Notes under the pieces: model-generated
The model's input: only the letters and a program-made list of their open reading frames with translations
What the model was told of the DNA's origin: nothing
Database searches by the model: none
DNA from: Candidatus Hadarchaeota archaeon
GTDB taxonomy: Archaea > Hadarchaeota > Hadarchaeia > Hadarchaeales > JAGGTB01
Assembly (NCBI GenBank): GCA_964384105.1
Contig: CAYLJV010000001.1
Coordinates: 256,001-320,000, forward strand
DNA length: 64,000 nt
Reading direction: 5' to 3'
Shown: piece by piece, positions 1-64,000 of the stretch
How positions within the stretch are numbered: the first letter of the stretch is position 1
How the letters are laid out: the number at the start of each line of letters is the position of its first letter
Made by a program: the position numbers and the translations under genes

Positions 1-66
1 TCTGCTGTGGCTGTTATAGATCCCGGTGATTCCAGAGTTCTAGAGTTAGGTGAAGTTCCTAAATGA
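1..66 (+). CDS. rpl30e: 50S ribosomal protein L30e, C-terminal fragment (5' truncated by window)
   Basis: Frame 1 reads SAVAVIDPGDSRVLELGEVPK*, matching the L30e C-terminal IDPGDS motif; sits directly upstream of nusA as in the archaeal str cluster. Confidence 0.85.
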   Translation, partial: SAVAVIDPGDSRVLELGEVPK

Positions 67-491
67 AAATCAAGCTTAGTAATGAGAAACTTCGATATAT
101 TGCGCTGTTCGAGGAATTGACGGGGGTTACTCCAAAGGATTTTGTAAAAAGCGGAAACAAAAACCGTTTTACTTTCGTAGTATCCGAGGTGGATATGGGT
201 AAGGCCATTGGGGAGAATGGTAGGAATATTAAAAAAGTTAGGCAGAAGCTTAGCAAGGATGTAAATGTGGTAAAGTATTCTCCTGATCCAAAGGAGTTTC
301 TAAAGAATATTTTTTCACCGATCGAGATTCAAAAAATAAGAATAGATGAGGAAGAAGAAAAAAAGAAAGCAATTGTTAATGTGGATATGTCTGAGAAAGG
401 ACGTGTTGTGGGCCGAAACGGCTGGAATATAGAACGGGCAAGAAAGCTCTTGGACCGTCACCACGGAATATCAGAAATTATATTAGCATGA
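63..491 (+). CDS. nusA: Archaeal NusA (two KH domains)
   Basis: YIALFEELTG, GKAIGENGRN and GRVVGRNGWN KH motifs; synteny. Confidence 0.95.
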   Translation: MKIKLSNEKLRYIALFEELTGVTPKDFVKSGNKNRFTFVVSEVDMGKAIGENGRNIKKVRQKLSKDVNVVKYSPDPKEFLKNIFSPIEIQKIRIDEEEEKKKAIVNVDMSEKGRVVGRNGWNIERARKLLDRHHGISEIILA

Positions 492-546
492 ACGTGACTT
501 TTAAGAAAGAATTGCGATTTAATGATAATGAAAAAGAGGTTAAAAT

Positions 547-984
547 ATGAGTAAAGGTGCTAGTGGAGAATTTGCTGCTAGAAAACTTAAGAAGAGCAGG
601 CAGAAGGATAGATGGCAGGATGAGGACTATCGAAGACGGATGTTAGGTCTAGATGAAAAGACTGACCCATTAGGTGGTTCTCCACAAGCAAGAGGAATTG
701 TTCTCTCAAAAGTTGGTGTAGAGGCTAAACAGCCTAATTCAGCTATAAGGAAATGTGTTAGAGTTCAGATAATTAAGAATGGTAGAAGAATAACAGCGTT
801 TGTTCCAGGAACAAATGCTATTAGCTTTATCGATGAACATGACGAGGTTCTCATAGAGGGTATCGGAGGAGCAGAAGGCGGGGCGAAAGGGGATATTCCT
901 GGAGTTGGACATAAGGTTATAAAAGTCAATGGGGTTTCTCTAGAAGAGTTGGTCAGAGGCAGAAAGGAGAAGCCTGCTAGGTGA
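547..984 (+). CDS. rps12: 30S ribosomal protein uS12
   Basis: [18 protein letters not shown] signature. Confidence 0.99.
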
Positions 985-1595
985 TTTTTTTGGAATTAAA
1001 ATATTTTGGAAAATGGTCAGTTGATGACGTTAAAGTTGAAGATCGTGGTCTTAGAAGGTATATGAAGCTAGAACCCAGGCTTTCACCCCATGTTGCGGGA
1101 AGACAAAACGCGAAACGTTTCAAAAAAGAGGAAGTTCCGATAGTCGAAAGGCTGATGAATAAATTAATGAGGTCCGGACCAGGTAAGGGTAAAGTAGGCG
1201 GGAAAAGTATTAGAGGGGGAAAAGCGTGTGGGAAGAAGCAAAAGGCCTATCAAATCGTTCTTGAGGCCTTCGAGATAATAGAGAAAAAGGAAAACAAAAA
1301 TCCGATTCAAGTTTTGGTTGACGCTATTCAAAATTCGGCACCGCGAGAGGAGACCACTAAAATAAGCTATGGGGGCATAACTTATCACGAGGCTGTTGAT
1401 TCTTCACCCCTTCGTAGACTTGATATAGCTTTGAAAAACTTAGCGGATGGAGCTTATTCTTCCTCATTTAAAAATAAAAAGTCTATAGAAGAGTGTTTGG
1501 CAGAAGAACTTATTCTAGCCGCTGAGGGCGATACAAAAAGCTATGGCGTAGAAAAGAAAGGCGGAATTGAGCGAATAGCAAAGGGTGCTAGGTAA
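981..1595 (+). CDS. rps7: 30S ribosomal protein uS7
   Basis: [37 protein letters not shown]. Confidence 0.98.
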
Positions 1596-1647
1596 TTAGC
1601 GAAAGCCTTTTTAATAGGTTTGTAAAAGTTACATCGAGGAGAAATAA

Positions 1648-2913
1648 ATGGCTGAAAAACCACACATGAATCTGGCGGTTATCGGTCATGTCGACCATGG
1701 AAAGTCTACCCTTATTGGTAGGACTTTTTATGAAACAGGATTGATCGACGATTCAGTTATCGACGAATTCGAGAAAATGGGCGAAAAAGGTAAGACCTTC
1801 AAATTCGCTTGGGTCATGGATGCTGTTAAAGAAGAGAGAGAAAGAGGTCTGACGATAGATCTTGCTCACGAAAAATTTGAGACGGACGAGTTTTACTTCA
1901 CGGTTATCGATGCGCCGGGACACAAGGACTTCGTTAAGAACATGATTACTGGAGCTAGTCAGGCAGATGCAGCTGTTCTAGTTGTTGCTGCTGACGATGG
2001 AGTAATGCCACAGACTCGGGAACACGCGGCGCTAGCTTACACTTTAGGAATAAACCAACTTGTTGTTGTGATAAACAAGATGGACAAAGTTGGATACAAA
2101 CAAGATACGTATGAGCAGGTCAAGAAGAACTTGATTAAACTCCTTAGTGGAATTGGATATAAGAATCCAAAAGATTTTGTATATCTTCCTGCTTCTGCTT
2201 TTGAGGGGAAGAATATTGCAGAGCCTGCTGAGGAGATAGACTGGTACGATGGACCAACTTTCATTAAAGCCTTGGACACTTTCGAAGTTCCAGAAAAGCC
2301 CGTTGACAAACCATTGAGAATACCCGTGCAAGATGTTTACTCTATCACAGGTGTAGGAACAGTCCCTGTTGGGAGAGTTGAAACGGGTACTATAAAAATC
2401 GGAGATAAGATTGTATTCCTACCTTCCGATAAGCAAGGTGAAGTAAAGTCTATTGAAATGCATCATGAAGAAATAGAGAATGCAGAACCCGGAGATAACA
2501 TCGGATTTAATATAAGAGGTATCGGAAAGGATGAGATCAGACGTGGTGATGTAGCGGGTCACCCAGATAATCCTCCAACAGTTGTTGAGGAATTCACAGC
2601 TCGAATTGCTGTTCTGGAACATCCTTCGGCGATTACTGCAGGTTATACTCCAGTTTTCCATGCGCACACGGCACAGGTTTCCAGTGAGATCGTTGAAATA
2701 ATGCAAAAATTGGACCCGAAAACTGGTGAAGTACTTGAAGAAAATCCTGACTTCATAAAGAAGGGAGATATGGCTACGATCAGAGTTAGGCCTAAGAGAC
2801 CTTTAGTAATAGAAAAAGCCTCTGAAATACCTCATATGAGCAGATTTGCGATAAGAGATATGGGCCAGACTGTAGCTGCCGGAGTAGTTACTGATTTGAA
2901 AGAGAAAAAATAA
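1648..2913 (+). CDS. tuf: Translation elongation factor EF-1 alpha
   Basis: [23 protein letters not shown] and NKMD motifs. Confidence 0.99.
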
Positions 2914-2924
2914 CCTCTTTTGAG

Positions 2925-2965
2925 GTAAAATCTCTTTTTTCTTTTCTTACTTTGTTTTCTTTGAA
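2925..2965 (+). terminator. T-rich archaeal terminator-like tract after tuf
   Basis: TCTCTTTTTTCTTTTCTTACTTTGTTTTCTTT just after the stop codon. Confidence 0.4.
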
Positions 2966-3075
2966 GGAAACTTCCTTGTTTTTGAGTGCCATTATTAATT
3001 TATATTCGTAGATTTTCACGAAAAGGAAAAACTTTTTTATCTATTCATCGCTTCTTTGGTAGAGTGGGATTAAAC

Positions 3076-3384
3076 TTGCAAAAAGCTAGAATAAAATTAT
3101 CCGGAACGGATGCAGAGAAACTTGACGAGGTTTGTAAAGAGCTCATCGGCATAGCGGAGCGAATAGGTGCGGAAAAGTCGGGCCCTATACCTCTTCCTAC
3201 TAATAGGGTTAAAATCCCCATTAGGAAATCCCCCGATGGTGAGGGTACTGCCACTTGGGATAAATGGGAACTTAGGATCCATAAAAGATTGATTGATATG
3301 GAAGCTAATGAGCGAGCTATGAAACAGATAATGAGAGTTCAAGTTCCTGAAGAAGTTAATATTGAGATAGAAATGACTTCATGA
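3076..3384 (+). CDS. rps10: 30S ribosomal protein uS10
   Basis: [32 protein letters not shown]; probable start is TTG 3076 (ORF is open from 2986). Confidence 0.97.
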
Positions 3385-3452
3385 TTCTTCCAGATTTAAT
3401 CTTTTCTTGAGAACTAGTTTTAAGCTCTGAGTTTGTTTATTAATAACTGAGA

Positions 3453-3537
3453 GCCGGGGTGGCAGAATCTGGCAATGCGCCGGCTTTGAGAGCCGGTGGC
3501 CGTTATGGCCTTCTGGGTTCAAATCCCAGCCCCGGCG
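3453..3537 (+). tRNA. tRNA-Ser(TGA)
   Basis: Acceptor GCCGGGG/CCCCGGC, anticodon arm CCGGC-TTTGAGA-GCCGG, long variable arm, TTCAAAT T-loop, G73; usual position after rps10. Confidence 0.95.
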
Positions 3538-3553
3538 CCTAAAAGTGATTCAG

Positions 3554-3979
3554 ATGAAGAAATTTGAGTGGGTAGACCACCCTTCGGATATAGGTTTTAG
3601 AGCATATGGCAGAGATTTGAGAGAGGCTTTTGAAAATGCAGCTTTGGCTCTTACTGAGATTATTACAGATGCGAAGAAGGTTAAAGCCGAAAAAGAGGTT
3701 TCTATTGAGTTAAGATCTGAGGACAAAGAAGCTTTACTATATGACTGGCTAGATCATCTTCTATATCTTCATGGTGCGGAGAGGTTTATTGGATCTAAAT
3801 TCAAGGTTAAAGAGATCTCAAGTAATGAAGAACTTGAGTTGAAGGCAAAAGCATGGGGGGAAAAGCATGATCCAGAACGCCATGGGCCAGGGACTGAAGT
3901 GAAAGCGGTTACCTATCATATGATGGAGATTGATTGTGGGAATGATCAATGCTCAGTTCAGGTTGTTGTAGACATATAG
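3554..3979 (+). CDS. Archease (RtcB activator)
   Basis: DHPSDIG at the N-terminus and EVKAVTYH...VVVDI at the C-terminus; near rtcB. Confidence 0.95.
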   Translation: MKKFEWVDHPSDIGFRAYGRDLREAFENAALALTEIITDAKKVKAEKEVSIELRSEDKEALLYDWLDHLLYLHGAERFIGSKFKVKEISSNEELELKAKAWGEKHDPERHGPGTEVKAVTYHMMEIDCGNDQCSVQVVVDI

Positions 3980-4187
3980 TTTTCTAAGAGGAAATTTTCG
4001 ACCTTCTTATCCTTCTAGAGTTTAGAAAAATCAAGTAGTTCCTTATTCTACTAAATGAAAGCTTTAAAAGACCGATATTTATTTTAAAACTTTCGATGCT
4101 CTATATAGATGGTAATAGCTCTAAATCAGGACTTTTTTTAGTTAAAGTTAAGAGTCTAGAGAATCAAAATGGAATGGGGAGATTTAA

Positions 4188-4901
4188 TTGGATATTTCCG
4201 AGCTTAGAGAACGGATTAGAGAGCGAGAAGAAGATTACGTTATGCCGGTGTACCTTCCATATCTACCCGCTATTCTGGGAATTATTTCGATACCGATTAT
4301 AGTGATTTCAGCAGTCCTTGGGTTTGATAATATAGGATTTTTTGCTTCGGGAATGGTTTTTGTTGCTATTTTGGGGATCGCGGGAGCAATTATAGGACTC
4401 TTTGTTTTATACAAATGGATAGATAGGAGAAATGGTCACTTCAAGAGAGTACAGTTACTATACGAGAATTTGTTGGATTTTTTGAGCGGAAAAGGATCCG
4501 AAGAGGACATTAGAAGAGCGAGAAGATCCCTTAGAGAAATGGAAAGTGAATCAGACAAAAAAAATCCAGTTTTATGGATAATATTAGCAATAGTTTTCTG
4601 GCCAATTTGGTTCTATATATTCCATTTCTTAACCAAGGATTTTTTCGATCATCAGAAACGAGAAAACTTTGTATTTGAAGATATCGGTAAAGCTATTGAA
4701 TCAGCTGGTGGAGAATTTAGTTTCCGAGGGTATGACACAATAGAGAATAGGAATACGATTCTATACATAGTATTAACAATAATTACTCTAGGGCTCTTTG
4801 GGCTATACTGGATATACGTTATTACAAAGGATCCCAACAAGCATTTCAAAGAATCGGCCAGAGTAGAAAGTAGGCTACTGGAATCGTTGGAGTCTATCTA
4901 G
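4188..4901 (+). CDS. Membrane protein, DUF4234-like
   Basis: Several TM segments; C-terminal LTIITLGLFGLYWIYVITKDPNKHF repeat-like motif. Confidence 0.6.
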   Translation: MDISELRERIREREEDYVMPVYLPYLPAILGIISIPIIVISAVLGFDNIGFFASGMVFVAILGIAGAIIGLFVLYKWIDRRNGHFKRVQLLYENLLDFLSGKGSEEDIRRARRSLREMESESDKKNPVLWIILAIVFWPIWFYIFHFLTKDFFDHQKRENFVFEDIGKAIESAGGEFSFRGYDTIENRNTILYIVLTIITLGLFGLYWIYVITKDPNKHFKESARVESRLLESLESI

Positions 4902-4967
4902 AAAATTAATTTTTAAAATTCCAATATTTTTTTACACTACCAACAGTTGTTAGTATTTGGTGTTTAG

Positions 4968-6425
4968 ATGAGCTGGAAAGGAAAACTGAAAAAGATAGAT
5001 GATATAAGATGGGAGATCCCCGCGGATTATAAGCCTGAGATGAGGGTACCTACTAGAATTTATGCGAATACTGCGCTCTTAAACGAGATGAAGGGTGACC
5101 TTACACTGGAGCAGGGATCAAATGTTGCATCTTTAGGCGGGATTTACAAGTATTCAGTTGTTCTTCCGGATGGTCACCAAGGTTATGGTTTTCCCATTGG
5201 TGGTGTTGCTGCGACTGATGCCGAAGAAGGAGTAGTCTCACCGGGGGGTGTGGGTTACGATATTAATTGTGGTGTCAGACTTCTAAGAACTAATTTACAA
5301 AATTCAGATGTAAAGCCTAAAATTAAGGACCTAGTCGAAACCTTGTTTAAGAATGTTCCTTCAGGAGTTGGAAGCGAGAGCAAGGTAGAATTTTCTGTTT
5401 CGGAGTTAGACAGTATACTTGAGGGAGGAGCTCAGTGGGTTGTAGAAAACGATTACGGCTGGGCTGAGGATGTCAAGCGGCTTGAAGAGAATGGGCGAAT
5501 AGATTTTGCTGATGCTTCCGGTGTTAGTTCTAAGGCGAAAAATAGGGGGAAGACTCAGATCGGAAGTTTAGGTAGTGGAAATCACTTTTTAGAGGTACAA
5601 TACGTGGATGAGATTTACAGACCAGAAGTGGCCAAGGAATTTGGTATCACCGAGGAGGGTCAAGTTACTGTTATGATTCATACTGGTTCGAGAGGATTTG
5701 GTCATCAGGTTTGTTCTGATAATCTTAGAAAGGTCGAGAAGGCCGCCAAAAAATATGGGATCGATTTGCCAGATCGAGAACTAGCCAATGTTCCTATAAC
5801 TTCTGATGAAGGCCAAGACTACTTATCTCAGATGGCATGTGCAGCGAATTTTGCTTGGGCTAATCGTCAGATGATTACGCATTGGGTCCGGGAGACCTTC
5901 GACCAAGTCTGGGGTGAGTCTGCCGGCAAGTTAGGTCTTGAGATAGTCTACGATGTCGCCCATAATATAGCAAAATTTGAGGAACATAAGGTGGATGGAG
6001 GCAAGAAGAATGTCTGTGTTCACAGAAAGGGCGCTACCAGAGCTTTTCCGCCAGGCCATTCCGAGATTCCACAGATATACAGAAGTGTTGGACAGCCGGT
6101 TATAATACCTGGAAACATGGGTACTGCTAGTTACGTACTAGTTGGCACTGAAAAGGGGATGAATGAGACTTTTGGATCCACCGCTCATGGAGCAGGTCGG
6201 AGAATGAGTAGATCAGGAGCCAAAGGTAAGTTCTGGGGTGAAGACGTCAAGAAAGATCTCTGGGATAAACAGAGTATCTATGTCAAGGCCACTCATGGGT
6301 CTGTAATCGCAGAGGAGGCGCCTGGAGCGTATAAAGACATAGATGAAGTCGTGAAAGTAAGCGATGAGGCAGGTATAGGTAATCTGGTGGCTCGGTTAAG
6401 ACCAATGGGTGTTGCTAAAGGGTAG
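4968..6425 (+). CDS. rtcB: tRNA-splicing ligase RtcB
   Basis: [38 protein letters not shown] and STAHGAGR motifs. Confidence 0.98.
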
Positions 6426-6430
6426 ATTTT

Positions 6431-7114
6431 TTATCTTTGTATTATAACTCTTTTAGCTCCATAGATGTCTTTTACTTTTATTTCAAGGTTGGAATTTTCA
6501 ATTGCTAGTTCTATCTTTATACCTTCGCAGCGGTAGTTTTCGTTTAGACTATTTTCTAGATAATTCAATTTGTCAACTTTTACGTCTTCGGCTTTTTCAG
6601 ATATTTGATTTGCAATATATTTGAGTCTTTGAAACCTGGAGAGTACCGATGTTTTTAATGAGATTCCGTAGGCAATAGGACCTTTGACATGTCTTACTTT
6701 GCTTTTTAAGTAAGCTTTTACGATTAAACTACCGTTTGGTTGCCAGGTAAAGTCAATTGAGTTCTCGTTTATCAAAGGTATATTAACTTCGATGTTTGGA
6801 TAGTTCCAACCTTGCTGAATTTTTTGATTCATGTAGTTGATTATGAATTTTTCAATGTTTTCTTCTGTTCCGCCTTTTGATCCCACGTCATACATTGCTG
6901 CCGCTATTGAGGTATTTAGGGCCTTGTTCATTTCAGATTTTATGGATTCGTTAGTGGCTTTAGTGATATCTTCTGCGGTAAGCCTCTGTATTGTTGATAT
7001 TTCTTCTTGATTCGAATAATTTAGGTAGAGGATTACCATATTTGAGGATACTACTACAAAAATCAAAAAAATTGCGAGGACCGGGGCAATACCTCTTTCT
7101 GAATCCAACATCAT
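6431..7114 (-). CDS. Pilin-like protein with a class III signal peptide
   Basis: N-terminus MMLDSERG|IAPVLAIFLIFVVV: short charged leader ending in G, then a hydrophobic helix; near T4P ATPase/TadC genes. Confidence 0.6.
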   Translation of the reverse strand: MMLDSERGIAPVLAIFLIFVVVSSNMVILYLNYSNQEEISTIQRLTAEDITKATNESIKSEMNKALNTSIAAAMYDVGSKGGTEENIEKFIINYMNQKIQQGWNYPNIEVNIPLINENSIDFTWQPNGSLIVKAYLKSKVRHVKGPIAYGISLKTSVLSRFQRLKYIANQISEKAEDVKVDKLNYLENSLNENYRCEGIKIELAIENSNLEIKVKDIYGAKRVIIQR

Positions 7115-8124
7115 ATTTCTGCCTCTAGAGTAGGACTAGATTCAAAGACAAAGCAAGGTTGGTTTTCATTAACCTTCCAAAATACCATCGATAGGTAAGC
7201 AGTGATTGGGTTATCTTTTGAGTTGAGGTCGACACGCCAGGTTGGGTATCTAGAAATTTTAGTAGTGACAGTAGCTGCTTTTAGATTTATATTTTCTATT
7301 CTCAATATTTTGTTTTCATCTTTTATTTTCCAAGTTCTTCCTGTGAAGTGGGATCTTACTTCTTCCGGTTTAATAAACCAATTAGATAAATACGCTTTTC
7401 TAACAGAAGGGCAATCCTCGGAGAAAGAAAGGTTTGACTCAACTATTTTGTATTTTTCAATGAACCATGAGTTTTTTATATGTTCTATATTCTTTCGGTT
7501 TTCTTTCCCATAGATTTTTAACGTGGTTAGTAATGTTCCATTAGATGTAATTTTGGTTTTCAGAATATTTTCAGATTCCCATTTATAGTTTTTTATATCA
7601 AGATTTTCCTTACGTGGATATCTCCTTTTCACGTAGTGGTAGGAAGAGATAAGGGCTGCAGCTTCTCTTGGTTTATTTTTTGCAAAGTCATAGAAGGCTG
7701 GTGGCTTATGTATTTCTTCGAGTTCTAGATTTTCTCCAATTTTTATGGGGTTTGATGAAACGGATATTTTATTTTTGTCCCATCTTGTGTAGAGTTTTTC
7801 GCCGGGTTGAGGCACCGAAATTTTCTTTAATTCTGTTCCAACGTTTGTTTTGTATGTTTTTCCTTTTTGAGACCCGGTGATTATTTTTATTGCGAAATTG
7901 TTATTTTCTATATTCAATTCATATCTTGAATTTCCGATTGTTTTTGGTAATTCTATCGTTGATGTAGTTTCTTTATCAGTCGAGAACGCTATTTTAGCTA
8001 TACTATCGGCTAATTTCTGTGCCTCTTTTCCAGTCGAATAATCTTTTTGCTTATTTTTGTATGTTAGAAATATTCCTAGAATCAAAGATGCAATAACGAT
8101 TCCAAATAATATTCTCCAAATCAA
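7111..8124 (-). CDS. Membrane-anchored pilin-like/accessory protein
   Basis: N-terminal TM helix followed by an amphipathic helix (EAQKLADSIAK) and a beta-rich domain; same operon as the pilin-like genes. Confidence 0.45.
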   Translation of the reverse strand: MIWRILFGIVIASLILGIFLTYKNKQKDYSTGKEAQKLADSIAKIAFSTDKETTSTIELPKTIGNSRYELNIENNNFAIKIITGSQKGKTYKTNVGTELKKISVPQPGEKLYTRWDKNKISVSSNPIKIGENLELEEIHKPPAFYDFAKNKPREAAALISSYHYVKRRYPRKENLDIKNYKWESENILKTKITSNGTLLTTLKIYGKENRKNIEHIKNSWFIEKYKIVESNLSFSEDCPSVRKAYLSNWFIKPEEVRSHFTGRTWKIKDENKILRIENINLKAATVTTKISRYPTWRVDLNSKDNPITAYLSMVFWKVNENQPCFVFESSPTLEAEI

Positions 8125-8134
8125 GCCTTCTTGA

Positions 8135-8500
8135 TTATTTGATATTTATTTTCACCTTATTTTCTTTCTTTCTTAGGATGAGCGTATAGTCACCAAAAAT
8201 TAGGGTTGGACCTATTATTTCTAGATCCGTATTGTATGAGTGAGATTTTTTTATAACTGCTATAACTGATTTGTTGTCGAATATTATTTTACAGTCTTTC
8301 GGGACTTGGATTTTATAGGATTTCTGCGAACCTACTTCTTGTGAACTGAAGGAGTTAGCTATATTGGCTATTTTCTTTGAATCATTCTTGAATTCTTCTA
8401 GTTTTGTACTTCGATCCAATTTTTCTTTAAGCTGTAGTGATGTTCCCAGGATTATGAATGCAAGTATAATGCCTACTAAAAATTTTAAAGGACTTGACAA
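8135..8500 (-). CDS. Small pilin-like protein
   Basis: N-terminal hydrophobic helix plus a small beta domain (GSQKSYKIQVP); T4P context. Confidence 0.5.
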   Translation of the reverse strand: MSSPLKFLVGIILAFIILGTSLQLKEKLDRSTKLEEFKNDSKKIANIANSFSSQEVGSQKSYKIQVPKDCKIIFDNKSVIAVIKKSHSYNTDLEIIGPTLIFGDYTLILRKKENKVKINIK

Positions 8501-8723
8501 AGAATCAACCTAAATTCGGTGTCATTTTCTTAGTGTTCGTTGGTTCTGGCTCCAACTATTTCACTTAGCTATCCTAACACAGACTTTAAAATGTTTTTAG
8601 TAGTGCACTTCTTTTGTTTTCAAGCTCGCTTTTATTCAAAAAAGAGGGGATAAATAAAGCATTATTTGTTATAAGAAAGGGTGATTGTTCGAATGGGATG
8701 TATTCCCTTATGGAGGAAGGACA

Positions 8724-10964
8724 ATGAGTCGAAAGGGGGATAAATTCCAGCAACGAGCCGAAATAAGTCGTTCAGGACCGATTTTAATTGCAGAATGCGA
8801 CTGTCATGGTTGTGAGGGCTCAGGGGATTTGAATTCAGAAGTTTGCAGATTTTGCGTTTTCAGTGGTCTTGGTGGGGAAAGAAGGATTGATTGGGTTATT
8901 CTAAAAAAAAGTTATCATCGAATTTATCCTACACCAAAGATTTCGGATTTAGCAAATAAAATAGCTAGATTTAGGACAAAGATTCTTGACCGTGATTTTT
9001 GGGTCCAGAGTGATACTGGAGATCAATGCGAATCTTGTATTTCTAGAAAAGTAAAGAAGTTAGAAAACTTTCTACCGGAGCTGATGAGAAATCCTCATAA
9101 ATTTTCTGAAATCAAGAAAGAGATTTATTCAGAGCCGTTTCCTTTTGAGAGATGCGAATCGTGTATAAGAAAAAATTTTTTGAGTTCCTTGAAGGGCTTG
9201 GAATCTTCTTTGAATGAAGTCTTTTCTTCTGATCTTATGGATTTTGATTACAATGAGGGGTTAGGTTTTCGAGCAAAACCGTTTTTTATTGAGGGCTTAT
9301 GGAATTCATCCAAAAAAAGTGCTGAGATTCTCGATTCCTATAAATTACCCAATGAACGTGGAAGAGTTAACATTTACAATCAGAGTGGTAAGCCTATACC
9401 GTTTTATGAGTTAAAATTGCCTGAGTTTGATTTACCTGTTCAATTTGTCAATCTGTTGGATAATGCTTTTCAGATGGAAATAGATTCGGCTCCCACTCAT
9501 GCTCGTTTTGCTTATCCCGCTAATATAGCTCAGTTTTCTGAAGATTGGTATAATGCTCTTTTGAGGATTGTAAAGGAAAAAACTGAATTGGATATTTCTT
9601 CATCTCGACTTAGAGAACTTTCTAAGATAATGTCTAAATGGCTAGCATATAGAGTATTGGAACCTTTGAGTTGTGACGAAAAACTTACTGATATTTATAT
9701 AGAAGCCCCTCCTGAATTGCAACCTATTAGGGTGGTTCATCAGGATTGGGGTACATGTGAAACCGGTATTTATTGGTCTTCTGACTCTCTTCTAGGAATG
9801 GCCGAAGTCTTAGCTTCAAGATTGGGTCGTTCTTTTGATGAACCTAATCCTCAGCTCGATGTTGAACTTCCCGAGTTGGGTTTGAGATTGTTTATTAGTA
9901 GATATCCGGCTATTTGGACGAAAAATTCCGCTTCTGCCGCTATAAGGAAACGGAGGAGTAAACCTTGGACTCAATTGTTGTTTATGGAGAGGGGTTCGAT
10001 AACTCCGCTTGCTTCAGCTTTTGTTAGTAATCTTATCAGAAAAGGGGCTTCTATGTTTATCATTGGTGATATAGGTACAGCAAAGACATCTTATTTGTTT
10101 ACCCAGATTCCCGAAATAGGTCTATCTGAAAGAATAATTGTTTTTCAGGATACCAGAGAGATGCAATTTAAAAAATTTGTGAAAAAGGGATATGAAATAG
10201 AAAACGTTAGGGTTAGAAATCCTAAAAATCTCCAAAAACAAGTTAATTCTTTTTTAAGGGGTGGATCGGCTTATTGGCTTATAGCAGAAGCTAGATCCTC
10301 GGATGCGATTACGGCTACCCTTGCTGCTGCTGCTAGAAGAGGTAGTCAACCTATACTTTCTACTTTCCACGCTAGAACAAAACGGCAAATGTTTGATTTA
10401 GTATTTAATATAATGGATTTACATGAGTCTTCTTATAACTACATCGATTTAATAGTAGAAACTGCGAAATTTGAGACTCCAGATGGTACGATTCGGAGAA
10501 TAACGGAAGTCTCGGAGATTTTAAATGAATGGGAAGAGAAACCGAAGTATTCTAAGCTTTTTTCTGATGATAGGTCTGAGGATCTCTTAAAACCAGTGAA
10601 TGTTTTTGAGGGTCCTGAAGGTTTATTGAATGAAATAAGCTCTTATGACCTATCCAATGTTGACTTGGACAAAGCTAGAAAAAGTCTCAGTTTTTTATCT
10701 CCAGGAAAAGGTGGATCGGAATATGTACCGTGGTTGTGTAAACGTCTGGCTATAAAAAAAGAGGATTTCTTAGTCCAGATTTTGTCTGAAGCAAAAATGA
10801 AATCTGAACTTTTGAATAAAGCTATTAGAGAAGGGAAAGAGGAGATTCTTGAACTGCCATTTGTGACTAGGAGTTACAACAAATACTTTAGTGAATTAAA
10901 GAAAAAATCTCCCGATTTTAAAGAAGTGTTTTTGGATTGGAAGAGTTGGTTGGAGGGATTTTAG
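8724..10964 (+). CDS. Divergent VirB11/TadA/PilB-family secretion ATPase with Cys-rich N-terminus
   Basis: EPLSCDEKLTDIYI, Walker A variant GDIGTAKTS, Walker B IAEAR, STFHA, RRITEVSEI; start ATG 8724 after GGAGG. Confidence 0.8.
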   Translation: MSRKGDKFQQRAEISRSGPILIAECDCHGCEGSGDLNSEVCRFCVFSGLGGERRIDWVILKKSYHRIYPTPKISDLANKIARFRTKILDRDFWVQSDTGDQCESCISRKVKKLENFLPELMRNPHKFSEIKKEIYSEPFPFERCESCIRKNFLSSLKGLESSLNEVFSSDLMDFDYNEGLGFRAKPFFIEGLWNSSKKSAEILDSYKLPNERGRVNIYNQSGKPIPFYELKLPEFDLPVQFVNLLDNAFQMEIDSAPTHARFAYPANIAQFSEDWYNALLRIVKEKTELDISSSRLRELSKIMSKWLAYRVLEPLSCDEKLTDIYIEAPPELQPIRVVHQDWGTCETGIYWSSDSLLGMAEVLASRLGRSFDEPNPQLDVELPELGLRLFISRYPAIWTKNSASAAIRKRRSKPWTQLLFMERGSITPLASAFVSNLIRKGASMFIIGDIGTAKTSYLFTQIPEIGLSERIIVFQDTREMQFKKFVKKGYEIENVRVRNPKNLQKQVNSFLRGGSAYWLIAEARSSDAITATLAAAARRGSQPILSTFHARTKRQMFDLVFNIMDLHESSYNYIDLIVETAKFETPDGTIRRITEVSEILNEWEEKPKYSKLFSDDRSEDLLKPVNVFEGPEGLLNEISSYDLSNVDLDKARKSLSFLSPGKGGSEYVPWLCKRLAIKKEDFLVQILSEAKMKSELLNKAIREGKEEILELPFVTRSYNKYFSELKKKSPDFKEVFLDWKSWLEGF

Positions 10965-12923
10965 ATGAAAAAGAGTTCTAATCTGCCTTCTATTTCCAGA
11001 GATGTGAAGGAAATATTAGACGTTCTTGAAAGGCAGGAGGGGAGGGACCTTCGCTTTTACGAAAGTGTGTGTAAGTATTCCAAGAGATTTCTACATTTTT
11101 TTACAAAGGATATGAAGCTCGAGAGCAAGATGATGAAAAAGATAGCTTGGGCCAAACTGAGAGTAACTCCCTCTGAATGGTGGGCCGGATTTATCTCTCT
11201 CACTATGATACCGGTCTTGTTTTCTGTTTTCTTAGCTTTTACTTTGTTTGTTAGCGGAAGTTTAATGTCTCATTGGTATCTTCCGGTGTTTACTCTTGGT
11301 CTATCCGGTCTTTTAGGGACTTCTTTTTATTATTACCCGGTTAGTTTAGCGGACATAGAAAAAACAGAAGCTCAGTCCCGTGCAATTGAGACTATAATGT
11401 TGCTTAGTTTTGTTTTACAAAATAGAACTGATTTAAGAGGGGCTGCAATATTCGCTGGAAATGCAAGTGAGGGAAAACTTGCTGAAGAGATACGTGATGG
11501 TTTACTCAATCTTGACCAAAAACGTGATTATGACACGGTTAGAGAACTGTTCATATTTATAGCTCATAGGTGGAGGGAGATTGATGAAGGCATTCGGAGG
11601 GCTATTTTTGATATTTTAAGATCTACAGGCCAGTCTGAAGAGTCTTTAAGAAGGCAGGATGTGTCGAAAGCACCTGAAAGAGTGATTAATAGCTGTGAAA
11701 ATCAACTCGGAACAAAGTTAGATTCCATAGTAATGCCGACAATGACCTTTATGGTCTTTGGATCTTTAGCGATAGTGGGGGTAATTGGGCTTTCACCTAT
11801 TTATGGAATGATCGGGATGGAGTTCATTGATCTTAAGTTTTTCTTATTGGCTTCAGGTATTCTTATTGTGAGTTTTCTCGTCTTCACTATTCTTATAGAA
11901 AGACGTAGGCCAGTTACATTGCCACCTCCTAGAATTTCTCCGGAAGACCCCCGGGTTTATCCTGAAGGGAAATCCAAATTTTTTGGAAAATATGTGCCCA
12001 TTTGGGTTCCTTCTTTTATTTTATTCTTAGGAATCTCTTTTCCGGGTTTGCTATATGTTTCTGGTATTTTTACAGATATTTACTTGATTAGTGGATTGAA
12101 TACTTTTTGGTTTGTTTGGGCTGTGGCAGCGTCTTTTTCTCTTTATTCACATCTTAGAGTTGGTTCTAGGGCTGAAATAAGGGAAAAAGTTCGGAAAGCA
12201 ACTAGAGATTGGGTAATCGCTTTTAGTACTGTTGGTTCTAGAGTGATTGATGGACAACCTATGAAAAGAGCTATGAAGGAAACCTCGGAGATAATGTCTG
12301 AGTCGAAGGTCGGTAGACAACTGGAGCAGGCAACAGGAACTATGGACAGATTATCGGTAAGCATGAGCTACGCTTTTTTTAAGACCGGAATATCTAAGCG
12401 AATTTATAATCCTTTAATTTCCAGTTTTCTTGGAGTTATAATCGAAATTAAAAAGGGATCAGAAGAGGCCGCGGGTGAAGCTGCTATGTTGGCTTCTGAA
12501 TTTCTTGATACACTTGCTGGTGTTGAGAAAGGATTTAAGCAGCGAATAGGGGAGGCTACTGGAAATTTATGGTTAATGGCTATAGTCCTTTTACCGGTGG
12601 TAAGTTCCTTATCGGTATGGATCATGGATTTTATGGGTGAGATCTCCTTATCAGCTAGTTTATCAGCTGAGAAAGCAGGTCTATCTGATTTCCCTATACT
12701 AATCGAGTCTATGGGATCTTTGGAAATTGCTTTTTTGAAATTGATAATGGGATTAACTGTAATAGCATTGATAGTGATTTTGGTCAGACATATTTCGGTT
12801 ATTAGATCAGGTCGAGATTCAATAGATTTCTGGAATTCGCTTCCTTTTGCTGTTTTGTTGGGTACTTTCTTGTTTACCCTTTCTTATTGGGGATTTGGCC
12901 TTCTGAAGGCTGCTGGTATCTAG
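10965..12923 (+). CDS. TadB/TadC (GspF-like) membrane platform protein
   Basis: Two cytoplasmic domains separated by TM bundles; immediately downstream of the secretion ATPase. Confidence 0.75.
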   Translation: MKKSSNLPSISRDVKEILDVLERQEGRDLRFYESVCKYSKRFLHFFTKDMKLESKMMKKIAWAKLRVTPSEWWAGFISLTMIPVLFSVFLAFTLFVSGSLMSHWYLPVFTLGLSGLLGTSFYYYPVSLADIEKTEAQSRAIETIMLLSFVLQNRTDLRGAAIFAGNASEGKLAEEIRDGLLNLDQKRDYDTVRELFIFIAHRWREIDEGIRRAIFDILRSTGQSEESLRRQDVSKAPERVINSCENQLGTKLDSIVMPTMTFMVFGSLAIVGVIGLSPIYGMIGMEFIDLKFFLLASGILIVSFLVFTILIERRRPVTLPPPRISPEDPRVYPEGKSKFFGKYVPIWVPSFILFLGISFPGLLYVSGIFTDIYLISGLNTFWFVWAVAASFSLYSHLRVGSRAEIREKVRKATRDWVIAFSTVGSRVIDGQPMKRAMKETSEIMSESKVGRQLEQATGTMDRLSVSMSYAFFKTGISKRIYNPLISSFLGVIIEIKKGSEEAAGEAAMLASEFLDTLAGVEKGFKQRIGEATGNLWLMAIVLLPVVSSLSVWIMDFMGEISLSASLSAEKAGLSDFPILIESMGSLEIAFLKLIMGLTVIALIVILVRHISVIRSGRDSIDFWNSLPFAVLLGTFLFTLSYWGFGLLKAAGI

Positions 12924-13020
12924 TTTTTTAATTTTCTATCAGTTGAGGTGAATGGACCAATACTATAAATGATAGTTATCATATTGTGGATAGGTTATTG
13001 CTTCCGGATTTTGTGATAAA

Positions 13021-13977
13021 ATGAAATATGAAGTCGAATTGATAGAGCCTGAAGAGAAAGATAGGCTTATTGGCGAGAAATACAAGGAAAGCGTTTCTTA
13101 CGGTGGAAAAGCTAACCTAGAGGGAACTTGTATAAAATTACTGACGAATATCGAAGAATTCAAGGATATGTGGACAGACAATTTCAAAACTATGAGTGAA
13201 GATATCAGGCCCCATGGGCGGGTATTTGCTCTCTCTACTGAGGATGAGGCTAAGAGAGTATTGTACGAACCGATTTCAAAAACGTGTTTTCTTTTGAATT
13301 ACGGTTACTACGGCTTTGTCAAGAGTCTTGCATTAGCAGTAGCAGGAGATTTTTTGGAGGAGTACAGGTCGGTTCACTCACGTTACTCCGTTCATGGGGC
13401 TGCTGTTGATCATAAGGGGATAGGAACCGCCATAATCGCCCCCACCGGGGTTGGTAAGACGACCCAGTCTTATGGTCTATTGCTGGCAGGAGGAGTTAGG
13501 TTAGTTGCGGATGATTGGTTTTATACGACGCTTGTAGGAAACGAGGTAGAGGCTAAGGCATCAGAGAAGAATAATTATATTCGAGTTGAGATGGCTGCTG
13601 ACTGGGAAGAATATAAGGGTCTACTTAGCGGTTTGACCCTTGACGAGAGAGGGAGAGCAGTTGTAAATGTAAGAAGAATATTGGGTGAGGGGGCTATGAA
13701 GGACTTCACTACTTTGAGAAACGTTGTTCTTATGAAGAGGGATCGAGATGATGATGAAATATTTAAGGAGATTGGCAGCGATGAGGCACTTAAGTTTATA
13801 TTAAAACACGATTTTTGTAATCCCCACCAATTGGTTAGAGATAAGAGAAAGATGAATCTCCGAAAGAAATTTTTCAAAGATTTTTTTGAGAGAACTAACG
13901 TTTATATGATAAATACTACCGTTTCGGTGAAAGAGAATCAAGACCAACTTCGAAAAATAGTTTTCGAGGAATTCTAA
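13021..13977 (+). CDS. HPr kinase/PEP carboxykinase-like P-loop protein
   Basis: VHGAAV...APTGVGKTT...LVADDW motif order typical of the HPrK/PCK fold. Confidence 0.7.
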   Translation: MKYEVELIEPEEKDRLIGEKYKESVSYGGKANLEGTCIKLLTNIEEFKDMWTDNFKTMSEDIRPHGRVFALSTEDEAKRVLYEPISKTCFLLNYGYYGFVKSLALAVAGDFLEEYRSVHSRYSVHGAAVDHKGIGTAIIAPTGVGKTTQSYGLLLAGGVRLVADDWFYTTLVGNEVEAKASEKNNYIRVEMAADWEEYKGLLSGLTLDERGRAVVNVRRILGEGAMKDFTTLRNVVLMKRDRDDDEIFKEIGSDEALKFILKHDFCNPHQLVRDKRKMNLRKKFFKDFFERTNVYMINTTVSVKENQDQLRKIVFEEF

Positions 13978-14109
13978 ATTTTTTGATTTACACTTTTTAA
14001 AAAGAGGACACTTCTTTTGTTGTGTTTCTAGACGTTATCTACCTTTGATGTTGTTTAATGGGGGAAGACACATTAAATGAGATATCGCTAAAATCTTTAG
14101 AGGGATTGA

Positions 14110-14676
14110 ATGAACAGATCAGAAGTTATAAAGATAATCAGACAGGCTTTACCAATACTACTTTTTTGCGCTCTTATTCAATTGGGTTCTGGTTCTTTAT
14201 TGGGTGGTTTAGAAAATAAGTTCAACATGTTACCCGGTCTCTTAGTGATGGTTCCTCCTTTGTTGGATCTTAGGGGAAACATTAACGGGGCTTTAGCGTC
14301 CCGCCTTTCTTCTGGTCTTCATCAAGGAGTAGTAGATTCAGAAGTTCTTTGGGGATCAGAGGTTAAGACGAATTTGAAGGCCTCTATTTTCCTTACGTTT
14401 ATGGTCTCTGCTTTGACGGGAGTATTAGCTTTTTTAATAACGATTTTGACTGGCCTGCACCCGTTTTCAATTTATCTTTTGTTTGTTTTGATTTCTGTGG
14501 GATTGATTGCAGGGACAATTTCAGGATTTGGTTTGGCTAGTCTTACTATTATAGTAGCCATGATTTCTTACCGGAGAGGTTGGGACCCAGATAATATTAC
14601 TAGCCCCCTTATGGCGACTCTTGGAGATATTTTAACGGTTTTCGCGATTTATATAGCGATTTTTATGCTGGTGTGA
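14110..14676 (+). CDS. MgtE/SLC41 membrane-domain divalent cation transporter, subunit 1
   Basis: PPLLDLRGNI...RLSS and WDPDNITSPLMATLGD motifs. Confidence 0.9.
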   Translation: MNRSEVIKIIRQALPILLFCALIQLGSGSLLGGLENKFNMLPGLLVMVPPLLDLRGNINGALASRLSSGLHQGVVDSEVLWGSEVKTNLKASIFLTFMVSALTGVLAFLITILTGLHPFSIYLLFVLISVGLIAGTISGFGLASLTIIVAMISYRRGWDPDNITSPLMATLGDILTVFAIYIAIFMLV

Positions 14677-15233
14677 AAATGTCTGTTTATAGCTTCAAAA
14701 AGATAGTTCGAGAGAGTTATCGGATATTGATTGTTACAGTTTTGATTGGATTAGCGTCCGGGTACATGCTGGAGGCCTATTCTGGGAGAATCACTGCAAT
14801 AATTTTGGCTATGGTGCCACCAATAAATGGAATTGGGGGTAACATTGGGAGCATTCTTGGCGCTAGACTTTCTTCTGCATTACATCTGGGGACTGTGACT
14901 CCCGATTTCAGAGAGAATGAACCTTTAAAAACAAATATTTTCGCTTCGGCTTCATTGGGTGTAATAGTGTATGGTTTTATTGGGCTGTTTTTTTTTGTCT
15001 CTTCCTTAATTACAGGTAGCACGGCATTAGAGTCAATTAGAGTCGCGATGATTTTTTTTGGTGCGGGCATACTCCTGATTAGTATAATAATTTTTACGAG
15101 CGTATCTTCGGCATTTATATCGTATAGCAGAGGGACAGACCCGGATAATGTTGTAATCCCTGTGGTTACAACGATCGTGGATGTCGCAGGAGTAATAAGT
15201 TTACTTATGATGATAAGAATAATAGGAATGTGA
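14673..15233 (+). CDS. MgtE/SLC41 membrane-domain divalent cation transporter, subunit 2
   Basis: GGNIGSILGARLSSALHLG and DPDNVVIPVVTTIVD motifs. Confidence 0.9.
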   Translation: MKMSVYSFKKIVRESYRILIVTVLIGLASGYMLEAYSGRITAIILAMVPPINGIGGNIGSILGARLSSALHLGTVTPDFRENEPLKTNIFASASLGVIVYGFIGLFFFVSSLITGSTALESIRVAMIFFGAGILLISIIIFTSVSSAFISYSRGTDPDNVVIPVVTTIVDVAGVISLLMMIRIIGM

Positions 15234-15237
15234 GCTT

Positions 15238-16425
15238 ATGGATAATGATCACAAAAAACCGATGAACGTTCGGGAGCTTTTGACCGAAACCAAGAACGTT
15301 TCTGACCTTATAATCGATCTTGCTTATGCTTCTGTTCTGTATGAAAGTGAGGATCTGGCGGAGCAGGTTCGGGAATTAGAAGAACGAATGGATGAGTTGA
15401 TGTACCAGATAAGGACTGAAGTAACCATTTCTGTGAGGAATTACGAAGATGCTGAAAGTGCAACTGGTATATTACAGGTTGCTGGTGCTGCAGAATCTAT
15501 TTCGAACGCAGCAGGTGATATCGCGAATCTTGTACTTAGGGATATTGAGATACATCCAGTGGTTAAGGACTCTTTGAGAGAAGCAAACGAGAAAATATCT
15601 AGGGTAGAGGTTGGTGGAGATTCTGACTTGAGGGGAGAGAGTTTATCAAGTCTTAATCTGCCTACAAGGTTTTCTGTTTGGGTTCTTGCTATAAATAAGG
15701 GTGATTCTTGGGTTGCTGCTCCAGATTCTAGCGAGGTTATTGAAGAAGGGGATGTTCTTGTAGTTAGGGGTTCTAGAGATGGGATCGATAAGTTCTGTCT
15801 TATGGCTGATTCACCTTCTATAGACTGGAAGGTGGGCAGGAAATATAAGCGGCTCAGGAATTTGTTGTCGAGTATGAGAGATAGTGGATGCTCCCTCGTT
15901 GATATGGCTTTCTATTCAGTTCTTTTCAAGTCAGAGGAGGTAGCGGAGGAAGTCAGGGAGTTAGAACAGAAGTTTGACGAGTTCAACTACGAAGCTTGGA
16001 GAGAGGTCCTAAAAGCTGCTAAGAGGGAAAAGGATGTTATGGAACTTAACAGTGCCCTTCAGGCAGTTAAGTCTCTTGAAAGTATATCCGATGCGGCCGA
16101 TTCTATTGCCGATGTTATATTGAGGGGAGTTGAACTCCATCCAGTGTTTGCACAAGCCTTGGATGAGGCGGAGGAGAGAATAGCAAAATTGGTTGTAAAT
16201 GAAAGTTCTTCTTTGATCGATCACACTTTTGAGGAGTTGGATCTGTGGAGAAGAATGGGATTGGATGTTTTTGTTATAAAAAAAGGAGATCATTATATTC
16301 TTAATCCTGGAATTCATACCACCATTCGTGCTGGAGACGTTTTGATCGTTAGAGGGTCTATTGATAGCGTTGAGGAACTTGTTGAAGTAGCTCAGGGAGA
16401 AAAGAAGTGGAGCCACTTAGAGTGA
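15238..16425 (+). CDS. Tandem (PhoU-TrkA_C)x2 regulatory protein
   Basis: Two repeats of a PhoU-like helical domain (DLAYASVL / DMAFYSVL), each followed by an RCK_C domain (GDVLVVRG / GDVLIVRG). Confidence 0.85.
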   Translation: MDNDHKKPMNVRELLTETKNVSDLIIDLAYASVLYESEDLAEQVRELEERMDELMYQIRTEVTISVRNYEDAESATGILQVAGAAESISNAAGDIANLVLRDIEIHPVVKDSLREANEKISRVEVGGDSDLRGESLSSLNLPTRFSVWVLAINKGDSWVAAPDSSEVIEEGDVLVVRGSRDGIDKFCLMADSPSIDWKVGRKYKRLRNLLSSMRDSGCSLVDMAFYSVLFKSEEVAEEVRELEQKFDEFNYEAWREVLKAAKREKDVMELNSALQAVKSLESISDAADSIADVILRGVELHPVFAQALDEAEERIAKLVVNESSSLIDHTFEELDLWRRMGLDVFVIKKGDHYILNPGIHTTIRAGDVLIVRGSIDSVEELVEVAQGEKKWSHLE

Positions 16426-16428
16426 ATT

Positions 16429-16974
16429 TTATATTTCGAGGCTTAAGAGTGCTGTATTTTCAAGTATGAGCTCTTCGATCGAGTAGTTTTTTAGAGATTT
16501 ATCAGAAATAGAATAGATTTTTATCAATTTTTCTTTCTTTTTGTCTGTCATCTCGAAAACGCTCCCTTCTCTCGTTATATTCAAACTTTTGACAATCCTT
16601 TTTCTGGTTTCTTTTACTTTTTTGTCGTCTTTCCCGATTGTGATAAGAGCTATCTTTTTTGAGTCTTTTTTAACTCCAACCAATCTTATTGCTTTGTCGA
16701 TTTGTCTTCTTCCAGCTACCCAGCAAGTCAATTCTATTTTTTGGGAGTCCGCAAAAGATTGATCGTTTTCTATAGCTTCAAGTGCCAGTTTTGAGGCGTG
16801 TAGTAAGTGTTTCTTTCCGACAATATTGTTGGCGTCAAAAATTTGGCTTATTGTTTTATTGGAGTTATCTATCTCATCGATCTTTTCTAGTGCCTTTTCT
16901 ATCTGAATTTTTTCAGACTTTCCACCGTATATATCTATGAATCTTTTACCAAAATTTCCTTTTACCTCTATCAT
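16429..16974 (-). CDS. cgi121: KEOPS complex subunit Cgi121
   Basis: QIFDA...HLLHA...ELTCWVAGRRQIDKAI...GV motif. Confidence 0.9.
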   Translation of the reverse strand: MIEVKGNFGKRFIDIYGGKSEKIQIEKALEKIDEIDNSNKTISQIFDANNIVGKKHLLHASKLALEAIENDQSFADSQKIELTCWVAGRRQIDKAIRLVGVKKDSKKIALITIGKDDKKVKETRKRIVKSLNITREGSVFEMTDKKKEKLIKIYSISDKSLKNYSIEELILENTALLSLEI

Positions 16975-17098
16975 TTTCCTATTATGGGTTTTAGAGAATT
17001 ATTTAACTACTTTTGGTCGAAGTTTTTTCACAGATAAGGTTTTACCTTGAAAAAGCTCAATTACTTAAGTTTACTTTAGGTTGATTAGAAGGGTTATT

Positions 17099-17857
17099 AT
17101 GAGGTCAACGGCTAACAAACTGAAAATTGAAGACCTGATAAATGGTGAATATATTCAGTCTCCTGAAGGCGATCCGAATTATCTTGTTACTCCTTGGGAC
17201 CAGAAGGTTCTACGTATTAATCTAATTGCTACGATTGTTGACAGTTTCGTGAGGGACGATGGAGGTTATGCTACTTTAACTCTTGATGATGGAACTGGTA
17301 CTATTAGGGCCAAGTTTTGGTCTGATGAGGCTGACAAGGTGGAGGAATTTCAGATTGGTGATTTGGTTACTATAGTAGGAAAGGTTCGGGAATATGAGGG
17401 GGAGATTCATCTGGTTCCTGAGGTCGTAAGAGAGGTCGAGGATCCGAACTGGGAGCTTGTCAGGGAACTTGAAATTCTTGAAAACAGAAAGGGCTTGCTA
17501 CAAAAAGGGATCAAACCTGAGTTTGAAAGGGAAGCAGAGGGAGAACCGGAGGGACTTGAGTTTCCTTCTGAGTCGGAAGATGAGTTGGAACGAGTTGGAG
17601 AAATAGAAGACCTTGGCGAATCTTTGGATAAAGGAGAGCAGGAGGTATCAGATGAGCTGAAAGACAAGATCCTTTTGATATTAGATAAAATAGGGGATGA
17701 GGCAGGAGCTAATATAGAAGACGTATCTGACGAAATGGATGAGTCTCCTTCGGAAGTCGAAAAGGCCCTAGGGGTTTTATTAAATGAGGATAAAATATAC
17801 GAACCAGTAGCTGGTAAATTCAAAAGGTTAGGGTGGTCAGATGACGAAGAACTATGA
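17099..17857 (+). CDS. RPA32/RPA2-like OB-fold ssDNA-binding protein with C-terminal winged helix
   Basis: LDDGTGTIRAKFW OB motif, acidic linker, C-terminal IYEPVAGKFK winged helix. Confidence 0.85.
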   Translation: MRSTANKLKIEDLINGEYIQSPEGDPNYLVTPWDQKVLRINLIATIVDSFVRDDGGYATLTLDDGTGTIRAKFWSDEADKVEEFQIGDLVTIVGKVREYEGEIHLVPEVVREVEDPNWELVRELEILENRKGLLQKGIKPEFEREAEGEPEGLEFPSESEDELERVGEIEDLGESLDKGEQEVSDELKDKILLILDKIGDEAGANIEDVSDEMDESPSEVEKALGVLLNEDKIYEPVAGKFKRLGWSDDEEL

Positions 17858-18251
17858 AGAAATGTTGGATCAAGCATTAGGAGAGATTCCTGAGACATCA
17901 CGAAAAGAAGAGCGGTTTAAGATTCCTAAAGTAGAGGTAGATGTTTCTGGTAACCAAACAACTCTAAAAAATTTGAAGTCTATAGCGAATGACTTAGGGA
18001 GAGATCCCGATCACTTAATGAAGTATCTTCTAAATGAATTAGGAACTGCAGGTAACAGGGAAGGTTCGAAAGGGGTATTTCAAGGTAAGTTCAAAAAGAA
18101 ATCTATTCAGGAGAGAGTTAATGGTTACACGAGAGATTTTGTACTATGTGATGAGTGCGGTAAACCGGATACTAAACTGATTAAGGAAGGTCGCGTTAAG
18201 ATGAAAAAATGCGAAGCTTGTGGTGCCCGTTCTTCTATTCGGGGGGCCTAA
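17841..18251 (+). CDS. eif2b: Translation initiation factor aIF-2 beta
   Basis: RDPDHLMKYLLNELGT; CDECGKPDT...CEACGA zinc ribbon. Confidence 0.97.
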   Translation: MTKNYEEMLDQALGEIPETSRKEERFKIPKVEVDVSGNQTTLKNLKSIANDLGRDPDHLMKYLLNELGTAGNREGSKGVFQGKFKKKSIQERVNGYTRDFVLCDECGKPDTKLIKEGRVKMKKCEACGARSSIRGA

Positions 18252-18252
18252 A

Positions 18253-18543
18253 ATGCCTCAATTGTCTATAAAGAAGAGTAGTGGCGAAACAGTGGTAACA
18301 GTATGTGATTCCGATCTTTTCGGAAAAAGGCTTAGGGAAGGAAAATTCAAGCTAGAGGTTAAAGAATCTTTCTATGAGGGGGATGAAGCTAGCTTTGAAG
18401 AGTGTTTGGAGGCTCTAGATGAGGCCACTATAGGAAACCTTGTTGGTTCGATAGTGGAAAAGGCTATTGAAGCGGGTTATGTGAATCCGGATAATGTTTT
18501 AGAAATAGAAGGTGTCTCTCACGCACAGTTTGTGAGACTTTAA
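18253..18543 (+). CDS. DUF424 family protein
   Basis: VCDSDLFGK...FYEG...NLVG...HAQ; usual neighbour of aIF-2 beta. Confidence 0.85.
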   Translation: MPQLSIKKSSGETVVTVCDSDLFGKRLREGKFKLEVKESFYEGDEASFEECLEALDEATIGNLVGSIVEKAIEAGYVNPDNVLEIEGVSHAQFVRL

Positions 18544-18653
18544 GCTGTCTTGCTAATTACCGGTAATAAGTTCTCTTATCTGTGGTTAAAGGAAATTTTT
18601 GACGATTATTTGGATTATCCTAATAACATTTGTCGGATATTGTTTACTAGGGG

Positions 18654-19439
18654 ATTGATAGCGTAGTTAGTTCTGTTTTTTCAGCGTTTATTTTAACAAT
18701 ATTTGCTGGTCTTTCTACAGGTGTAGGGGCTTTGATAGCTTATTTTATTAAGGAACCTAAGTTTAGCTACCTTTCTTTTCTGATGGGATTTTCTGCAGGT
18801 GTAATGATTTATATATCTTTTATGGAATTGCTTTCAACCGCTATTGGGGAGATTGGTTTTGTTCTTGCTAATTTAGGCTTTTTTGGTGGAATCGGAGCAA
18901 TTTATTTGGTGGATAAGTTCATTCCGCATGTTCATATGGATACTAAACCGGATACTTTTCACGAGTCAGAGGATTTTGCCGAAAAAAGAAAGAGGCTAGC
19001 AGATGTGGGAATACTTACTGCTATTGGTATAGCGATCCATAATTTTCCAGAGGGAATGGCAGTCTTTGCAGTTTCTTTGGAATCGATTTCGGTCGGGATT
19101 CCAATCGCTATTGCGATAGCAATCCATAATATTCCTGAGGGAATTGCCGTTTCTGTTCCTATCTACTATGCTACGGGCGATGAAAGAAAGGCTTTTGGAT
19201 ATTCCTTCTTTTCAGGGGTTGCGGAGCCAATTGGTGCGGCCATCGGATTTCTAATATTGTTACCCTTTTTGACGGATTTGGTGTTAAATCTTACACTTGC
19301 AGTCGTAGGTGGAATTATGGTTTTTATTAGTTTTGATGAGCTTCTGCCTATTTCAAAAGAATACGGTAACGAGCATCTTTCAAGCATGGGGTTATTTCTT
19401 GGAATGCTTGTCATGATGATTAGTTTATCGTTTTTGTGA
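18654..19439 (+). CDS. zupT: ZIP-family zinc transporter ZupT (start uncertain)
   Basis: HNFPEG and HNIPEG motifs; conserved TM1 (AFILTIFAGLSTGVG) is in frame upstream of the ORF-track start at 18732. Confidence 0.92.
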   Translation: MDSVVSSVFSAFILTIFAGLSTGVGALIAYFIKEPKFSYLSFLMGFSAGVMIYISFMELLSTAIGEIGFVLANLGFFGGIGAIYLVDKFIPHVHMDTKPDTFHESEDFAEKRKRLADVGILTAIGIAIHNFPEGMAVFAVSLESISVGIPIAIAIAIHNIPEGIAVSVPIYYATGDERKAFGYSFFSGVAEPIGAAIGFLILLPFLTDLVLNLTLAVVGGIMVFISFDELLPISKEYGNEHLSSMGLFLGMLVMMISLSFL

Positions 19440-19533
19440 TTTTTTTAATAATTCAGTGTTGCTGGTTATTAGTGGACAACTATTTAACAAAAAAATAATT
19501 TTTTCTCTAGTTTGTGTTCAAAAAACCTTAAAA

Positions 19534-19572
19534 TTCATAAAAGTATGAAAAGTATTAAATGTATGAAAAGTA
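19534..19572. promoter_or_regulatory. Candidate operator: TTCATA-N4-TATGAA palindrome plus 12-bp direct repeat GTATGAAAAGTA
   Basis: Palindrome at 19534-19549; repeats at 19543 and 19561, between a TATA-like CTTAAAA and the AbrB-family gene. Confidence 0.55.
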
Positions 19573-19584
19573 ATTCTTAATTAG

Positions 19585-19836
19585 ATGGTTAAAATGAAGG
19601 ATAAGAATAGTCATGAACCGAAATTCTATGGTTCTTCCTCTGTGGGATCAAAGGGTCAGATAGTAATACCTTCTGAGTTAAGGAAAGAAGTTGGGATAGA
19701 ACCCGGTGATAATCTGCTTTTTCTCTGTAGGCATGGGAATGAGAAAGGATTCAGTGTAATAAAGCCGGAGGCTCTTTTCGAAATGGAAGAGAAGATTCGA
19801 AAGCTGAGAGAAAAGGTTGAAGAAGTCAACGAGTAA
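19585..19836 (+). CDS. AbrB/MazE/SpoVT family DNA-binding protein
   Basis: VGSKGQIVIPSELRKEVGIEPGD motif. Confidence 0.92.
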   Translation: MVKMKDKNSHEPKFYGSSSVGSKGQIVIPSELRKEVGIEPGDNLLFLCRHGNEKGFSVIKPEALFEMEEKIRKLREKVEEVNE

Positions 19837-19898
19837 ATGTTGGGATTAGATGTTCATTCGATTTTGATCTCTATAATTTTTGTTAAAAAGGAGAAATT

Positions 19899-20882
19899 AT
19901 GTCTGCGATAGAAACTAAGGGACTCACAAAAGAATATGATGGACTCGTAGCCGTTGATCATATTAGTCTGGAAATTAAAGAGGGTGAGCTGTTCGGGCTC
20001 CTCGGACCTAACGGGGCAGGAAAGACCACGTTAGTTCATATGCTTTCGACTATACTACCGCCAACGGAGGGAATGGCGAGAGTATGGAACAGTGATGTTA
20101 GTGAGGATCCGGACAAGGTCCGTTCTTCGATTGGAATAGTCTTTCAAGATCCTTCATCAGATCAGCAGTTGACTGGATTGGAAAATTTAGACTTTCACGG
20201 CCGAATGTATGGTATTCCAAAAGAGGAACGGAAAGAAAGATCAATACAATTGTTGAAGATGGTCGATCTTGAAGAAAGGTCAGGGAACCTTGTAAAGGAA
20301 TATTCTGGGGGTATGAGACGGAGACTGGAACTCGCTCGAGCATTTCTTCATCATCCAAAGGTTCTCTTTTTAGATGAACCGACATTAGGTCTTGACCCTC
20401 AAACTAGGAGGAGTATATGGGATTATATTCAGAAGCTGAACGACGAGGAGGGAATAACCATGATTCTGACTACTCATTATATGGAGGAGGCTGATTATCT
20501 ATGCGACCGTGTTGGGATTATTGATAGGGGAGAGTTAATAGCTATGGATACTCCATCTGCTCTGAAAAATGAACTGAAAGGTGACATAGTCACTTTGAGT
20601 TTTGATAAGCCAGAGAAGTTAGTAGAGGTGTTAAGTAATGTAGAACTTGTGAATGAAGTGAAATTAGTGGATGGAACGCTACAGCTCAGGGTTAATAATG
20701 GCGAGAGTTCAATTCCAAAGCTACTTTCTATAGTACAGGAGAACGATGCTGAGGTAAAGACAGTTGGATTGAGAAAGCCCACTTTGGAAGATGTTTTTAT
20801 TCACTATACTGGTCGAAGAATCAGGGAGGAAAAATCGGAGAAGACGAACTGGCAGCAATGGGGGAGGAAAAATAATAGGTGA
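19899..20882 (+). CDS. ABC exporter ATP-binding subunit (DrrA-like)
   Basis: GPNGAGKTT, YSGGMRRRLE, LDEPT, PTLEDVF. Confidence 0.95.
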   Translation: MSAIETKGLTKEYDGLVAVDHISLEIKEGELFGLLGPNGAGKTTLVHMLSTILPPTEGMARVWNSDVSEDPDKVRSSIGIVFQDPSSDQQLTGLENLDFHGRMYGIPKEERKERSIQLLKMVDLEERSGNLVKEYSGGMRRRLELARAFLHHPKVLFLDEPTLGLDPQTRRSIWDYIQKLNDEEGITMILTTHYMEEADYLCDRVGIIDRGELIAMDTPSALKNELKGDIVTLSFDKPEKLVEVLSNVELVNEVKLVDGTLQLRVNNGESSIPKLLSIVQENDAEVKTVGLRKPTLEDVFIHYTGRRIREEKSEKTNWQQWGRKNNR

Positions 20883-20886
20883 TATT

Positions 20887-21651
20887 ATGAGAACTGAAGT
20901 TATTTATTCGCTCTGGCTTAGGGATATGAAACAGTATATTCGAGCTAAAACTCGAATTGTGACTTCTCTTACGATGCCTTTGCTATGGATGGGGATAATT
21001 GGAATAGGATTGAACTCGGCTTTTCCGAGTTTGCCAGGCACTAGCTTTGATTATCTTACATTTATGGCGCCCGGGATCGTTGGAATGACCATAATGTTCA
21101 CCGGCACGTTCTCTGGCATTTCAGTTTTATGGGACAAGCAGTTTGGTTTTATGAAAGAGATTCTCGTTGCTCCCGTTTCTAGGCTTCATGTAATGATGGG
21201 GAAAGTGCTAGGGGGAGCAACAACGGCTATAGTTCAGGGGGTTCTGATTATAGTTATCGCTCGGTTTTTCGGAGTTCCTCTACCAGGTTTTATTGGTTTT
21301 GGACTGGTTTTGATCTTTATGATACTCATCTCCTTTGCTTTTGTGAGCATTGGGCTTATTTTCGCGACTCAAATGGAGGATCCTCAGACCTTTCCGATGG
21401 CGATGAACTTTTTCATAATGCCGATGTTTTTTCTCTCGGGGGCACTCTATCCATTGAGTACTGCACCTACCTGGCTTAGGACAGTTGCTTATTTGAATCC
21501 ACTTGCCTATGGGGTGGATGGTTTGAGGGGTGCCATATTGAGTAATTATAGCACTTATTTTTCACTCTCAGTAGACATGTTAGTTTTAGTAGCATTTACC
21601 GTTGCAGCCATATTAATAGGAATCCGATTTTTTAGCCGGATGGAAGCTTAG
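20887..21651 (+). CDS. ABC-2 type permease
   Basis: GFMKEILVAPVSR, FFLSGALYP, NPLAYGVD. Confidence 0.93.
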   Translation: MRTEVIYSLWLRDMKQYIRAKTRIVTSLTMPLLWMGIIGIGLNSAFPSLPGTSFDYLTFMAPGIVGMTIMFTGTFSGISVLWDKQFGFMKEILVAPVSRLHVMMGKVLGGATTAIVQGVLIIVIARFFGVPLPGFIGFGLVLIFMILISFAFVSIGLIFATQMEDPQTFPMAMNFFIMPMFFLSGALYPLSTAPTWLRTVAYLNPLAYGVDGLRGAILSNYSTYFSLSVDMLVLVAFTVAAILIGIRFFSRMEA

Positions 21652-21803
21652 ATTAGCAATAAGTTGCTGAAATTTTACTAGAAACCAGAATTATCCAATT
21701 CTTTGGTAAATCTTAGTTTGATAATCTGATTATTGGTAAGAAACTTTAGAGGAACCTTGACAAAAAATAAAGTATATCATAGTCATAGTTGGAGTGGATC
21801 TTT

Positions 21804-22601
21804 ATGAGTCGTAAGATCAGCAAATTTTGCTATAAATGTGGAGCTCTGGAAGAGCAAAAAGGCCCTTTGATCGAGGGTCTATGTCCGGATTGTTTTCTAG
21901 AAGATAACCCTATTTACAAAGTTCCAGAAAATCTAGATCTTATTATCTGCCCGTCTTGTTCTGCTTATCAGATGGACGGTGTTTGGAAAGATGTTGAGAA
22001 AGATCCTGTCTCCGAGTATATCGAAGCTGCGAAAGAACTCGTTTTGTCGAGGCTTAGAGTGCTTCAGAAAGATTCACTAGGATTGAGATACGTTGACTTA
22101 GACGAGTCTGAAAGTGTTGATGTAAGTTTGGAGGCTGAGTATTCCCCTCAGGATACCATAACCGTGAGTTTGGAGCTTTATGCGAGATTTTCGGAGTCCC
22201 AGGAAGAACCATTTGTGGACCGAGAGGAAGTTTTAGTCAATATTGTGAAGAAAACCTGTGATGTATGCCAAAAGCAAGCTTCTGGCTACTACGAAGCTAT
22301 TTTACAAATAAGGGGTGAAAAGGAGCTTTCAGATGAACAGATGTCTGAGATTTTTAAGAAGCTCGAGGTGGAAGTCTTTGAAAAGCAGAACTGGAGTAGA
22401 GACGAGTTCGTATCAAAAATAAAAAGAAAACACGGAGGTATGGATTTCTACGCGAGTTCTACAGAACTTGCAAGAGAACTGGCGAGATACTTGAAAAAGG
22501 AATATGACGCTGAGACAAGTGAATCTGCTGAGTTGATTGGTCAGACGAGTGATGGTCGAGAAAAATATAGAGTTACGGTTGTTGCGCGTTTGCCTTTTTA
22601 A
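21804..22601 (+). CDS. NMD3 family ribosome biogenesis protein
   Basis: Four CxxC pairs; GYYEAILQIRG. Confidence 0.9.
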   Translation: MSRKISKFCYKCGALEEQKGPLIEGLCPDCFLEDNPIYKVPENLDLIICPSCSAYQMDGVWKDVEKDPVSEYIEAAKELVLSRLRVLQKDSLGLRYVDLDESESVDVSLEAEYSPQDTITVSLELYARFSESQEEPFVDREEVLVNIVKKTCDVCQKQASGYYEAILQIRGEKELSDEQMSEIFKKLEVEVFEKQNWSRDEFVSKIKRKHGGMDFYASSTELARELARYLKKEYDAETSESAELIGQTSDGREKYRVTVVARLPF

Positions 22602-22615
22602 CCGGTGGTTCTATT

Positions 22616-24586
22616 CTAGAAACCCAAAGGGTTTAAGTGTGCAAATGCAGTTCCGGCAATTATCGCAATTGCAATTGTGGAGGCACTTATAACTATAGCT
22701 TCCTTCCACCCTAACTCCCTCTTTAGAACTCCAATAGTTGCAATACAGGGGACGTAGATTGCTACTACTAAAGCGAACACGAATAATTGTAGGGGAGTCA
22801 TGAAGTTACCAATACTGGATGTTCCAGAAACTGCTATTAGCAGAACTAATGCGCCTTCTTTTCTTATTACCCCATAGAGAAGTGGGATAATTACGACTGC
22901 GGGTAATCCGAGTGCTCCGGTTGTAAGTGGAGAGAGTGGCTGGATTATAGAATCCATAATTCCAGAAACTTCGAGTATCCCTATGGAGAAACTACCAATG
23001 AGAAGTAGTGGAGTAGCGATGTAGATGAATTCTTTCATTCGGTTCCATGTTTTTGAGAGAACAGGTTTTGGTACCGGCTTTCGCAATGGTGACATTTCCA
23101 TTATCATACCGGTACTCTCTCCTGATAGGAATCTGTTTAGAATTAGACCCACTAGGAATATCAAACCGAGTATTACTCCATAGATTACCAGAGCGGGGTA
23201 TATTCCCGCGAAGACACCGACTGTTCCTAATATAACAGCTGTCCTGGCCGAGCAGGGAACCATCGTGATCAAAAATGATGAGATTAGGCGTTGTCTTCGT
23301 GTGGTTAAACTCCTTGTGGCCATTATGGCGGGAACGTTGCATCCGAATCCTCCCAGCATGGGCACTACTGCTCTTCCATGTAGTCCTATTCTATGCATTA
23401 AAGAGTCCATAACATAGGCCATTCGGGATAGATACCCTGAATCCTCTAATACGGCAAGCGCTAGGAAGAAAATTGTTATGTATGGAAACATTACGAGGAG
23501 TATTCCCTTTATACCAAGGTTCAGACCAATATCCAAGACTTCGATTACAGAGGGATTCGAGGAAATGTTCTGAAAAAGAGTAATTAGTTGAGGTTGAGCG
23601 TAGCTGTCCCACCCACTTTCTAAAATTCCTTCAATAAATCCTCCCCCATAAAAAAGTAGCATCAGCAACCCAAGAAAGACTGTTATAAGGATCGGGATTC
23701 CAGTTTTCATTTCTGTAGTCCATTTACTGATTTTCTCGGACCAAGATGGCTCGACTTTAACGTAACTAGAAGATTCTTCCGCGATCAGGCTGGCTATACC
23801 GTGTCTTTCTCTGGCTATTCTAAATGCAGCAGCTTCTCCATGATCTTCTTTTATTTTTTGGGCCAGTTTCTGCGCTTTTCCTAGTATTTTTTCAGCTTTT
23901 TTTTCTTTTTTTAGGAAATTTATGAGCTCCTCGTCTCCCTCTAGTAGTTTGATTGATAGAGTTCTTGGAGCGAGGTTATATGGAATCGAATCTATGTTTT
24001 CTTGAATTGAATCTGAAAGAGATTTTATTATTTTTTCTAGGTCATTACCAAATCTTATTTCACTTTTCGGTCTCGCCTTTTTCTTAGCTAAGTTTATCGC
24101 TTCTGCAAAGACTTTAGATACGTTTTTACCTTGGGTCGAGACGGTGGGTATTACGGGAATCCCTAAATTTTCCGATAATTTTTCGGGATCTATTTTTATT
24201 CCTTCGTTAAGTGCTACATCGTATTGGTTTAATGCGATCACTACGGGTATATCCAATTCAAGTAACTGGAGGGTCAAATATAGGTTTCTTTCAAGATTAG
24301 TCGCATTTACTATGTTTATAATCGCGTCTACTTTTCCCCCTATAATGACTCTTCTAGCAACTTTTTCATCTTCCGCTACGGCCCCGACCGAATATACCCC
24401 CGGTAAGTCTATTACTTTGACAGAGTGGTTCTCATACTTGGTTACTCCTTCTGCTATTTCCACGGTGGTTCCAGGATAGTTAGAGATGTTAACTCCTATT
24501 CCCGTAACCTGGTGAAAGAATGCGCTTTTACCAACGTTCGGATTACCCGCCAGACCGATAGCGATATCGATGTTTCCTTTTTCCAT
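22616..24586 (-). CDS. feoB: Ferrous iron transporter FeoB
   Basis: GNPNVGKS, NYPGTTVE, DLPG, GFGCNVP, PCSAR. Confidence 0.97.
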   Translation of the reverse strand: MEKGNIDIAIGLAGNPNVGKSAFFHQVTGIGVNISNYPGTTVEIAEGVTKYENHSVKVIDLPGVYSVGAVAEDEKVARRVIIGGKVDAIINIVNATNLERNLYLTLQLLELDIPVVIALNQYDVALNEGIKIDPEKLSENLGIPVIPTVSTQGKNVSKVFAEAINLAKKKARPKSEIRFGNDLEKIIKSLSDSIQENIDSIPYNLAPRTLSIKLLEGDEELINFLKKEKKAEKILGKAQKLAQKIKEDHGEAAAFRIARERHGIASLIAEESSSYVKVEPSWSEKISKWTTEMKTGIPILITVFLGLLMLLFYGGGFIEGILESGWDSYAQPQLITLFQNISSNPSVIEVLDIGLNLGIKGILLVMFPYITIFFLALAVLEDSGYLSRMAYVMDSLMHRIGLHGRAVVPMLGGFGCNVPAIMATRSLTTRRQRLISSFLITMVPCSARTAVILGTVGVFAGIYPALVIYGVILGLIFLVGLILNRFLSGESTGMIMEMSPLRKPVPKPVLSKTWNRMKEFIYIATPLLLIGSFSIGILEVSGIMDSIIQPLSPLTTGALGLPAVVIIPLLYGVIRKEGALVLLIAVSGTSSIGNFMTPLQLFVFALVVAIYVPCIATIGVLKRELGWKEAIVISASTIAIAIIAGTAFAHLNPLGF

Positions 24587-25235
24587 ATTTTTCAACCATG
24601 ATTTTTGAGGCGATTCCCCGGCTTAGGGCGAGTTTGTCTCCCCCCCTCTTAATCATCAATGCACTAAAAGAGGGATTATCAACTAGCTCTATTTCTGTAC
24701 CCGGTAGTATCCCTAGTGGGAGTAGTCTTTGGATATCTTCTTTTTCCTCGGGGATTGTTCGAACTTTGTATTTTTCCCCTTCTTCCCCTTCTGTCAGCTT
24801 TATTAGTTCTCCTCTATCCTCCTCTTCTGGTGTAGGTATTGGCTGTCCGTGAGGGCAGGTTCGTGGATTTTCTAAGACTCGCGATATTTCGTTTGCGGTT
24901 TCGTCTGTTATTGAATGTTCTAGTTTGCAGGCTTCTTCATGGATTGAAGGGAGGTCTCTACCTAATACGTCGCATAAAAGTCGCTCTGCTAAACGGTGCC
25001 TCCGAGTTACTCTCATTCCAGTCTCCTCACCTTTTTTTGTTAAGCTTGCGCCGGTGTAGCTCTTGTAATCTACGAGGTTCTTCCTGTCTAACTTCTTCAA
25101 CATGCCCACTACGCTGGGTTCTTTTATTTTTAGGTCCTTTGCGAGTTTGCCAACTCTTACTCTTTCTTTTCCCCCGCTTAGCCGATACAAGGATTCTAAA
25201 TATTCTTCTTCAGATTCAGAGAGATTTTTCGACAT
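24543..25235 (-). CDS. DtxR/MntR family metal-dependent regulator with C-terminal FeoA domain
   Basis: EEYLESLY, RRHRLAERLL, EACKLEH, CPHGQPIP; FeoA-like LGILPGTEI. Confidence 0.95.
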   Translation of the reverse strand: MSKNLSESEEEYLESLYRLSGGKERVRVGKLAKDLKIKEPSVVGMLKKLDRKNLVDYKSYTGASLTKKGEETGMRVTRRHRLAERLLCDVLGRDLPSIHEEACKLEHSITDETANEISRVLENPRTCPHGQPIPTPEEEDRGELIKLTEGEEGEKYKVRTIPEEKEDIQRLLPLGILPGTEIELVDNPSFSALMIKRGGDKLALSRGIASKIMVEKYGKRKHRYRYRSGG

Positions 25236-25279
25236 TTAGGTACTCCTAATTTCCTATTAAACATTTTAGGCTTACCTAA
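25236..25279. promoter_or_regulatory. Two DtxR-type operator boxes TTAGG-N4-CCTAA
   Basis: TTAGGTACTCCTAA at 25236-25249 and TTAGGCTTACCTAA at 25266-25279, directly upstream of the dtxR-feoB operon. Confidence 0.85.
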
Positions 25280-25310
25280 TTAAATACTTTCCTTTGGATT
25301 TTAAAAAATT

Positions 25311-25388
25311 TGGAGCCGGGGACCGGATTTGAACCGGTGTAAGCGGATCTGCAGTCCGCCGCCTCAAACCAGGCTCGGCCACCCCGGC
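25311..25388 (-). tRNA. tRNA-Cys(GCA), CCA encoded
   Basis: Reverse complement has acceptor GCCGGGG/CCCCGGC, anticodon arm GCGGA-CTGCAGA-TCCGC, U73 and a CCA end. Confidence 0.97.
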
Positions 25389-25412
25389 TTGTCAGATCAG
25401 TTTAACAATTTC

Positions 25413-25425
25413 ATAACGCTGTTAT
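25413..25425. promoter_or_regulatory. ATAAC-N3-GTTAT palindrome, copy 1 (upstream of tRNA-Cys)
   Basis: ATAACGCTGTTAT, 25 bp upstream of the tRNA 5' end. Confidence 0.7.
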
Positions 25426-25530
25426 ATAGTTGGTGGTTATTAATAATTATTGATACTTTTTGAAATTTTTATCTGGTTTTGTTGAGTTTATTAGAGAAAA
25501 ACTTTTAAATAAAATGTGAGTATTATTTGT

Positions 25531-25543
25531 ATAACAGCGTTAT
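25531..25543. promoter_or_regulatory. ATAAC-N3-GTTAT palindrome, copy 2 (upstream of yeeE-tusA)
   Basis: (T)ATAACAGCGTTAT(A), about 20 bp downstream of BRE/TATA GAAAAACTTTTAAAT. Confidence 0.75.
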
Positions 25544-25687
25544 ATGAGGGCGACCAAGATGAAGAATAATCTAGGGGATCGTTTTTGTTGATGGCTACGG
25601 CATAATTCTTGTAGAGGATCCTCTCAATCTTTTTCTGGATACTTTTCTCAATTCTAAATTTACACATAATGAATGGGGTGTGCTTAA

Positions 25688-26655
25688 ATGGAAGCAATAT
25701 TGACAGGAATGTTTCTAGGCGTAATTTTTGGCTATGTATGCCAAAGAGGCCGGTTCTGCATGAATTCCGGATTTAGGGATATTTGATGACAAGGGATTTC
25801 AGGATTTTCAAAGCCTTTGTTCTGGCCGTTCTGTTTCAGCTTATTGTTGTAAATGCTCTAGCTGGTTTGGGGATTTTCCCAATTAGACAACTTCCTTTTT
25901 TGTGGGTAGGGAATATAGTTGGGGGATTGATTTTTGGTGTAGGAATGGTACTTGCAGCCGGCTGTGCTAGTGGAACGTGGTATCGTATGGGTGAAGGAAT
26001 GATGGGTAGTTTTGTTGCGGCTTTAGGATATATTTTAGCTGCTTTTTCGGCTAGAGGAGGGGCTTTATCTCCAATAGTACGGTCAGTTCATCAGTTTGGA
26101 ATTGATACTCCAGGATTACACACTTTGTTAGGGATAAATAAGTGGGTGATAATCGTAGTATTTGTGGTGGTTGCAGGATTCTGGCTTTTTAGAAATTTTG
26201 AGATCACATCGGGTGAGGGATGGAATTGGATAAAGACAGGTTTTGGAATCGGGATAGTCGGAGTTCTTGCTTGGTGGCTTAGCACTAGAACAGGTAGGAT
26301 TTACGGTTTAGGAATAACAGCTCCGTCGGCTTCTATAGGTGAATGGTTTACTACGAGTAACACTGCGTTGGTTAACTGGGGAACTTTTTTTGTAATCGCT
26401 ATACCTATTGGGGCTATGGTGGCTTCGTTCTTACATGGCGAATTTAAATTGCGGACCCCTCCTGCAAAAAGGGTACCTGTTCAGTTTGTTGGGGGATTGG
26501 CATTGGGTCTAGGTGCTACTCTCGCAGTTGGGTGCAATATTGGTGGAAGTGTAGCGGGGATACCCGTGTTAGCCGCCGGTAATATACTCGCAACAGTTTT
26601 CTTTATTTTGGGAAACTGGATGGCAGCTTATTTGCTATTTATGAGGAGGTGGTAA
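25688..26655 (+). CDS. YeeE/YedE (TsuA-like) thiosulfate/sulfur transporter, interrupted by a -1 frameshift near 25783
   Basis: 25688-25786 encodes MEAILTG...QRGRFCMNSGFRDI*; the other frame from 25783 has the GCASG and GCNIG conserved Cys motifs. Confidence 0.9.
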
Positions 26656-26656
26656 A

Positions 26657-26896
26657 TTGACTAAGATAGATAGAGAAATAGATCTCAGAGGTGAAGTATG
26701 TCCCTATACTTTTGTTAAATCGAAACTGGCACTTGAAGAAATGGAAGTGGGCGAAGTTTTGAAAGTAATGATAGATTATCCAATGGCAGCAGAAAATATT
26801 CCTAGAAGTATGGAAAATGAAGGACAAGAAGTAGTGAATGTAGAAAAGGTCGGAAATTCTGAATGGGAGATAATATTGAAGAAGAAAAAAGATTAA
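26657..26896 (+). CDS. tusA: TusA/YeeD (SirA-like) sulfur carrier
   Basis: IDLRGEVCPYT motif. Confidence 0.95.
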   Translation: MTKIDREIDLRGEVCPYTFVKSKLALEEMEVGEVLKVMIDYPMAAENIPRSMENEGQEVVNVEKVGNSEWEIILKKKKD

Positions 26897-26935
26897 TTTT
26901 TACTTATATTATTTTTGATTTCTTTGAGATATTTA

Positions 26936-27952
26936 CTACCTAGTTTGAGATTTAATGTCTTTTACTATCCCGATAAACTCAGTGAAAATACTGTTCATCA
27001 TTTCTTTAAATTCCTCTCTATCTGTTGCGATTTTTTCTAGGCCCTCATCAAATTCTTTTATCATTCCTATATCTAGCCAATTTTCTCTTTTGTTTGCAAA
27101 TCCATTTCCAGTGATAATTGGTTTTGCCGTTTCCATTGCTTTTTGTGCTTGTGATTCATCTCTGAATTTTAGTGGAAGATAAACAGTCATTTTTTTTACT
27201 GATCCGCTCTCGTCTTGGTCTAAGTATAGTCTTAGGGCTTTCCCTCTGTAGTAACCATGGAAGTGATCTGTTCCCTTGTCAAAATTCATTTCTTTTAGTG
27301 GTTCCACGAGATGGCTAGGTAGATTATCCATTATACATCCACAGAGGGCATCAGTTACATTGGGCTCGGATAATTGTTCTACTAGTTTAGTGAAAATATC
27401 GTATGGCATTCCCATAGCTAGTTCGTCGTCTTTGAATCCTCCAATGGAGCGGGCCCCTCCACAGAGTAAAGTCAGATTTGGTTTATCTTCCATGTATGGA
27501 ATAGCGGTTGCTTCACCGGCTATAGCAGACCCCTCGCTAGTGCAGCTTGATTCAATTCTTTCCTTTGACATTTGGTGATAGACCTGAAAGACTTTCATCA
27601 TTGTTTCGGGATCAGAAATTATTACGACTACATCAGGTGTTCCTTTTTCAAGTTCTAATGGTCTTACTGTTACAGCTTTTGTTTTTGAAGGTTTTATCCG
27701 AGGATATATTTCTGTATACTTTGGATCGGCAAATCCTAAGATGATTGTTGCAGTAAAATTGCTGAGATTTTTTTCCTTTAAAGTAAATGATTCTCTTAGT
27801 TTTGCCGCATTTCTTACGAAGTAACAGAAACGGTTTGAAGTATCTGGTGATGGACTATTGGTGTCTTGGATGTGAACGGTAATTGCCACAGGGCTCAACG
27901 GCATTTTAAAGAATTTTCTGAAACTATTTGAGAGCTCTTCATTATTTTCCAT
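26936..27952 (-). CDS. DUF169 family protein with an extra C-terminal domain
   Basis: SPVAI, RFC, PDVVVI, NLTLLCGGARS...DELAMGMP typical of DUF169; about 140 extra residues starting LCGCIMD. Confidence 0.75.
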   Translation of the reverse strand: MENNEELSNSFRKFFKMPLSPVAITVHIQDTNSPSPDTSNRFCYFVRNAAKLRESFTLKEKNLSNFTATIILGFADPKYTEIYPRIKPSKTKAVTVRPLELEKGTPDVVVIISDPETMMKVFQVYHQMSKERIESSCTSEGSAIAGEATAIPYMEDKPNLTLLCGGARSIGGFKDDELAMGMPYDIFTKLVEQLSEPNVTDALCGCIMDNLPSHLVEPLKEMNFDKGTDHFHGYYRGKALRLYLDQDESGSVKKMTVYLPLKFRDESQAQKAMETAKPIITGNGFANKRENWLDIGMIKEFDEGLEKIATDREEFKEMMNSIFTEFIGIVKDIKSQTR

Positions 27953-27953
27953 C

Positions 27954-29150
27954 CTAATTACTCACCGGAATCTCATATTTTTCAGCAATTTCGTAAAAAG
28001 TATCTATCACATATTCAAGTTCATCTCTAGAAAGTCCATAGGTGTTAATCTTTATCATTTTTGTAACGCCAGGTTGTATACCGCTTATTTTTTTCTCTTT
28101 CAACTCGTCATACAAGAAAAATCCTCTTCTCTTATGTTCCTTCGAAATTTGGTGGAATGAAGGTGTTTCTAGTGACATAAGTGTATGTTTTCTTGGTCTT
28201 TGTCCGATTTGCCGAAAATCTCTGATTTTTTCTATCTGTTTAACAAACCATCGAGCATTTTCTATGTGTTTGTCCCATTCTTGAACACGTTTGTAGACAT
28301 GAGGGAAACTAGCCATTAAGGTAGCTATTGGGGCTCCAAATACAGGAGGGCAACCAAATAGACTGGGTATTTTCTTTGTGAAACCTCTTCCCGACCACGA
28401 TCCTCTGATTTTTGAGCCACTAAATGCTTCATCTGAGTACTCATAGCTTGTCATTAGCATTCCAATGGGACCTGAAGCTGCCCACGATTTGTGTCCACTA
28501 AACGTTATAAAATCGGCATTCCACTTTTTCCCGTCAATAGGCATTATTCCGCCGGTATAGGCTGCATTTACGATAAAGGGTATATCATATTCTCTAGCTA
28601 TCGAGCCAATTTTTTCCGGTTCGATGAGGTTTCCATACCTGTAGTCTACGTGAGTAAGAAATAGTGCAGCGGGCTTCTCATTTTTTTCTTCTATTGTCTC
28701 TTCTATTCTTTCTCTATAAGCCTCCGTCTCGAGTTCGAAATCAGGATATCCGTTGTGGGGTACTTCCTTGACTTCAAGCCCGAGATTTTCTGCTGCGAGA
28801 TAAGTTGTGTAATGTGCTAGAGAGTCAATTACGATAGTGTCACCCTCTTCAGCTACAGCTTTTAGAGCGATCCACTGTGCGTGTCTACATCCGGCTGTAA
28901 ACTCCGCATCATCCATGTTAACAAATCTCGCTAAATCATTTGAAAAGTCCGAAATGGGTGGTTTATCTACTAGGTCCACTCTCCCTTCTAAACAGAAGTC
29001 ACATGTACTGTATCCATCTCCAAAGGATTGTAGCGTTTCTTTTGATTCTGGAGGGAGCATTCCACCTCGTTGAATAGGATTTAGATTGATCCAATCCTCA
29101 TCGATTCTTCTTTTGATATTTTTGTATTTGTCTAAGTCTATACTTTCCAT
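27954..29150 (-). CDS. pscS: O-phospho-L-seryl-tRNA:Cys-tRNA synthase (SepCysS)
   Basis: INLNPIQRGG, GDGYSTCDFC, AHYTT, SGHKS (PLP lysine), distal GC cysteine. Confidence 0.95.
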   Translation of the reverse strand: MESIDLDKYKNIKRRIDEDWINLNPIQRGGMLPPESKETLQSFGDGYSTCDFCLEGRVDLVDKPPISDFSNDLARFVNMDDAEFTAGCRHAQWIALKAVAEEGDTIVIDSLAHYTTYLAAENLGLEVKEVPHNGYPDFELETEAYRERIEETIEEKNEKPAALFLTHVDYRYGNLIEPEKIGSIAREYDIPFIVNAAYTGGIMPIDGKKWNADFITFSGHKSWAASGPIGMLMTSYEYSDEAFSGSKIRGSWSGRGFTKKIPSLFGCPPVFGAPIATLMASFPHVYKRVQEWDKHIENARWFVKQIEKIRDFRQIGQRPRKHTLMSLETPSFHQISKEHKRRGFFLYDELKEKKISGIQPGVTKMIKINTYGLSRDELEYVIDTFYEIAEKYEIPVSN

Positions 29151-29177
29151 TTTTTCACCCGTTTAATACAGCTTGAT

Positions 29178-29190
29178 ATAACAGCCTTAT
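29178..29190. promoter_or_regulatory. ATAAC-N3-GTTAT palindrome, copy 3 (one mismatch; pscS / Ubl-E1 divergent region)
   Basis: (T)ATAACAGCCTTAT(A), adjacent to a minus-strand TATA-like TTTAATAA. Confidence 0.65.
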
Positions 29191-29260
29191 ATTTATTAAA
29201 GACTTTGGCCTATACATAGTTGTTAAGAGATTTGGTTAATAATATTTTAAGAGGGAGATA

Positions 29261-30367
29261 ATGGTCGAGGTTATCGTGGATTTTCCCAACAAGAATGGGG
29301 CTGGAAGAAAAAAGGTAAATGTTATTTTTGAAGGGGATACTCTATCTGACCTTTTTGAAAAAATCACAGAAGGATACGGAAGATTGGTTGAGGGATTGTT
29401 TGATTTTGATCGGAAGATTCCCTTGGACCATGTAAACATTTTTATAAATAACGAGATGGCGGAGAAAAAAGAATTTGCCAGTAGTGAGGTTAGCTCTGGC
29501 TCTGAGGTCAAAATATTGCCATTAATAGCAGGAGGGTCAAAGAATAGTAAGCTTTTTGGATTTGATGAGGATCAAATCAAGAGATATAGTCGGCAGATAG
29601 TTCTTCCTGAGGTTGGTGGAAAAGGTCAGAGGAAACTTTTGGACTCAAATGTTTTGATAGTGGGAGCAGGTGGATTAGGTTCACCGGCTGCGATATATTT
29701 GGCTGCTGCGGGTGTAGGACGTATAGGAATAGTGGATGACGATGTTGTAGAGTTAAGCAATCTTCAAAGACAGATATTATATGGAACGGAAGACTTGAAA
29801 GATAGAAAAGTAAAAGTTGCAGAGAAGAGAATTCACGATATCAACCCTGAAGTTGAGGTAGTGACATATGATAAGTGTTTAACTCCCGAAAATGTCTTTG
29901 ATATCTTTGGAGAAAATTGGGATATCATTTTAGATGGTACTGATAATTTTCCTGCGAAGTTTTTGATAAATGATGCGTGCGTGATGGAAGGTATTCCTTT
30001 TTCTCATGGAGCTATTCTAAGATTTACAGGTATGGTGACTACAATACTGCCTAAGGACGGTCCTTGTTACAGATGTTTCACTCCAACGGCTCCTCCTCCT
30101 GGTTTGGTGCCTAGTTGTCAGGAAGCAGGAGTTCTGGGTGTAATGCCGGGAATAATAGGGTCTATTCAGTCAGCTGAGGTTCTAAAATACATTTTGGGTG
30201 TGGGAGGTCTTTTAAAAGGAAGGATTGTCTTTTTGGACGCTCAAGAAATGGAGTTTGAAGAATTTAAGCATAGTAGGAGGGATGAATGCCCTATATGTGG
30301 CAAAGAACCGAAAATTACTGATCTTGATCAAGTTGATTATGGGGATGTGTGTCAGGTTCGGTTTTGA
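29261..30367 (+). CDS. MoaD/ThiS ubiquitin-like domain fused to a MoeB/ThiF/UbaA E1-like adenylyltransferase
   Basis: Beta-grasp N-terminal domain ending ILPLIAGG, then RYSRQ, GAGGLG, SNLQRQ, CYRC, PSC and CPIC. Confidence 0.92.
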   Translation: MVEVIVDFPNKNGAGRKKVNVIFEGDTLSDLFEKITEGYGRLVEGLFDFDRKIPLDHVNIFINNEMAEKKEFASSEVSSGSEVKILPLIAGGSKNSKLFGFDEDQIKRYSRQIVLPEVGGKGQRKLLDSNVLIVGAGGLGSPAAIYLAAAGVGRIGIVDDDVVELSNLQRQILYGTEDLKDRKVKVAEKRIHDINPEVEVVTYDKCLTPENVFDIFGENWDIILDGTDNFPAKFLINDACVMEGIPFSHGAILRFTGMVTTILPKDGPCYRCFTPTAPPPGLVPSCQEAGVLGVMPGIIGSIQSAEVLKYILGVGGLLKGRIVFLDAQEMEFEEFKHSRRDECPICGKEPKITDLDQVDYGDVCQVRF

Positions 30368-30389
30368 AATAAAAATTTTGAGGTAAAAA

Positions 30390-31184
30390 ATGGGAACTAA
30401 AAAGTTTGGATCACTTGGCGAAAAAGATGTAACTAGGGCAATCTCCAATTCATTCAGAAAAACTTTTGAAGAATATACTGAGAGTGATGTGATAATTGTT
30501 GGCGGTGGACCTAGCGGTTTAATGACGGGGAAGGAACTAGCAGAAAATGGAGTAAAAGTGTTGCTCGTTGAGGCTAATAATTATCTCGGAGGCGGTTTCT
30601 GGCTTGGAGGTTATTTGATGAATAAGGTTACAGTAAGAGAACCCGCTCAAGAGGTATTGGATGACCTGGAGGTGCCTTACGAGAAGGCGAGTAGAAATAT
30701 TTATGTTTCTGATGGCCCACATGCTTGTTCTAAACTCATAGGAGCGGCATGCGATGCAGGTATAGAAATTCTGAATATGACTCGTTTTGAGGACGTTGTT
30801 CTTCGTGAAGGGAACCGAGTCGGGGGAGCTGTAATAAATTGGTCCCCAATAAAATCCTTGCCTAGGGAAATTACGTGTGTTGACCCTGTAGGAATGGAGT
30901 CGAAATTAGTCGTAGATGCGACGGGTCATGATGCGGAGGTTGCAAAGAAAATGGAGGAAAGAGGTTTCTTGGAAACTGTTGGGTATGGAGGGATGTGGGT
31001 TGAAAAATCAGAGGATTTAATTGTAGAACATACAGGGGTAGTTCATCCAGGTCTTGTTGCCACAGGGATGGCAGTGTCTACGACTTATGGACTTCCTAGA
31101 ATGGGACCTACATTTGGTGCTATGTTGCTTTCTGGCAAGAGGGCGGCGAATGTTGTTCAAGAGGAACTTAAAGAATTTAGATAA
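30390..31184 (+). CDS. thi4: Thiazole synthase Thi4 (active-site Cys type)
   Basis: [39 protein letters not shown]. Confidence 0.96.
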
Positions 31185-31980
31185 AGATCGGATTAGAATC
31201 CACTTTTATGATGACCCCTCTACTAGACATCTCGATGTTGAAGAATTGTCTAGGTACGTCACTGAGAAGACTTCTTTTAGGAAGCCAGATGTTAGAAGAC
31301 CTCTTGTAGAAGGAAAAAAGATTTCAAAAAATGATTTGGCTCGGAAATTCGCAAAATCGAGAGTAAGGAATCTTGGGAAAACAAAGGAGGATTTTGAACC
31401 ACTTTATGGTGAAATTAGATTCGAGGAGAACCTTATCGAAAATCCAGGTAAGAATATCTCAGGTATTTTGTATGATGGATTTTTGCTGACTAAAATTTTT
31501 CGCGACCTTATTTCTGCGAATGAGCGAAATTATTTTCACATTCATATAATCTTTACAAACCGACTTTTTGGTACGTGGGATGATAATGATCGTAGATATC
31601 ATGCAAGGGTTTCTGTTTATGGATTTCCTACCATTATCTCTACTTCCGGCATTGTTGAGGCTCCCGCGAAACCAAAGGAATTTTACAGAAAAAAAAGGGA
31701 GTTAGCGAGTTTAGGGAATACTAGTGGGGCTATAGATCGAGCTAAAAAGAATTTTGAGGGGAGATTTGTTGAGTATAACGATAATCGATTAATGGAGATT
31801 ATGAAAGGTTATGCTATGCAAGCTGTCTTTTATCATTTAACTTCCAATCCATTTTGCGAAAAGAAATACTGTAGATTATACAATGCACACTGGCAGGAGG
31901 AAGTGCTTAGAGCACAATTAGAATCCCCTGAATTTTGTGAAAGTCATAAAAAAATGATTGAGAATTTGAAAAGTTACTGA
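31150..31980 (+). CDS. DUF6775-like putative metallopeptidase-fold protein
   Basis: [25 protein letters not shown], [17 protein letters not shown]; start uncertain. Confidence 0.65.
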
Positions 31981-32005
31981 GATTTAGACTGTCACGGAAT
32001 TCTTT

Positions 32006-32425
32006 TTAGTAATTTGTTAGCTTGACTTCAACGGGTTGTTCTTCCCATTTGAATGATTTTATCTCAGTTAATCTGCCTTTGTTATCTGTCCCTGCTATTA
32101 TCCATAGTTTTTCTGGCCACAATTCCATGCATTTTCTGTCCAAACTACTTACGAAAGCAGTCAGGTTAGGGTGGGAGTGAAAAAAACCTACCAATTCTTT
32201 GTTTTTTTCATCTCCTATTTCTTCTATGGTCTCTGCTACTAGAATTGGGTCCATTTTAAATGATATGGGTGAATCTAAAACATTCTCAGCTTCGATGGCT
32301 CTTTTTATATCTATTACTTCATTTTGTTTCTTCCCGATCAGTAAAGCACATCCTTCATTCGGGAAATATTTTTTCGAGATTTTTTCTATTTCTTCTCTAA
32401 CCTTTTTTCTCAATTTCGCTTTCAT
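32006..32425 (-). CDS. JAB/MPN+ (JAMM) metalloprotease
   Basis: EGCALLIG and FHSHP...S..D JAMM motif. Confidence 0.92.
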   Translation of the reverse strand: MKAKLRKKVREEIEKISKKYFPNEGCALLIGKKQNEVIDIKRAIEAENVLDSPISFKMDPILVAETIEEIGDEKNKELVGFFHSHPNLTAFVSSLDRKCMELWPEKLWIIAGTDNKGRLTEIKSFKWEEQPVEVKLTNY

Positions 32426-32886
32426 TTTTTTGATTTGTATGCCTTAGCACAGTGTTCGCAACAGAATGGGAGGACTTTTCCGTCTATTTTTTCCCTATAT
32501 ACTCTAGTTTTAGAATTATCTTCCGAATGTCCTTCGAAAATTTTACAACTACAGTGGGCGCATTCGGAAAGCCAGGGATCTAAAATTTCATAAATCAAAT
32601 TGTAAAAACTCTTTAAAACTTCAGAGAATTTCTCTTCTCCTTTTTCGCTGAGTTTATATATCTTTCTGGTTCGGCCCTTAACTTTCTTTTCGCTGGATTT
32701 AACTAGCCCTTCTTTCTCAAGTTCTTCTAAAAGGGGGTATATTTGTCCAGTTGATGGCTCTTTACCTAATCTTTCTTTTACTTCTCTTATTATCTCATAA
32801 CCATGCCTTGGCTTTTGTGATAGTAAAGCTATTGTGTAAAACTTAGTTAGATTTGTAAGAAATTCCCAGGTCTCAGTCATTTTCAT
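32422..32886 (-). CDS. PadR-family regulator with C-terminal TRASH metal-binding domain
   Basis: HGYEII...GQIYPLL..LEKEG...RKIYKL winged HTH; CAHC...FCCEHC TRASH motif. Confidence 0.88.
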   Translation of the reverse strand: MKMTETWEFLTNLTKFYTIALLSQKPRHGYEIIREVKERLGKEPSTGQIYPLLEELEKEGLVKSSEKKVKGRTRKIYKLSEKGEEKFSEVLKSFYNLIYEILDPWLSECAHCSCKIFEGHSEDNSKTRVYREKIDGKVLPFCCEHCAKAYKSKK

Positions 32887-32925
32887 CCTAATCGTAAAGT
32901 TTATTGGCCTATATATTTAAATATG

Positions 32926-32946
32926 ATATATCTAAAAAAGACATAT
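32926..32946. promoter_or_regulatory. Imperfect inverted repeat ATATATCT-N5-AGACATAT, candidate PadR-TRASH operator
   Basis: Lies between TATA-like ATATTTAAATAT and the copA start in the divergent promoter. Confidence 0.4.
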
Positions 32947-32954
32947 GTGGGACC

Positions 32955-35453
32955 ATGGTAGGTGAGAGTAAAAAGAAATTAACTATTAAAATCGGGGGAA
33001 TGACTTGTGTTTCCTGTGCACAAACTGTAGAAAACTCCCTCGAGAGATTGAATGGTATATACAAGGCTAACGTCAACTTTGCTACTGAAAAGTTAATCGT
33101 TGAATATGATCCGGATAAAGTTGAAAAAGAAAAAATATTCAAGACTATAGAAAATTCTGGTTATCAACCGATCGAGGAAGAAAAAACAGGAAAAGGAAAA
33201 GAAGAAATAACTTTCGAAATCACCGACATGACCTGTGCTTCTTGCGCAGACACGGTCCAAAAAGCCCTTTCAAATCTTGAAGGAGTATACACTGCAAATG
33301 TTAACCTAGCGACCGAGAAGGCAAGGGTGGAATACTCCCCCGATCTGGTTTCGATCGAGGAAATGAGAAGAGTAATCGAGGAAGTAGGTTACGGGGTGGA
33401 ATCCGAAGAAAGAGGAGAGCAAGAAGTAGAAGAGGTCGAAAAGGCAAAGAATCGCACTCTTGTCGCTTGGGGAGCCTCAATCCCGATTATCGCTTGGATG
33501 ATCCCGGAGATGATCTTCGGTATTGCCTGGCCTAATCAGATGATCTATAATCTAGGTATGACGTTACTAGCTATTCCCGTTTTATTCTGGGTCGGTCGCC
33601 ACACCTACAAGAGCGCCCTGAAGACCATAAGTCACGGGTCGGCTAACATGGACGTCTTGATTTTCCTCGGATCTTTCGCAGCATTCGTGACTGGTCCTTC
33701 AAGGCTACTATTTTTTCCAGAAATTCTGAATTACGCAGGGGTTGGGGCGATGATAATGGCATTCCACCTCACAGGTAGGTACATCGAAGCAAGGGCAAGA
33801 GGTCGAGCTTCTCAGGCTATCAAAAGGCTGATGGAGTTAGAGGCGGACACGGCGAGGATAATCGAGGACGGCGAAGAAAGGGAGGTTCCCTTGGACCGGG
33901 TCGAGGAAGGAAACCTATTGAAAGTCAGACCTGGTGAAAAGATACCCACCGACGGGGTTGTAGTAGAAGGGGAGAGTTCCGTAGATGAATCCATGGCGAC
34001 TGGAGAGTCCACCCCCGTTCGCAAGGAAAAGGGTGATGAGGTGATAGGGTCTACGGTAAACCAGGATGGGGTGCTCACCGTCGAAGCGACCAAGGTGGGG
34101 AAGGATACCTTCCTATCCAAAGTCATAGAGATGGTCGAAGAAGCCCAGGGGACAAAAGTTCCCATCCAAAGATTCGCTGACAGGATTACAAGCTATTTCG
34201 TTCCTGCTATCATTATAATAACGATCATCACAGTCATACTCTGGTTAATTATACCACAGAAAGTGGATTTTCTTGCTTCCGCTTTTGAAGGAACGCTACC
34301 TTGGATAAACTTATCATTACGTCCGGTCATGCTGGCCATATTCGCGGGCATAGCCACTCTCGTTATAGCTTGCCCCTGCGCTTTAGGTCTTGCTACCCCT
34401 ACGGCTCTTATGGTTGGGAGTGGTAAGGGTGCAGAGAACGGGATACTCATTCGTAAAGGGGAAGCGATCCAGGTCCTCAAGAACATCGATACAATAATTT
34501 TCGATAAAACGGGAACGATGACAGAAGGAAAAATGACCTTAACTGACATTATTGTCGCACCGGGAATTAATGGTAACCCTGAAGACCAAATACTTCAGCT
34601 TGCGGCGACTGCGGAATACAACTCCGAACACCCGATAGGTAGGGCTATCGTAGAAGAAGCCAGGGAAAGAGAAACGGAACTTCGAGAACCTGACGAGTTT
34701 AAAGCGATAGGAGGGAAAGGCGTGAAAATCTCACTAGATAGTAGCGAAGTAATAGTCGGAAATCGGAATTTTTTAGAGGAAGAGGGCATTGACTCATCCC
34801 CAATGGAGGAAGAATTGGAAAAACTGGAGAACGAAGGCAAGACAGCCATACTCATCGGAAAGGACAGAAGACTCTTAGGAGCTGTGGCGGTGGCAGACAC
34901 TCTCAAAGAGGATACCATTCCGACAATAAGCAAACTGAAGGAGATGGGTCTCGAAACAGCGATGATAACCGGCGACAATCCTAGAACCGCGAAGGCCATA
35001 GCTGAAAAGGCGGGAATATCAAGAGTCCTGTCGGAAGTACTCCCTGACGAAAAAGCCGACGAGATTAGAAAACTTCAAGAAAAGGGAAAAAAAGTTGCCA
35101 TGGTTGGGGACGGGATAAACGATGCACCTGCTCTAACTCAATCGAACGTAGGAATAGCAATCGGCACAGGGACCGATATCGCAATCGAATCGGGAGAGAT
35201 AGTTCTGGTTCGTGGGGAACTCTCTGGAGTAGTTAGTGCGGTCGAACTTTCACAGAAGACTTTCGACAAGATTAGACAAAACCTCTGGTGGGCCTTCGGC
35301 TACAACGTCGTAATGATCCCTCTAGCAGTTTTAGGGATAATGCACCCTCTTTTTGCTGAGGCTGCTATGGCTGTAAGTTCTGTTAGTGTAGTAACAAATG
35401 CGAATAGACTCAAAAATGTGGATATTGGCTATGATACATTGAAACGTGAATAG
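32955..35453 (+). CDS. copA: Cu(I)-translocating P1B-type ATPase with two HMA domains
   Basis: MTCVSC and [32 protein letters not shown]...MAVSS. Confidence 0.96.
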
Positions 35454-35572
35454 TTTATGACTGCTTTAGTATTTTGAGAAACTGAATTTGAATTTTTCTA
35501 GTTAGAGCTTATTATATCTGCTATTTGAATACCATAAATACTAAATCTATTGAGGGGTTAGAATCAACTACA

Positions 35573-35974
35573 ATGAGACCGCCTTGTGAATCAATTGTGA
35601 AGAGGGTTCTGCCGACGGTTAGATCGATCCTGGTTAAAGAACTTAGTGATGAATATGGCCTTAGCCAAAGTGAGATAGCTAATAAGCTTGCTATAACTCA
35701 ACCTGCTGTGAGCCAATATTTAAGCTCTGCTCGGGGGAAGGGAAAGCTTAAAAAGAGCTTAAAAAAGACGGGCTTGTATCCTAAGCTCAAGAAACTTGCT
35801 AAAGAAATCGCCGAAGGCAGTATCAAACGTGAACAAATAGTTAAAAAATACTGTGAAGTCTGTACTTCTATGAGGTCCGAGGAGGTTCTTTGTGCTATTC
35901 ATGCCGAGAATGCACCCTTATTGTCAGAGGAAGAGTGTAAAATTTGTCTTGAAACTAAGGATGAACAGTCCTAG
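35573..35974 (+). CDS. Cys-rich HTH transcriptional regulator (COG2522/ThiR-N-like)
   Basis: MRPPCE, HTH SQSEIANKLAITQPAVSQYL, C-terminal CEVC, LCAIH and CKIC. Confidence 0.85.
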   Translation: MRPPCESIVKRVLPTVRSILVKELSDEYGLSQSEIANKLAITQPAVSQYLSSARGKGKLKKSLKKTGLYPKLKKLAKEIAEGSIKREQIVKKYCEVCTSMRSEEVLCAIHAENAPLLSEEECKICLETKDEQS

Positions 35975-36380
35975 ACAGAACGGATAGCGGATGTCCTTTA
36001 CTTTTAAATTCAAATTCTTTGTACCATCCGAATGGAGCTCTCGAAGAATTAAAATTGGATTTTTTTAATTCAGATTCTAACTTTTCCAGAATTTCGATTG
36101 CGAATTGTGGAGAGGAAAGATTTTCTGAGAGGTGTGCAAAAGGAAAGAGAAAAATATTTTTACTCTTGATTTTTGAAGCCACTTTTTTTATTTCTCTAAG
36201 GGCCTTTTCTACCATTTCGTCTCCAGTGGAGTTTTCATCACTTTTTTCAACCGAAAAAAATACTATAAGAGGATCTTCCATGTCTCTTTCTTTACTGTTT
36301 TCACCTATCTCTTCTGCAATGGGGGTCTTTTGCTTAACTTTGTAGTTTACATAGTCTGCATGAATGAACAACATTCTCAT
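35955..36380 (-). CDS. Stand-alone archaeal ThrRS-type (DTD-like) editing domain
   Basis: MRMLFIHAD, VEKSDE, PFAHLS, RAPFGWYK, KGHPL; 141 aa with no catalytic or anticodon-binding domain. Confidence 0.92.
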   Translation of the reverse strand: MRMLFIHADYVNYKVKQKTPIAEEIGENSKERDMEDPLIVFFSVEKSDENSTGDEMVEKALREIKKVASKIKSKNIFLFPFAHLSENLSSPQFAIEILEKLESELKKSNFNSSRAPFGWYKEFEFKSKGHPLSVLSRTVHP

Positions 36381-36418
36381 TGTTTCCGATTATTGTTATT
36401 ACACTTGGAGATAAAAAT

Positions 36419-36431
36419 ATAACGGCGTTAT
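36419..36431. promoter_or_regulatory. ATAAC-N3-GTTAT palindrome, copy 4 (upstream of the editing-domain gene)
   Basis: ATAACGGCGTTAT next to a minus-strand TATA-like ATTTTTAT. Confidence 0.75.
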
Positions 36432-36437
36432 TAAAGT

Positions 36438-37739
36438 TTAGGCTGCTTTTAGTGCTTGATCGAGATCCTCTTTTATGTCTTCTATATGTTCGATTCCTAC
36501 AGAAAGTCTTATAAAGTCCTCAGTAACACCGCCTTGTTTTCGTTGTTTTGCAGATAATTGGGAGTGTGTTGTTGACCAAGGGTGGATTGCAAGTGATTTT
36601 GCGTCGCCTACATTTGCTAGATGTGAGAACAGTCGAAGATTTTCAATGAATTTTTTTCCTGCTTTAGCTCCTCCTTCAATTCCGAAACCTACTATCCCTC
36701 CGTAACCATTCTTCAGATATTTTTCTGCTAGGTCTTTTGTAGGGTGGTCCTCTAGTCCAGGGTAGATAACCCAGTTAACCTTTGGATGGTCCTTTAGGAA
36801 TTCCACTGTTTTCATTGCGTTCTCTGAATGTCTCTCCATCCTTAGATGTAGTGTTTCCAATCCTTGGAGGAGTAAAAATGCGTTGAAAGGGCTCATACAA
36901 GATCCTATGTCTCGAGTATATCGAGATTTCAATTTGACTATATAAGATAGTTCTTGGAATTCGTTCCAGTAGTTAAGCCCGCCTCTGTATCCTGGATCGG
37001 TTTCAGTTATCTCGGGAAAATTCCCTTTCGACCAGTCGAATTTTCCAGAATCTACAACTAGACCACCGAGGACTGTGCCATGACCTCCGATCCATTTTGT
37101 TGCTGAGTGAGTTATTATGTCGGTGCCCCATTTGAATGGGTTGCATAGATATGGTGTAGCAAAGGTGTTGTCAACGAACAAAGGAATTTGATTTTCGTGA
37201 GCTACTTTGGCCGCCTCTTCTATATCCAGCACGTTTAATTTAGGATTTCCAATAGTTTCACCAAAGATCGCTTTTGTATTCTCATCGATAGATTCGGCGA
37301 ACCCTTCAGGCGTTGGATCAACAAATTCTACGTTTATTCCAAATTTCTTTGGAAATGTCAGATCAAAAAGGGTGATTGTTCCACCGTACAGTGTTTTCGA
37401 GGCCACAATTTTGTCTCCAGAACTGGCTATTGTGATGAGCGCTAGTGTTGTGGCTGCTTGTCCTGATGCGGTTGCTGCTGCGGCTATCCCGCTTTCTAGT
37501 TTTGCTATTCTTTTCTCTAGTGTTTCATAGGTGGGGTTTGTGAACCGACTGTAGATTTGTCCGGGGAATTCGGGAGGTTTTAATGCGAATAAATCTGCGG
37601 CTTGCTTTGTGTCTTTAAAATTATAAGCTACGGTGGGATATATTGGGGGTGCCCTTGCTCTAGTGTGTGGATCTGGTTCTTGTCCCGCATGCAATGTTTC
37701 AGTATCAAACTTAAATTTCTCATTACTCAATTTTTTCAC
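36438..37739 (-). CDS. metY: O-acetylhomoserine sulfhydrylase (MetY/CysD family)
   Basis: [41 protein letters not shown]. Confidence 0.93.
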
Positions 37740-37784
37740 CTCCCAAGAGGATTTTAGGAAAGCCTTCCTGTTTAATGTGATTAG

Positions 37785-37814
37785 TTTAAAGCTTTAAAGG
37801 CATAACGGTGTTAT
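37785..37814. promoter_or_regulatory. Back-to-back TATA boxes (TTTAAAGCTTTAAA) and ATAAC-N3-GTTAT palindrome, copy 5 (metY/iscS divergent region)
   Basis: ATAACGGTGTTAT at 37802-37814. Confidence 0.75.
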
Positions 37815-37829
37815 AAAAGATTGGTATTT

Positions 37830-38987
37830 ATGGAAGTCTATTTGGATAATGGGAATACCACTCCTGTTGATAGACGAGTGGTAGAAGCTATGGAGCCTTA
37901 TTTTACCGAAAAATTTGGACACCCCCTTTTCATCTATTCTCAGGGAAAAGAAGCTAATGAAGCTTTAGAGGATGCTAGTGAGGTTATTGCTGATACAGTC
38001 GGTGCTGGCGGAGATGAAGTTATTTTTACTTCTGGGGCAACGGAAGCTAACGATATTGCATTACGTGGAGTTGCTGGCGCTAGAAAAGACCAAGGAAATC
38101 ATATAATTACTTCCGAAATAGAACACCCTTCCGTTTTGAGAGTATGTGAGGAACTCGAGAGGGTCGGATACGAAGTGGATTATTTGGGAGTTGATGAAGA
38201 AGGATTTGTTGATCTTGATCAGTTAAGGGAACTAATAAAGGATGAGACTATCCTAGTTAGTGTAACCCAAGTTAGTGATGAGATTGGCACTATTGAACCG
38301 CTAAAAAAGATTGGGGAGATCATATCAGAAAGAAATCCTGAAACATATTTTCATACAAATGCCGCTGCTTCTTACGGTCTTGTTCCAATTGATATTAGGG
38401 AAAGTAATATCGATTTAGTCAGTCTAAGTGCTCATAAAATACATGGACCAAAGGGAATTGGTGCATTGATAGCTAGAGATCGGGTAGAATTGGAGCCTAT
38501 TAACTATGGGTATCTTTCCCTCTCGAGGATAAGACCGGGTACTGAAAATGTACCGGGTATTGTAGGATTTCGGAAGGCAGTTGAGCTAGCTTTTGAGGAT
38601 TTTAATTCTAAAGTTGGATTTATCGGAGACTTGAGAGACACTTTGATGAGGGGGATCGAGGATAGTATTCCGGAGGTAGTTATGCATGGCCCAAGTGGTG
38701 AAGAAAGGAGTCCTGCTAACGTGAATTATTCTTTTAAGCATATAGAGGGCGAATCCATTTTACTACATCTCGATGCTAGAGGTATTTCTGTGTCTACCGG
38801 TTCCGCATGTGCTACCCGGAAACTTGAGCCAAGCCATGTACTCCGGGCAATAGAGGTAGATCCAGTAGTTTCCCACGGAGCTATTAGATTTACATTGAGT
38901 AGAATGAATACTGAAGAAGAAATCGATTATACCTTGGAGGTACTTCCAGAAGTTGTTGAGGGATTGAGATCGATGAGCCCTATATAA
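37830..38987 (+). CDS. iscS: Cysteine desulfurase IscS/NifS family
   Basis: YLDN..TT, FTSGATEA, IEHPSV, SAHKIHGPKG, STGSAC. Confidence 0.92.
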   Translation: MEVYLDNGNTTPVDRRVVEAMEPYFTEKFGHPLFIYSQGKEANEALEDASEVIADTVGAGGDEVIFTSGATEANDIALRGVAGARKDQGNHIITSEIEHPSVLRVCEELERVGYEVDYLGVDEEGFVDLDQLRELIKDETILVSVTQVSDEIGTIEPLKKIGEIISERNPETYFHTNAAASYGLVPIDIRESNIDLVSLSAHKIHGPKGIGALIARDRVELEPINYGYLSLSRIRPGTENVPGIVGFRKAVELAFEDFNSKVGFIGDLRDTLMRGIEDSIPEVVMHGPSGEERSPANVNYSFKHIEGESILLHLDARGISVSTGSACATRKLEPSHVLRAIEVDPVVSHGAIRFTLSRMNTEEEIDYTLEVLPEVVEGLRSMSPI

Positions 38988-38999
38988 GTAGGTGGTTGA

Positions 39000-39413
39000 A
39001 TGGGAAAAAACAAAGAAAGCAGATACACTGAGAGAGGCTTTTTGGATTATAGTGATAAAGTTATAGAATTATTCCAAAATCCTAAGAATGTAGGTAGAAT
39101 GGAAAACCCAGATGTAGTTGTCCAGGAGGGAGATCCTACTTGTGGAGATACAATTCAACTCTCTTTAAAATTTAAAGAGGATATTATTGAGGATGCGAAG
39201 TTTCTATCTTTTGGATGTGCTGCAAATATAGCTACGGGTTCCGTGCTTACAGAGGCGATAAAGGGAAAAACGATAGAAGAGGCTAGAGAGATTACTATGA
39301 AAGATTTAGAAGATGAATTAGGGGGTTTACCCCCAGTCAAAATACACTGCGCTAAATTGGCAACTCGGGTTTTAGAGCGTGCTTTGAAGGAAGCATTGAA
39401 TGAATATATTTGA
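39000..39413 (+). CDS. iscU: Fe-S scaffold IscU/NifU-N
   Basis: NPKNVG, CGD, FGCAA, LPPVKIHC. Confidence 0.95.
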   Translation: MGKNKESRYTERGFLDYSDKVIELFQNPKNVGRMENPDVVVQEGDPTCGDTIQLSLKFKEDIIEDAKFLSFGCAANIATGSVLTEAIKGKTIEEAREITMKDLEDELGGLPPVKIHCAKLATRVLERALKEALNEYI

Positions 39414-39450
39414 CAGAGTGTTGTCAGATAATATTCTTTAGGGAGTATTC

Positions 39451-40500
39451 ATGTCAGGTCAAGAATTGGATCGTTTAATTGTACCGAGAATCAGAGATGG
39501 CTGTATACTGGCTAGAGGATTAGAGATTGAAAGTTTGGAAGAGGATGGGGAAAAAGCAGTAGTGGAAGTGAGTCCTTGTACGTCTGAAAGAGGGAAGATA
39601 GTTACTGAGATAGATATTTCTGAAGGGTACGAAAATACACCTTTTTTGGATTCAAAGATCTTGTGTTTACTGTTGGATTCTTATGAGAGTCATTTTGCTG
39701 AGCTTAAATGTAGTACCAAATTAGGTTTGGCCAGATTGATGTGGAAGGCCCATAGGATCTATATCTATGAAAAAGGAAAGCTAAAGATAAGGTATGCTCA
39801 CAGTCGTGAGGATGCGATTAAGTTTGCTAATTCGATTTTGCGTCTCGTTTTACCTAGTTTGATTTGTGATAAGTGTAGTCTACCTATTGCTGATTGTATT
39901 CTTGCTGAATGTGTGGAATGCACCTTTGATGAATCGCCCCGAATTCTAAGTGTTCAGGATTTTTTTAATGGACCCCTCCTCAGAAGAAGCTATGAATGCT
40001 TGCTTGAAGCTTTTGAGAAGACTGAGGAATTAAGAAAGAGGTTGTTTGATCAGAGAGAGATTCCATCTTATTTAAAAAAGAGTGTAAAACGAGAGTTCAT
40101 TAAATCTATCGAATACGCGATGGATTTTTCCTTAGGATTGAAAGAGCATAATTTTCTTGTTGCAGGAGTAGAAATGATTTCTTTGGCTAAGCAGAGCCTT
40201 TTGTTGATAGATCAGGAAGATATTATTTTGAAAATTTCAGATTCAAAGTCAACAGGGGAATTTTGGGATCTTATTCGTGATTTAGATCGTTTTTTATGGC
40301 AAATAAATGAAGGACTTGTTTTATCCGTAAATGAAGTCTATCGAGATAACTTTGAAGATATTGAATCCAAGATAGTAAAAGCAACAAATATTCTAGAGAA
40401 AATAAAAACTTCTGAATTCAGTAACAAAAAAGAGCATTTTAAAATATCCGAGAAACTTCTCAAAACTAATAAAAAGTTTTTACAAAAGATTTCGGCTTAG
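39451..40500 (+). CDS. Hypothetical Cys-rich protein
   Basis: 349-aa ORF co-oriented with iscSU; CDKC..DC...CVEC cluster. Confidence 0.6.
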   Translation: MSGQELDRLIVPRIRDGCILARGLEIESLEEDGEKAVVEVSPCTSERGKIVTEIDISEGYENTPFLDSKILCLLLDSYESHFAELKCSTKLGLARLMWKAHRIYIYEKGKLKIRYAHSREDAIKFANSILRLVLPSLICDKCSLPIADCILAECVECTFDESPRILSVQDFFNGPLLRRSYECLLEAFEKTEELRKRLFDQREIPSYLKKSVKREFIKSIEYAMDFSLGLKEHNFLVAGVEMISLAKQSLLLIDQEDIILKISDSKSTGEFWDLIRDLDRFLWQINEGLVLSVNEVYRDNFEDIESKIVKATNILEKIKTSEFSNKKEHFKISEKLLKTNKKFLQKISA

Positions 40501-41006
40501 TACTGTATTCCTTTTTTGGTCAATGTTCTTTTTGGATGTTTTACATCTACTATCTCGTTAACGGAATCCGCTTTATCGATAAGTTCTTTTGGTGCATTTC
40601 TTCCGGTCAAAAACACATCTGTTTTCTTTGGAATCTCGTTTAATAATTCTACTACTTTTTCGACATCTAATAACCCACAATCAACTGCTAAATTTATCTC
40701 GTCTAATATGATTAAATGAGGTTTTTTCTCAGTAACTATTTTTTTAGCAAATTTCAAACCTTTTTGAGCTAATTTCTTGTCTTCTTTGTTGAGATTGTCT
40801 AAGCCTTTCCATCCTTCCCTGCCAAATTGGTGTATCTCGTATTCCGGTTTCAATCTTTTTCTTATTTTATATTCACCGGTTTTCTTCCACCATTTCAAGA
40901 ATTGAATAATCACCACTTTGTGTCCATGTCCGACTGATCTTAATGCAACTCCTAAAGCATTTGCTGTTTTACCCGCCCCCGATCCAGTATATAAATATAT
41001 TGTCAT
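40497..41006 (-). CDS. cobO: ATP:cob(I)alamin adenosyltransferase (CobA/BtuR type)
   Basis: YTGSGAGKT, IQFLK, ILDEIN, LTGR, GIQY. Confidence 0.93.
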   Translation of the reverse strand: MTIYLYTGSGAGKTANALGVALRSVGHGHKVVIIQFLKWWKKTGEYKIRKRLKPEYEIHQFGREGWKGLDNLNKEDKKLAQKGLKFAKKIVTEKKPHLIILDEINLAVDCGLLDVEKVVELLNEIPKKTDVFLTGRNAPKELIDKADSVNEIVDVKHPKRTLTKKGIQY

Positions 41007-41018
41007 TTTTTAGCCATT

Positions 41019-43138
41019 TTAGCCACATAAGGGGCAGATTCCGGTTATCCCACCCCCCGAATATTCGGCTTCTGCTGTTGTAAAATTAGGCGTTTTTTGT
41101 TTTCTGTCTTTTTCCTCTCTTCCTTTGTATAGAACCTGCTCCGATTTACTTCCGTATCTATAGACTGTGATACCTTTGCAATTCAGCTTCCAGGCTAACT
41201 TGTAGATTTTTTCAACATCATGTTTTGTTGCATCTTCGGGTAAATTGATTGTTTTAGATACAGCATTGTCTACATACTTTTGAAAGGCTGCTTGCATCTT
41301 TACATGCCATTTTGGATCTATCTCCAAAGCGGTAACAAAAATTTTCTTTATATCTTCAGGTATTCCCTCAATGTTTTCGAGAGATCCGGTTTTTGCTATT
41401 TCTTCCATTAATTCTCCACTATAGAACCCCCGCTCTTTTGATATTCTTTCAAATAAAGGATTAATTTCAAAGAGCTTATTTCCCTCTAAAACATTTCTCA
41501 TAAAAGCGATAGAGAAAAGAGGCTCTATGCTTGATGAGCAGCCTGCTATAATTGAGATACTTCCTGTGGGTGCTATTGAAGTTACTGTCGCATTTCTCAT
41601 AGATTCATAATTTTCATACCATATGCTCTTTTCGAAATTGGGAAAGGGTCCACGTTTTTTTCCGAGTTCTATGGATTTTTCTCTTGCTTTTTCCGAAATA
41701 AATTTCATGATTTTCTCACCTAGATCGATTGCTTCTTCTGAATCGTAGGGTATTCCAAGTTGTATAAGTAATTCAGCAAATCCCATTACTCCAAGTCCGA
41801 TCTTCCTATTTGCCTTCGCCATTTTTTCTATTTCTGGGTTGGGATATTCGTTTGCGTCGATAACATTATCTAGAAAATGTACGGCAGTTTTTACTATATT
41901 TTCTAGCTTATCCCATCTATCATTTTTTTATTTTTTTCTTCTTTTGCTATTTTGCTTAGATTAATACTCCCGAGGTTACAAGGTTCGTTTGCCAGTAGCG
42001 GAACTTCTCCACAAGGATTTGTAGCTTCTATCCTCCCGATTTGAGGTGTTGGGTTGTGTCTGTTTATTTCGTCTATGAATAGAACGCCGGGATCACCAGA
42101 TTCCCAGGCGTTTTTAGTAATTTGGTTCCAGATCCTTCTGGCTTTCAGTTTTTTTGTAACAGAGTTAGTTCTCGGGTTTATTAGTGGATACTCATCATCG
42201 TTTTCTACAGCTTCCATAAAATCGTCAGATACTGAAACGGAGATATTAAAATTGCTTAGCGGACCCTCCTCAGTTTTTGAATTTATAAATTCATTTATAT
42301 CTGGATGGTTGGCTTGAAGAACGCCCATCATAGCACCTCTTCTTTTCCCTCCCGCTTTTATGACGTCGGTCACGATATCAAAAACTCTCATAAACGAGAC
42401 GGGTCCAGATGCGACTCCTTTTGTGGATCGAACTACGTCACCTCTAGGTCTTAGTTTCGAAAAATTGAAACCTACTCCTCCACCAGTTTGTTCTATTAGA
42501 GCAGTTTTTTTAACAGTAGAAAAGATGCTTTCAAGAGAATCTTCGACTGGAAGAACAAAACAGGCACTTAATTGTCCGAGTGGAGCATTGGCATTGAATA
42601 GAGTAGGGGAATTAGGCAGAAACTCCAGCTTGCTCATTATCTTGAAAAATTTTAGAAAACTTTTTTCCGGTTTTTGTCCATAATTTTTATCGATATTGGA
42701 GATGCTCTCAGCAACTCGATGAAACATTTCTGAAGGTGTCTCGATAATTTCTCCCTTTTCGTTCTTTAACAAGTATCTTTTTTTGAGGACCTCTAGAGCA
42801 TTCACTGTTAGTTTTGGTTCTTCTTCTATCTCGAATTTTTTCTTTAATTCTCTAATTTCCCTCTTCTTCTTTCTGTAATTCTCATATTCTTCAGCAACTT
42901 TTTCATAGTTTTTTTCTTTAAGTGTTTCTACCACAATATCTTGGATTTTTTCTACTGAAGGTATTTCCACTTTGTAATCTTCTTCTAATTTCTTTACTAC
43001 GTAATCCGATATTTTCTTAGATTTTTCTCCGTCTTCTATATTCGCGGCTATTAGTGCCCGATGAATTGCACTTTTTATTCTCTTCTGCTCGAAATCTACT
43101 GTCTTGCCATCTCTTTTTTTAACTTTTGAGATTCTCAT
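41019..43138 (-). CDS. nrdJ: Class II (adenosylcobalamin-dependent) ribonucleotide reductase with ATP-cone, frameshifted near 41915
   Basis: ATP-cone, PNSPTL, SACFV, TNPCGE, CNLGS in 41903-43138; FLDNVID, RKIGLG, IAPTGS, SKTIN, CPLC in the next frame. Confidence 0.92.
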
Positions 43139-43508
43139 GACCTTAGGATTTTTTATTCTTTTTGATTAATAGATTATTCTTCACGTAATGAAAGTCCTGT
43201 TTGTTTGGGATAAACATCGGTTAGCGAGAATATGTTGAAAAATCTAGCTTATTGGATTAAAGAAAGAGGCGGGGATAGAAAGAAGATTCAACTACTTTGA
43301 TAATTGAACTAGTTCGAGTGAGTATGATACAATTGATTATTTGAGCAAAATGATTCAAATAAGAGTCAAATTGTTAGATTATTAGTAGAGATTCTTGTTT
43401 TTTTGTGAGAAAGCTAGATAAATGAATAGCTTTTATGTGTAAGGGTAAAAGAATAAATGACTATTTATTTAAAAGAAAAATAAGAGTTTATATTTCGGAG
43501 AGTATTGA

Positions 43509-45194
43509 ATGAGCAAGCTTACTGGAGCTGAAACACTTATAAAGTCCCTAAAAGAAGAGGGTGTTAAGCATATTTTTGGCATTCCCGGCGGTGCTGTAAT
43601 CGAGGTTTATGACGCACTTTATGACGAAGGGGATATTGAGCATATCTTGATGCGTCATGAGCAGGCTGCTGCTCATGCTGCAGATGGATACGCTCGAGTT
43701 ACAGGAGGTCCTGGAGTTTGTATGGCTACATCTGGCCCTGGGGCCCTTAATCTTACTACTGGGATGGCAAATGCTTTAATGGATAGTTCACCGGTGATTG
43801 CAATAACAGGTCAGGTTGCGAAACCCCTTCTTGGCACTGATGCTTTCCAAGAGGCAGATATGCTTAGTACAATGATACCTAATGCTAAACATAATTTCAT
43901 GCTCAGAAATGTAGAGGAGATCCCTGAGAGAGTAAACTATGCATTTAAGATTGCAACTACTGAAAGGCCTGGGCCAGTTCAAATAGATTTTCCTAAAGAT
44001 ATTCAGAAAGATACAGCGGAAGTCGATATCCCTGTTAGAAAAGATTTTGAGAATCTTAAGAAACCGAAAAAAGAGCCGACTGATAGCGAGATAAAGGGAG
44101 CTTTAGAACTTTTGGCAGAAGCTGATAAGCCGCTTATTTTTGCGGGTGGGGGTGTGGTTCTCTCTAAAGCTTGGTCTGGGCTTCGTGATTTGGCAGAAAA
44201 ACTTCACATTCCGGTAGTTACCTCTACGATGGCTAAAGGGGTAATCCCAGAGGACCACCCTCTCTCTCTAGGCATTTTGGGGATGCATGGTCGTATTACG
44301 GCAAATATTGCAGTTACCGAATGTGATGTACTTTTGGCTATCGGTGCGAGGTTCGATGACAGACAGACAGGTGATTTGAAGCATTTTGCACCAAAGGCCG
44401 ATATAATTCATATAGATATAGATCCCGTTGAGATCGGAAAGAATGTCCGAGTTGAGCTTCCAATAGTCGCTGATGCTAAAACCGCATTGGGAAAAATGGC
44501 AGAATATCTTGAATCCAGTTCTATTAGTAGAAGCGAGGATCAGTGGAACGAGCGAATAAATAATCTAAAAAATAAGTTCAAACCGAAAATGGATTATGAC
44601 GATGTGCCAATAAAACCGCAGAGGATTATGAAAGAAATTATGAATGTTTTGAATGATGATGCTATTGTTGCTACTGAGGTAGGTCAATGTCAAATGTGGG
44701 CAGCACACTTCCTAGATATTAAGAAACCACTTAAGTTCATTAATTCAGGGGGATTGGGTACTATGGGATTCGGTTTCCCCGCGGCTATTGGTGCAAAGGT
44801 TGGTCGTCCCGAATGTCAAGTTATAGATATTGCAGGTGATGGAAGCTTCTTAATGAACTCTCAGGAATTGGCTACAGCGGTTGAGGGTGATATTCCAGTG
44901 GTTGTAGCTGTTTTGAACAATAGTTATTTGGGTATGGTTAAGCAATGGCAGGACCTTTTTTATGACGAGAGGAGGTCGGCCACCCATCTTGGCAGCTCGC
45001 CAGACTTCGCTAAATTGGCGGAGGCATATGGTGCACGTGGGTTTAGAGTTACTAAACCTAGCGAAATTGGACCAAATCTTAAGGAAGCTTTTGAGTGTGG
45101 TAAACCAGCTGTTTTGGATATAGTGGTTGATCCAGATGAACATGTTCTCCCCATGGTCCCAGCGGGTGGAAAATTAGATAAGATGTTAACTTGA
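43509..45194 (+). CDS. ilvB: Acetolactate synthase large subunit
   Basis: RHEQAAAHAADG, TSGPG, GDGSF...NN TPP motif. Confidence 0.97.
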   Translation: MSKLTGAETLIKSLKEEGVKHIFGIPGGAVIEVYDALYDEGDIEHILMRHEQAAAHAADGYARVTGGPGVCMATSGPGALNLTTGMANALMDSSPVIAITGQVAKPLLGTDAFQEADMLSTMIPNAKHNFMLRNVEEIPERVNYAFKIATTERPGPVQIDFPKDIQKDTAEVDIPVRKDFENLKKPKKEPTDSEIKGALELLAEADKPLIFAGGGVVLSKAWSGLRDLAEKLHIPVVTSTMAKGVIPEDHPLSLGILGMHGRITANIAVTECDVLLAIGARFDDRQTGDLKHFAPKADIIHIDIDPVEIGKNVRVELPIVADAKTALGKMAEYLESSSISRSEDQWNERINNLKNKFKPKMDYDDVPIKPQRIMKEIMNVLNDDAIVATEVGQCQMWAAHFLDIKKPLKFINSGGLGTMGFGFPAAIGAKVGRPECQVIDIAGDGSFLMNSQELATAVEGDIPVVVAVLNNSYLGMVKQWQDLFYDERRSATHLGSSPDFAKLAEAYGARGFRVTKPSEIGPNLKEAFECGKPAVLDIVVDPDEHVLPMVPAGGKLDKMLT

Positions 45195-45205
45195 GGAGAA
45201 GATTA

Positions 45206-45688
45206 ATGGCTACTCATATATTTTCAGTATTGTGTAAGAATGAACCGGGTGTGATGATGAGGATAACCCAGGCATTTACCCGAAGACAGGTAAACATGGA
45301 TTCTATTACGGTAGGTATAGAGCCGACAGGAAATGCTAGAATAATAACATTGTTTGAAGCGGATGAGAGAATGGCAGATTTCTTACAGAAAGTTCTAGAG
45401 AGGTTAACTCAGGTCATCGAGGTTGAGGCATTGAGGGAGCAAACTAGTATAGTTCGAGAAATTGCACTTTTAAAGACGAAGCCACTTGAGGGAGAAGAAA
45501 AAGAGAAAACTCTTTATCGTATCGAGGAGATTGGCGGAAGAATTTTAGAGGTAAAGGGGGATGCGATAATAGCAGAGATTTATGGAGATCACGAAAGAAT
45601 TGAGAACGTGATTCAGGATTTGGGTCCAGATGTTCTTAAAGAAGTAGCCCGTTCGGGTCAAGTTTATGTTTCGAAGAAGTTTGATTAG
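45206..45688 (+). CDS. ilvN: Acetolactate synthase small (ACT) subunit
   Basis: NEPGVMMRI..FTRR.VN, EVARSG; follows ilvB. Confidence 0.9.
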   Translation: MATHIFSVLCKNEPGVMMRITQAFTRRQVNMDSITVGIEPTGNARIITLFEADERMADFLQKVLERLTQVIEVEALREQTSIVREIALLKTKPLEGEEKEKTLYRIEEIGGRILEVKGDAIIAEIYGDHERIENVIQDLGPDVLKEVARSGQVYVSKKFD

Positions 45689-45750
45689 TTAAATATTTCA
45701 GCCATAGAGTTTAAGTAAATGAGTAACTAGATATGTGCGGAGGAAATCAT

Positions 45751-46749
45751 ATGGCTAAAATATACGATGACGAGGATGCAAGTCTTTCTAATTTGGAAGG
45801 TAAGACAATCGCTGTAATAGGTTACGGTAATCAGGGCCATGCCCAGGCATTGAACATGAGAGATTCCGGGTGCGAAGTTATTATCGGAGTTCGAAGAGGC
45901 GGAGATTCTTGGGAAAGAGCAAAGAAGGATGGTTTTGACGTATACGAAATATCGGAAGCTGCTAAGAAGGGCGACATTATTCATATTTTGATACCTGATG
46001 AAGTACAGGCTAAGGTTTACAACGAACAGATCGCCCCGGTAATGGGAGATGGTAAGACAATAGGAGTGAGCCATGCTTTTAACATTCACTTCAAGCAAAT
46101 TGTCCCATCCCACGAAGCCGATGTTGTAATGATTGCACCAAAGGCTCCAGGTCTTTCTGTTAGAAAAACCTACAAGAAGGGTTCCGGTGTTCCTGGATTA
46201 GTCGCGGTAGCTCAGGATTATAGTGGAAACGCTATGGATACTGCTTTGGCCATGGCAAAAGCTGTTGGCCTTACAAGGATCGGAGTTATAGAAACTAGCT
46301 TTAAAGAGGAAGTTGAAACCGATTGGTTTGGAGAGCAGACCGTTCTTGTTGGTGGAGTTTCGGAACTCATCAAAGCTGGATTTGACACTCTAGTGGAAGA
46401 GGGTTATCAACCCGAGATAGCTTACTTCGAATGTCTCAATGAAATGAAGCTTATCGTTGATTTGATATATGAACAGGGGATCGAAGGTATGATGACTAGG
46501 GTAAGCAATACTGCAGAGTATGGCGGTAGAACTAGAGGACCTCGGGTCATAGATGCGAATGTACGAAAAGAGATGAAGAAAATACTCAAGGAAATTAAGG
46601 ATGGAACATTTGCTAAAGAATGGAATACGGAAAACGATAGGGGTATACCCAACCTTAAAAAGATGAGAGAAGAAGCAAAGGATCAACTACTCACAAAAAT
46701 TGGCGAAGAAATCCGCGAATGGGCCAACGTTACTGAACTTGGCGATTAG
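45751..46749 (+). CDS. ilvC: Ketol-acid reductoisomerase
   Basis: IGYGNQGHAQALN, APKAPG, ETDWFGEQ. Confidence 0.98.
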   Translation: MAKIYDDEDASLSNLEGKTIAVIGYGNQGHAQALNMRDSGCEVIIGVRRGGDSWERAKKDGFDVYEISEAAKKGDIIHILIPDEVQAKVYNEQIAPVMGDGKTIGVSHAFNIHFKQIVPSHEADVVMIAPKAPGLSVRKTYKKGSGVPGLVAVAQDYSGNAMDTALAMAKAVGLTRIGVIETSFKEEVETDWFGEQTVLVGGVSELIKAGFDTLVEEGYQPEIAYFECLNEMKLIVDLIYEQGIEGMMTRVSNTAEYGGRTRGPRVIDANVRKEMKKILKEIKDGTFAKEWNTENDRGIPNLKKMREEAKDQLLTKIGEEIREWANVTELGD

Positions 46750-46788
46750 ACTTGTATTTGTTTGTGTATAGGTTGTCGAGGCGATTTA

Positions 46789-48456
46789 TTGAAGCATAGA
46801 AGTAGGGAGATAACGGAAGGTCTAGAATCGGCTCCTACTAGAGCCCTTTTGAAGGCCGATGGTCTGAGAGATGAAGATATAGATAAGCCTTTGGTGGCTA
46901 TTGCCAATTCTTGGAATCAGATTGTTCCAGGTCATATTCATCTTAGAGAGTTAGGTGAAAAGGTTGCTGAAGGGATAAAATCAGCTGGTGCTACACCATT
47001 CCAGTTCCATACGATAGGAATGTGTGATGGAATTGGTATGGGTACTCATGGAATGAGATTTTCTTTGCCGTCGAGAGAGATTGTTGCAAATAGTTTAGAA
47101 ATAATGTTGGAGGGACAGAGATTCGATGCAGTTGTTGCGTTAGCCTCATGTGATAAGATCGTTCCGGGTATGTTGATGGGTCTTGCCCGAGTGGATATTC
47201 CTGCTATTATGGTTACCGGTGGTCCAATGCTTCCTGGAGAGTGGAAAGGAAAAAAGTTGGATGTAATAAGCGTTTTCGAGGCTATTGGTGAGGTTAAATC
47301 GGGAAGGATATCTGAAGAGGAAGCAAAAGAGATTGAGAATTTAGCTTGTCCGGGTGCTGGTTCTTGCGCTGGCCTGTTTACGGCTAATACAATGGCTTGT
47401 TTGACCGAGACTATGGGGTTATCCTTGCCAGGTACAGCTACAGCTCATGCCGTACATGAGAAAAAATCGAGAATAGCTTTGGAAGCTGGTGAGCAAATTG
47501 TGAACGTTCTTGAAAAGAATATAAAACCAAGTGATATCCTTACTCCAGAAGCCTTTGACAATGCTATTATAGTTGATATGGCATTGGGCGGATCTACAAA
47601 TACGGTTTTACATCTCCCGGCTATCGCCTCTGAACTCGATATCGAACTTGATCTTGATAGGTTTGATCGTATAGGCCGTAGGATTCCACAAATTGCAAGT
47701 CTTAGACCTGGAGGGGAGCACATGATGTTAGACTTGGAGAACGCGGGTGGTGTTCCGGCAGTTCTCAAAAGGTTAGAAGAAGATCTTAATCTCGATTGTA
47801 TGACTGTGACCGGTCAAACTCTCGCGGAAAACTTGAAAGGAGTGGAAGTAAAGGATGATAGTGTAATCAGGCCCAAGTCTAAACCATTTAGAGAAACCGG
47901 TGGAATTGCTATTTTGAGAGGTAATCTTGCTCCGGATGGGGCAGTTGTGAAATACGGAGCTGTTAGTCCTAAGTTATGGAAACATACCGGACCTGCCAGA
48001 GTTTTTGAATCAGAAGAAGTTGCTGAAAAAGCTATTCTGAATGGAGAGATAAAAAAAGGGGATATTGTGGTAATTAGGTACGAGGGACCCAAGGGCGGTC
48101 CGGGAATGCGGGAGATGCTAGGTCCGACTTCAGCGATTGCAGGTATGGGTATGGTCGAGTCAGTAGCTTTGATAACTGATGGAAGATTCTCAGGTGGAAC
48201 TAGAGGTTTAGCTGTGGGACACGTTTCTCCAGAAGCTGCAGTTGGTGGCCCTATAGCCGCGGTTAATGAGGGTGATGAAATAATGATTGATATAGAAGAT
48301 AGAAAGATAGAGCTTTTGATTGACTCATCTGAGATCAAAAGAAGATTGAAAGATTGGACTCCACCTGAATCAAAGTTTAGCGGGGGATATTTAGATGTCT
48401 ACTCTCGGATAGTGGGTTCAGCTGCAAAAGGTGCGATTCTAACTGGAGACGAGTAA
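46789..48456 (+). CDS. ilvD: Dihydroxy-acid dehydratase
   Basis: CDGI, CDK, GSCAGLFTANTM, TDGRFSG. Confidence 0.98.
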   Translation: MKHRSREITEGLESAPTRALLKADGLRDEDIDKPLVAIANSWNQIVPGHIHLRELGEKVAEGIKSAGATPFQFHTIGMCDGIGMGTHGMRFSLPSREIVANSLEIMLEGQRFDAVVALASCDKIVPGMLMGLARVDIPAIMVTGGPMLPGEWKGKKLDVISVFEAIGEVKSGRISEEEAKEIENLACPGAGSCAGLFTANTMACLTETMGLSLPGTATAHAVHEKKSRIALEAGEQIVNVLEKNIKPSDILTPEAFDNAIIVDMALGGSTNTVLHLPAIASELDIELDLDRFDRIGRRIPQIASLRPGGEHMMLDLENAGGVPAVLKRLEEDLNLDCMTVTGQTLAENLKGVEVKDDSVIRPKSKPFRETGGIAILRGNLAPDGAVVKYGAVSPKLWKHTGPARVFESEEVAEKAILNGEIKKGDIVVIRYEGPKGGPGMREMLGPTSAIAGMGMVESVALITDGRFSGGTRGLAVGHVSPEAAVGGPIAAVNEGDEIMIDIEDRKIELLIDSSEIKRRLKDWTPPESKFSGGYLDVYSRIVGSAAKGAILTGDE

Positions 48457-48485
48457 CGGGTAGTATAATTTCTAACCGTAACTGA

Positions 48486-48779
48486 TTATTCTCTTTTTTC
48501 TTCCGTTTTTCGAAGGTTCATTAATTCCTCTATTTCATATTCTTTGAATTTGTCAGTTAGCTTATAATATCCATTTGTGATGAGGTATATTCCTACCCCT
48601 CCACCTATTAGCCCGGATAACGTGAAAAATACTTTCAGATTTTCGTAACTCATCTCGTTGGAATGTAGAGAAATCATTAGTGCTATTGGGATTAAGATTA
48701 GGATTATCCCTATTATCACCTGCGAAAAGGCATAGTCTTTTCTAAACAAAATTTTCACCTTCCTATTATTCTCAATCAT
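48486..48779 (-). CDS. Small hypothetical two-TM membrane protein
   Basis: 97-aa ORF with two hydrophobic segments filling the intergenic gap. Confidence 0.5.
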   Translation of the reverse strand: MIENNRKVKILFRKDYAFSQVIIGIILILIPIALMISLHSNEMSYENLKVFFTLSGLIGGGVGIYLITNGYYKLTDKFKEYEIEELMNLRKTEEKRE

Positions 48780-48972
48780 GTCTAATAATTGTGGTAGGTG
48801 GAAAAATGGGAGATTTCTCCTTATTTTTCTAAATGCTTAAGCTTGACTATTTGATTAGATGCTAGCTTTTTTGTTCGATGAGGAATTTACCCGTGAAATT
48901 ATGGATTATAGGTAGATTGGCGAAGGCTTAAAATATTGAGACTGTTATTGTAGATTGACCAAGGGATTCTTT

Positions 48973-50229
48973 ATGAGTATGACGATAGCAGAAAAAATTT
49001 TGGCAGATAAGTCGGGTGAGGCGGAGGTAAAACCAGGAGATGTAGTCGAGGCTGAGATAGACCGAGCTATGGTAAACGATATCACGGCTCCTTTAACTGT
49101 TGACGCTTTGGAAGAATTAGGGCTAGAAAGTGTTTGGGATGCCGAGAAAATAACAATTGTGTTTGATCATCAGTTTCCACCTACAAAAATTGTTGCTGCT
49201 CAGGACCAGTATGATCTCAGAGAGTTTGCTAAGAGGATGAAGATAAATAATCTTTATGGAAGTGGAGAGGGAGTTTGCCATCAAATAATGATGGAGAGGG
49301 GTCATGTTTTGCCAAGTCAACTAGTGGTAGGAGCAGATTCACATACATGTACTTATGGGGCCTTAGGAGCCTTTGCTACAGGTATTGGTTCAACTGATAT
49401 GGCTGCGGTTTTCGCAGAAGGGAAACTTTGGTTCAAAGTTCCAGAAACTATCAAAATAGAAGTTAAAGATCGGTTAAACGGAATGGTGATGCCAAAAGAT
49501 TTGATTCTTAGAATGGTTGGGGATATAGGAGCCGATGGAGCTATTTATAAGGCAATCGAGATAACGGGGTCGGCTATTCATAATATTAGTGTTCCAGGCC
49601 GAATGTCGATGTGTAACATGGGTGTTGAGATGGGTGCTAAGACAGCTATCGTACCGCCAGATGGGAAAACAGAAAAATATTTGGGAAAAAGGACAAATGA
49701 AGATTATTCTCTGACCAAGTCAGATGAAGACGCAGATTATTCAGATGAGCTTTTCTATGATGCTAAAGAAATAGAACCGATGGTGGCTCGTCCTCATAGT
49801 GTTGATAATGTTGTTTCTGTAAGAGAACTTGATGAAACTGAGATTCAGCAGGCTTTTCTTGGTAGTTGTACTAATGGGCGACTCGAAGACTTAACTATTG
49901 CCGCAAGTATTCTTGAAGGAGAAAAGGTTGATTCTGATGTTAGAATGCTGGTCGCACCTGCTTCACAGGAGGTCTATAAACAGGCTCTTCAGGATGGAAT
50001 TATCGATAAACTAGTGAATGCTGGTGCTACTATAGAGAATCCAGGATGTACAACTTGCTGGGGTGGTCATTTGGGAATTCTTGCTCCAGGAGAAGCTTGT
50101 GTTTCTTCCTCTAATCGTAATTTTAAGGGGAGAATGGGTAGTCCGGAAGCAAAAATATATTTAGCGTCGCCAGCTACTGTGGCAGCATCTGCTTTGACAG
50201 GTAAAATAGTAGACCCGAGGGATATATAA
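48973..50229 (+). CDS. leuC: 3-isopropylmalate/citramalate dehydratase large subunit
   Basis: GADSHTCT, GSCTNGR, CTTCWG, NRNF. Confidence 0.93.
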   Translation: MSMTIAEKILADKSGEAEVKPGDVVEAEIDRAMVNDITAPLTVDALEELGLESVWDAEKITIVFDHQFPPTKIVAAQDQYDLREFAKRMKINNLYGSGEGVCHQIMMERGHVLPSQLVVGADSHTCTYGALGAFATGIGSTDMAAVFAEGKLWFKVPETIKIEVKDRLNGMVMPKDLILRMVGDIGADGAIYKAIEITGSAIHNISVPGRMSMCNMGVEMGAKTAIVPPDGKTEKYLGKRTNEDYSLTKSDEDADYSDELFYDAKEIEPMVARPHSVDNVVSVRELDETEIQQAFLGSCTNGRLEDLTIAASILEGEKVDSDVRMLVAPASQEVYKQALQDGIIDKLVNAGATIENPGCTTCWGGHLGILAPGEACVSSSNRNFKGRMGSPEAKIYLASPATVAASALTGKIVDPRDI

Positions 50230-50705
50230 TGACTAAAGTTTGGATTTTTGGTGATGATATTTCGACTGATTTGATAATACCTGGTAGATATTTGATTGAT
50301 AGGGACCCCGAAAAGCTAGCCAAGCATACCATGGAGGGTGCTGACCCAGATTTTGCTGATAACGTCGAAAAAGGCGATGTTATAGTAGCTGGTAAAAACT
50401 TTGGTTGCGGTTCTAGTAGGGAGCATGCTCCTATTTCTTTGAAGGCGGCTGGCGTCTCAGGAATAATTGCTGAATCTTTTGCTAGGATATTCTATAGAAA
50501 TGCGATTAATCAGGGGATTCCAGTTTTAGCATTGGAAAACACTTTGGACAAGTTCGATGAGGGAGATGAAGTAGAAGTGGATTGGAGCGAAGGTGTTATA
50601 AAAAATTTGACACGGGATAAAGAGTTCAAAACAGTTCCATTACCTGAATTATTGAGTGATATTGTGAATGCAGGCGGCCTTCTCGAACGCTTGAAAAAAG
50701 AGTAA
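50229..50705 (+). CDS. leuD: 3-isopropylmalate dehydratase small subunit
   Basis: TDLIIPGRYL, NFGCGSSREHA. Confidence 0.94.
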   Translation: MTKVWIFGDDISTDLIIPGRYLIDRDPEKLAKHTMEGADPDFADNVEKGDVIVAGKNFGCGSSREHAPISLKAAGVSGIIAESFARIFYRNAINQGIPVLALENTLDKFDEGDEVEVDWSEGVIKNLTRDKEFKTVPLPELLSDIVNAGGLLERLKKE

Positions 50706-50807
50706 GGCTTCAAAGCATCTTAAAACAAAAAGCTTATTATTAAGGGGAAAAGAGAAGTTTCTTATTAGTAGACCTAGACTAGAAAAATGGTTTTCGAGGA
50801 GACTTAA

Positions 50808-51767
50808 ATGGTAAGGTCCAAACAAAAACTAGAAAGCGAGTCGAAATCTGGGTCAAATGAAAATATAAATAAATGTCCTTCTTGTGGCAGTACTACCGTT
50901 ATAAGGGATTATCAAAGAGGGTCTGCTGTTTGTGGGAAATGCGGTCGTGTAATCGAAGATGATATAAAGGATAGAGGGCCAGAATGGAGAGCCTTCAGCC
51001 AAGAACAGAGAGAAGAACGTAGTCGTGGTGGAGCTCCAATGACTTATACCATCCACGATAAGGGTCTTTCCACTAAGATCGATTGGAGAAATAGAGATGG
51101 TAGGGGTAAGAGCCTCTCACCGAAACGCAGATCTCAAATGTATAGGCTTAGAAAATGGCAAAGAAGGTCCAGAGTCTCGAATGCTGATGAGAGAAACTTG
51201 GCGTATGCACTTTCTGAGTTAGACCGGATGTCTTCACACCTTGGTCTTCCAAGGAATGTTCGAGAAACAGCTTCTATGATCTATCGTGAGGCAGTCGATA
51301 AACATCTGATAAGAGGTCGTTCTATCGAGGGTGTTTCCTCAGCGGCTTTGTATGCAGGATGCAGGAAATGCCAGGTTCCCAGAACTCTAGAGGAAATTGC
51401 GGAAGCATCTAGGGTAGATAAAAGAGAGATAAGTAGAAGTTATCGTTTTATTTCTCGGGAATTAGATATTCATTTGGAGCCAACAAACCCCGTTTCTTAC
51501 GTTTCTCGGTTCGGAAGCGAGTTAGGAATTTCTGGAGAGGCTCGAACAAAAGCTATCGAGATCATAAAAAAGGCGAAGGAAAAGAAGTTAACTTCTGGTA
51601 GAGGACCCACAGGGATGGCAGCAGCAGCGATATATGTAGCCAGTGTGATGTGTGGTGAGAGAAGAACTCAGCGTGATGCGGCAGAAGTTGCTAATGTTAC
51701 GGAAGTTACGGTTAGAAACAGGTATAAGGAACTCGTAGAGGAACTCGATCTAGATTTTGATATCTAA
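50808..51767 (+). CDS. tfb: Transcription initiation factor IIB
   Basis: CPSC...CGKCG zinc ribbon, GPEWRAF, two cyclin repeats, [13 protein letters not shown]. Confidence 0.99.
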
Positions 51768-51904
51768 ATTAACTGAATTCTTAAACTTCTTTTTATTTTT
51801 TTGAAAGTTCCTTGAGTCGTGCATATTTTTAAGTTTGTATTTAAAAACTGAGTAGGAATTATAAAGTTTGAGCTTAATTATTGTGTGATTAGATATCGCG
51901 AAGG

Positions 51905-53041
51905 GTGTTATTATTGGTAAAGAAAATAGCTGTTATACCGGGTGACGGAACGGGACCAGAGGTTATTAAAGAGGGTAAAAAGGTTCTAAAGGCCATCGAA
52001 GATTCTGTTAAAGGGCTTAGCATAGATTTTGAGGAATTTTCTTACGGTTCCGATAGATATCTTGAAACAGGTGAGTTGATACCCAAAGATGATTTCAAGA
52101 AATTGGAAAAAATGGATGCTATTTATCTTGGGGCCTTGGGAGACCCGAGGGTTCCACCTGGAGTGTTGGAACAGGGTATTTTACTTAATTTAAGGTTTTA
52201 TTTTGATCAATATATCAATTTAAGGCCCATAAAACTCTATCCGAATGTTCCGTGTCCCCTAGTGGGCAAGGGCCCGAAAGATGTCGATTTTTACGTTGTC
52301 AGAGAAAATACTGAGGACTTTTACGTGGCAATGGGTGGAAGAGCAGAGGGGAAGACAAAAGAGCATTTAGAAGTCTCTCGGTCTGTTTTTGAGGCTAAAT
52401 TTGATTTGGATATAGAAACAGAGAGGGATGAAATCGCTTATCAGATCGGAGTTATCAGTAGAAAGGGTGCCGAAAGAGCTATTAGATTTGCGTTCGATTT
52501 GGCGAAAGAAAAAGATAGAAATAGATTAACTTCTGTGGATAAAGCAAATGTACTGTCCCATTCTTATGGCCTCTGGAGGGAAGTCTTTGAGGAGGTTTCC
52601 AAGGATTATCCTAATATAGAAACGGAATTCTCTTTTGTGGATGCTATTACCATGTGGTTTATCAAAAAACCCGAATGGTACGATGTAGTTGTTTCCCCGA
52701 ATATGTTTGGTGATATTATTACAGACCAGGGTGCAATGATTCAGGGGGGTCTTGGGTTGGCCCCAGGTGGTAATATAAACCCTAATGGCTTGAGTATGTT
52801 CGAACCGATACATGGTTCCGCACCTAAGCACGCAGGAAAAGGTAAAGCGAATCCATTAGCTACTATTTTAGCAGGGCAGATGATGTTGGAGCATCTGGGA
52901 GAAAGTGAAGCTGCTAAGAGGGTAGAAGAAGCAGTTATAGAAGTTTTACAGGAAGGTAAAATTAGAACCTATGATCTTGGTGGGGATTCTACTACTTCTG
53001 AAGTGGGGGATGCTGTAGCGGAGAAGATCAGAGAAGGCTAG
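51905..53041 (+). CDS. leuB: 3-isopropylmalate dehydrogenase
   Basis: [34 protein letters not shown]. Confidence 0.9.
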
Positions 53042-53115
53042 ATTGCTCCCTTTTGTCTCTTCTGATTTTTTGTAACTTTTAATTTGCAAGGTAGAGAGTT
53101 TACCAAGAGGATAAA

Positions 53116-54345
53116 ATGTGGGATTTGCTTGGGTTGTTAGTATCCTTTTCTTTGATAATAGTTTTGATCAGAAGAGGTAGACGCTTTGGTGTCGCTATGC
53201 TTGTTGCCTCAGGCGTATTGATGATTTTTTCTCAGAATAATCTGACTGTTTTGCAAACATTCTACGTTTTCAAAGACGCTGTAATTTCGGTTGACACTAT
53301 TTCTTTGACTGTGGGTGTGGCTTTGATCGGTATTTTGGCAAATTCTATGAAACATAGAGGCCAAATAGAGTCAATAATATCTAATTTAAGACATAGAACC
53401 AGGGAGGAAGGGGTTTTAGCTGCCATACCTGCCGTTTTTGGATTATTGCCCGTCCCTGGTGGGGCTTTAATGTCTGCCCCGATGATAGATGGTGAGGGTA
53501 AGAGACTTGGTGTTTCTAAATCTGGACGAGTATTTCTAAATCTCTGGTTTAGACATATTGGTTTTTTGATATTTCCTCTCGCACCACCACTTCTATTAAT
53601 CGCTCATAAATCGTCGGTAGCACTTCATAGTCTAATATTGTTTCAGGTGCCAATTTTCTTAGGGGCTCTTATTGTAGGGGTCATAATTCTCTTTAGAGAG
53701 ACTAAAGTCGAAACCGACTCTGAAGTGGCGGATTTTTTAGAAAAAGGAAAGTTTTCTTTATTTAATAGCTTGGCTCCGATATCTACTTCGATACTTCTCT
53801 TTTTCTTGTTTTCTTATTTTACTCCTCTTTCTTTTTATTCTTCCCTCGTTGTTTCAATTCCTGTTGGAATTTTAGTTTCCCTTTTGATAGGGGTATCTGA
53901 GGGAATTAGTGCCTCAAATATTATTAAAGAAGGATTTTCTTTTGATCTTTCTCTGGCAGTTTTTGGAATTTTGATCTTTTACAAGATAGTTCAGTCTTCT
54001 GGGCTTTCTATTACTTTATCTGATCTATTTTTAGGATCATTTCTTCCGGTTCCGGCTTTAATAGTTATTATATCCTTCTTGCTTGGTTTTAGTATGGGAC
54101 ATAATCTTGGGGCTGTAGGGGTTTCTTATTCTATTTTAGCATCTTCTGTAAGCGGAAGTCTACCTTTTGTTTCTTTGATTTACGTATCCTCTTTTTTAGG
54201 ATACTTAATCTCCCCGATACATCTTTGTGTAGCGGTGAACTACGAATATTTCAATCCAGATATGGCCAAACTCTATAAGCTATATTTACCCTCCGCCATG
54301 ACAGTACTGGCTTTGGCGGTAATTTGGATACTAATTTTCTCTTAG
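53116..54345 (+). CDS. DUF401 family membrane transporter
   Basis: GLLPVPGGALMSAP, NLWFRH, SPIHLC. Confidence 0.85.
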   Translation: MWDLLGLLVSFSLIIVLIRRGRRFGVAMLVASGVLMIFSQNNLTVLQTFYVFKDAVISVDTISLTVGVALIGILANSMKHRGQIESIISNLRHRTREEGVLAAIPAVFGLLPVPGGALMSAPMIDGEGKRLGVSKSGRVFLNLWFRHIGFLIFPLAPPLLLIAHKSSVALHSLILFQVPIFLGALIVGVIILFRETKVETDSEVADFLEKGKFSLFNSLAPISTSILLFFLFSYFTPLSFYSSLVVSIPVGILVSLLIGVSEGISASNIIKEGFSFDLSLAVFGILIFYKIVQSSGLSITLSDLFLGSFLPVPALIVIISFLLGFSMGHNLGAVGVSYSILASSVSGSLPFVSLIYVSSFLGYLISPIHLCVAVNYEYFNPDMAKLYKLYLPSAMTVLALAVIWILIFS

Positions 54346-54380
54346 TTGGACGTTTAAATGTTCGAAAATTGAAGAAACTG

Positions 54381-55949
54381 CTATTTATTCTTCTCTTTAA
54401 TTTTACGAGTAATAAAGTACCTATTGATTCCATTTATCATTGCTTCGACGCTTGCTAATACGACATCGTCGCGTACACCTTTTGCTATGTAGAGGTTATT
54501 ATTCTCATCTTCTAATTTTACTGTTACATCTGCTAGGGCATCGCTACCTCCCGTTATCGCATCGAGATGGTACTCTTTTAGCCTCAGCTCGGCTATTTCG
54601 TTCATTACGTTTCTCAGAGCTTTTATCGCTGCGTCTACTGGTCCTGCTCCTGTTGCGGATCCTATACGTTCGTCACCTTCTAAAGAGAGTTTTATTGAGG
54701 AAGTCGGGGTTATGGTGTTTCCAGTTAGCACTGTGGCTTCCTTTAGCAATACGGCTTTTTCTTCTTCTGGGAGTGTTCCGATAATACTCTCTGCGATTGC
54801 TCTGAGGTCTGCATCAGTTACTATTTTTCCCTTATCACCGAGTTCCTTAAGTCGGGTAGTTATCTTGTCTATTTGTTCTTCTGTTGCTTCAATTTCCATC
54901 TGATCTAATTGTTTTTCTACTGATTTCTTACCCGTGTGTTTTCCAAGTGTTAATCTACGATGGTGACCTACGAGCTCTGGAGAGAGAGCTTCATAAGTTC
55001 CAGGTGATTTTAAAACTCCATCCACATGAATTCCCGCTTCGTGAGCAAACGCATTATCTCCGACTATTGCTTTATTTGGTGGTACATGTATTCCGGTTAT
55101 TCTTTCTATAAGATTGGATGATTTCACCAGTGACTGAGTTTTGATTTTGGGTTTAATGTTGTAAAGAGAACGAAGTGTCATGACTATTTCTTCTAGAGAC
55201 GCATTTCCCGCTCTCTCCCCAAGACCGTTTATAGTAGCGTGAATTTGCTCGGCCCCCCCTTCTACTGCAGCGATTGAGTTAGAAACTGCAAGACCAAAGT
55301 CGTTATGGCAGTGAACACTGATTGGGATATTTACTACCTTTTTTATTTCTTCTATCAGATTTCGCATTGCGGCAGGAGTTGCAACTCCAACGGTGTCTGG
55401 TACGTTTATTCTGTCTGCTCCAGCCTCTTCTACGGCTTTATATATTTTTTTCAAAAATCTGAGTTCTGTTCTGGTGGCGTCTTCCGCTGAAAACTCGGCT
55501 ATTAGGCCGTTATCTTTAATTTTCCCAACGTATCTCACAGCTTTTTCTAAGGCTTCTTCTTTCGTTAATCCTAATTTTTTCTCGAGGTGAATATCAGAAG
55601 TGGCGATAAAGCAATGTATTGAGTCCACATTGCAATCAATTGCAGTTTCTATATCGTCATTCGAGGATCTAGCTAAAGCGCATATTTCTGCATTTAGTCC
55701 ACTATTTGCGATTTCCTTTACAGATATCTTTTCCCCTTCCGAAACTATGGGAAATCCGGCTTCTATAACGTCTACCCTGAGTTCATCGAGTTGCTTGGCA
55801 ATTCTCATTTTCTGATCTGGAGTGAATGATACTCCGGGAGTTTGCTCGCCATCTCTTAAGGTAGTGTCGAATATAGTAATTCTCTTCGGCAATTTGAGAC
55901 TTTTTTTATAAGTCTTTGTAAATTCGCTGATGTAGTCTTTTTTATTCAT
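54381..55949 (-). CDS. leuA: 2-isopropylmalate synthase
   Basis: [29 protein letters not shown]-terminal regulatory domain. Confidence 0.85.
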   Translation of the reverse strand: MNKKDYISEFTKTYKKSLKLPKRITIFDTTLRDGEQTPGVSFTPDQKMRIAKQLDELRVDVIEAGFPIVSEGEKISVKEIANSGLNAEICALARSSNDDIETAIDCNVDSIHCFIATSDIHLEKKLGLTKEEALEKAVRYVGKIKDNGLIAEFSAEDATRTELRFLKKIYKAVEEAGADRINVPDTVGVATPAAMRNLIEEIKKVVNIPISVHCHNDFGLAVSNSIAAVEGGAEQIHATINGLGERAGNASLEEIVMTLRSLYNIKPKIKTQSLVKSSNLIERITGIHVPPNKAIVGDNAFAHEAGIHVDGVLKSPGTYEALSPELVGHHRRLTLGKHTGKKSVEKQLDQMEIEATEEQIDKITTRLKELGDKGKIVTDADLRAIAESIIGTLPEEEKAVLLKEATVLTGNTITPTSSIKLSLEGDERIGSATGAGPVDAAIKALRNVMNEIAELRLKEYHLDAITGGSDALADVTVKLEDENNNLYIAKGVRDDVVLASVEAMINGINRYFITRKIKEKNK

Positions 55950-56020
55950 TTTAAATACCAAAACTAATTACTTGTAGGGATAATAAATATCTAGGCAATT
56001 GCGATAATGTAGAGGGTCCT

Positions 56021-57526
56021 ATGTCAAAGAAAGTAATTAAAGTTATGGATACTACGCTCCGAGACGGTGAACAGACTCCAGGCGTAGCTCTTTCACCAGA
56101 TGAGAAATTGAACATCGCCAAGAATCTGGATGAATTAGGAGTTGATATAATTGAAGCTGGTTCAGCAATAACTTCTACTGGAGAGCGAGAAGGGATAAAG
56201 AAGATAGTGAAAGAAGATTTAGATGCGGAGATTCTCAGTTTCTCGAGGGGGGTAAAATCGGATATAGATTACGCTCTTGGTTGTGAAGTCGATGGAGTCC
56301 ACCTTGTAATCCCTTCCTCAGATTTACATATAGAGAAGAAGCTTAGGAAAACTCGGGAGGAGGTTAAAGAAATGGCGGTAGAGACATCGAGGTATGCTTT
56401 AGATCATGGATTGATTGTTGAATTATCTGCAGAGGATGCGACTAGGGCAGATCGGGAATTCCTTAAGGAACTTTTTCAAGCGGGACTAGATGAAGGTGCT
56501 CATAGGATCTGCGCTTGTGATACGGTGAGTATGATGATGCCGGAGCAGATATATGATCTCTTTTCGTTCTTATCAGAAACTTTTAAGGTCCCAATTGCTA
56601 CTCATTGCCATGATGATTTTGGTGTGGCTGTTGCAAATACGATAGCCGCTGTTAGAGCTGGTGCTACTGAAGTACATACTACTGTGAATGGTCTTGGGGA
56701 GAGAGCGGGAAATGCAGCGCTTGAGGAGGTTGTTTTAGGCTTAAATCGTTTTTACGATTATGAAACAAGAGTCAAAATGGGGGGGTTATATGATATTTCC
56801 CGTCTTGTGGAGAGATATACAGGTGTGCCTATTTCGCCTACAAAAGCAGTGATTGGTGACAATGCTTTTGCTCACGAAGCTGGGATTCACACACATGGTG
56901 TTTTGTCGGAATCATCTACTTATGAACCTGTTTCTCCTGAGATGGTAGGGCAACGACGGCGACTGATTTTTGGGAAGCATACAGGAAAACATGCTATTGA
57001 GAGTGAATTGAAAAGTAAAGGTTTGAATGCTACGGACGAACAGGTAGAGGAAATTTTTCAGAGGATTAAGAGCCTTGGAGATAGAGGCAAGTTGGTCACT
57101 CATGTGGAGTGGAGTGCTATAGTTGATGAGGTAATGGGGAGGAGTTTAGAGGACTTGGTTCAACTTCAGGGTTTGACGGTAACAAGCGGTGATAATGTTA
57201 CCCCAATGGCTTCCGTCAAAGTTAAATTTAAGGATAAAGAGTTTATAGAAGCAGGCGTCGGTGTAGGACCAGTCGATGCTACTATAAATGCAGTTCGGAA
57301 AGTTGTGGAAGGAGTTTCAAATATAAAATTACAGGAATATCAGGTTGAAGCCATCTCTGGTGGTACCGATGCGTTAGTAGATGTGGTTGTTAAACTAACG
57401 GATGGAAAGAAGATAATAGATTCTCGAGGTACGGATGAGGATATAATTAAGGCAAGTGTAAAGGCAATGCTTAATGGTGTTAACCGCTTATTATGGGATA
57501 AGAAGCTTGGAGAGAAAGGTGATTAA
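56021..57526 (+). CDS. cimA: (R)-citramalate synthase
   Basis: DTTLRDGEQ with [16 protein letters not shown] and VHLVIP, features of archaeal CimA. Confidence 0.8.
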
Positions 57527-57838
57527 TTGGCTAAAGATGAAGAACCATCATTAGAGGAGCGAATAGGGAGTCTACGTCGCCCAAGAAAAAACGAAGTTTT
57601 TGGTGTTGTAGAAGAGGCGATGGGTTCAGGCCATATGAAAGTCAGGTGTAAGGATGGACACACTCGAGTTTGTCGAATACCTGGGAGACTTCGGAAGAGA
57701 GTTTGGATTAGAGAAGGCGATGTTGTGATAGTTGAGCCATGGCAAGTCCAGAGTGATGAGAAAGGAGACATCGTTTATAGATATACCCAGACCCAATTGG
57801 GTTGGCTGAAGAAGGCTGGCATTTGGAAAGGCGATTAG
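57527..57838 (+). CDS. eif1a: Translation initiation factor aIF-1A
   Basis: [27 protein letters not shown]. Confidence 0.97.
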
Positions 57839-57939
57839 CTCTTTTTACTTTTATATATGAAATAAGATAGATTTCCAACCGGAAATTACATTGGGCAATG
57901 TCATTGTATACATCTAAAAAGGAATATTTTGGGATAATC

Positions 57940-58485
57940 ATGAGAGTAGAGAGAATTCGTATACCTAAGGAGAGGATTGCTGTCGCGATTGGTTCTGAAG
58001 GGGAGGTTAGAGAGAGGATAGAAAAAGAGACTAAGGTAAAGATAGACTACGACAGCGAGGGTGGAGTAGTTACTATTAAGGGAAGTGACGAAAATCCATT
58101 AAGTGCATTAACTGCTCGTGATGTTATAAAGGCAATAGGGCGTGGATTTAGTCCAAAAAAAGCATTTAGGCTTTTTGATGAGCGAATGTATCTGGATGTA
58201 ATTGATATAACTGATTATACCGGTGATTCCGACAAAGCAAAAGAGAGAATGAAAGGGAGGCTTATTGGAAGAAATGGTAAGACCAGAAAAATAATTGAGG
58301 AGTACACAGGTGCTTCGGTTTCTATTTACGGTAAAACTGTTGCTTTCATAGATTCCCCTGAGAGGATACAGATTGTCAGGGAAGCAGTGCTTATGCTTTT
58401 GGACGGAGCCCCGCATTCAGCAGTTTATAATTTCCTTGCTGAGAAAAAGAGAGAATCCGAAAAGCCCTTGGATCTTTGGAAGTAG
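57940..58485 (+). CDS. KH-domain rRNA processing protein Dim2/Pno1
   Basis: AIGRGFSP, RMKGRLIGRNGKTR, GAPHSAVY. Confidence 0.93.
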   Translation: MRVERIRIPKERIAVAIGSEGEVRERIEKETKVKIDYDSEGGVVTIKGSDENPLSALTARDVIKAIGRGFSPKKAFRLFDERMYLDVIDITDYTGDSDKAKERMKGRLIGRNGKTRKIIEEYTGASVSIYGKTVAFIDSPERIQIVREAVLMLLDGAPHSAVYNFLAEKKRESEKPLDLWK

Positions 58486-58603
58486 AATACTTTCACTTCA
58501 CACCCCTCAATTCTATTAATAAGGAATGAGGGAAAAATGAAGGTGGACTATAGATTGCCGGAGTGAAGAGCATAAAAGTTAGATAATTTCAATTAGATGA
58601 GGT

Positions 58604-60166
58604 GTGGTAATGGTATTAGCTAAAGACATTTTCAAAGAATTTAGGGAGCACAGTGTTAGTGAATTCTTTAGAAAGAATGCTGCTATGCTGGGTTATACTG
58701 GAAAAATCCGTTCGTTAACTACTGTTGTTCATGAAGGAGTTACTAATGCTATAGATGCTGCAGAAGATGCTGGTACTTTACCTTCTGTTTTCGTTGCGAT
58801 AAAATCGATGAATGAAGATTCTGAGCACTACAAGGTAGTTATAGAAGACAATGCTTCGGGTATTCCGGATGAATATATCCCTCGAGTCTTTGGAAGGATG
58901 TTAGCTGGTACCAAGTTGCATAGGAACGTACAGAACAGGGGACAACAGGGAATTGGTATTTCGGGTGGTGTTATGTTCGCGCAGGCTACTAGTGGTCAAC
59001 CTGCCAAAGTGATTACTTCGACTGGGAATGGAGATAGCATTTCTTACAACGAAGTCATGATCGATGTCAACAAGAACGAAGGAAAGATCATGGATCATAA
59101 GAAATTGGACGGAGATTGGAGAGGAACTAGAATAGAGTTCGAAGTTAAGGATGTGATTTATCAGAGGTCTCGTTATGGACCTTATAATTATCTTAGGATG
59201 ACTGCTATAGCTAATCCACATGTTCAGATTACTTTTGAAGAACCAGATGGAGCACTCACGGTATTTGAAAGGGCTATAGAGGATATACCAGAAGAGCCTA
59301 AGCCTATACCTCCCCATCCGGCGGGAATGCGGGCAGACGGTCTCTTGGACCTGGCCAAAAGTACTAATAGTCAGAGTGTCGGGACGTTTCTTGTAAATGA
59401 CTTGTCTCGGTTTTCCCGAAATAAACTCGAGGAACTTGAGGAGCTGATTGATGTCGACTTAGACATGAGTCCCTCTAGCCTTAGCTGGAGTGAAGCTGAA
59501 AAGATTGTGTCCGCTTTCAGAAAGCTGAAGTTTATATCCCCGCCTACAAAGGGCCTTAGGCCTATCGGTGAGGAAAATATAGAAAGGGGACTTCTTCAGA
59601 TTCTAGATCCTGATTTTGCCTGTGCTGTTACGCGATCGCCAGAGGTCTATCGTGGTGGTATTCCGTTTATTGTGGAAACTGGACTTGCCTATGGAGGTAA
59701 TGCGGGAGACAGCTCGGGGTCCGGCGATAAGGGTCTTGAAGTTATTAGGTTTGCTAATCGAGCTCCTCTTATATTTAACCAAGGTGGTTGTGCTTTAACT
59801 TCCGCAGCTAAGGATATAGACTGGAGAAGGTATGAAGTGGATACAGAAAGTACTCCCGTGACTCTCTTCATCAACATTGTTTCTACTCACGTTCCATATA
59901 CTTCGGCCGGTAAGCAGTCTGTGGCTGAAGAAACGGAGGTTTATGAAGAGGTTAGACAAGCGATAATGCAGGCGGCTAGAAAACTCAAGAGCTTCCTTAG
60001 ACAGAGGAAGAAGAAAAGAGAACGTTTGAAAAGAGCAAACTTATTTGAAAAGTATCTTCCAATTATATCTCAAAAGGCGGCCGATTTGATTGGGGAAGAA
60101 AATCCCCCTGAGATCGGATCTCTTGTTAAAGAAATAACAGGTGTACAAAATGCCGAACAAGAATGA
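58604..60166 (+). CDS. top6B: DNA topoisomerase VI subunit B
   Basis: EFFRKN, E.VTNAIDA, RGQQGIG GHKL motifs; RFANRAPL. Confidence 0.97.
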
Positions 60167-61217
60167 GAATCCAAGAAAAGAGGCTTTGGAGGAACTCCAG
60201 AGATTTGGTTCGGATATACTGGAAAACATTAGGAATATGGAGCCTCCTAGAATGAAGATTCCTTCTAGGAGCACCTCTAATATTGTTTTTGATGAAGAAG
60301 AGAGGTATTACACACTTGCAGGAAAGAAAAGTACGAGGACCGCGGCTAACATGAGGCAAGTCAAAAAGTTCGCTCAAACTATGTGTGCCGCAGATTTCTG
60401 CAAGGATCTTATCAATGCCGATAAAACCGCCACCCTCAGGGAGATGTATTATACTTCGGAGGGTTGGCCTACTGGAGGTTTTAGTTCACAGGATAGATCG
60501 GATAGGGTGGTCGAGGATATCGAGTCCGCTTTTGGACTTAAAAGGGAGGATTTAGGGCTACTTCCAGAAGAAGATGGAGCTTCTATTTTTGGTGAGTTGT
60601 TGGTTAAGGAAGGTAACATCCAAGTTAAGGCAACTGAAGCTGGTAGAGCTGGCTACACCATTCCACCGACTATGAGTGACGTTGAGTTCCTGGAATGTGG
60701 TGCAGAGCGTGTACTTGCGGTGGAAACTATGGGAATGTATCATCGTTTGGTTCAGGAGAAGGCTTGGGAAACTTATAACTCTCTAATTGTGGCTCTCAAG
60801 GGTCAACCGGCCCGGGCAACTAGAAGATTTTTGAGGAGAGCCAACGAAGAACTTGGTTTACCTGTTTACCTGTTTACTGACGGTGATCCATTTGGTTTTC
60901 ATATAGCAATGGTAGTTATATCGGGAAGTGCAAAGCTCGCTTACATAAATCATGACTTAGCAGTTCCAGATGCACAATTTTTAGGTGTAACAGCTTCGGA
61001 TATAGAAGATTACGATCTTCCCACCGATAAATTGCGAGAAACCGATGTCAAGAGACTTAAACAGCTTCTTGACGATCCCCGATACAAAAGTGACTTTTGG
61101 CAGAAGGAAATAAATAAAATGCTTAAGTTGGGCAAGAAGGCCGAACAACAGGCTTTTTCAAAGTATGGTCTTGAGTATGTCGTGGAAGAATATTTGCCTA
61201 AGAAAATCGGGTTGTGA
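60150..61217 (+). CDS. top6A: DNA topoisomerase VI subunit A
   Basis: TLREMYY, DGDPFG TOPRIM motif, KAEQQ. Confidence 0.97.
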
Positions 61218-61400
61218 TTAGATTTTTTCTGCTCGTTTTTCCGCTTTAGAGTGTGATACTAAATTTTTCCATTATTTAAGGTCTTGTTGATAGTTAAACG
61301 CTAGAAGTTCAATATCTATTATTGTGGAGTGGATTTAATTTTTATAAATCGGAACTATTCGGGAACTTAAATGTTCTATAGATTGAAGAAGGGAAATATT

Positions 61401-62894
61401 ATGCATCTAGAATTTCTGGGAGGAACTCAAGAAGTTGGTAGGTCCTGCACAAAAATACGGTCTGATGATTTCACAATTCTTCTTGACTGTGGATTTAAGC
61501 ATGGAGAAAAAGTTTCTTATCCAGAATTTGACGAGGCCGATCTTATTGATGGTGTGGTATTAACTCATGCTCATCTTGATCATAGCGGAGCTCTTCCTAT
61601 TTTGGCTAGTAAGGAACTGTTGACGAAAAACGCAAAAATTTTTTGTGCACCTCCGACCGCCGCCCTTTTACACATTCTCTTATGGGATTCCTATAAGCTA
61701 CAGCGAACTGCATGGGAATCTAGAAATGAGAGACACCTCTATGAACATAGCGATGTAAATGAGATACTCAATCGTCTGTATACTGTTCCTTTTCAAAGCT
61801 TTACACCCGTTGAGGGTATAGAAGCGGAGTTTGGGTACTCTGGTCATATCCTGGGAAGTGCATGGGTAAGGATAAAAGCGGGTGGTAGATCTTTTCTTTT
61901 CACAGGGGATTTGGCTGAGGGCAGATCACTTCATTTAAGGAGAGCCTCTTTTCCTAGACCCTCCGATATCTTAGTAACTGAGTCTACTTACGGTTCTACA
62001 AAACAGCATCCGAGTTTCTCTAATGTTTGCAAGAATGTGGCCGAACTCTTGAAATATGATGGACCTATACTTATTCCAGTTTTTTCGATTGGGAGAAGTA
62101 TTGAAATTTTACAGCTTTTACGCCGTTATGATATTGATGGGGATCAGGTATGGTATGATGGTATGATTTCAGACGTTCTTCCTATTTACAGAGGATATGC
62201 TTCTGATTCATATATGAAATCGTCTTTAACTAATCAAATTAAACATTCAGGTCTACCCAAACCCTTTCTTCCAGATGGAGCTAGAACCCCTCGTAGTATG
62301 TTTGAGAGAAGTAGGATAATCAGAGATGAGGAGAATCCTATAGTTGTGACCCCATCTGGAATGTTGACAGGAGGATGGTCGCCGTTTTATTTAGAGCAGA
62401 TGGTAGAGTATAGGAGTCAGGCAAGAGTAATTCTTGTAGGTTTTCAAGCTGAGGGAACTTTGGGCAGAAAATTGATTGATGCCAAGGAGAGGGGAGAGAG
62501 TTCTGTTGCTGTAGACATTAAGACTTTCTCTTATCCTGTTGAAAATTCATCTTCCGATTTAGAAGAATTTGGTTTTATTAATAAGAGGGTTGAGATTCCT
62601 TTAGAATGGATAGAATATAAAAGAGGTTTTAGTGCTCATTCATCGGCTTCTCACTTGTTGGAGTTTTCTAGGAGAGTATCCCCAAGGAGAATATTTGTGG
62701 TTCATGGAGATTCAAGTAATTCGAAAGCTCTTGTGAATTTTTTCGCTGATGATAGTTCATTAAAATATGCTAAATCGGAGATTCCAAAGATTGGTGATCA
62801 ATTTGAGGTGAATGAGAGTATACCTGCCTCTTTTAGAGAAAGATTGGAAAAACTTGAGAAGAAAGTATCGAATTTAGAAAAAAGACTTGATTAA
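61401..62894 (+). CDS. Beta-CASP metallo-beta-lactamase ribonuclease
   Basis: GGTQEVGRSC, THAHLDH, GHILGSA, ESTYG, FSAH, VHG. Confidence 0.92.
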   Translation: MHLEFLGGTQEVGRSCTKIRSDDFTILLDCGFKHGEKVSYPEFDEADLIDGVVLTHAHLDHSGALPILASKELLTKNAKIFCAPPTAALLHILLWDSYKLQRTAWESRNERHLYEHSDVNEILNRLYTVPFQSFTPVEGIEAEFGYSGHILGSAWVRIKAGGRSFLFTGDLAEGRSLHLRRASFPRPSDILVTESTYGSTKQHPSFSNVCKNVAELLKYDGPILIPVFSIGRSIEILQLLRRYDIDGDQVWYDGMISDVLPIYRGYASDSYMKSSLTNQIKHSGLPKPFLPDGARTPRSMFERSRIIRDEENPIVVTPSGMLTGGWSPFYLEQMVEYRSQARVILVGFQAEGTLGRKLIDAKERGESSVAVDIKTFSYPVENSSSDLEEFGFINKRVEIPLEWIEYKRGFSAHSSASHLLEFSRRVSPRRIFVVHGDSSNSKALVNFFADDSSLKYAKSEIPKIGDQFEVNESIPASFRERLEKLEKKVSNLEKRLD

Positions 62895-63018
62895 ATCTCT
62901 TATTTAGCCCGTTCCGCTAATTCGAAACTCGAATAAAACGTATTGGAATTTATTTTTCGTATAATTTGGAATATCCTAATCTTCATATTTCATTAGAAAC
63001 AAATAATCTTCGAGCACA

Positions 63019-64000
63019 ATGAGATTTGAAGATAGCGATTTGATTATAATCTCTAATGCTGAACCATACGTTCATAATCGGGAGGGAGACGAAATAGTCT
63101 GTGAGAACTTAGCGGGAGGACTTACTTCGGCATTAGATTCTTTGATTCAGAAAACGGGTGGGGTTTGGATTGCATGGGGCAGAGGCGATGCAGATTTTGA
63201 GGTTGTTGATTCCAATGGAAAAATTAGAATGCCAGAAGGTGAGGAAAGTTTTGAGCTTAAGAGAATTGACCTTTCTGAGAAAGAGATAGAAAATTTTTAC
63301 CTAGGATTTTCAAACGAAGTTCTTTGGCCAATTTGCCACTCCTTCCCCGAGAAGGCGGCTTTAGAAGATTACTATTCTTCAGAGGAGATGTGGGAGACTT
63401 ATAAGAAGGTTAATCAGAGATATGCGGACGCTGCGATAGAAGAGATTGAAGGAGGAGAATTCATTTGGGTTCACGACTATCACCTCACTCTTGTTCCCGG
63501 AATGATTAAGAAGGAATGCCCCAACTCAAATATTGCCTTTTTCTGGCATATTCCTTGGCCCCCATGGGAAATGTTTGGTAATATTCCATGGAGAACCGAC
63601 ATTATGGATGGAATGCTTAATAGCGATTTTATTGGATTTCATACAGTTAGTCTAAAAGAGAATTTTTTGTATTGCGCCAAACGTATTGGTAGAGATGTAA
63701 ATGAGGAAAATTCTACGGTTAGTGATGGGGATAATACAGCTAAAGTGGATTTCATTCCTCTCGGTGTCGATTTCGATAAGTTCGATTCGTTAGCTTCGAG
63801 TGAAAGTAATAAGAAGAAAGCTAGGGAATTAAGGGAGAACATTTCCTCTAGGAATATAATTTTGGGGGTCGACAGACTTGATTATACTAAAGGTATACCT
63901 CAGCGCTTGAGAGCTTTTGAACTTTTTTTGGAACAAAATCCGGAGTTTCTAGGGGAAGTAACGCTGGTTCAGAGGATACCTCCTAGTAGGATTAGTGCGG
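63019..64000 (+). CDS. otsA: Trehalose-6-phosphate synthase (GT20), 3' truncated by window
   Basis: Translated by hand: GGL, FSNEVLWP, WVHDYHL, FFWHIPWP, GVDRLDYTKG. Confidence 0.92.
   Translation, partial: MRFEDSDLIIISNAEPYVHNREGDEIVCENLAGGLTSALDSLIQKTGGVWIAWGRGDADFEVVDSNGKIRMPEGEESFELKRIDLSEKEIENFYLGFSNEVLWPICHSFPEKAALEDYYSSEEMWETYKKVNQRYADAAIEEIEGGEFIWVHDYHLTLVPGMIKKECPNSNIAFFWHIPWPPWEMFGNIPWRTDIMDGMLNSDFIGFHTVSLKENFLYCAKRIGRDVNEENSTVSDGDNTAKVDFIPLGVDFDKFDSLASSESNKKKARELRENISSRNIILGVDRLDYTKGIPQRLRAFELFLEQNPEFLGEVTLVQRIPPSRISA

Follow-up and report, generated by a model that had tools for sequence, protein, structure and literature searches.

Within the 64,000 nucleotides of Candidatus Hadarchaeota archaeon DNA analysed here (the window), a ubiquitin-like (Ubl) sulfur carrier continues in frame into a complete E1 activating enzyme, and the gene for this fusion lies in a sulfur island beside that for SepCysS (Sep-tRNA:Cys-tRNA synthase). 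The reading favored here, at a probability of about one half, is that the fusion is a precursor matured by a nearby JAMM (JAB) protease and that the thiocarboxylate of the released carrier (carrier-COSH) serves SepCysS and also the thiazole synthase Thi4, with MetY as an occasional client at most.

In this model, the sulfur carrier and its own activating enzyme would be made as one chain. The neighboring JAMM protease would cut after Gly92 and free the Gly-Gly carboxylate, a step for which comparison of related genomes argues. The E1 domain would then adenylate that carboxylate, as expected from the chemistry of the family, and carrier-COSH would form with persulfide sulfur delivered by a TusA-type protein, its source possibly being thiosulfate taken up through YeeE. 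Finally, as gene order suggests, carrier-COSH would serve the tRNA-dependent SepCysS, which would hold the place that CysM has in the bacterial CysO/MoeZ/Mec/CysM pathway. The Cys-type Thi4 of this genome would probably be served as well.

The fusion gene and its place in the genome

The fusion gene (29261..30367, + strand) is a single open reading frame of 368 aa that starts with ATG and has no internal stop. A preliminary description of this DNA had claimed an internal Gly-Gly leading into a complete E1, and this is borne out: a ThiS/MoaD domain ending in ILPLIAGG (G91-G92) is followed by a short linker and a ThiF/MoeB-type E1, and the junction reads ...SEVKILPLIAGG(91,92)SKNSKLFGFDEDQIKRYSRQ.... 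The carrier domain (residues 1-92; 29261..29536, +), which has an A-G-G end, belongs to the ThiS family by its match to PF02597 (residues 15-92; 34.3 bits vs a Pfam cut-off of 22.5). The junction and linker (residues 93-108; 29537..29584, +), with a predicted cleavage site at G92/S93, lead into the E1 adenylyltransferase domain (29585..30367, +), whose match to the ThiF profile PF00899 (residues 109-344; 276 bits vs a Pfam cut-off of 28.1) spans profile positions 1-237 of 238; consequently, the E1 core is complete. In an alignment of 24 sequences, RYxRQ, GAGGLGS, D159, the CxxC pairs 269/272 and 343/346, and C286 are invariant, as are R108, Y109, R111, G135, A136, G137, C269, C272, C343, and C346 taken singly; presumably, their roles are those given in the MoeB/ThiF literature (Gly-rich nucleotide loop, zinc CxxC pairs, and loop Cys). 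The solved chains closest to the E1 domain are ThiF 1zud (E 2e-52), MoeB 1jw9, and Uba4 6yub. A rhodanese domain, common in bacterial relatives, is lacking (no match to PF00581 in the window fusion protein with Pfam), and it is for this reason that TusA is proposed as the persulfide relay.

An assembly artefact can be ruled out, since the Ubl-E1 fusion recurs in many genomes: PF02597 and PF00899 are both found in 94 of the best 120 listed database relatives, and orthologous fusions are present in 8 further genomes of the phylum. A degenerate carrier remnant is also ruled out, given the family score above cut-off, the folded AF2 model, and the retention of the GG. In that model, the carrier has a beta-grasp fold (strands 2-8, 17-23, 58-62, and 82-87; helix 28-43) with block pLDDT values of 73-85 for most of its length, and the junction is predicted to be disordered, residues 90-93 being the only segment of at least three residues in the fusion with a pLDDT <50.

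The best NCBIfam matches of these proteins are MoeB and UbaA (the SAMP-activating E1), SAMP1 for the carrier, and desampylase for the JAB. Thus, it might be postulated that the module is a housekeeping SAMP/UbaA-type system, engaged in molybdopterin synthesis, tRNA 2-thiolation, and protein conjugation, which by chance lies in a sulfur island. However, this is quite improbable. All of these scores are below cut-off (MoeB, 345.6 vs 449; UbaA, 337.3 vs 450; SAMP1, 34.4 vs 60; desampylase, 56.3 vs 130), as are those of the other named E1 equivalogs (MoeZ, 281.3 vs 647; ThiF, 246.9 vs 275.25), and the genome has a second, unfused E1 between two free carriers, a UbaA-like locus that is a better fit for that role. 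Furthermore, MoaE sits on another contig, and the syntenic partners of the fusion are SepCysS, TusA, and DUF169 rather than MoaE or NcsA. The second E1 with its two carriers and the location of MoaE elsewhere argue against a housekeeping role for the fusion module.

Proposed release of the carrier and the JAMM protease

Because the Gly-Gly of the carrier is internal (residues 91-92 of 368) rather than at a free C terminus, a free end would require proteolysis. Conservation of the junctional A-G-G reaches at least 90% in the 24-sequence alignment, and G91/G92 is invariant in 19 aligned carrier domains, among which the window carrier is only 20-28% identical to the 18 others (26-28% to nine carriers from type-A clusters); the linker in relatives is 1-8 residues long. 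Orthologs exist in three forms, with the carrier fused to the E1, encoded by a separate gene ending in GG-stop, or followed by an in-frame stop after the GG. Two genomes (G031 and G032) encode it separately: its gene, of 96 aa with the end ...AVAGG-stop, precedes that of the E1 by about 30-80 nt. In the split orthologs, the stop codon falls exactly at the GG/linker junction of the window protein. In a paralogous pair, the GG is followed directly by a stop codon in 10 genomes, and 12 have a sense codon there. A reading of the in-frame TAG after the GG as pyrrolysine was rejected, with PylS over cut-off in 0/5 genomes. Given the GG-stop orthologs and the stop/sense variation after the GG, the carrier is judged from sequence comparison to be a real substrate.

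The candidate maturase (32006..32425, - strand), which lies 1.64 kb past the fusion gene, is a JAMM/MPN+ (Prok-JAB) metalloprotease (PF14464, 53.5 bits vs a Pfam cut-off of 25). Its catalytic motif is intact, with E24, H83, H85, S93, and D96 invariant in 12 sequences, and its closest solved chain is JAMM1 5lda (E 1.4e-10), with the JAMM1 chain 5ld9 also among its closest solved relatives. Orthologs of this JAB occur in 18/21 genomes with the fusion but in 0/9 with the stop form only; in the 3 fusion genomes without one, a contig end cuts the cluster on the side where the JAB is expected. Within one genus alone, the JAB is found in 5/5 fused vs 0/4 stop-only genomes, and in 5 of the 9 stop-form-only genomes, no Prok-JAB of any kind was found. 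Thus, the JAB ortholog tracks the fused form, which supports maturation of the polyprotein by the JAB; the cleavage proposed in the preliminary description is, by this comparison and by the GG-stop orthologs, supported. The JAB is also retained in 7/7 genomes with an unfused orthologous E1 (type-A clusters), which indicates that cutting the fusion is not its only task.

Such retention also fits another explanation, in which the fused carrier is never released but is a pseudo-substrate, docking, or regulatory domain, while the E1 acts on free carriers and the JAB trims free carriers or removes conjugates. Candidates for such free carriers exist: in this genome, at least 4 further ORFs score above the cut-off for the ThiS family, and one of them ends in GGLN; in related genomes, free carriers number 5-7, and some of these extend past the GG; and the bacterial operons with ThiS-ThiF fusions treated in Iyer 2006 (PMC1779556) also encode solo ThiS. 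However, this explanation is unlikely, given that the GG is conserved exactly at the junction, that free genes ending in GG-stop are orthologs of the fused carrier, that loss of the JAB coincides exactly with release of the carrier by a stop codon, and that the junction is predicted to be disordered.

In bacteria, Ubl-E1 fusions are found in CysM-JAB operons. A Prok-JAB lies within 6 kb in 31/41 bacterial loci with a matched carrier (usually directly upstream) vs 14/32 without one, and 40/41 of the genomes with a matched-carrier locus have a Prok-JAB. A PALP gene lies within 6 kb in 34/41 of the matched-carrier loci and is also present in L038, a Chloroflexota operon with the order CysM-like PALP, Ubl-E1, DUF169, YeeE, TusA, TusA, JAB; judged by its genes, this operon is the parts list of the window, with CysM standing for SepCysS. 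Among the island genes scanned with Pfam, no PALP (CysM-type) gene was found, and SepCysS is in the equivalent place.

SepCysS, Thi4, and MetY as possible clients

The SepCysS gene (27954..29150, - strand) is divergent from the fusion, with 110 bp between the starts; this divergent pscS, the nearby JAMM protease, and metY in the island had all been pointed out in the preliminary description, and all three stand. SepCysS satisfies its equivalog model (TIGR02539, 470.9 bits vs a cut-off of 365.25), and 12 orthologs all share its K221 (SGHKS), C50, C53, and C267. SepRS is present in the genome (536.6 bits vs a cut-off of 380.65), and a profile search of the genome found no CysRS over cut-off; consequently, SepCysS needs a supply of sulfur. 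Of 36 E1-centred loci in the phylum, 29 contain SepCysS, 15 TusA, 15 JAB, 9 Thi4 (within about 10 kb), 5 DUF6775, and 2 MetY. Of the 61 genomes having SepCysS, 30 have it no more than 300 nt from an E1 (on the same strand in 29 of these) and 40 within 10 kb, counts that come from kin genomes of one phylum, which are not independent. Three different gene orders show this link, as do several paralog pairs of E1 and SepCysS.

With 401 Chloroflexota genomes also sampled, the E1-SepCysS link was seen only in this phylum. SepCysS is rare in the other phyla sampled (4/401 sampled Chloroflexota and 1/301 sampled genomes of the phylum of G075), and within 1.5 kb of the 4 Chloroflexota SepCysS loci, neither an E1 nor a carrier, TusA, or JAB gene is seen. 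Around a second SepCysS paralog of the window's genome (C2:197678-198862), inspection by eye of the ORFs listed in the surrounding 16 kb brought out nothing carrier- or E1-like. A complex prediction for the SepCysS dimer with carrier residues 1-92 gave a score of 0.00 and a mark of 0.32, which speaks neither for nor against binding.

SepCysS, a secondary suggestion in the preliminary description, is the candidate client with by far the strongest synteny, and it is this synteny that suggests a donor role for the carrier. However, SepCysS is active with sulfide in vitro, according to the methods supplement of Mukai 2017 (PMC5424206), and the same paper describes it as an iron-sulfur protein; consequently, it may need no protein donor. 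It is only tentatively put forward that in Hadarchaeota-type archaea, the physiological donor of SepCysS would be a Ubl thiocarboxylate, provided by a self-contained precursor, a dedicated JAMM, and TusA loading, and sparing the Cys-type Thi4 its suicide.

A reversed flow of sulfur has also been considered, in which the SepCysS-family PLP enzyme, behaving like a desulfurase, loads persulfide onto the activated carrier. SepCysS shares the class-V aminotransferase fold with NifS/IscS, and NifS-like genes recur near bacterial E1 genes (a cluster in 9/80 loci; 12 tblastn matches in 11 loci). However, such a reversal is very unlikely: the window SepCysS passes its equivalog cut-off and desulfurase models score far under theirs, SepRS and tRNA-Cys (GCA; 25311..25388, -; ARAGORN) are present with CysRS not found, and the island already has a separate NifS/IscS-type cysteine desulfurase gene (37821..38987, +; PF00266, 242.3 bits; 446.8 vs a NifS equivalog cut-off of 530.75).

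The genes that would supply the sulfur are nearby. A YeeE/TsuA-like sulfur (thiosulfate) transporter (25783..26655, +; PF04143, 234.6 bits; 226.9 bits with the NCBIfam TsuA model, under its cut-off of 400) precedes the TusA-like sulfurtransferase proposed as the relay to the E1 (26657..26896, +; PF01206, 79.2 bits), and a DUF169 protein (26936..27952, -; PF02596, 101.6 bits) is encoded directly downstream of SepCysS on the same strand. In the 15 orthologous (type-A) loci, TusA is directly downstream of the E1 in 13, and DUF169 adjoins SepCysS in 8. The island also encodes a free-standing tRNA-Thr-ED editing-domain protein (35955..36380, -; PF08915, 164 bits). The preliminary description had named neither the YeeE-TusA pair nor tRNA-Cys, Thi4, and DUF6775.

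Thi4 (30390..31184, +; TIGR00292, 240.2 bits vs a cut-off of 148.3) is encoded on the strand of the fusion, beginning 23 nt downstream of it, and its Cys163 aligns with the His of chains 6hk1 and 4y4n. In the window, Thi4 is probably co-transcribed with the fusion, and SepCysS is probably not in the transcript of the fusion. These findings accord with another hypothesis, in which the module is processed likewise, but Thi4 is its real client and the adjacency of SepCysS reflects only a shared sulfur island; carrier-COSH would give the thiazole sulfur, so that the Cys-type Thi4 spares its own cysteine. The 9 loci with Thi4 and the 5 with DUF6775 are also in its favor, and in the relevant portions of a preprint (10.1101/2025.09.23.678117), clustering of Thi4 with DUF6775, ThiS, and ThiF is reported, DUF6775 is the commonest Thi4 neighbor, and a donor role of ThiS for Thi4 is proposed with pilot complementation data. 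In the window, the DUF6775 putative metallopeptidase (31054..31980, +; PF20565, 345.9 bits, match from residue 47) is given by the coordinates of its longest ORF, and the true start is probably internal, near 31150. Thi4 as the sole real client is possible, though not likely: Thi4 is missing from 27/36 loci, whereas SepCysS is present in 29/36; the direct E1-Thi4 adjacency is seen in this window only; and in G049, of the same genus, the order is JAB, Ubl-E1, TusA without Thi4.

The preliminary description had also named MetY as a recipient. MetY (36438..37739, -; TIGR01326, 607.6 bits vs a cut-off of 495.1) is indeed in the island, 6 kb from the fusion on the opposite strand, but its presence in only 2/36 loci makes the link a weak one.

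Related systems and significance

Thiocarboxylate-dependent cysteine synthesis is carried out in mycobacteria by CysO/MoeZ/Mec+/CysM. The window resembles that system in having a GG carrier, an E1, a JAMM protease, and a PLP enzyme with a phosphoserine substrate, and the bacterial relatives of its fusion sit in this operon type, which is tabulated in rows 4c-4d of Iyer 2006 (PMC1779556). However, the window carrier is fused to the E1, TusA is present instead of a rhodanese domain, and the PLP enzyme is the tRNA-dependent SepCysS, whose fold is different from that of CysM. Furthermore, stop-form lineages keep the carrier, E1, and SepCysS without the JAB; consequently, a Mec-like adduct hydrolase is not obligatory for SepCysS chemistry, and the strict CysM/Mec analogy is weakened.

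In the Wolinella HcyS/HcyF/HcyD/MetY pathway of homocysteine synthesis, a JAMM protease removes a C-terminal extension of HcyS before E1 activation, and MetY is the client. The window carrier is likewise made with extra residues after the GG, but here the extension is a whole E1, and MetY, 6 kb away, is not conserved in the related loci. A precedent in arrangement is offered by MoaX, the fused MoaD-MoaE of M. tuberculosis, for which the part of PMC4326299 dealing with processing reports that cleavage at Gly82/Ser83 is required for activity: there too the carrier is N-terminal to a partner enzyme and the junction is Gly-Gly then Ser, but the partner is the sulfur acceptor MoaE, not an E1. With the archaeal SAMP/UbaA/JAMM1 system, the window proteins share Zn-JAMM and E1 adenylation chemistry; however, they fall under the UbaA, SAMP1, and desampylase cut-offs, the genome has its separate UbaA-like locus, and the gene context implies no conjugation role.

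Fusions with the carrier N-terminal to the E1, as in the window, have been described before: certain proteobacteria and Firmicutes have ThiS-ThiF fusions (Iyer 2006, PMC1779556), and 'Ubl-E1-TBP in Thaumarchaeota' is listed by Makarova and Koonin 2010 (PMC2948915). The passages of these two papers on such fusions contain no processing mechanism, JAB correlation, or SepCysS link. The island itself is that of the clade VII SepCysS loci of Hadesarchaea/MSBL1, where Mukai 2017 (PMC5424206) places SepCysS, tRNA-Cys genes, tRNA-Thr-ED, DUF169, and thiF, with thiF and others termed 'a few sulfur metabolism genes'; the fused carrier, JAB, TusA, and a thiocarboxylate donor are not mentioned in its account of these loci. 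Thus, earlier papers have reported the Ubl-E1 architecture and thiF beside SepCysS but not the mechanism. In the literature searched, no joint mention of SepCysS and 'ubiquitin-like' was found, and SepCysS and 'thiocarboxylate' were mentioned together only in a single, unrelated paper.

To our knowledge, the sulfur donor of SepCysS in the cell has been an open question since the discovery of the enzyme. The clustering of SepCysS with the carrier, E1, TusA, and JAB names concrete, testable candidate proteins for this supply. In addition, the fused, split, and stop forms, with the matching gain and loss of the JAB, constitute a natural experiment on the need of Ubl precursors for a protease, a processing theme that is shared with eukaryotic ubiquitin precursors. 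Even if the hypothesis is wrong, the locus would still clearly exemplify a sulfur-carrier polyprotein within a CysO-like module; if it is true, the module would correspond, in tRNA-dependent form, to the CysO/CysM pathway.

The fusion gene and its surroundings

The fusion gene (29261-30367, + strand) is one ORF of 368 aa, in which a ThiS/MoaD domain (residues 15-92; 34.3 bits against a Pfam cut-off of 22.5) precedes a full ThiF-type E1 (residues 109-344; 276 bits, Pfam). The carrier ends in ILPLIAGG (G91, G92) and continues through SKNSKLFG into the first E1 helix (FDEDQIKRYSRQ). The preliminary description of a fusion with an internal Gly-Gly, lying near a JAB (JAMM) metalloprotease and divergent from SepCysS, is thus confirmed. 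In the fusion E1 and 24 relatives, the RYxRQ helix, the GAGGLGS loop, two CxxC pairs, and the loop cysteine C286 are invariant; no rhodanese domain was found in this E1, and its scores against the NCBIfam models of MoeB, UbaA, MoeZ, and ThiF all fall short of the respective cut-offs. An AlphaFold2 model of the fusion, made from an alignment of those 24 sequences, contains a folded beta-grasp (mean pLDDT 85.9), and the junction, residues 90-93, is its sole segment with pLDDT below 50.

SepCysS (27954-29150, -) is separated from the fusion start by 110 bp. Beyond it lie DUF169 (26936-27952, -), TusA (26657-26896, +), a YeeE/TsuA-like transporter (25783-26655, +), and tRNA-Cys (25311-25388, -). 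The DUF169 protein, which follows SepCysS after a 1-nt gap, has 338 aa; its family match is confined to residues 82-192, and its last 140 residues have no counterpart in relatives of about 200 aa. On the other side, Thi4 (30390-31184, +) begins 23 nt past the fusion; next come the putative metallopeptidase DUF6775 (ending at 31980, +) and the JAB (32006-32425, -), which carries a complete E...HxH...S..D motif and has archaeal JAMM1 (5lda) as its nearest solved relative. The JAB start overlaps by 4 nt the end of a gene for a PadR-family regulator with a Cys-rich C-terminal tail (32422-32886, -), from which a CopA-type copper ATPase (32904-35453) diverges; a second PadR-CopA pair lies close to the cluster in genome G022 (locus L126). 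An HTH protein, a free-standing tRNA-Thr-ED editing domain (35955-36380, -), MetY (36438-37739, -), and NifS (37821-38987, +) complete the island. The tRNA-Thr-ED gene adjoins MetY, a pairing that recurs in locus L134, and according to Mukai 2017 (PMC5424206), free-standing proteins of this type might clear Ser-tRNA(Cys).

Carrier form and JAB occurrence across the phylum

A survey of 66 genomes of the phylum revealed two E1 lineages with an N-terminal carrier. Type A comprises the orthologs of the window protein (50-56% identity across the whole protein) and is fused in nine genomes. In two others (G031 and G032), a separate 96-aa carrier gene ending in RLIPAVAGG-stop lies just upstream of E1, and in five genomes of one genus the type-A cluster has no carrier; these five have 5-7 free carriers elsewhere, a few of which have tails past GG. 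In 15 type-A loci, the gene directly after E1 is TusA in 13; JAB is no more than about 4 kb away in 11 and SepCysS no more than about 3 kb away in 12, and DUF169 adjoins SepCysS in 8. Compared with these relatives, the window has TusA relocated beside YeeE and Thi4-DUF6775 intervening between E1 and JAB. In type B (37-40% identity), a SepCysS paralog is the next gene downstream, and the carrier GG is followed by a sense codon in 12 genomes and by a stop codon in 10.

In eight genomes (G022, G013, G005, G016, G014, G007, G012, and G023; loci L138, L140-L143, and L147-L149), GG is followed by TAG and then by the E1 frame in phase (LTPEEFxRYxRQ). Seven of the eight have no ATG, GTG, or TTG ahead of the conserved RYxRQ helix. 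Synonymous differences (CGA/AGA, CCA/CCG) in the sequence after TAG leave the peptide unchanged, which suggests that this sequence is translated. These features point either to unconventional initiation or to read-through of the stop codon, in which case free carrier and carrier-E1 would both be made. Pyrrolysine was rejected as an explanation of the in-frame TAG, with PylS above the cut-off in none of five genomes.

Orthologs of the window JAB are present in 30 of the 66 genomes. Because the relatives are not independent, the association with fusion is given as raw counts rather than as a statistical test: a JAB ortholog occurs in 18 of 21 genomes with a fusion of either type, in none of the nine with the stop-separated form only, and in all seven with an unfused type-A cluster. 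In the three fused genomes lacking one (G039, G029, and G009), a contig end cuts the cluster on the expected JAB side. Five of the nine stop-only genomes (66-92% completeness) have no Prok-JAB of any kind. In seven stop-form loci that retain the DNA beyond SepCysS, this DNA contains no JAB; six of these loci come from stop-only genomes, and the seventh is the type-B locus in G022. Within one genus, five fused genomes (G015, G018, G020, G021, and G026) have JAB immediately beside SepCysS, and all four stop-only genomes (G013, G014, G016, and G023) lack it. This distribution is the pattern predicted if the fusion is a polyprotein cut by the JAB, as had been proposed at the outset; the comparison supports that reading well, and we assign it a probability of roughly 0.65-0.7. 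The presence of JAB in every unfused type-A cluster argues that it has further substrates, for which tailed carriers are the obvious candidates.

SepCysS and the proposed sulfur route

SepCysS occurs in 61 of the 66 genomes. It lies within 10 kb of E1 in 40 of those 61 and within 300 nt in 30, on the same strand in 29. The link is seen with E1 ahead of SepCysS, behind it, or divergent from it, and also in matching paralog pairs. Across 36 E1-centred loci of the phylum (2.6 to 21 kb in extent), SepCysS is present in 29, TusA and JAB in 15 each, DUF169 and Thi4 in 9 each, DUF6775 in 5, and MetY in 2. The last figure makes the earlier suggestion that the carrier thiocarboxylate serves MetY a weak one. 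From synteny, a role of the carrier as sulfur donor to SepCysS is plausible, if somewhat less than an even chance.

The genome containing the window (1.6 Mb, 90% complete) has SepRS and no CysRS match over the cut-off, and thus SepCysS is probably its only route to Cys-tRNA. The names of the closest database proteins indicate that it is probably a Hadarchaeota/MSBL1-type archaeon. Nothing carrier- or E1-like is apparent among the ORFs listed around its second SepCysS paralog (C2:197678-198862; 41% identity). A second, unfused E1 of 247 aa lies outside the window (C1:576486-578051, locus L003) between two free carriers ending in IVMGG and PVSGGLN; the latter (C1:577767-578051) would require trimming and is therefore likely to be an additional JAB substrate. 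With this E1 and its carriers, a second Prok-JAB, and MoaE on another contig, housekeeping carrier functions are served by genes separate from the fusion.

Taken together, these findings have led to the following model. Since adenylation requires a free Gly-Gly carboxylate, the fusion would have to be cut after Gly-Gly, a step expected from the chemistry of the family; co-occurrence suggests the JAB as maturase and TusA as a stand-in for the missing rhodanese domain. The resulting thiocarboxylate may serve SepCysS and, in this genome, Thi4 as well, which is probably co-transcribed with the fusion; both roles are suggested by synteny. An obligatory Mec-like adduct-hydrolysis step is not proposed, because stop-form lineages do without JAB. 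In the window Thi4, Cys163 aligns with the His of chains 6hk1 and 4y4n, at a position that we take to be the sulfur-donor site of suicide-type Thi4. The arrangement at 30390-31980, Thi4 then DUF6775 beside the fusion, agrees with the Thi4-DUF6775-ThiS-ThiF clustering described in a preprint (10.1101/2025.09.23.678117), which proposes the same donor idea.

Relation to known carrier systems

Ubl-E1 fusions were noted in 2006 (Iyer 2006, PMC1779556) and 2010 (Makarova and Koonin, PMC2948915), and the cutting of MoaX between Gly82 and Ser83 (PMC4326299) is a precedent for cleaving a fused carrier. Both domains are present in 94 of the best 120 relatives listed, many bacterial ones adding a rhodanese domain. 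All ORFs within 6 kb of E1 were clustered for 80 loci, recurrent clusters being named with Pfam; the carrier was matched in 41 loci and not matched in 32. Prok-JAB was found in 49 of the 80 (31/41 with a matched carrier, 14/32 without), usually immediately upstream of the fusion, and a CysM/CysK-type PALP enzyme in 47 (34/41, 12/32). Less frequent were free ThiS (24; 11/41, 10/32), Rrf2 (14; 11/41, 3/32), TusA (10; 3/41, 6/32), and NifS-like proteins (9; 6/41, 3/32). Prok-JAB occurs somewhere in 40 of the 41 genomes with a carrier-matched locus. Judged by their recurrent JAB and PALP neighbours, the bacterial fusions are CysO-MoeZ fusions within the known CysM/Mec-type operon (table row 4c of Iyer 2006, PMC1779556).

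A Chloroflexota contig (L038:657-5595) encodes, on one strand, a CysM-like PALP, a Ubl-E1 fusion, DUF169, YeeE, two TusA proteins, and JAB. This is the parts list of the window with the PALP in the position of SepCysS, an independent parallel that suggests a thiosulfate-fed, carrier-dependent cysteine pathway involving DUF169. The four SepCysS loci recovered from 401 sampled Chloroflexota genomes have no E1, carrier, TusA, or JAB within 1.5 kb, which counts against the generality of the E1-SepCysS link. Fig. S2 of Mukai 2017 (PMC5424206) places thiF and DUF169 next to the SepCysS genes of Hadesarchaea and MSBL1. No literature linking SepCysS to a ubiquitin-like carrier, or to a thiocarboxylate in the relevant sense, was found, a provisional result because most subscription journals lay outside the search. 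The module of the window belongs among the CysO-type carrier systems, as a variant of them.

Follow-up and report, generated by a model that had tools for sequence, protein, structure and literature searches.

A free-standing ThrRS-type editing domain under a putative sulfur-regulon operator in Hadarchaeota, with a possible role in Ser-tRNA(Cys) editing

The locus

We analyzed a 64,000-nt stretch (the window) of contig CAYLJV010000001.1 from a Candidatus Hadarchaeota archaeon; all coordinates are positions in this window. It encodes a free-standing ThrRS-type editing domain (ED), whose direct neighbors are an HTH regulator and metY. Sulfur genes and a tRNA-Cys lie within 11 kb of the ED and have a palindrome in common with it. 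The relevant features are:

25311-25388, minus strand: tRNA-Cys (GCA), with U73, an encoded CCA, and a palindrome at 24 nt upstream of the 5' end
25413-25543, unstranded: two exact palindromes (25413-25425 and 25531-25543) between tRNA-Cys and a sulfur-transport gene (25783-26655)
27954-29150, minus strand: SepCysS paralog
29178-29190, unstranded: palindrome ATAACAGCCTTAT, with one mismatch in the fixed positions, between the divergent SepCysS and ThiS-ThiF (29261-30367) genes
35525-35974, plus strand: HTH regulator whose C-terminus is rich in Cys (CxxC...C...CxxC); it is convergent with the ED gene and overlaps it by 20 nt
35955-36380, minus strand: free-standing ThrRS-type editing domain (tRNA-Thr_ED), 141 aa, ATG start, V134
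36381-36437, minus strand: 57-nt spacer between metY and the ED gene, which holds a palindrome and presumably an archaeal promoter
36419-36431, unstranded: perfect 13-nt palindrome ATAACGGCGTTAT, a putative operator, 39 nt upstream of the ED's ATG and 6 nt past the stop of metY
36438-37739, minus strand: metY (O-acetylhomoserine sulfhydrylase; TIGR01326, 607.6 bits), upstream of the ED gene on the same strand
37802-37814, unstranded: palindrome ATAACGGTGTTAT, between the divergent metY and iscS
37821-39413, plus strand: iscS (37821-38987) and iscU (39000-39413)
39451-40500, plus strand: Cys-rich protein with no family match; its N-terminal ~230 aa are conserved in relatives

Judging from its homologs, the HTH regulator probably starts near 35573 (MRPPCE...). 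In the PDB and the Atlas, the only relatives that came up for it were generic archaeal regulators of the HTH_3 type, which are not informative. In relatives, the conserved N-terminal part of the Cys-rich protein sits between IscU and the HTH regulator. Rfam identified two tRNAs only across the whole window.

An earlier note on this DNA placed the ED within a SepCysS/tRNA-Cys island. This is right only loosely: SepCysS is 6.8 kb away and tRNA-Cys is 10.6 kb away. Also, the window's SepCysS is just 40-42% identical to the SepCysS genes that adjoin EDs elsewhere; a closer ortholog of those genes is on contig C2.

The ED is a free-standing paralog of the ThrRS domain

The 141-aa ORF matches Pfam's tRNA-Thr_ED family (PF08915) over positions 1-137 of 137, with 164 bits (the cut-off is 30.2) and E = 2.7e-48, which makes it a full-length member of this family. 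The Pfam search found no second domain in the ORF. NCBIfam's model for archaeal ThrRS (613 positions) is matched at positions 1-139 only, far under the cut-off, and the model for Ser-tRNA(Thr) hydrolase (PRK14938, 387 positions) is matched at positions 1-133 only, with 122.6 bits against a cut-off of 362. Therefore, the protein lacks both the synthetase core and the anticodon-binding part, as the earlier note had said.

The AF2 model of the protein (pLDDT 92.5) was compared with Pyrococcus abyssi editing-domain structures using Foldseek (TM 0.96-0.97, rmsd about 1 Å, 46-48% identity). The model superposes on 1y2q, 3pd4, and 2hl1 with TM 0.96-0.97 and rmsd 0.8-1.1 Å, which points to a DTD-like fold. 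Across the cis editing domains of ThrRS (PabNTD and MjNTD; 1Y2Q, 2HL1, and 4RRF), TM is 0.93-0.97 at 46-48% identity, and the adenosine and serine pocket residues are common to both. Unlike those domains, the ED is free-standing, has valine in place of the cross-subunit E134, and lies under a putative sulfur-regulon operator.

The host's ThrRS (a 605-aa frame) has its own editing domain (182.5 bits), and this domain has E134. The earlier note had asked whether ThrRS keeps this domain; since it does, the free copy is a true paralog. In a phylogenetic tree, the 24 ThrRS domains group together in a single clade with an SH-aLRT of 99, and none of the free-standing lineages (A, supported at 99; B, at 100; M, at 99) falls within this clade. 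The window's ED groups with lineage A, with support of 83. The named database relatives closest to it, at 56-67% identity, belong to MSBL1 (single-cell genomes) and Hadarchaeales (MAGs). On these sequence comparisons, the gene is a free-standing editing-domain paralog.

The crenarchaeal ThrRS-ED/ThrRS-2 system (Aeropyrum and Sulfolobus; PRK14938) also has its editing domain in trans, and the window's ED may be analogous to it. However, crenarchaeal ThrRS-ED is ~387 aa, includes an anticodon-binding part, and partners a ThrRS without editing, whereas the window's ED has 141 aa, covers 133 of the 387 positions, and coexists with a ThrRS that has its own editing domain. The ED does not belong to this family. 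Nor is it a member of DTD1 or DTD2: it shares the fold class of DTD (TM 0.63-0.72 at 13-20% identity), and the similarity is at the level of the fold only. By analogy, it may share the general logic of a free-standing deacylase with DTD, AlaX, and YbaK/ProXp.

We considered whether the ED replaces DTD and rejected this idea, as the two are not complementary. The host genome, including the ED ORF, has no match to DTD2 (PF04414) or DTD1 (PF02580), and none of the 7 genomes of the host's genus has a DTD2 match, including the six genus-mates in which we found no free ED. In the 41-genome set, the eight ED carriers from other genera (G013, G017, G020, G022, G025, G029, G030, and G038) all have DTD2.

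Residue 134 and the editing pocket

The protein's C-terminal motif is K128-G-H-P-L-S-V134-L-S-R137. (Residue numbers are the same as in the P. abyssi domain from residue 103 on, and the roles of the pocket residues were assigned from PMC4491819.) Position 134 is glutamate in all 24 ThrRS-embedded domains from relatives in the phylum and is valine here, so the substitution in the KGHPL motif that the earlier note pointed out is real. The adenosine-76 pocket and the water-positioning residues (P80, A82, H83, F117-G118-W119, K121, and G129-H130-P131) are complete in the ED and, like A94 and Y120, are the same as in the ThrRS domains. Within the pocket for the amino acid, the side-chain pair of Y120 and the cross-subunit E134 is broken: Y120 is kept and position 134 is V.

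In PabNTD, E134 holds the α-amino group of the substrate from the other subunit (Ahmad 2015, PMC4491819). The E134A and Y120A/E134A variants still discriminate between Ser and Thr, and their rate is only about 1.5-fold lower (PMC4491819). Threonine is kept out of the pocket by main-chain clashes of its one extra methyl group (PMC4491819). The earlier note took E134 to limit the substrate range, which these results contradict, and suggested that losing an acidic residue would suit a phosphoseryl substrate. Because E134 contacts the α-amino group and not the side chain, and because E134A is tolerated, the loss of E134 is no argument for a phosphoseryl substrate. The tolerance of E134A also suggests that V134 makes the protein a less typical member of the family but not a less likely deacylase. 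Because the adenosine pocket and all of the serine pocket apart from residue 134 are unchanged, serine would probably be favored over the much bulkier phosphoserine (Sep).

Among 54 database proteins of the V134 lineage, position 134 is V in 51, and I, L, and A in one each. (Database proteins under 130 aa were excluded from the table of sites, and L031, a 161-aa frame on a 2.7-kb contig of G011, was excluded from both the table and the tree.) The conservation of V, I, L, or A at this position implies selection for a non-acidic residue. A simple serine-editing model leaves the conserved V134 unexplained. The changes to the pocket differ among the free-standing lineages: V134 in one; Y120E with A82V in another; and I82, I85, and T134 in a third. 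The adenosine pocket is invariant across all of them.

The earlier note asked whether the change from E to V tracks pscS or metY. It does not: 37 free-standing EDs from Methanomicrobiales and Methanocellales, the majority of them beside SepCysS and MetY, retain D (29) or E (8). Since EDs inside SepCysS-MetY-MetX operons keep an acidic residue, the change tracks a single Hadarchaeota/MSBL1 lineage instead. As judged from these alignments, E134V marks a single lineage and is not what explains the ED's link to sulfur.

The ED is in a putative sulfur/Fe-S regulon

The perfect palindrome ATAACGGCGTTAT in the spacer between metY and the ED gene bears out the suggestion that the ED has its own copy of the operator. 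The half of this palindrome that is closer to the ED borders directly on an A/T-rich stretch that resembles a TATA box, TTATATTTTTAT (as read on the ED's strand). The window contains 8 matches to the palindrome pattern with up to two mismatches, versus 1.72 expected, and none of 100 shuffled sequences had as many. Five of the 8 matches are intergenic and in the sulfur island (25413, 25531, 29178, 36419, and 37802).

Genome-wide, there are 9 exact ATAACNNNGTTAT sites, versus 4 for the reversed control, and 8 of the 9 are intergenic by ORF call. Seven of these precede tRNA-Cys/Sulf_transp (two sites), the ED, metY/iscS, FTR1, ThiF, or HcyBio and CBS; the eighth is at C1:163154. Palindromes with one mismatch are found ahead of SepCysS/ThiS-ThiF, of MsrA-MsrB, and of a ThiS-like gene whose match is weak (just sub-threshold).

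The palindrome is conserved near EDs in relatives. Beyond the window, 14 of 19 free-standing ED copies have an exact ATAACNNNGTTAT site 16-101 nt upstream. In G017, which has a 1.3-Mb genome, all four exact palindromes are within 12.4 kb around the ED. As background, the exact palindrome occurs just twice in 799 kb of other archaeal loci, both times in "Thermococci" MAG loci (two loci). The ED loci of Methanomicrobiales and Methanocellales have no exact sites, so the operator is specific to a Hadarchaeota-like group. The evidence at the sequence level supports the view that a conserved putative operator places the ED in a sulfur/Fe-S regulon.

The adjacent HTH regulator is a candidate for binding the palindrome. 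A palindrome lies at or just before the start of this regulator in G017 and in three genus-mates (the regulator is present in three of the six); upstream of the copy in the window, a search that allowed one mismatch found none.

Relatives of the ED and their neighbors

In the V134 lineage, the ED adjoins the HTH regulator, IscS-IscU, and ThiI, and in 11 of 12 copies the regulator lies next to it in convergent orientation. In none of the 12 mapped copies does SepCysS adjoin the ED. Among 19 Hadarchaeota sources, the genes near the ED include class-V aminotransferases (14), the HTH regulator (14), the unk349 family (14), ThiI (11, in each case a 225-aa PP-loop-only protein), IscU (8), and MetY (only 2). 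Of a further 62 loci, we examined the 44 that gave an ED-containing ORF under our ORF filter (41 short and 3 long). The 41 short EDs are often accompanied by an aminotransferase cluster (33 loci; 25 proteins are best labeled as SepCysS), MetX-like proteins (29), MetY (28), or ThiI (27). In Methanomicrobiales and Methanocellales, the gene order is SepCysS > MetY > MetX-like > ED, and the start of the ED overlaps the stop of the MetX-like gene. In 4 of 4 loci from "Thermococci/Methanobacteriota" MAGs, ThiI is directly downstream of the ED. The neighbor that is common to all free-standing lineages is ThiI, not SepCysS. Methanoregula has a full-length ThiI, with THUMP, alongside its ED.

We rejected the idea that the V134 lineage co-occurs with the type of SepCysS that is adjacent to EDs: this type is in 2 of 13 genomes with V134-type EDs versus 12 of 53 others, and these are related genomes, not independent ones. 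For the second lineage (Y120E), it is found in 5 of 7 genomes, which again are related. It is also found in 5 of the 6 genus-mates, in none of which we found a free ED; the exception is G004, with no match at 70% completeness.

Only about 19 of 66 genomes yielded a free-standing ED, although SepRS is near universal in the phylum, so the ED's function is dispensable or covered in some other way. In the 41-genome set, SepRS was above the cut-off in 38, including the host, and CysRS was above the cut-off in 6, not including the host. A link between the ED and the absence of CysRS gave no usable signal. The sole ED carrier with a near-full match to CysRS is G025, and this match is just under the cut-off.

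Mukai 2017 (mBio, PMC5424206) described tRNA-Thr-ED genes that, in methanogens and in MSBL1/Hadesarchaea, are genetically linked to clade VII SepCysS, to tRNA-Cys, and to sulfur genes, and stated the hypothesis of Ser-tRNA(Cys) editing. That is, the core idea of a stand-alone ED beside sulfur genes that edits Ser-tRNA(Cys) has been in print since 2017. The window's protein is like these proteins in being a 141-aa single domain with MSBL1 and Hadarchaeales relatives, and it may have a comparable genetic association: sulfur genes and tRNA-Cys are nearby, but it lies between the HTH regulator and metY instead of adjoining SepCysS, and the window's SepCysS is not of the ED-adjacent type. Mukai 2022 (Front Genet, PMC8762117), which likewise covers such genes and the proposed editing of Ser-tRNA(Cys), reported fusions of SepRS to tRNA-Thr-ED in some bacteria, in which the same domain is coupled to the Sep-tRNA(Cys) pathway; the window's ED is a separate gene. 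We found no such fusions among the longer relatives in a word-limited search, in which 56 of 56 have the standard ThrRS architecture. In the passages of the two papers' text that we drew on, we found neither a conserved operator nor lineage-specific pocket changes such as V134. In the literature that we searched, we found no biochemical test of a stand-alone tRNA-Thr-ED.

Proposed function

We tentatively propose that the ED is a regulon-controlled, trans-acting Ser-tRNA deacylase for tRNAs with U73 (tRNA-Cys and tRNA-Thr), and that it acts mainly on Ser-tRNA(Cys). This may be correct, although we would not be surprised if it were not. As a member of the archaeal ThrRS editing-domain family, with the DTD-like fold, the protein would deacylate aminoacyl-tRNA, and because it lacks a part that binds the tRNA body or the anticodon, its action should be confined to the acceptor end. 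Isolated editing domains (ApNTD and PabNTD) are active in trans (PMC4491819). In the host, the discriminator base is U73 in tRNA-Thr (3 of 3) and tRNA-Cys (2 of 2) and G73 in tRNA-Ser (4 of 4), and Mukai 2022 described a U73-dependent choice of tRNA, with U73 being common to tRNA-Cys (PMC8762117). A profile search found no CysRS in the host genome, so Cys-tRNA would be made only through SepRS and SepCysS, and the likeliest job for the ED is the hydrolysis of Ser-tRNA(Cys).

In this scheme, the sulfur-dependent SepCysS would stall, the Sep-tRNA(Cys) would lose its phosphate to give Ser-tRNA(Cys), and the ED would hydrolyze the product, which would keep serine out of cysteine codons. Transcription of the ED would be tied to sulfur and iron-sulfur homeostasis via the palindrome that overlaps its promoter, probably with the neighboring Cys-rich HTH regulator bound to it. 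We infer the substrate, the pairing of regulator and operator, and the conditions of induction. Ser-tRNA(Thr) would very probably still be hydrolyzed by the ED. The earlier note's idea of a repurposed trans-editing factor survives in part: the ED is a free-standing paralog that is wired into the regulon, and a role in editing on tRNA(Cys) is plausible, but a Sep substrate by way of E134V is unsupported.

Alternatively, the ED might provide extra editing of Ser-tRNA(Thr), and perhaps of other tRNAs mischarged with serine, with no link to tRNA(Cys). Its induction would respond to a build-up of serine or phosphoserine, which this explanation attributes to sulfur acceptors that are not consumed. 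The pocket is that of the ThrRS domains except at residue 134, the E134A variant edits Ser-tRNA(Thr) normally, the isolated domains act in trans, and tRNA-Thr has U73. Nevertheless, we consider this unlikely: the host's ThrRS has an intact editing domain in cis, with E134, and this explanation does not say why the gene is linked, repeatedly and independently, with SepCysS, tRNA-Cys, IscSU, and ThiI in different phyla, why some bacteria have SepRS fusions (PMC8762117), or why V134 (or, in the second lineage, Y120E) is under selection.

A sulfur-pathway analogue that is mischarged on a tRNA (homoserine, homocysteine, O-acetylhomoserine, or similar) is an improbable substrate. Such editing would fit metY being immediately upstream of the ED, the operons of Methanomicrobiales and Methanocellales, the frequency of MetY and MetX-like genes at the 41 loci, and the variation of pocket residues among free-standing lineages. 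However, cyclization on the synthetase normally removes homocysteine and homoserine before they are transferred. MetY is rarely near the ED in Hadarchaeota, and the geometry that fixes serine (Y120, K121, and W119) is intact, in a type of pocket that rejects even threonine.

We are similarly doubtful that free-standing EDs are not serine proofreaders at all but hydrolyze aberrant acyl-tRNA(Cys) from a stalled SepCysS, as a release valve under the control of an Fe-S/sulfur repressor. The substrate might then be Sep-, dehydroalanyl-, or pyruvoyl-tRNA(Cys), or a species without the normal α-ammonium group. V134 would remove the clamp on the α-amine, each lineage would have altered a pocket side chain, and the ED would be among the very few promoters under a repressor that senses Fe-S or sulfur.

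More narrowly, the ED could be a deacylase of Sep-tRNA(Cys) that recycles tRNA(Cys) when sulfur is low, with E134V adapting the pocket to the phosphoseryl group. The regulon and the SepRS/SepCysS route fit this equally well, V134 is conserved in its lineage, and Sep-tRNA(Cys) would be expected to pile up if SepCysS stalls. We think it very unlikely. E134 touches the α-amino group and E134A has no effect on specificity; the pocket rejects Thr, its other residues are unchanged, and no new basic residue is present, so room for a phosphate is improbable; EDs that are themselves part of SepCysS operons have E or D at this position; and hydrolyzing the pathway's own intermediate would be a futile cycle that wastes ATP.

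Finally, the association of ThiI with all free-standing lineages, often as a bare PP-loop protein without THUMP, might suggest that the ED is not a proofreader but an accessory of tRNA thiolation and sulfur relay that binds or deacylates the 3' end (for instance, by offering the CCA end to ThiI or releasing it), but this is very improbable indeed, as the host's PP-loop ThiI is on another contig (C8), away from the ED, the ThiI of Methanoregula is full-length, H83 and K121 (which position the hydrolytic water) are retained, as one would expect of an active hydrolase, and the co-location may reflect a shared regulon only.

Significance

In organisms that make cysteine only on tRNA, a stalled SepCysS can leave the wrong residue on tRNA(Cys). 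If our proposal is true, then a dedicated and regulated trans-editing factor would be a new layer of quality control for an ancient coding system. To the existing idea, we add that the host's ThrRS retains its own editing domain, which makes the free copy a true paralog; that the 13-nt palindrome upstream of the ED is kept across genera, which supports the link at the level of the regulon; and that E134V marks one lineage and not the sulfur link. The results on paralogy, the operator, and E134V narrow down which proteins and mutants are worth assaying.

A free-standing editing domain in addition to that of the host ThrRS

The host genome (G000; 1.62 Mb, 90.2% complete) encodes the free-standing editing domain (ED) and a ThrRS:

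35955-36380 (-), ED, a 141-aa ORF with PF08915
C1:568219-570027, host ThrRS, a 605-aa frame whose own editing domain scores 182.5 bits and has E134

In the Pfam search, ED matched the whole of PF08915, the archaea-specific ThrRS editing domain (positions 1-137 of 137; 164 bits, E = 2.7e-48), and no second domain was found in its 141 aa. The NCBIfam models for full archaeal ThrRS and for crenarchaeal Ser-tRNA(Thr) hydrolase matched over their first ~135 positions only, far below their cut-offs. ED is 46-48% identical to the solved ThrRS editing domains of P. abyssi and M. jannaschii, and its AlphaFold2 model (pLDDT 92.5, from an input alignment of 49 sequences) superimposes on those structures with TM scores of 0.96-0.97, as compared to 0.63-0.72 for DTD. 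The earlier note's description of a stand-alone editing domain is borne out. The host ThrRS keeps its own editing domain, which that note had left to be checked, and ED is a spare copy.

Maximum-likelihood analysis puts the 24 ThrRS-embedded domains of the phylum into one clade (support 99). Outside it are the free-standing EDs, in separate well-supported lineages whose order of branching the tree does not resolve. The window's ED joins lineage A, the V134 type, with support of 83. Lineage B (37-41% identical) has Y120E, mostly A82V, and L135S, and lineage M (~180 aa) is from Methanocellales and Methanomicrobiales. A small fourth group, from MAGs labeled "Thermococci/Methanobacteriota," has I82, I85, and T134. 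Free-standing EDs turned up in about 19 of 66 genomes, a patchy distribution given that almost every genome has SepRS.

A conserved palindrome and its candidate regulator

36419-36431, operator ATAACGGCGTTAT, a perfect palindrome 39 nt from the ATG of ED, within the 57 nt that separate ED from the stop codon of metY
35525-35974 (+), Cys-rich HTH regulator

On the ED strand, the operator runs into an A/T-rich, TATA-like stretch. A relaxed form of the palindrome occurs 8 times in the window (1.72 expected; 0 of 100 shuffles reached 8), and exact ATAACNNNGTTAT occurs at 9 sites in the genome, versus 4 for the reversed control. By our own ORF call, 8 of the 9 are intergenic. The eighth of these, at C1:163154, is without annotation; the table covers the other seven.

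Genes preceded by the ED operator's palindrome in the host genome
Exact: tRNA-Cys and a sulfur-transport gene (two sites, one of them 24 nt from the tRNA 5' end)
Exact: ED
Exact: divergent metY and iscS
Exact: FTR1 iron permease
Exact: ThiF gene
Exact: HcyBio (COG1900) with CBS, C2:46369-47790
One mismatch: SepCysS/ThiS-ThiF
One mismatch: MsrA-MsrB
One mismatch: ThiS-like gene (weak match, 22.2 bits against a cut-off of 22.5)

The decisive evidence for the operator is that relatives keep it: of the 19 ED copies outside the window, 14 have an exact palindrome 16-101 nt before the gene (8/11 in lineage A, 6/7 in lineage B, and none for the single divergent copy). As background, loci from other archaea contain 2 exact palindromes in 799 kb. 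The relative G017 (1.3 Mb, 94% complete) has 4 exact palindromes, every one of them within 12.4 kb around ED; one immediately precedes the HTH regulator, and another separates ED from a Cu-ATPase gene.

The HTH regulator adjoins ED, convergently, in 11/12 lineage A copies. In three genus-mates, the palindrome coincides with the start of the regulator or directly precedes it. We infer that the regulator is a candidate binder of the palindrome and is often autoregulated. Members of its family (loci L040, L042, L043, L062-L067, and L157-L160) have a C-terminal CxxC-x11-C-x17-CxxC motif, and no curated family matched beyond generic HTH models. The conserved place of the family after IscS, IscU, and a Cys-rich protein (unk349), together with ATAACNNNGTTAT often at its own start, suggests an IscR-like Fe-S or sulfur sensor.

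Linkage to sulfur genes

We surveyed the neighbors of 20 ED copies in fetched stretches from 19 sources (the window and 18 loci).

Neighbors of ED, as sources out of 19
HTH regulator, 14
Cys-rich unk349-family protein, 14
Class-V aminotransferase (IscS, SufS, or SepCysS), 14
225-aa ThiI PP-loop protein, 11
DUF6775, 9
Thi4, 8
IscU, 8
ThiS-ThiF, 5
MetY, 2

Lineage B EDs adjoin true SepCysS (L044, L062, L068) or SufS (L045, L046), and lineage A EDs are without an adjacent SepCysS. Among Methanocellales and Methanomicrobiales, 62 loci gave 41 short ED genes (under our ORF filter, an ED ORF was recovered in 44/62). Their typical operon is SepCysS > MetY > MetX-like alpha/beta-hydrolase+CBS > ED > DUF1890 > DUF1894 > ThiI. 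With each gene cluster annotated from one representative, 33/41 loci have an aminotransferase, 29/41 MetX-like, 28/41 MetY, and 27/41 ThiI. Judged from these operons, the linkage of ED to sulfur genes is genuine and ancient and extends beyond what the window shows; nor does it depend on E134V. DUF1890 (20/41) and DUF1894 (13/41) lie between ED and ThiI, as in L126 (8541-9301, Methanomicrobiales).

Several other genes near ED are worth recording:

39451-40500 (+), unk349, a 349-aa Cys-rich protein
32422-32886 (-), PadR-type regulator with a Cys-rich C-terminal tail
32904-35453 (+), Cu-type P-type ATPase, divergent from the PadR gene
29261-30367 (+), ThiS-ThiF fusion
32006-32425 (-), JAB/MPN peptidase
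36438-37739 (-), MetY
41019-41822 (-), 267-aa ORF
41903-43138 (-), 411-aa ORF

The N-terminal ~230 aa of unk349 are kept between IscU and the regulator in 14/19 sources, and the protein has no match in Pfam or NCBIfam. In L042, L062, and L066, the ATPase gene is the divergent partner of ED and the palindrome is common to both. The ThiS-ThiF, JAB/MPN, and MetY genes form one island, which we take to resemble protein-thiocarboxylate-dependent homocysteine synthesis (HcyS/HcyF/HcyD/MetY type). As read from the sequence, the last two ORFs (gap ~80 nt) look like two pieces of a single ribonucleotide reductase, the 267-aa ORF resembling its C-terminal part and the 411-aa ORF its N-terminal part; the gene may be split or frameshifted, or an intein may interrupt it.

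Pocket residues

ED shares P80, A82, H83, A94, F117-G118-W119, Y120, K121, and G129-H130-P131 with ThrRS domains. From residue 103 onward, ED and the P. abyssi domain are numbered alike, so the reported replacement of E134 by V is exact.

Residue 134
ThrRS-embedded domains: E 24/24
Lineage A database proteins (n=54): V 51, I 1, L 1, A 1
Lineage A genome copies (n=11): V 10, L 1
Lineage M (n=37): D 29, E 8
Lineage B (n=7): E 6, V 1

The earlier note gave E134 a part in limiting substrate range and proposed that its loss suits a phosphoseryl substrate. According to Ahmad 2015 (PMC4491819), however, the substrate's alpha-NH2 is held by Glu134 from the other subunit. The same work has His83 and Lys121 place the water, implicates the tRNA 2'-OH in catalysis, and attributes the rejection of Thr to clashes in which main-chain atoms take part. 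The E134A and Y120A/E134A mutants still tell Ser from Thr, at a rate ~1.5-fold lower. The proposed part of E134 in substrate range is therefore not supported, and its loss is no argument for a phosphoseryl substrate.

A third free-standing type, ED-like but very divergent (30-36% identity; L047 at G017:C1:953597-953968, and G059:C10:7636-7959), keeps H83 and has Y120F, K121L, and GES for GHP. Its context is non-sulfur and without the palindrome, and it is probably not the same kind of deacylase.

The route to Cys-tRNA

SepRS is above the cut-off in 38/41 genomes of the order, including the host, and CysRS in 6/41; the host has no CysRS match above the cut-off. It has two SepCysS genes. Against the SepCysS that neighbors ED elsewhere, the window's copy shows 40-42% identity, and the second copy is closer:

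C2:197678-198862 (-), second SepCysS, 61-70% identical to ED-adjacent SepCysS elsewhere and 40% to the window copy
C2:201199-201276 (-), second tRNA-Cys, near the second SepCysS
26936-27952 (-), 338-aa protein with a partial DUF169 match, directly downstream of the window SepCysS on the same strand

The ED-adjacent type of SepCysS does not co-occur with lineage A (2/13 genomes, versus 12/53 others). The 338-aa protein has no NCBIfam match and may be a SepCysS partner.

In the host, the discriminator base is U in tRNA-Thr (3/3) and tRNA-Cys (2/2) and G in tRNA-Ser (4/4). Two further apparent U73 tRNAs (Arg-CCG and Pro-GGG) probably have mis-set ends. DTD2 (PF04414) is in 0/7 genomes of the host's genus, g1, versus all other 34 genomes of the order, and no DTD1 was found in the host, which leaves it without a recognized D-aminoacyl-tRNA deacylase.

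A possible role for ED

Only two papers in the literature searched use the term tRNA-Thr-ED. Mukai 2017 (PMC5424206) notes distinct methanogen and MSBL1/Hadesarchaea clades, links the gene to clade VII SepCysS, tRNA-Cys, and sulfur genes, and proposes that the protein edits Ser-tRNA(Cys). Mukai 2022 (PMC8762117) adds bacterial SepRS fused to this domain and states that the domain by itself picks its tRNA via U73, common to tRNA-Cys. Our literature search found no experimental test of the proposal; the core of the finding is thus already in print as a hypothesis. In the parts of this literature covered, we did not come across the operator and its conservation, the regulator proposed here, the pocket changes particular to each lineage, or the recurrent ThiI neighbor.

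Overall, the earlier note's observation is confirmed; of its interpretation, the sulfur regulon and the link to tRNA(Cys) stand, and the E134V rationale and Sep as the substrate do not. The main weak points of our best reading are that lineage A EDs neither lie beside SepCysS nor co-occur with its ED-adjacent type, that the gene is patchy despite the near-universal SepRS, and that the conserved V134 has no explanation under it. That reading, which we hold tentatively and rate as just short of probable, is that ED is a regulon-controlled, trans-acting Ser-tRNA deacylase: when SepCysS stalls, ED would clear Ser-tRNA, and Cys codons would be protected.
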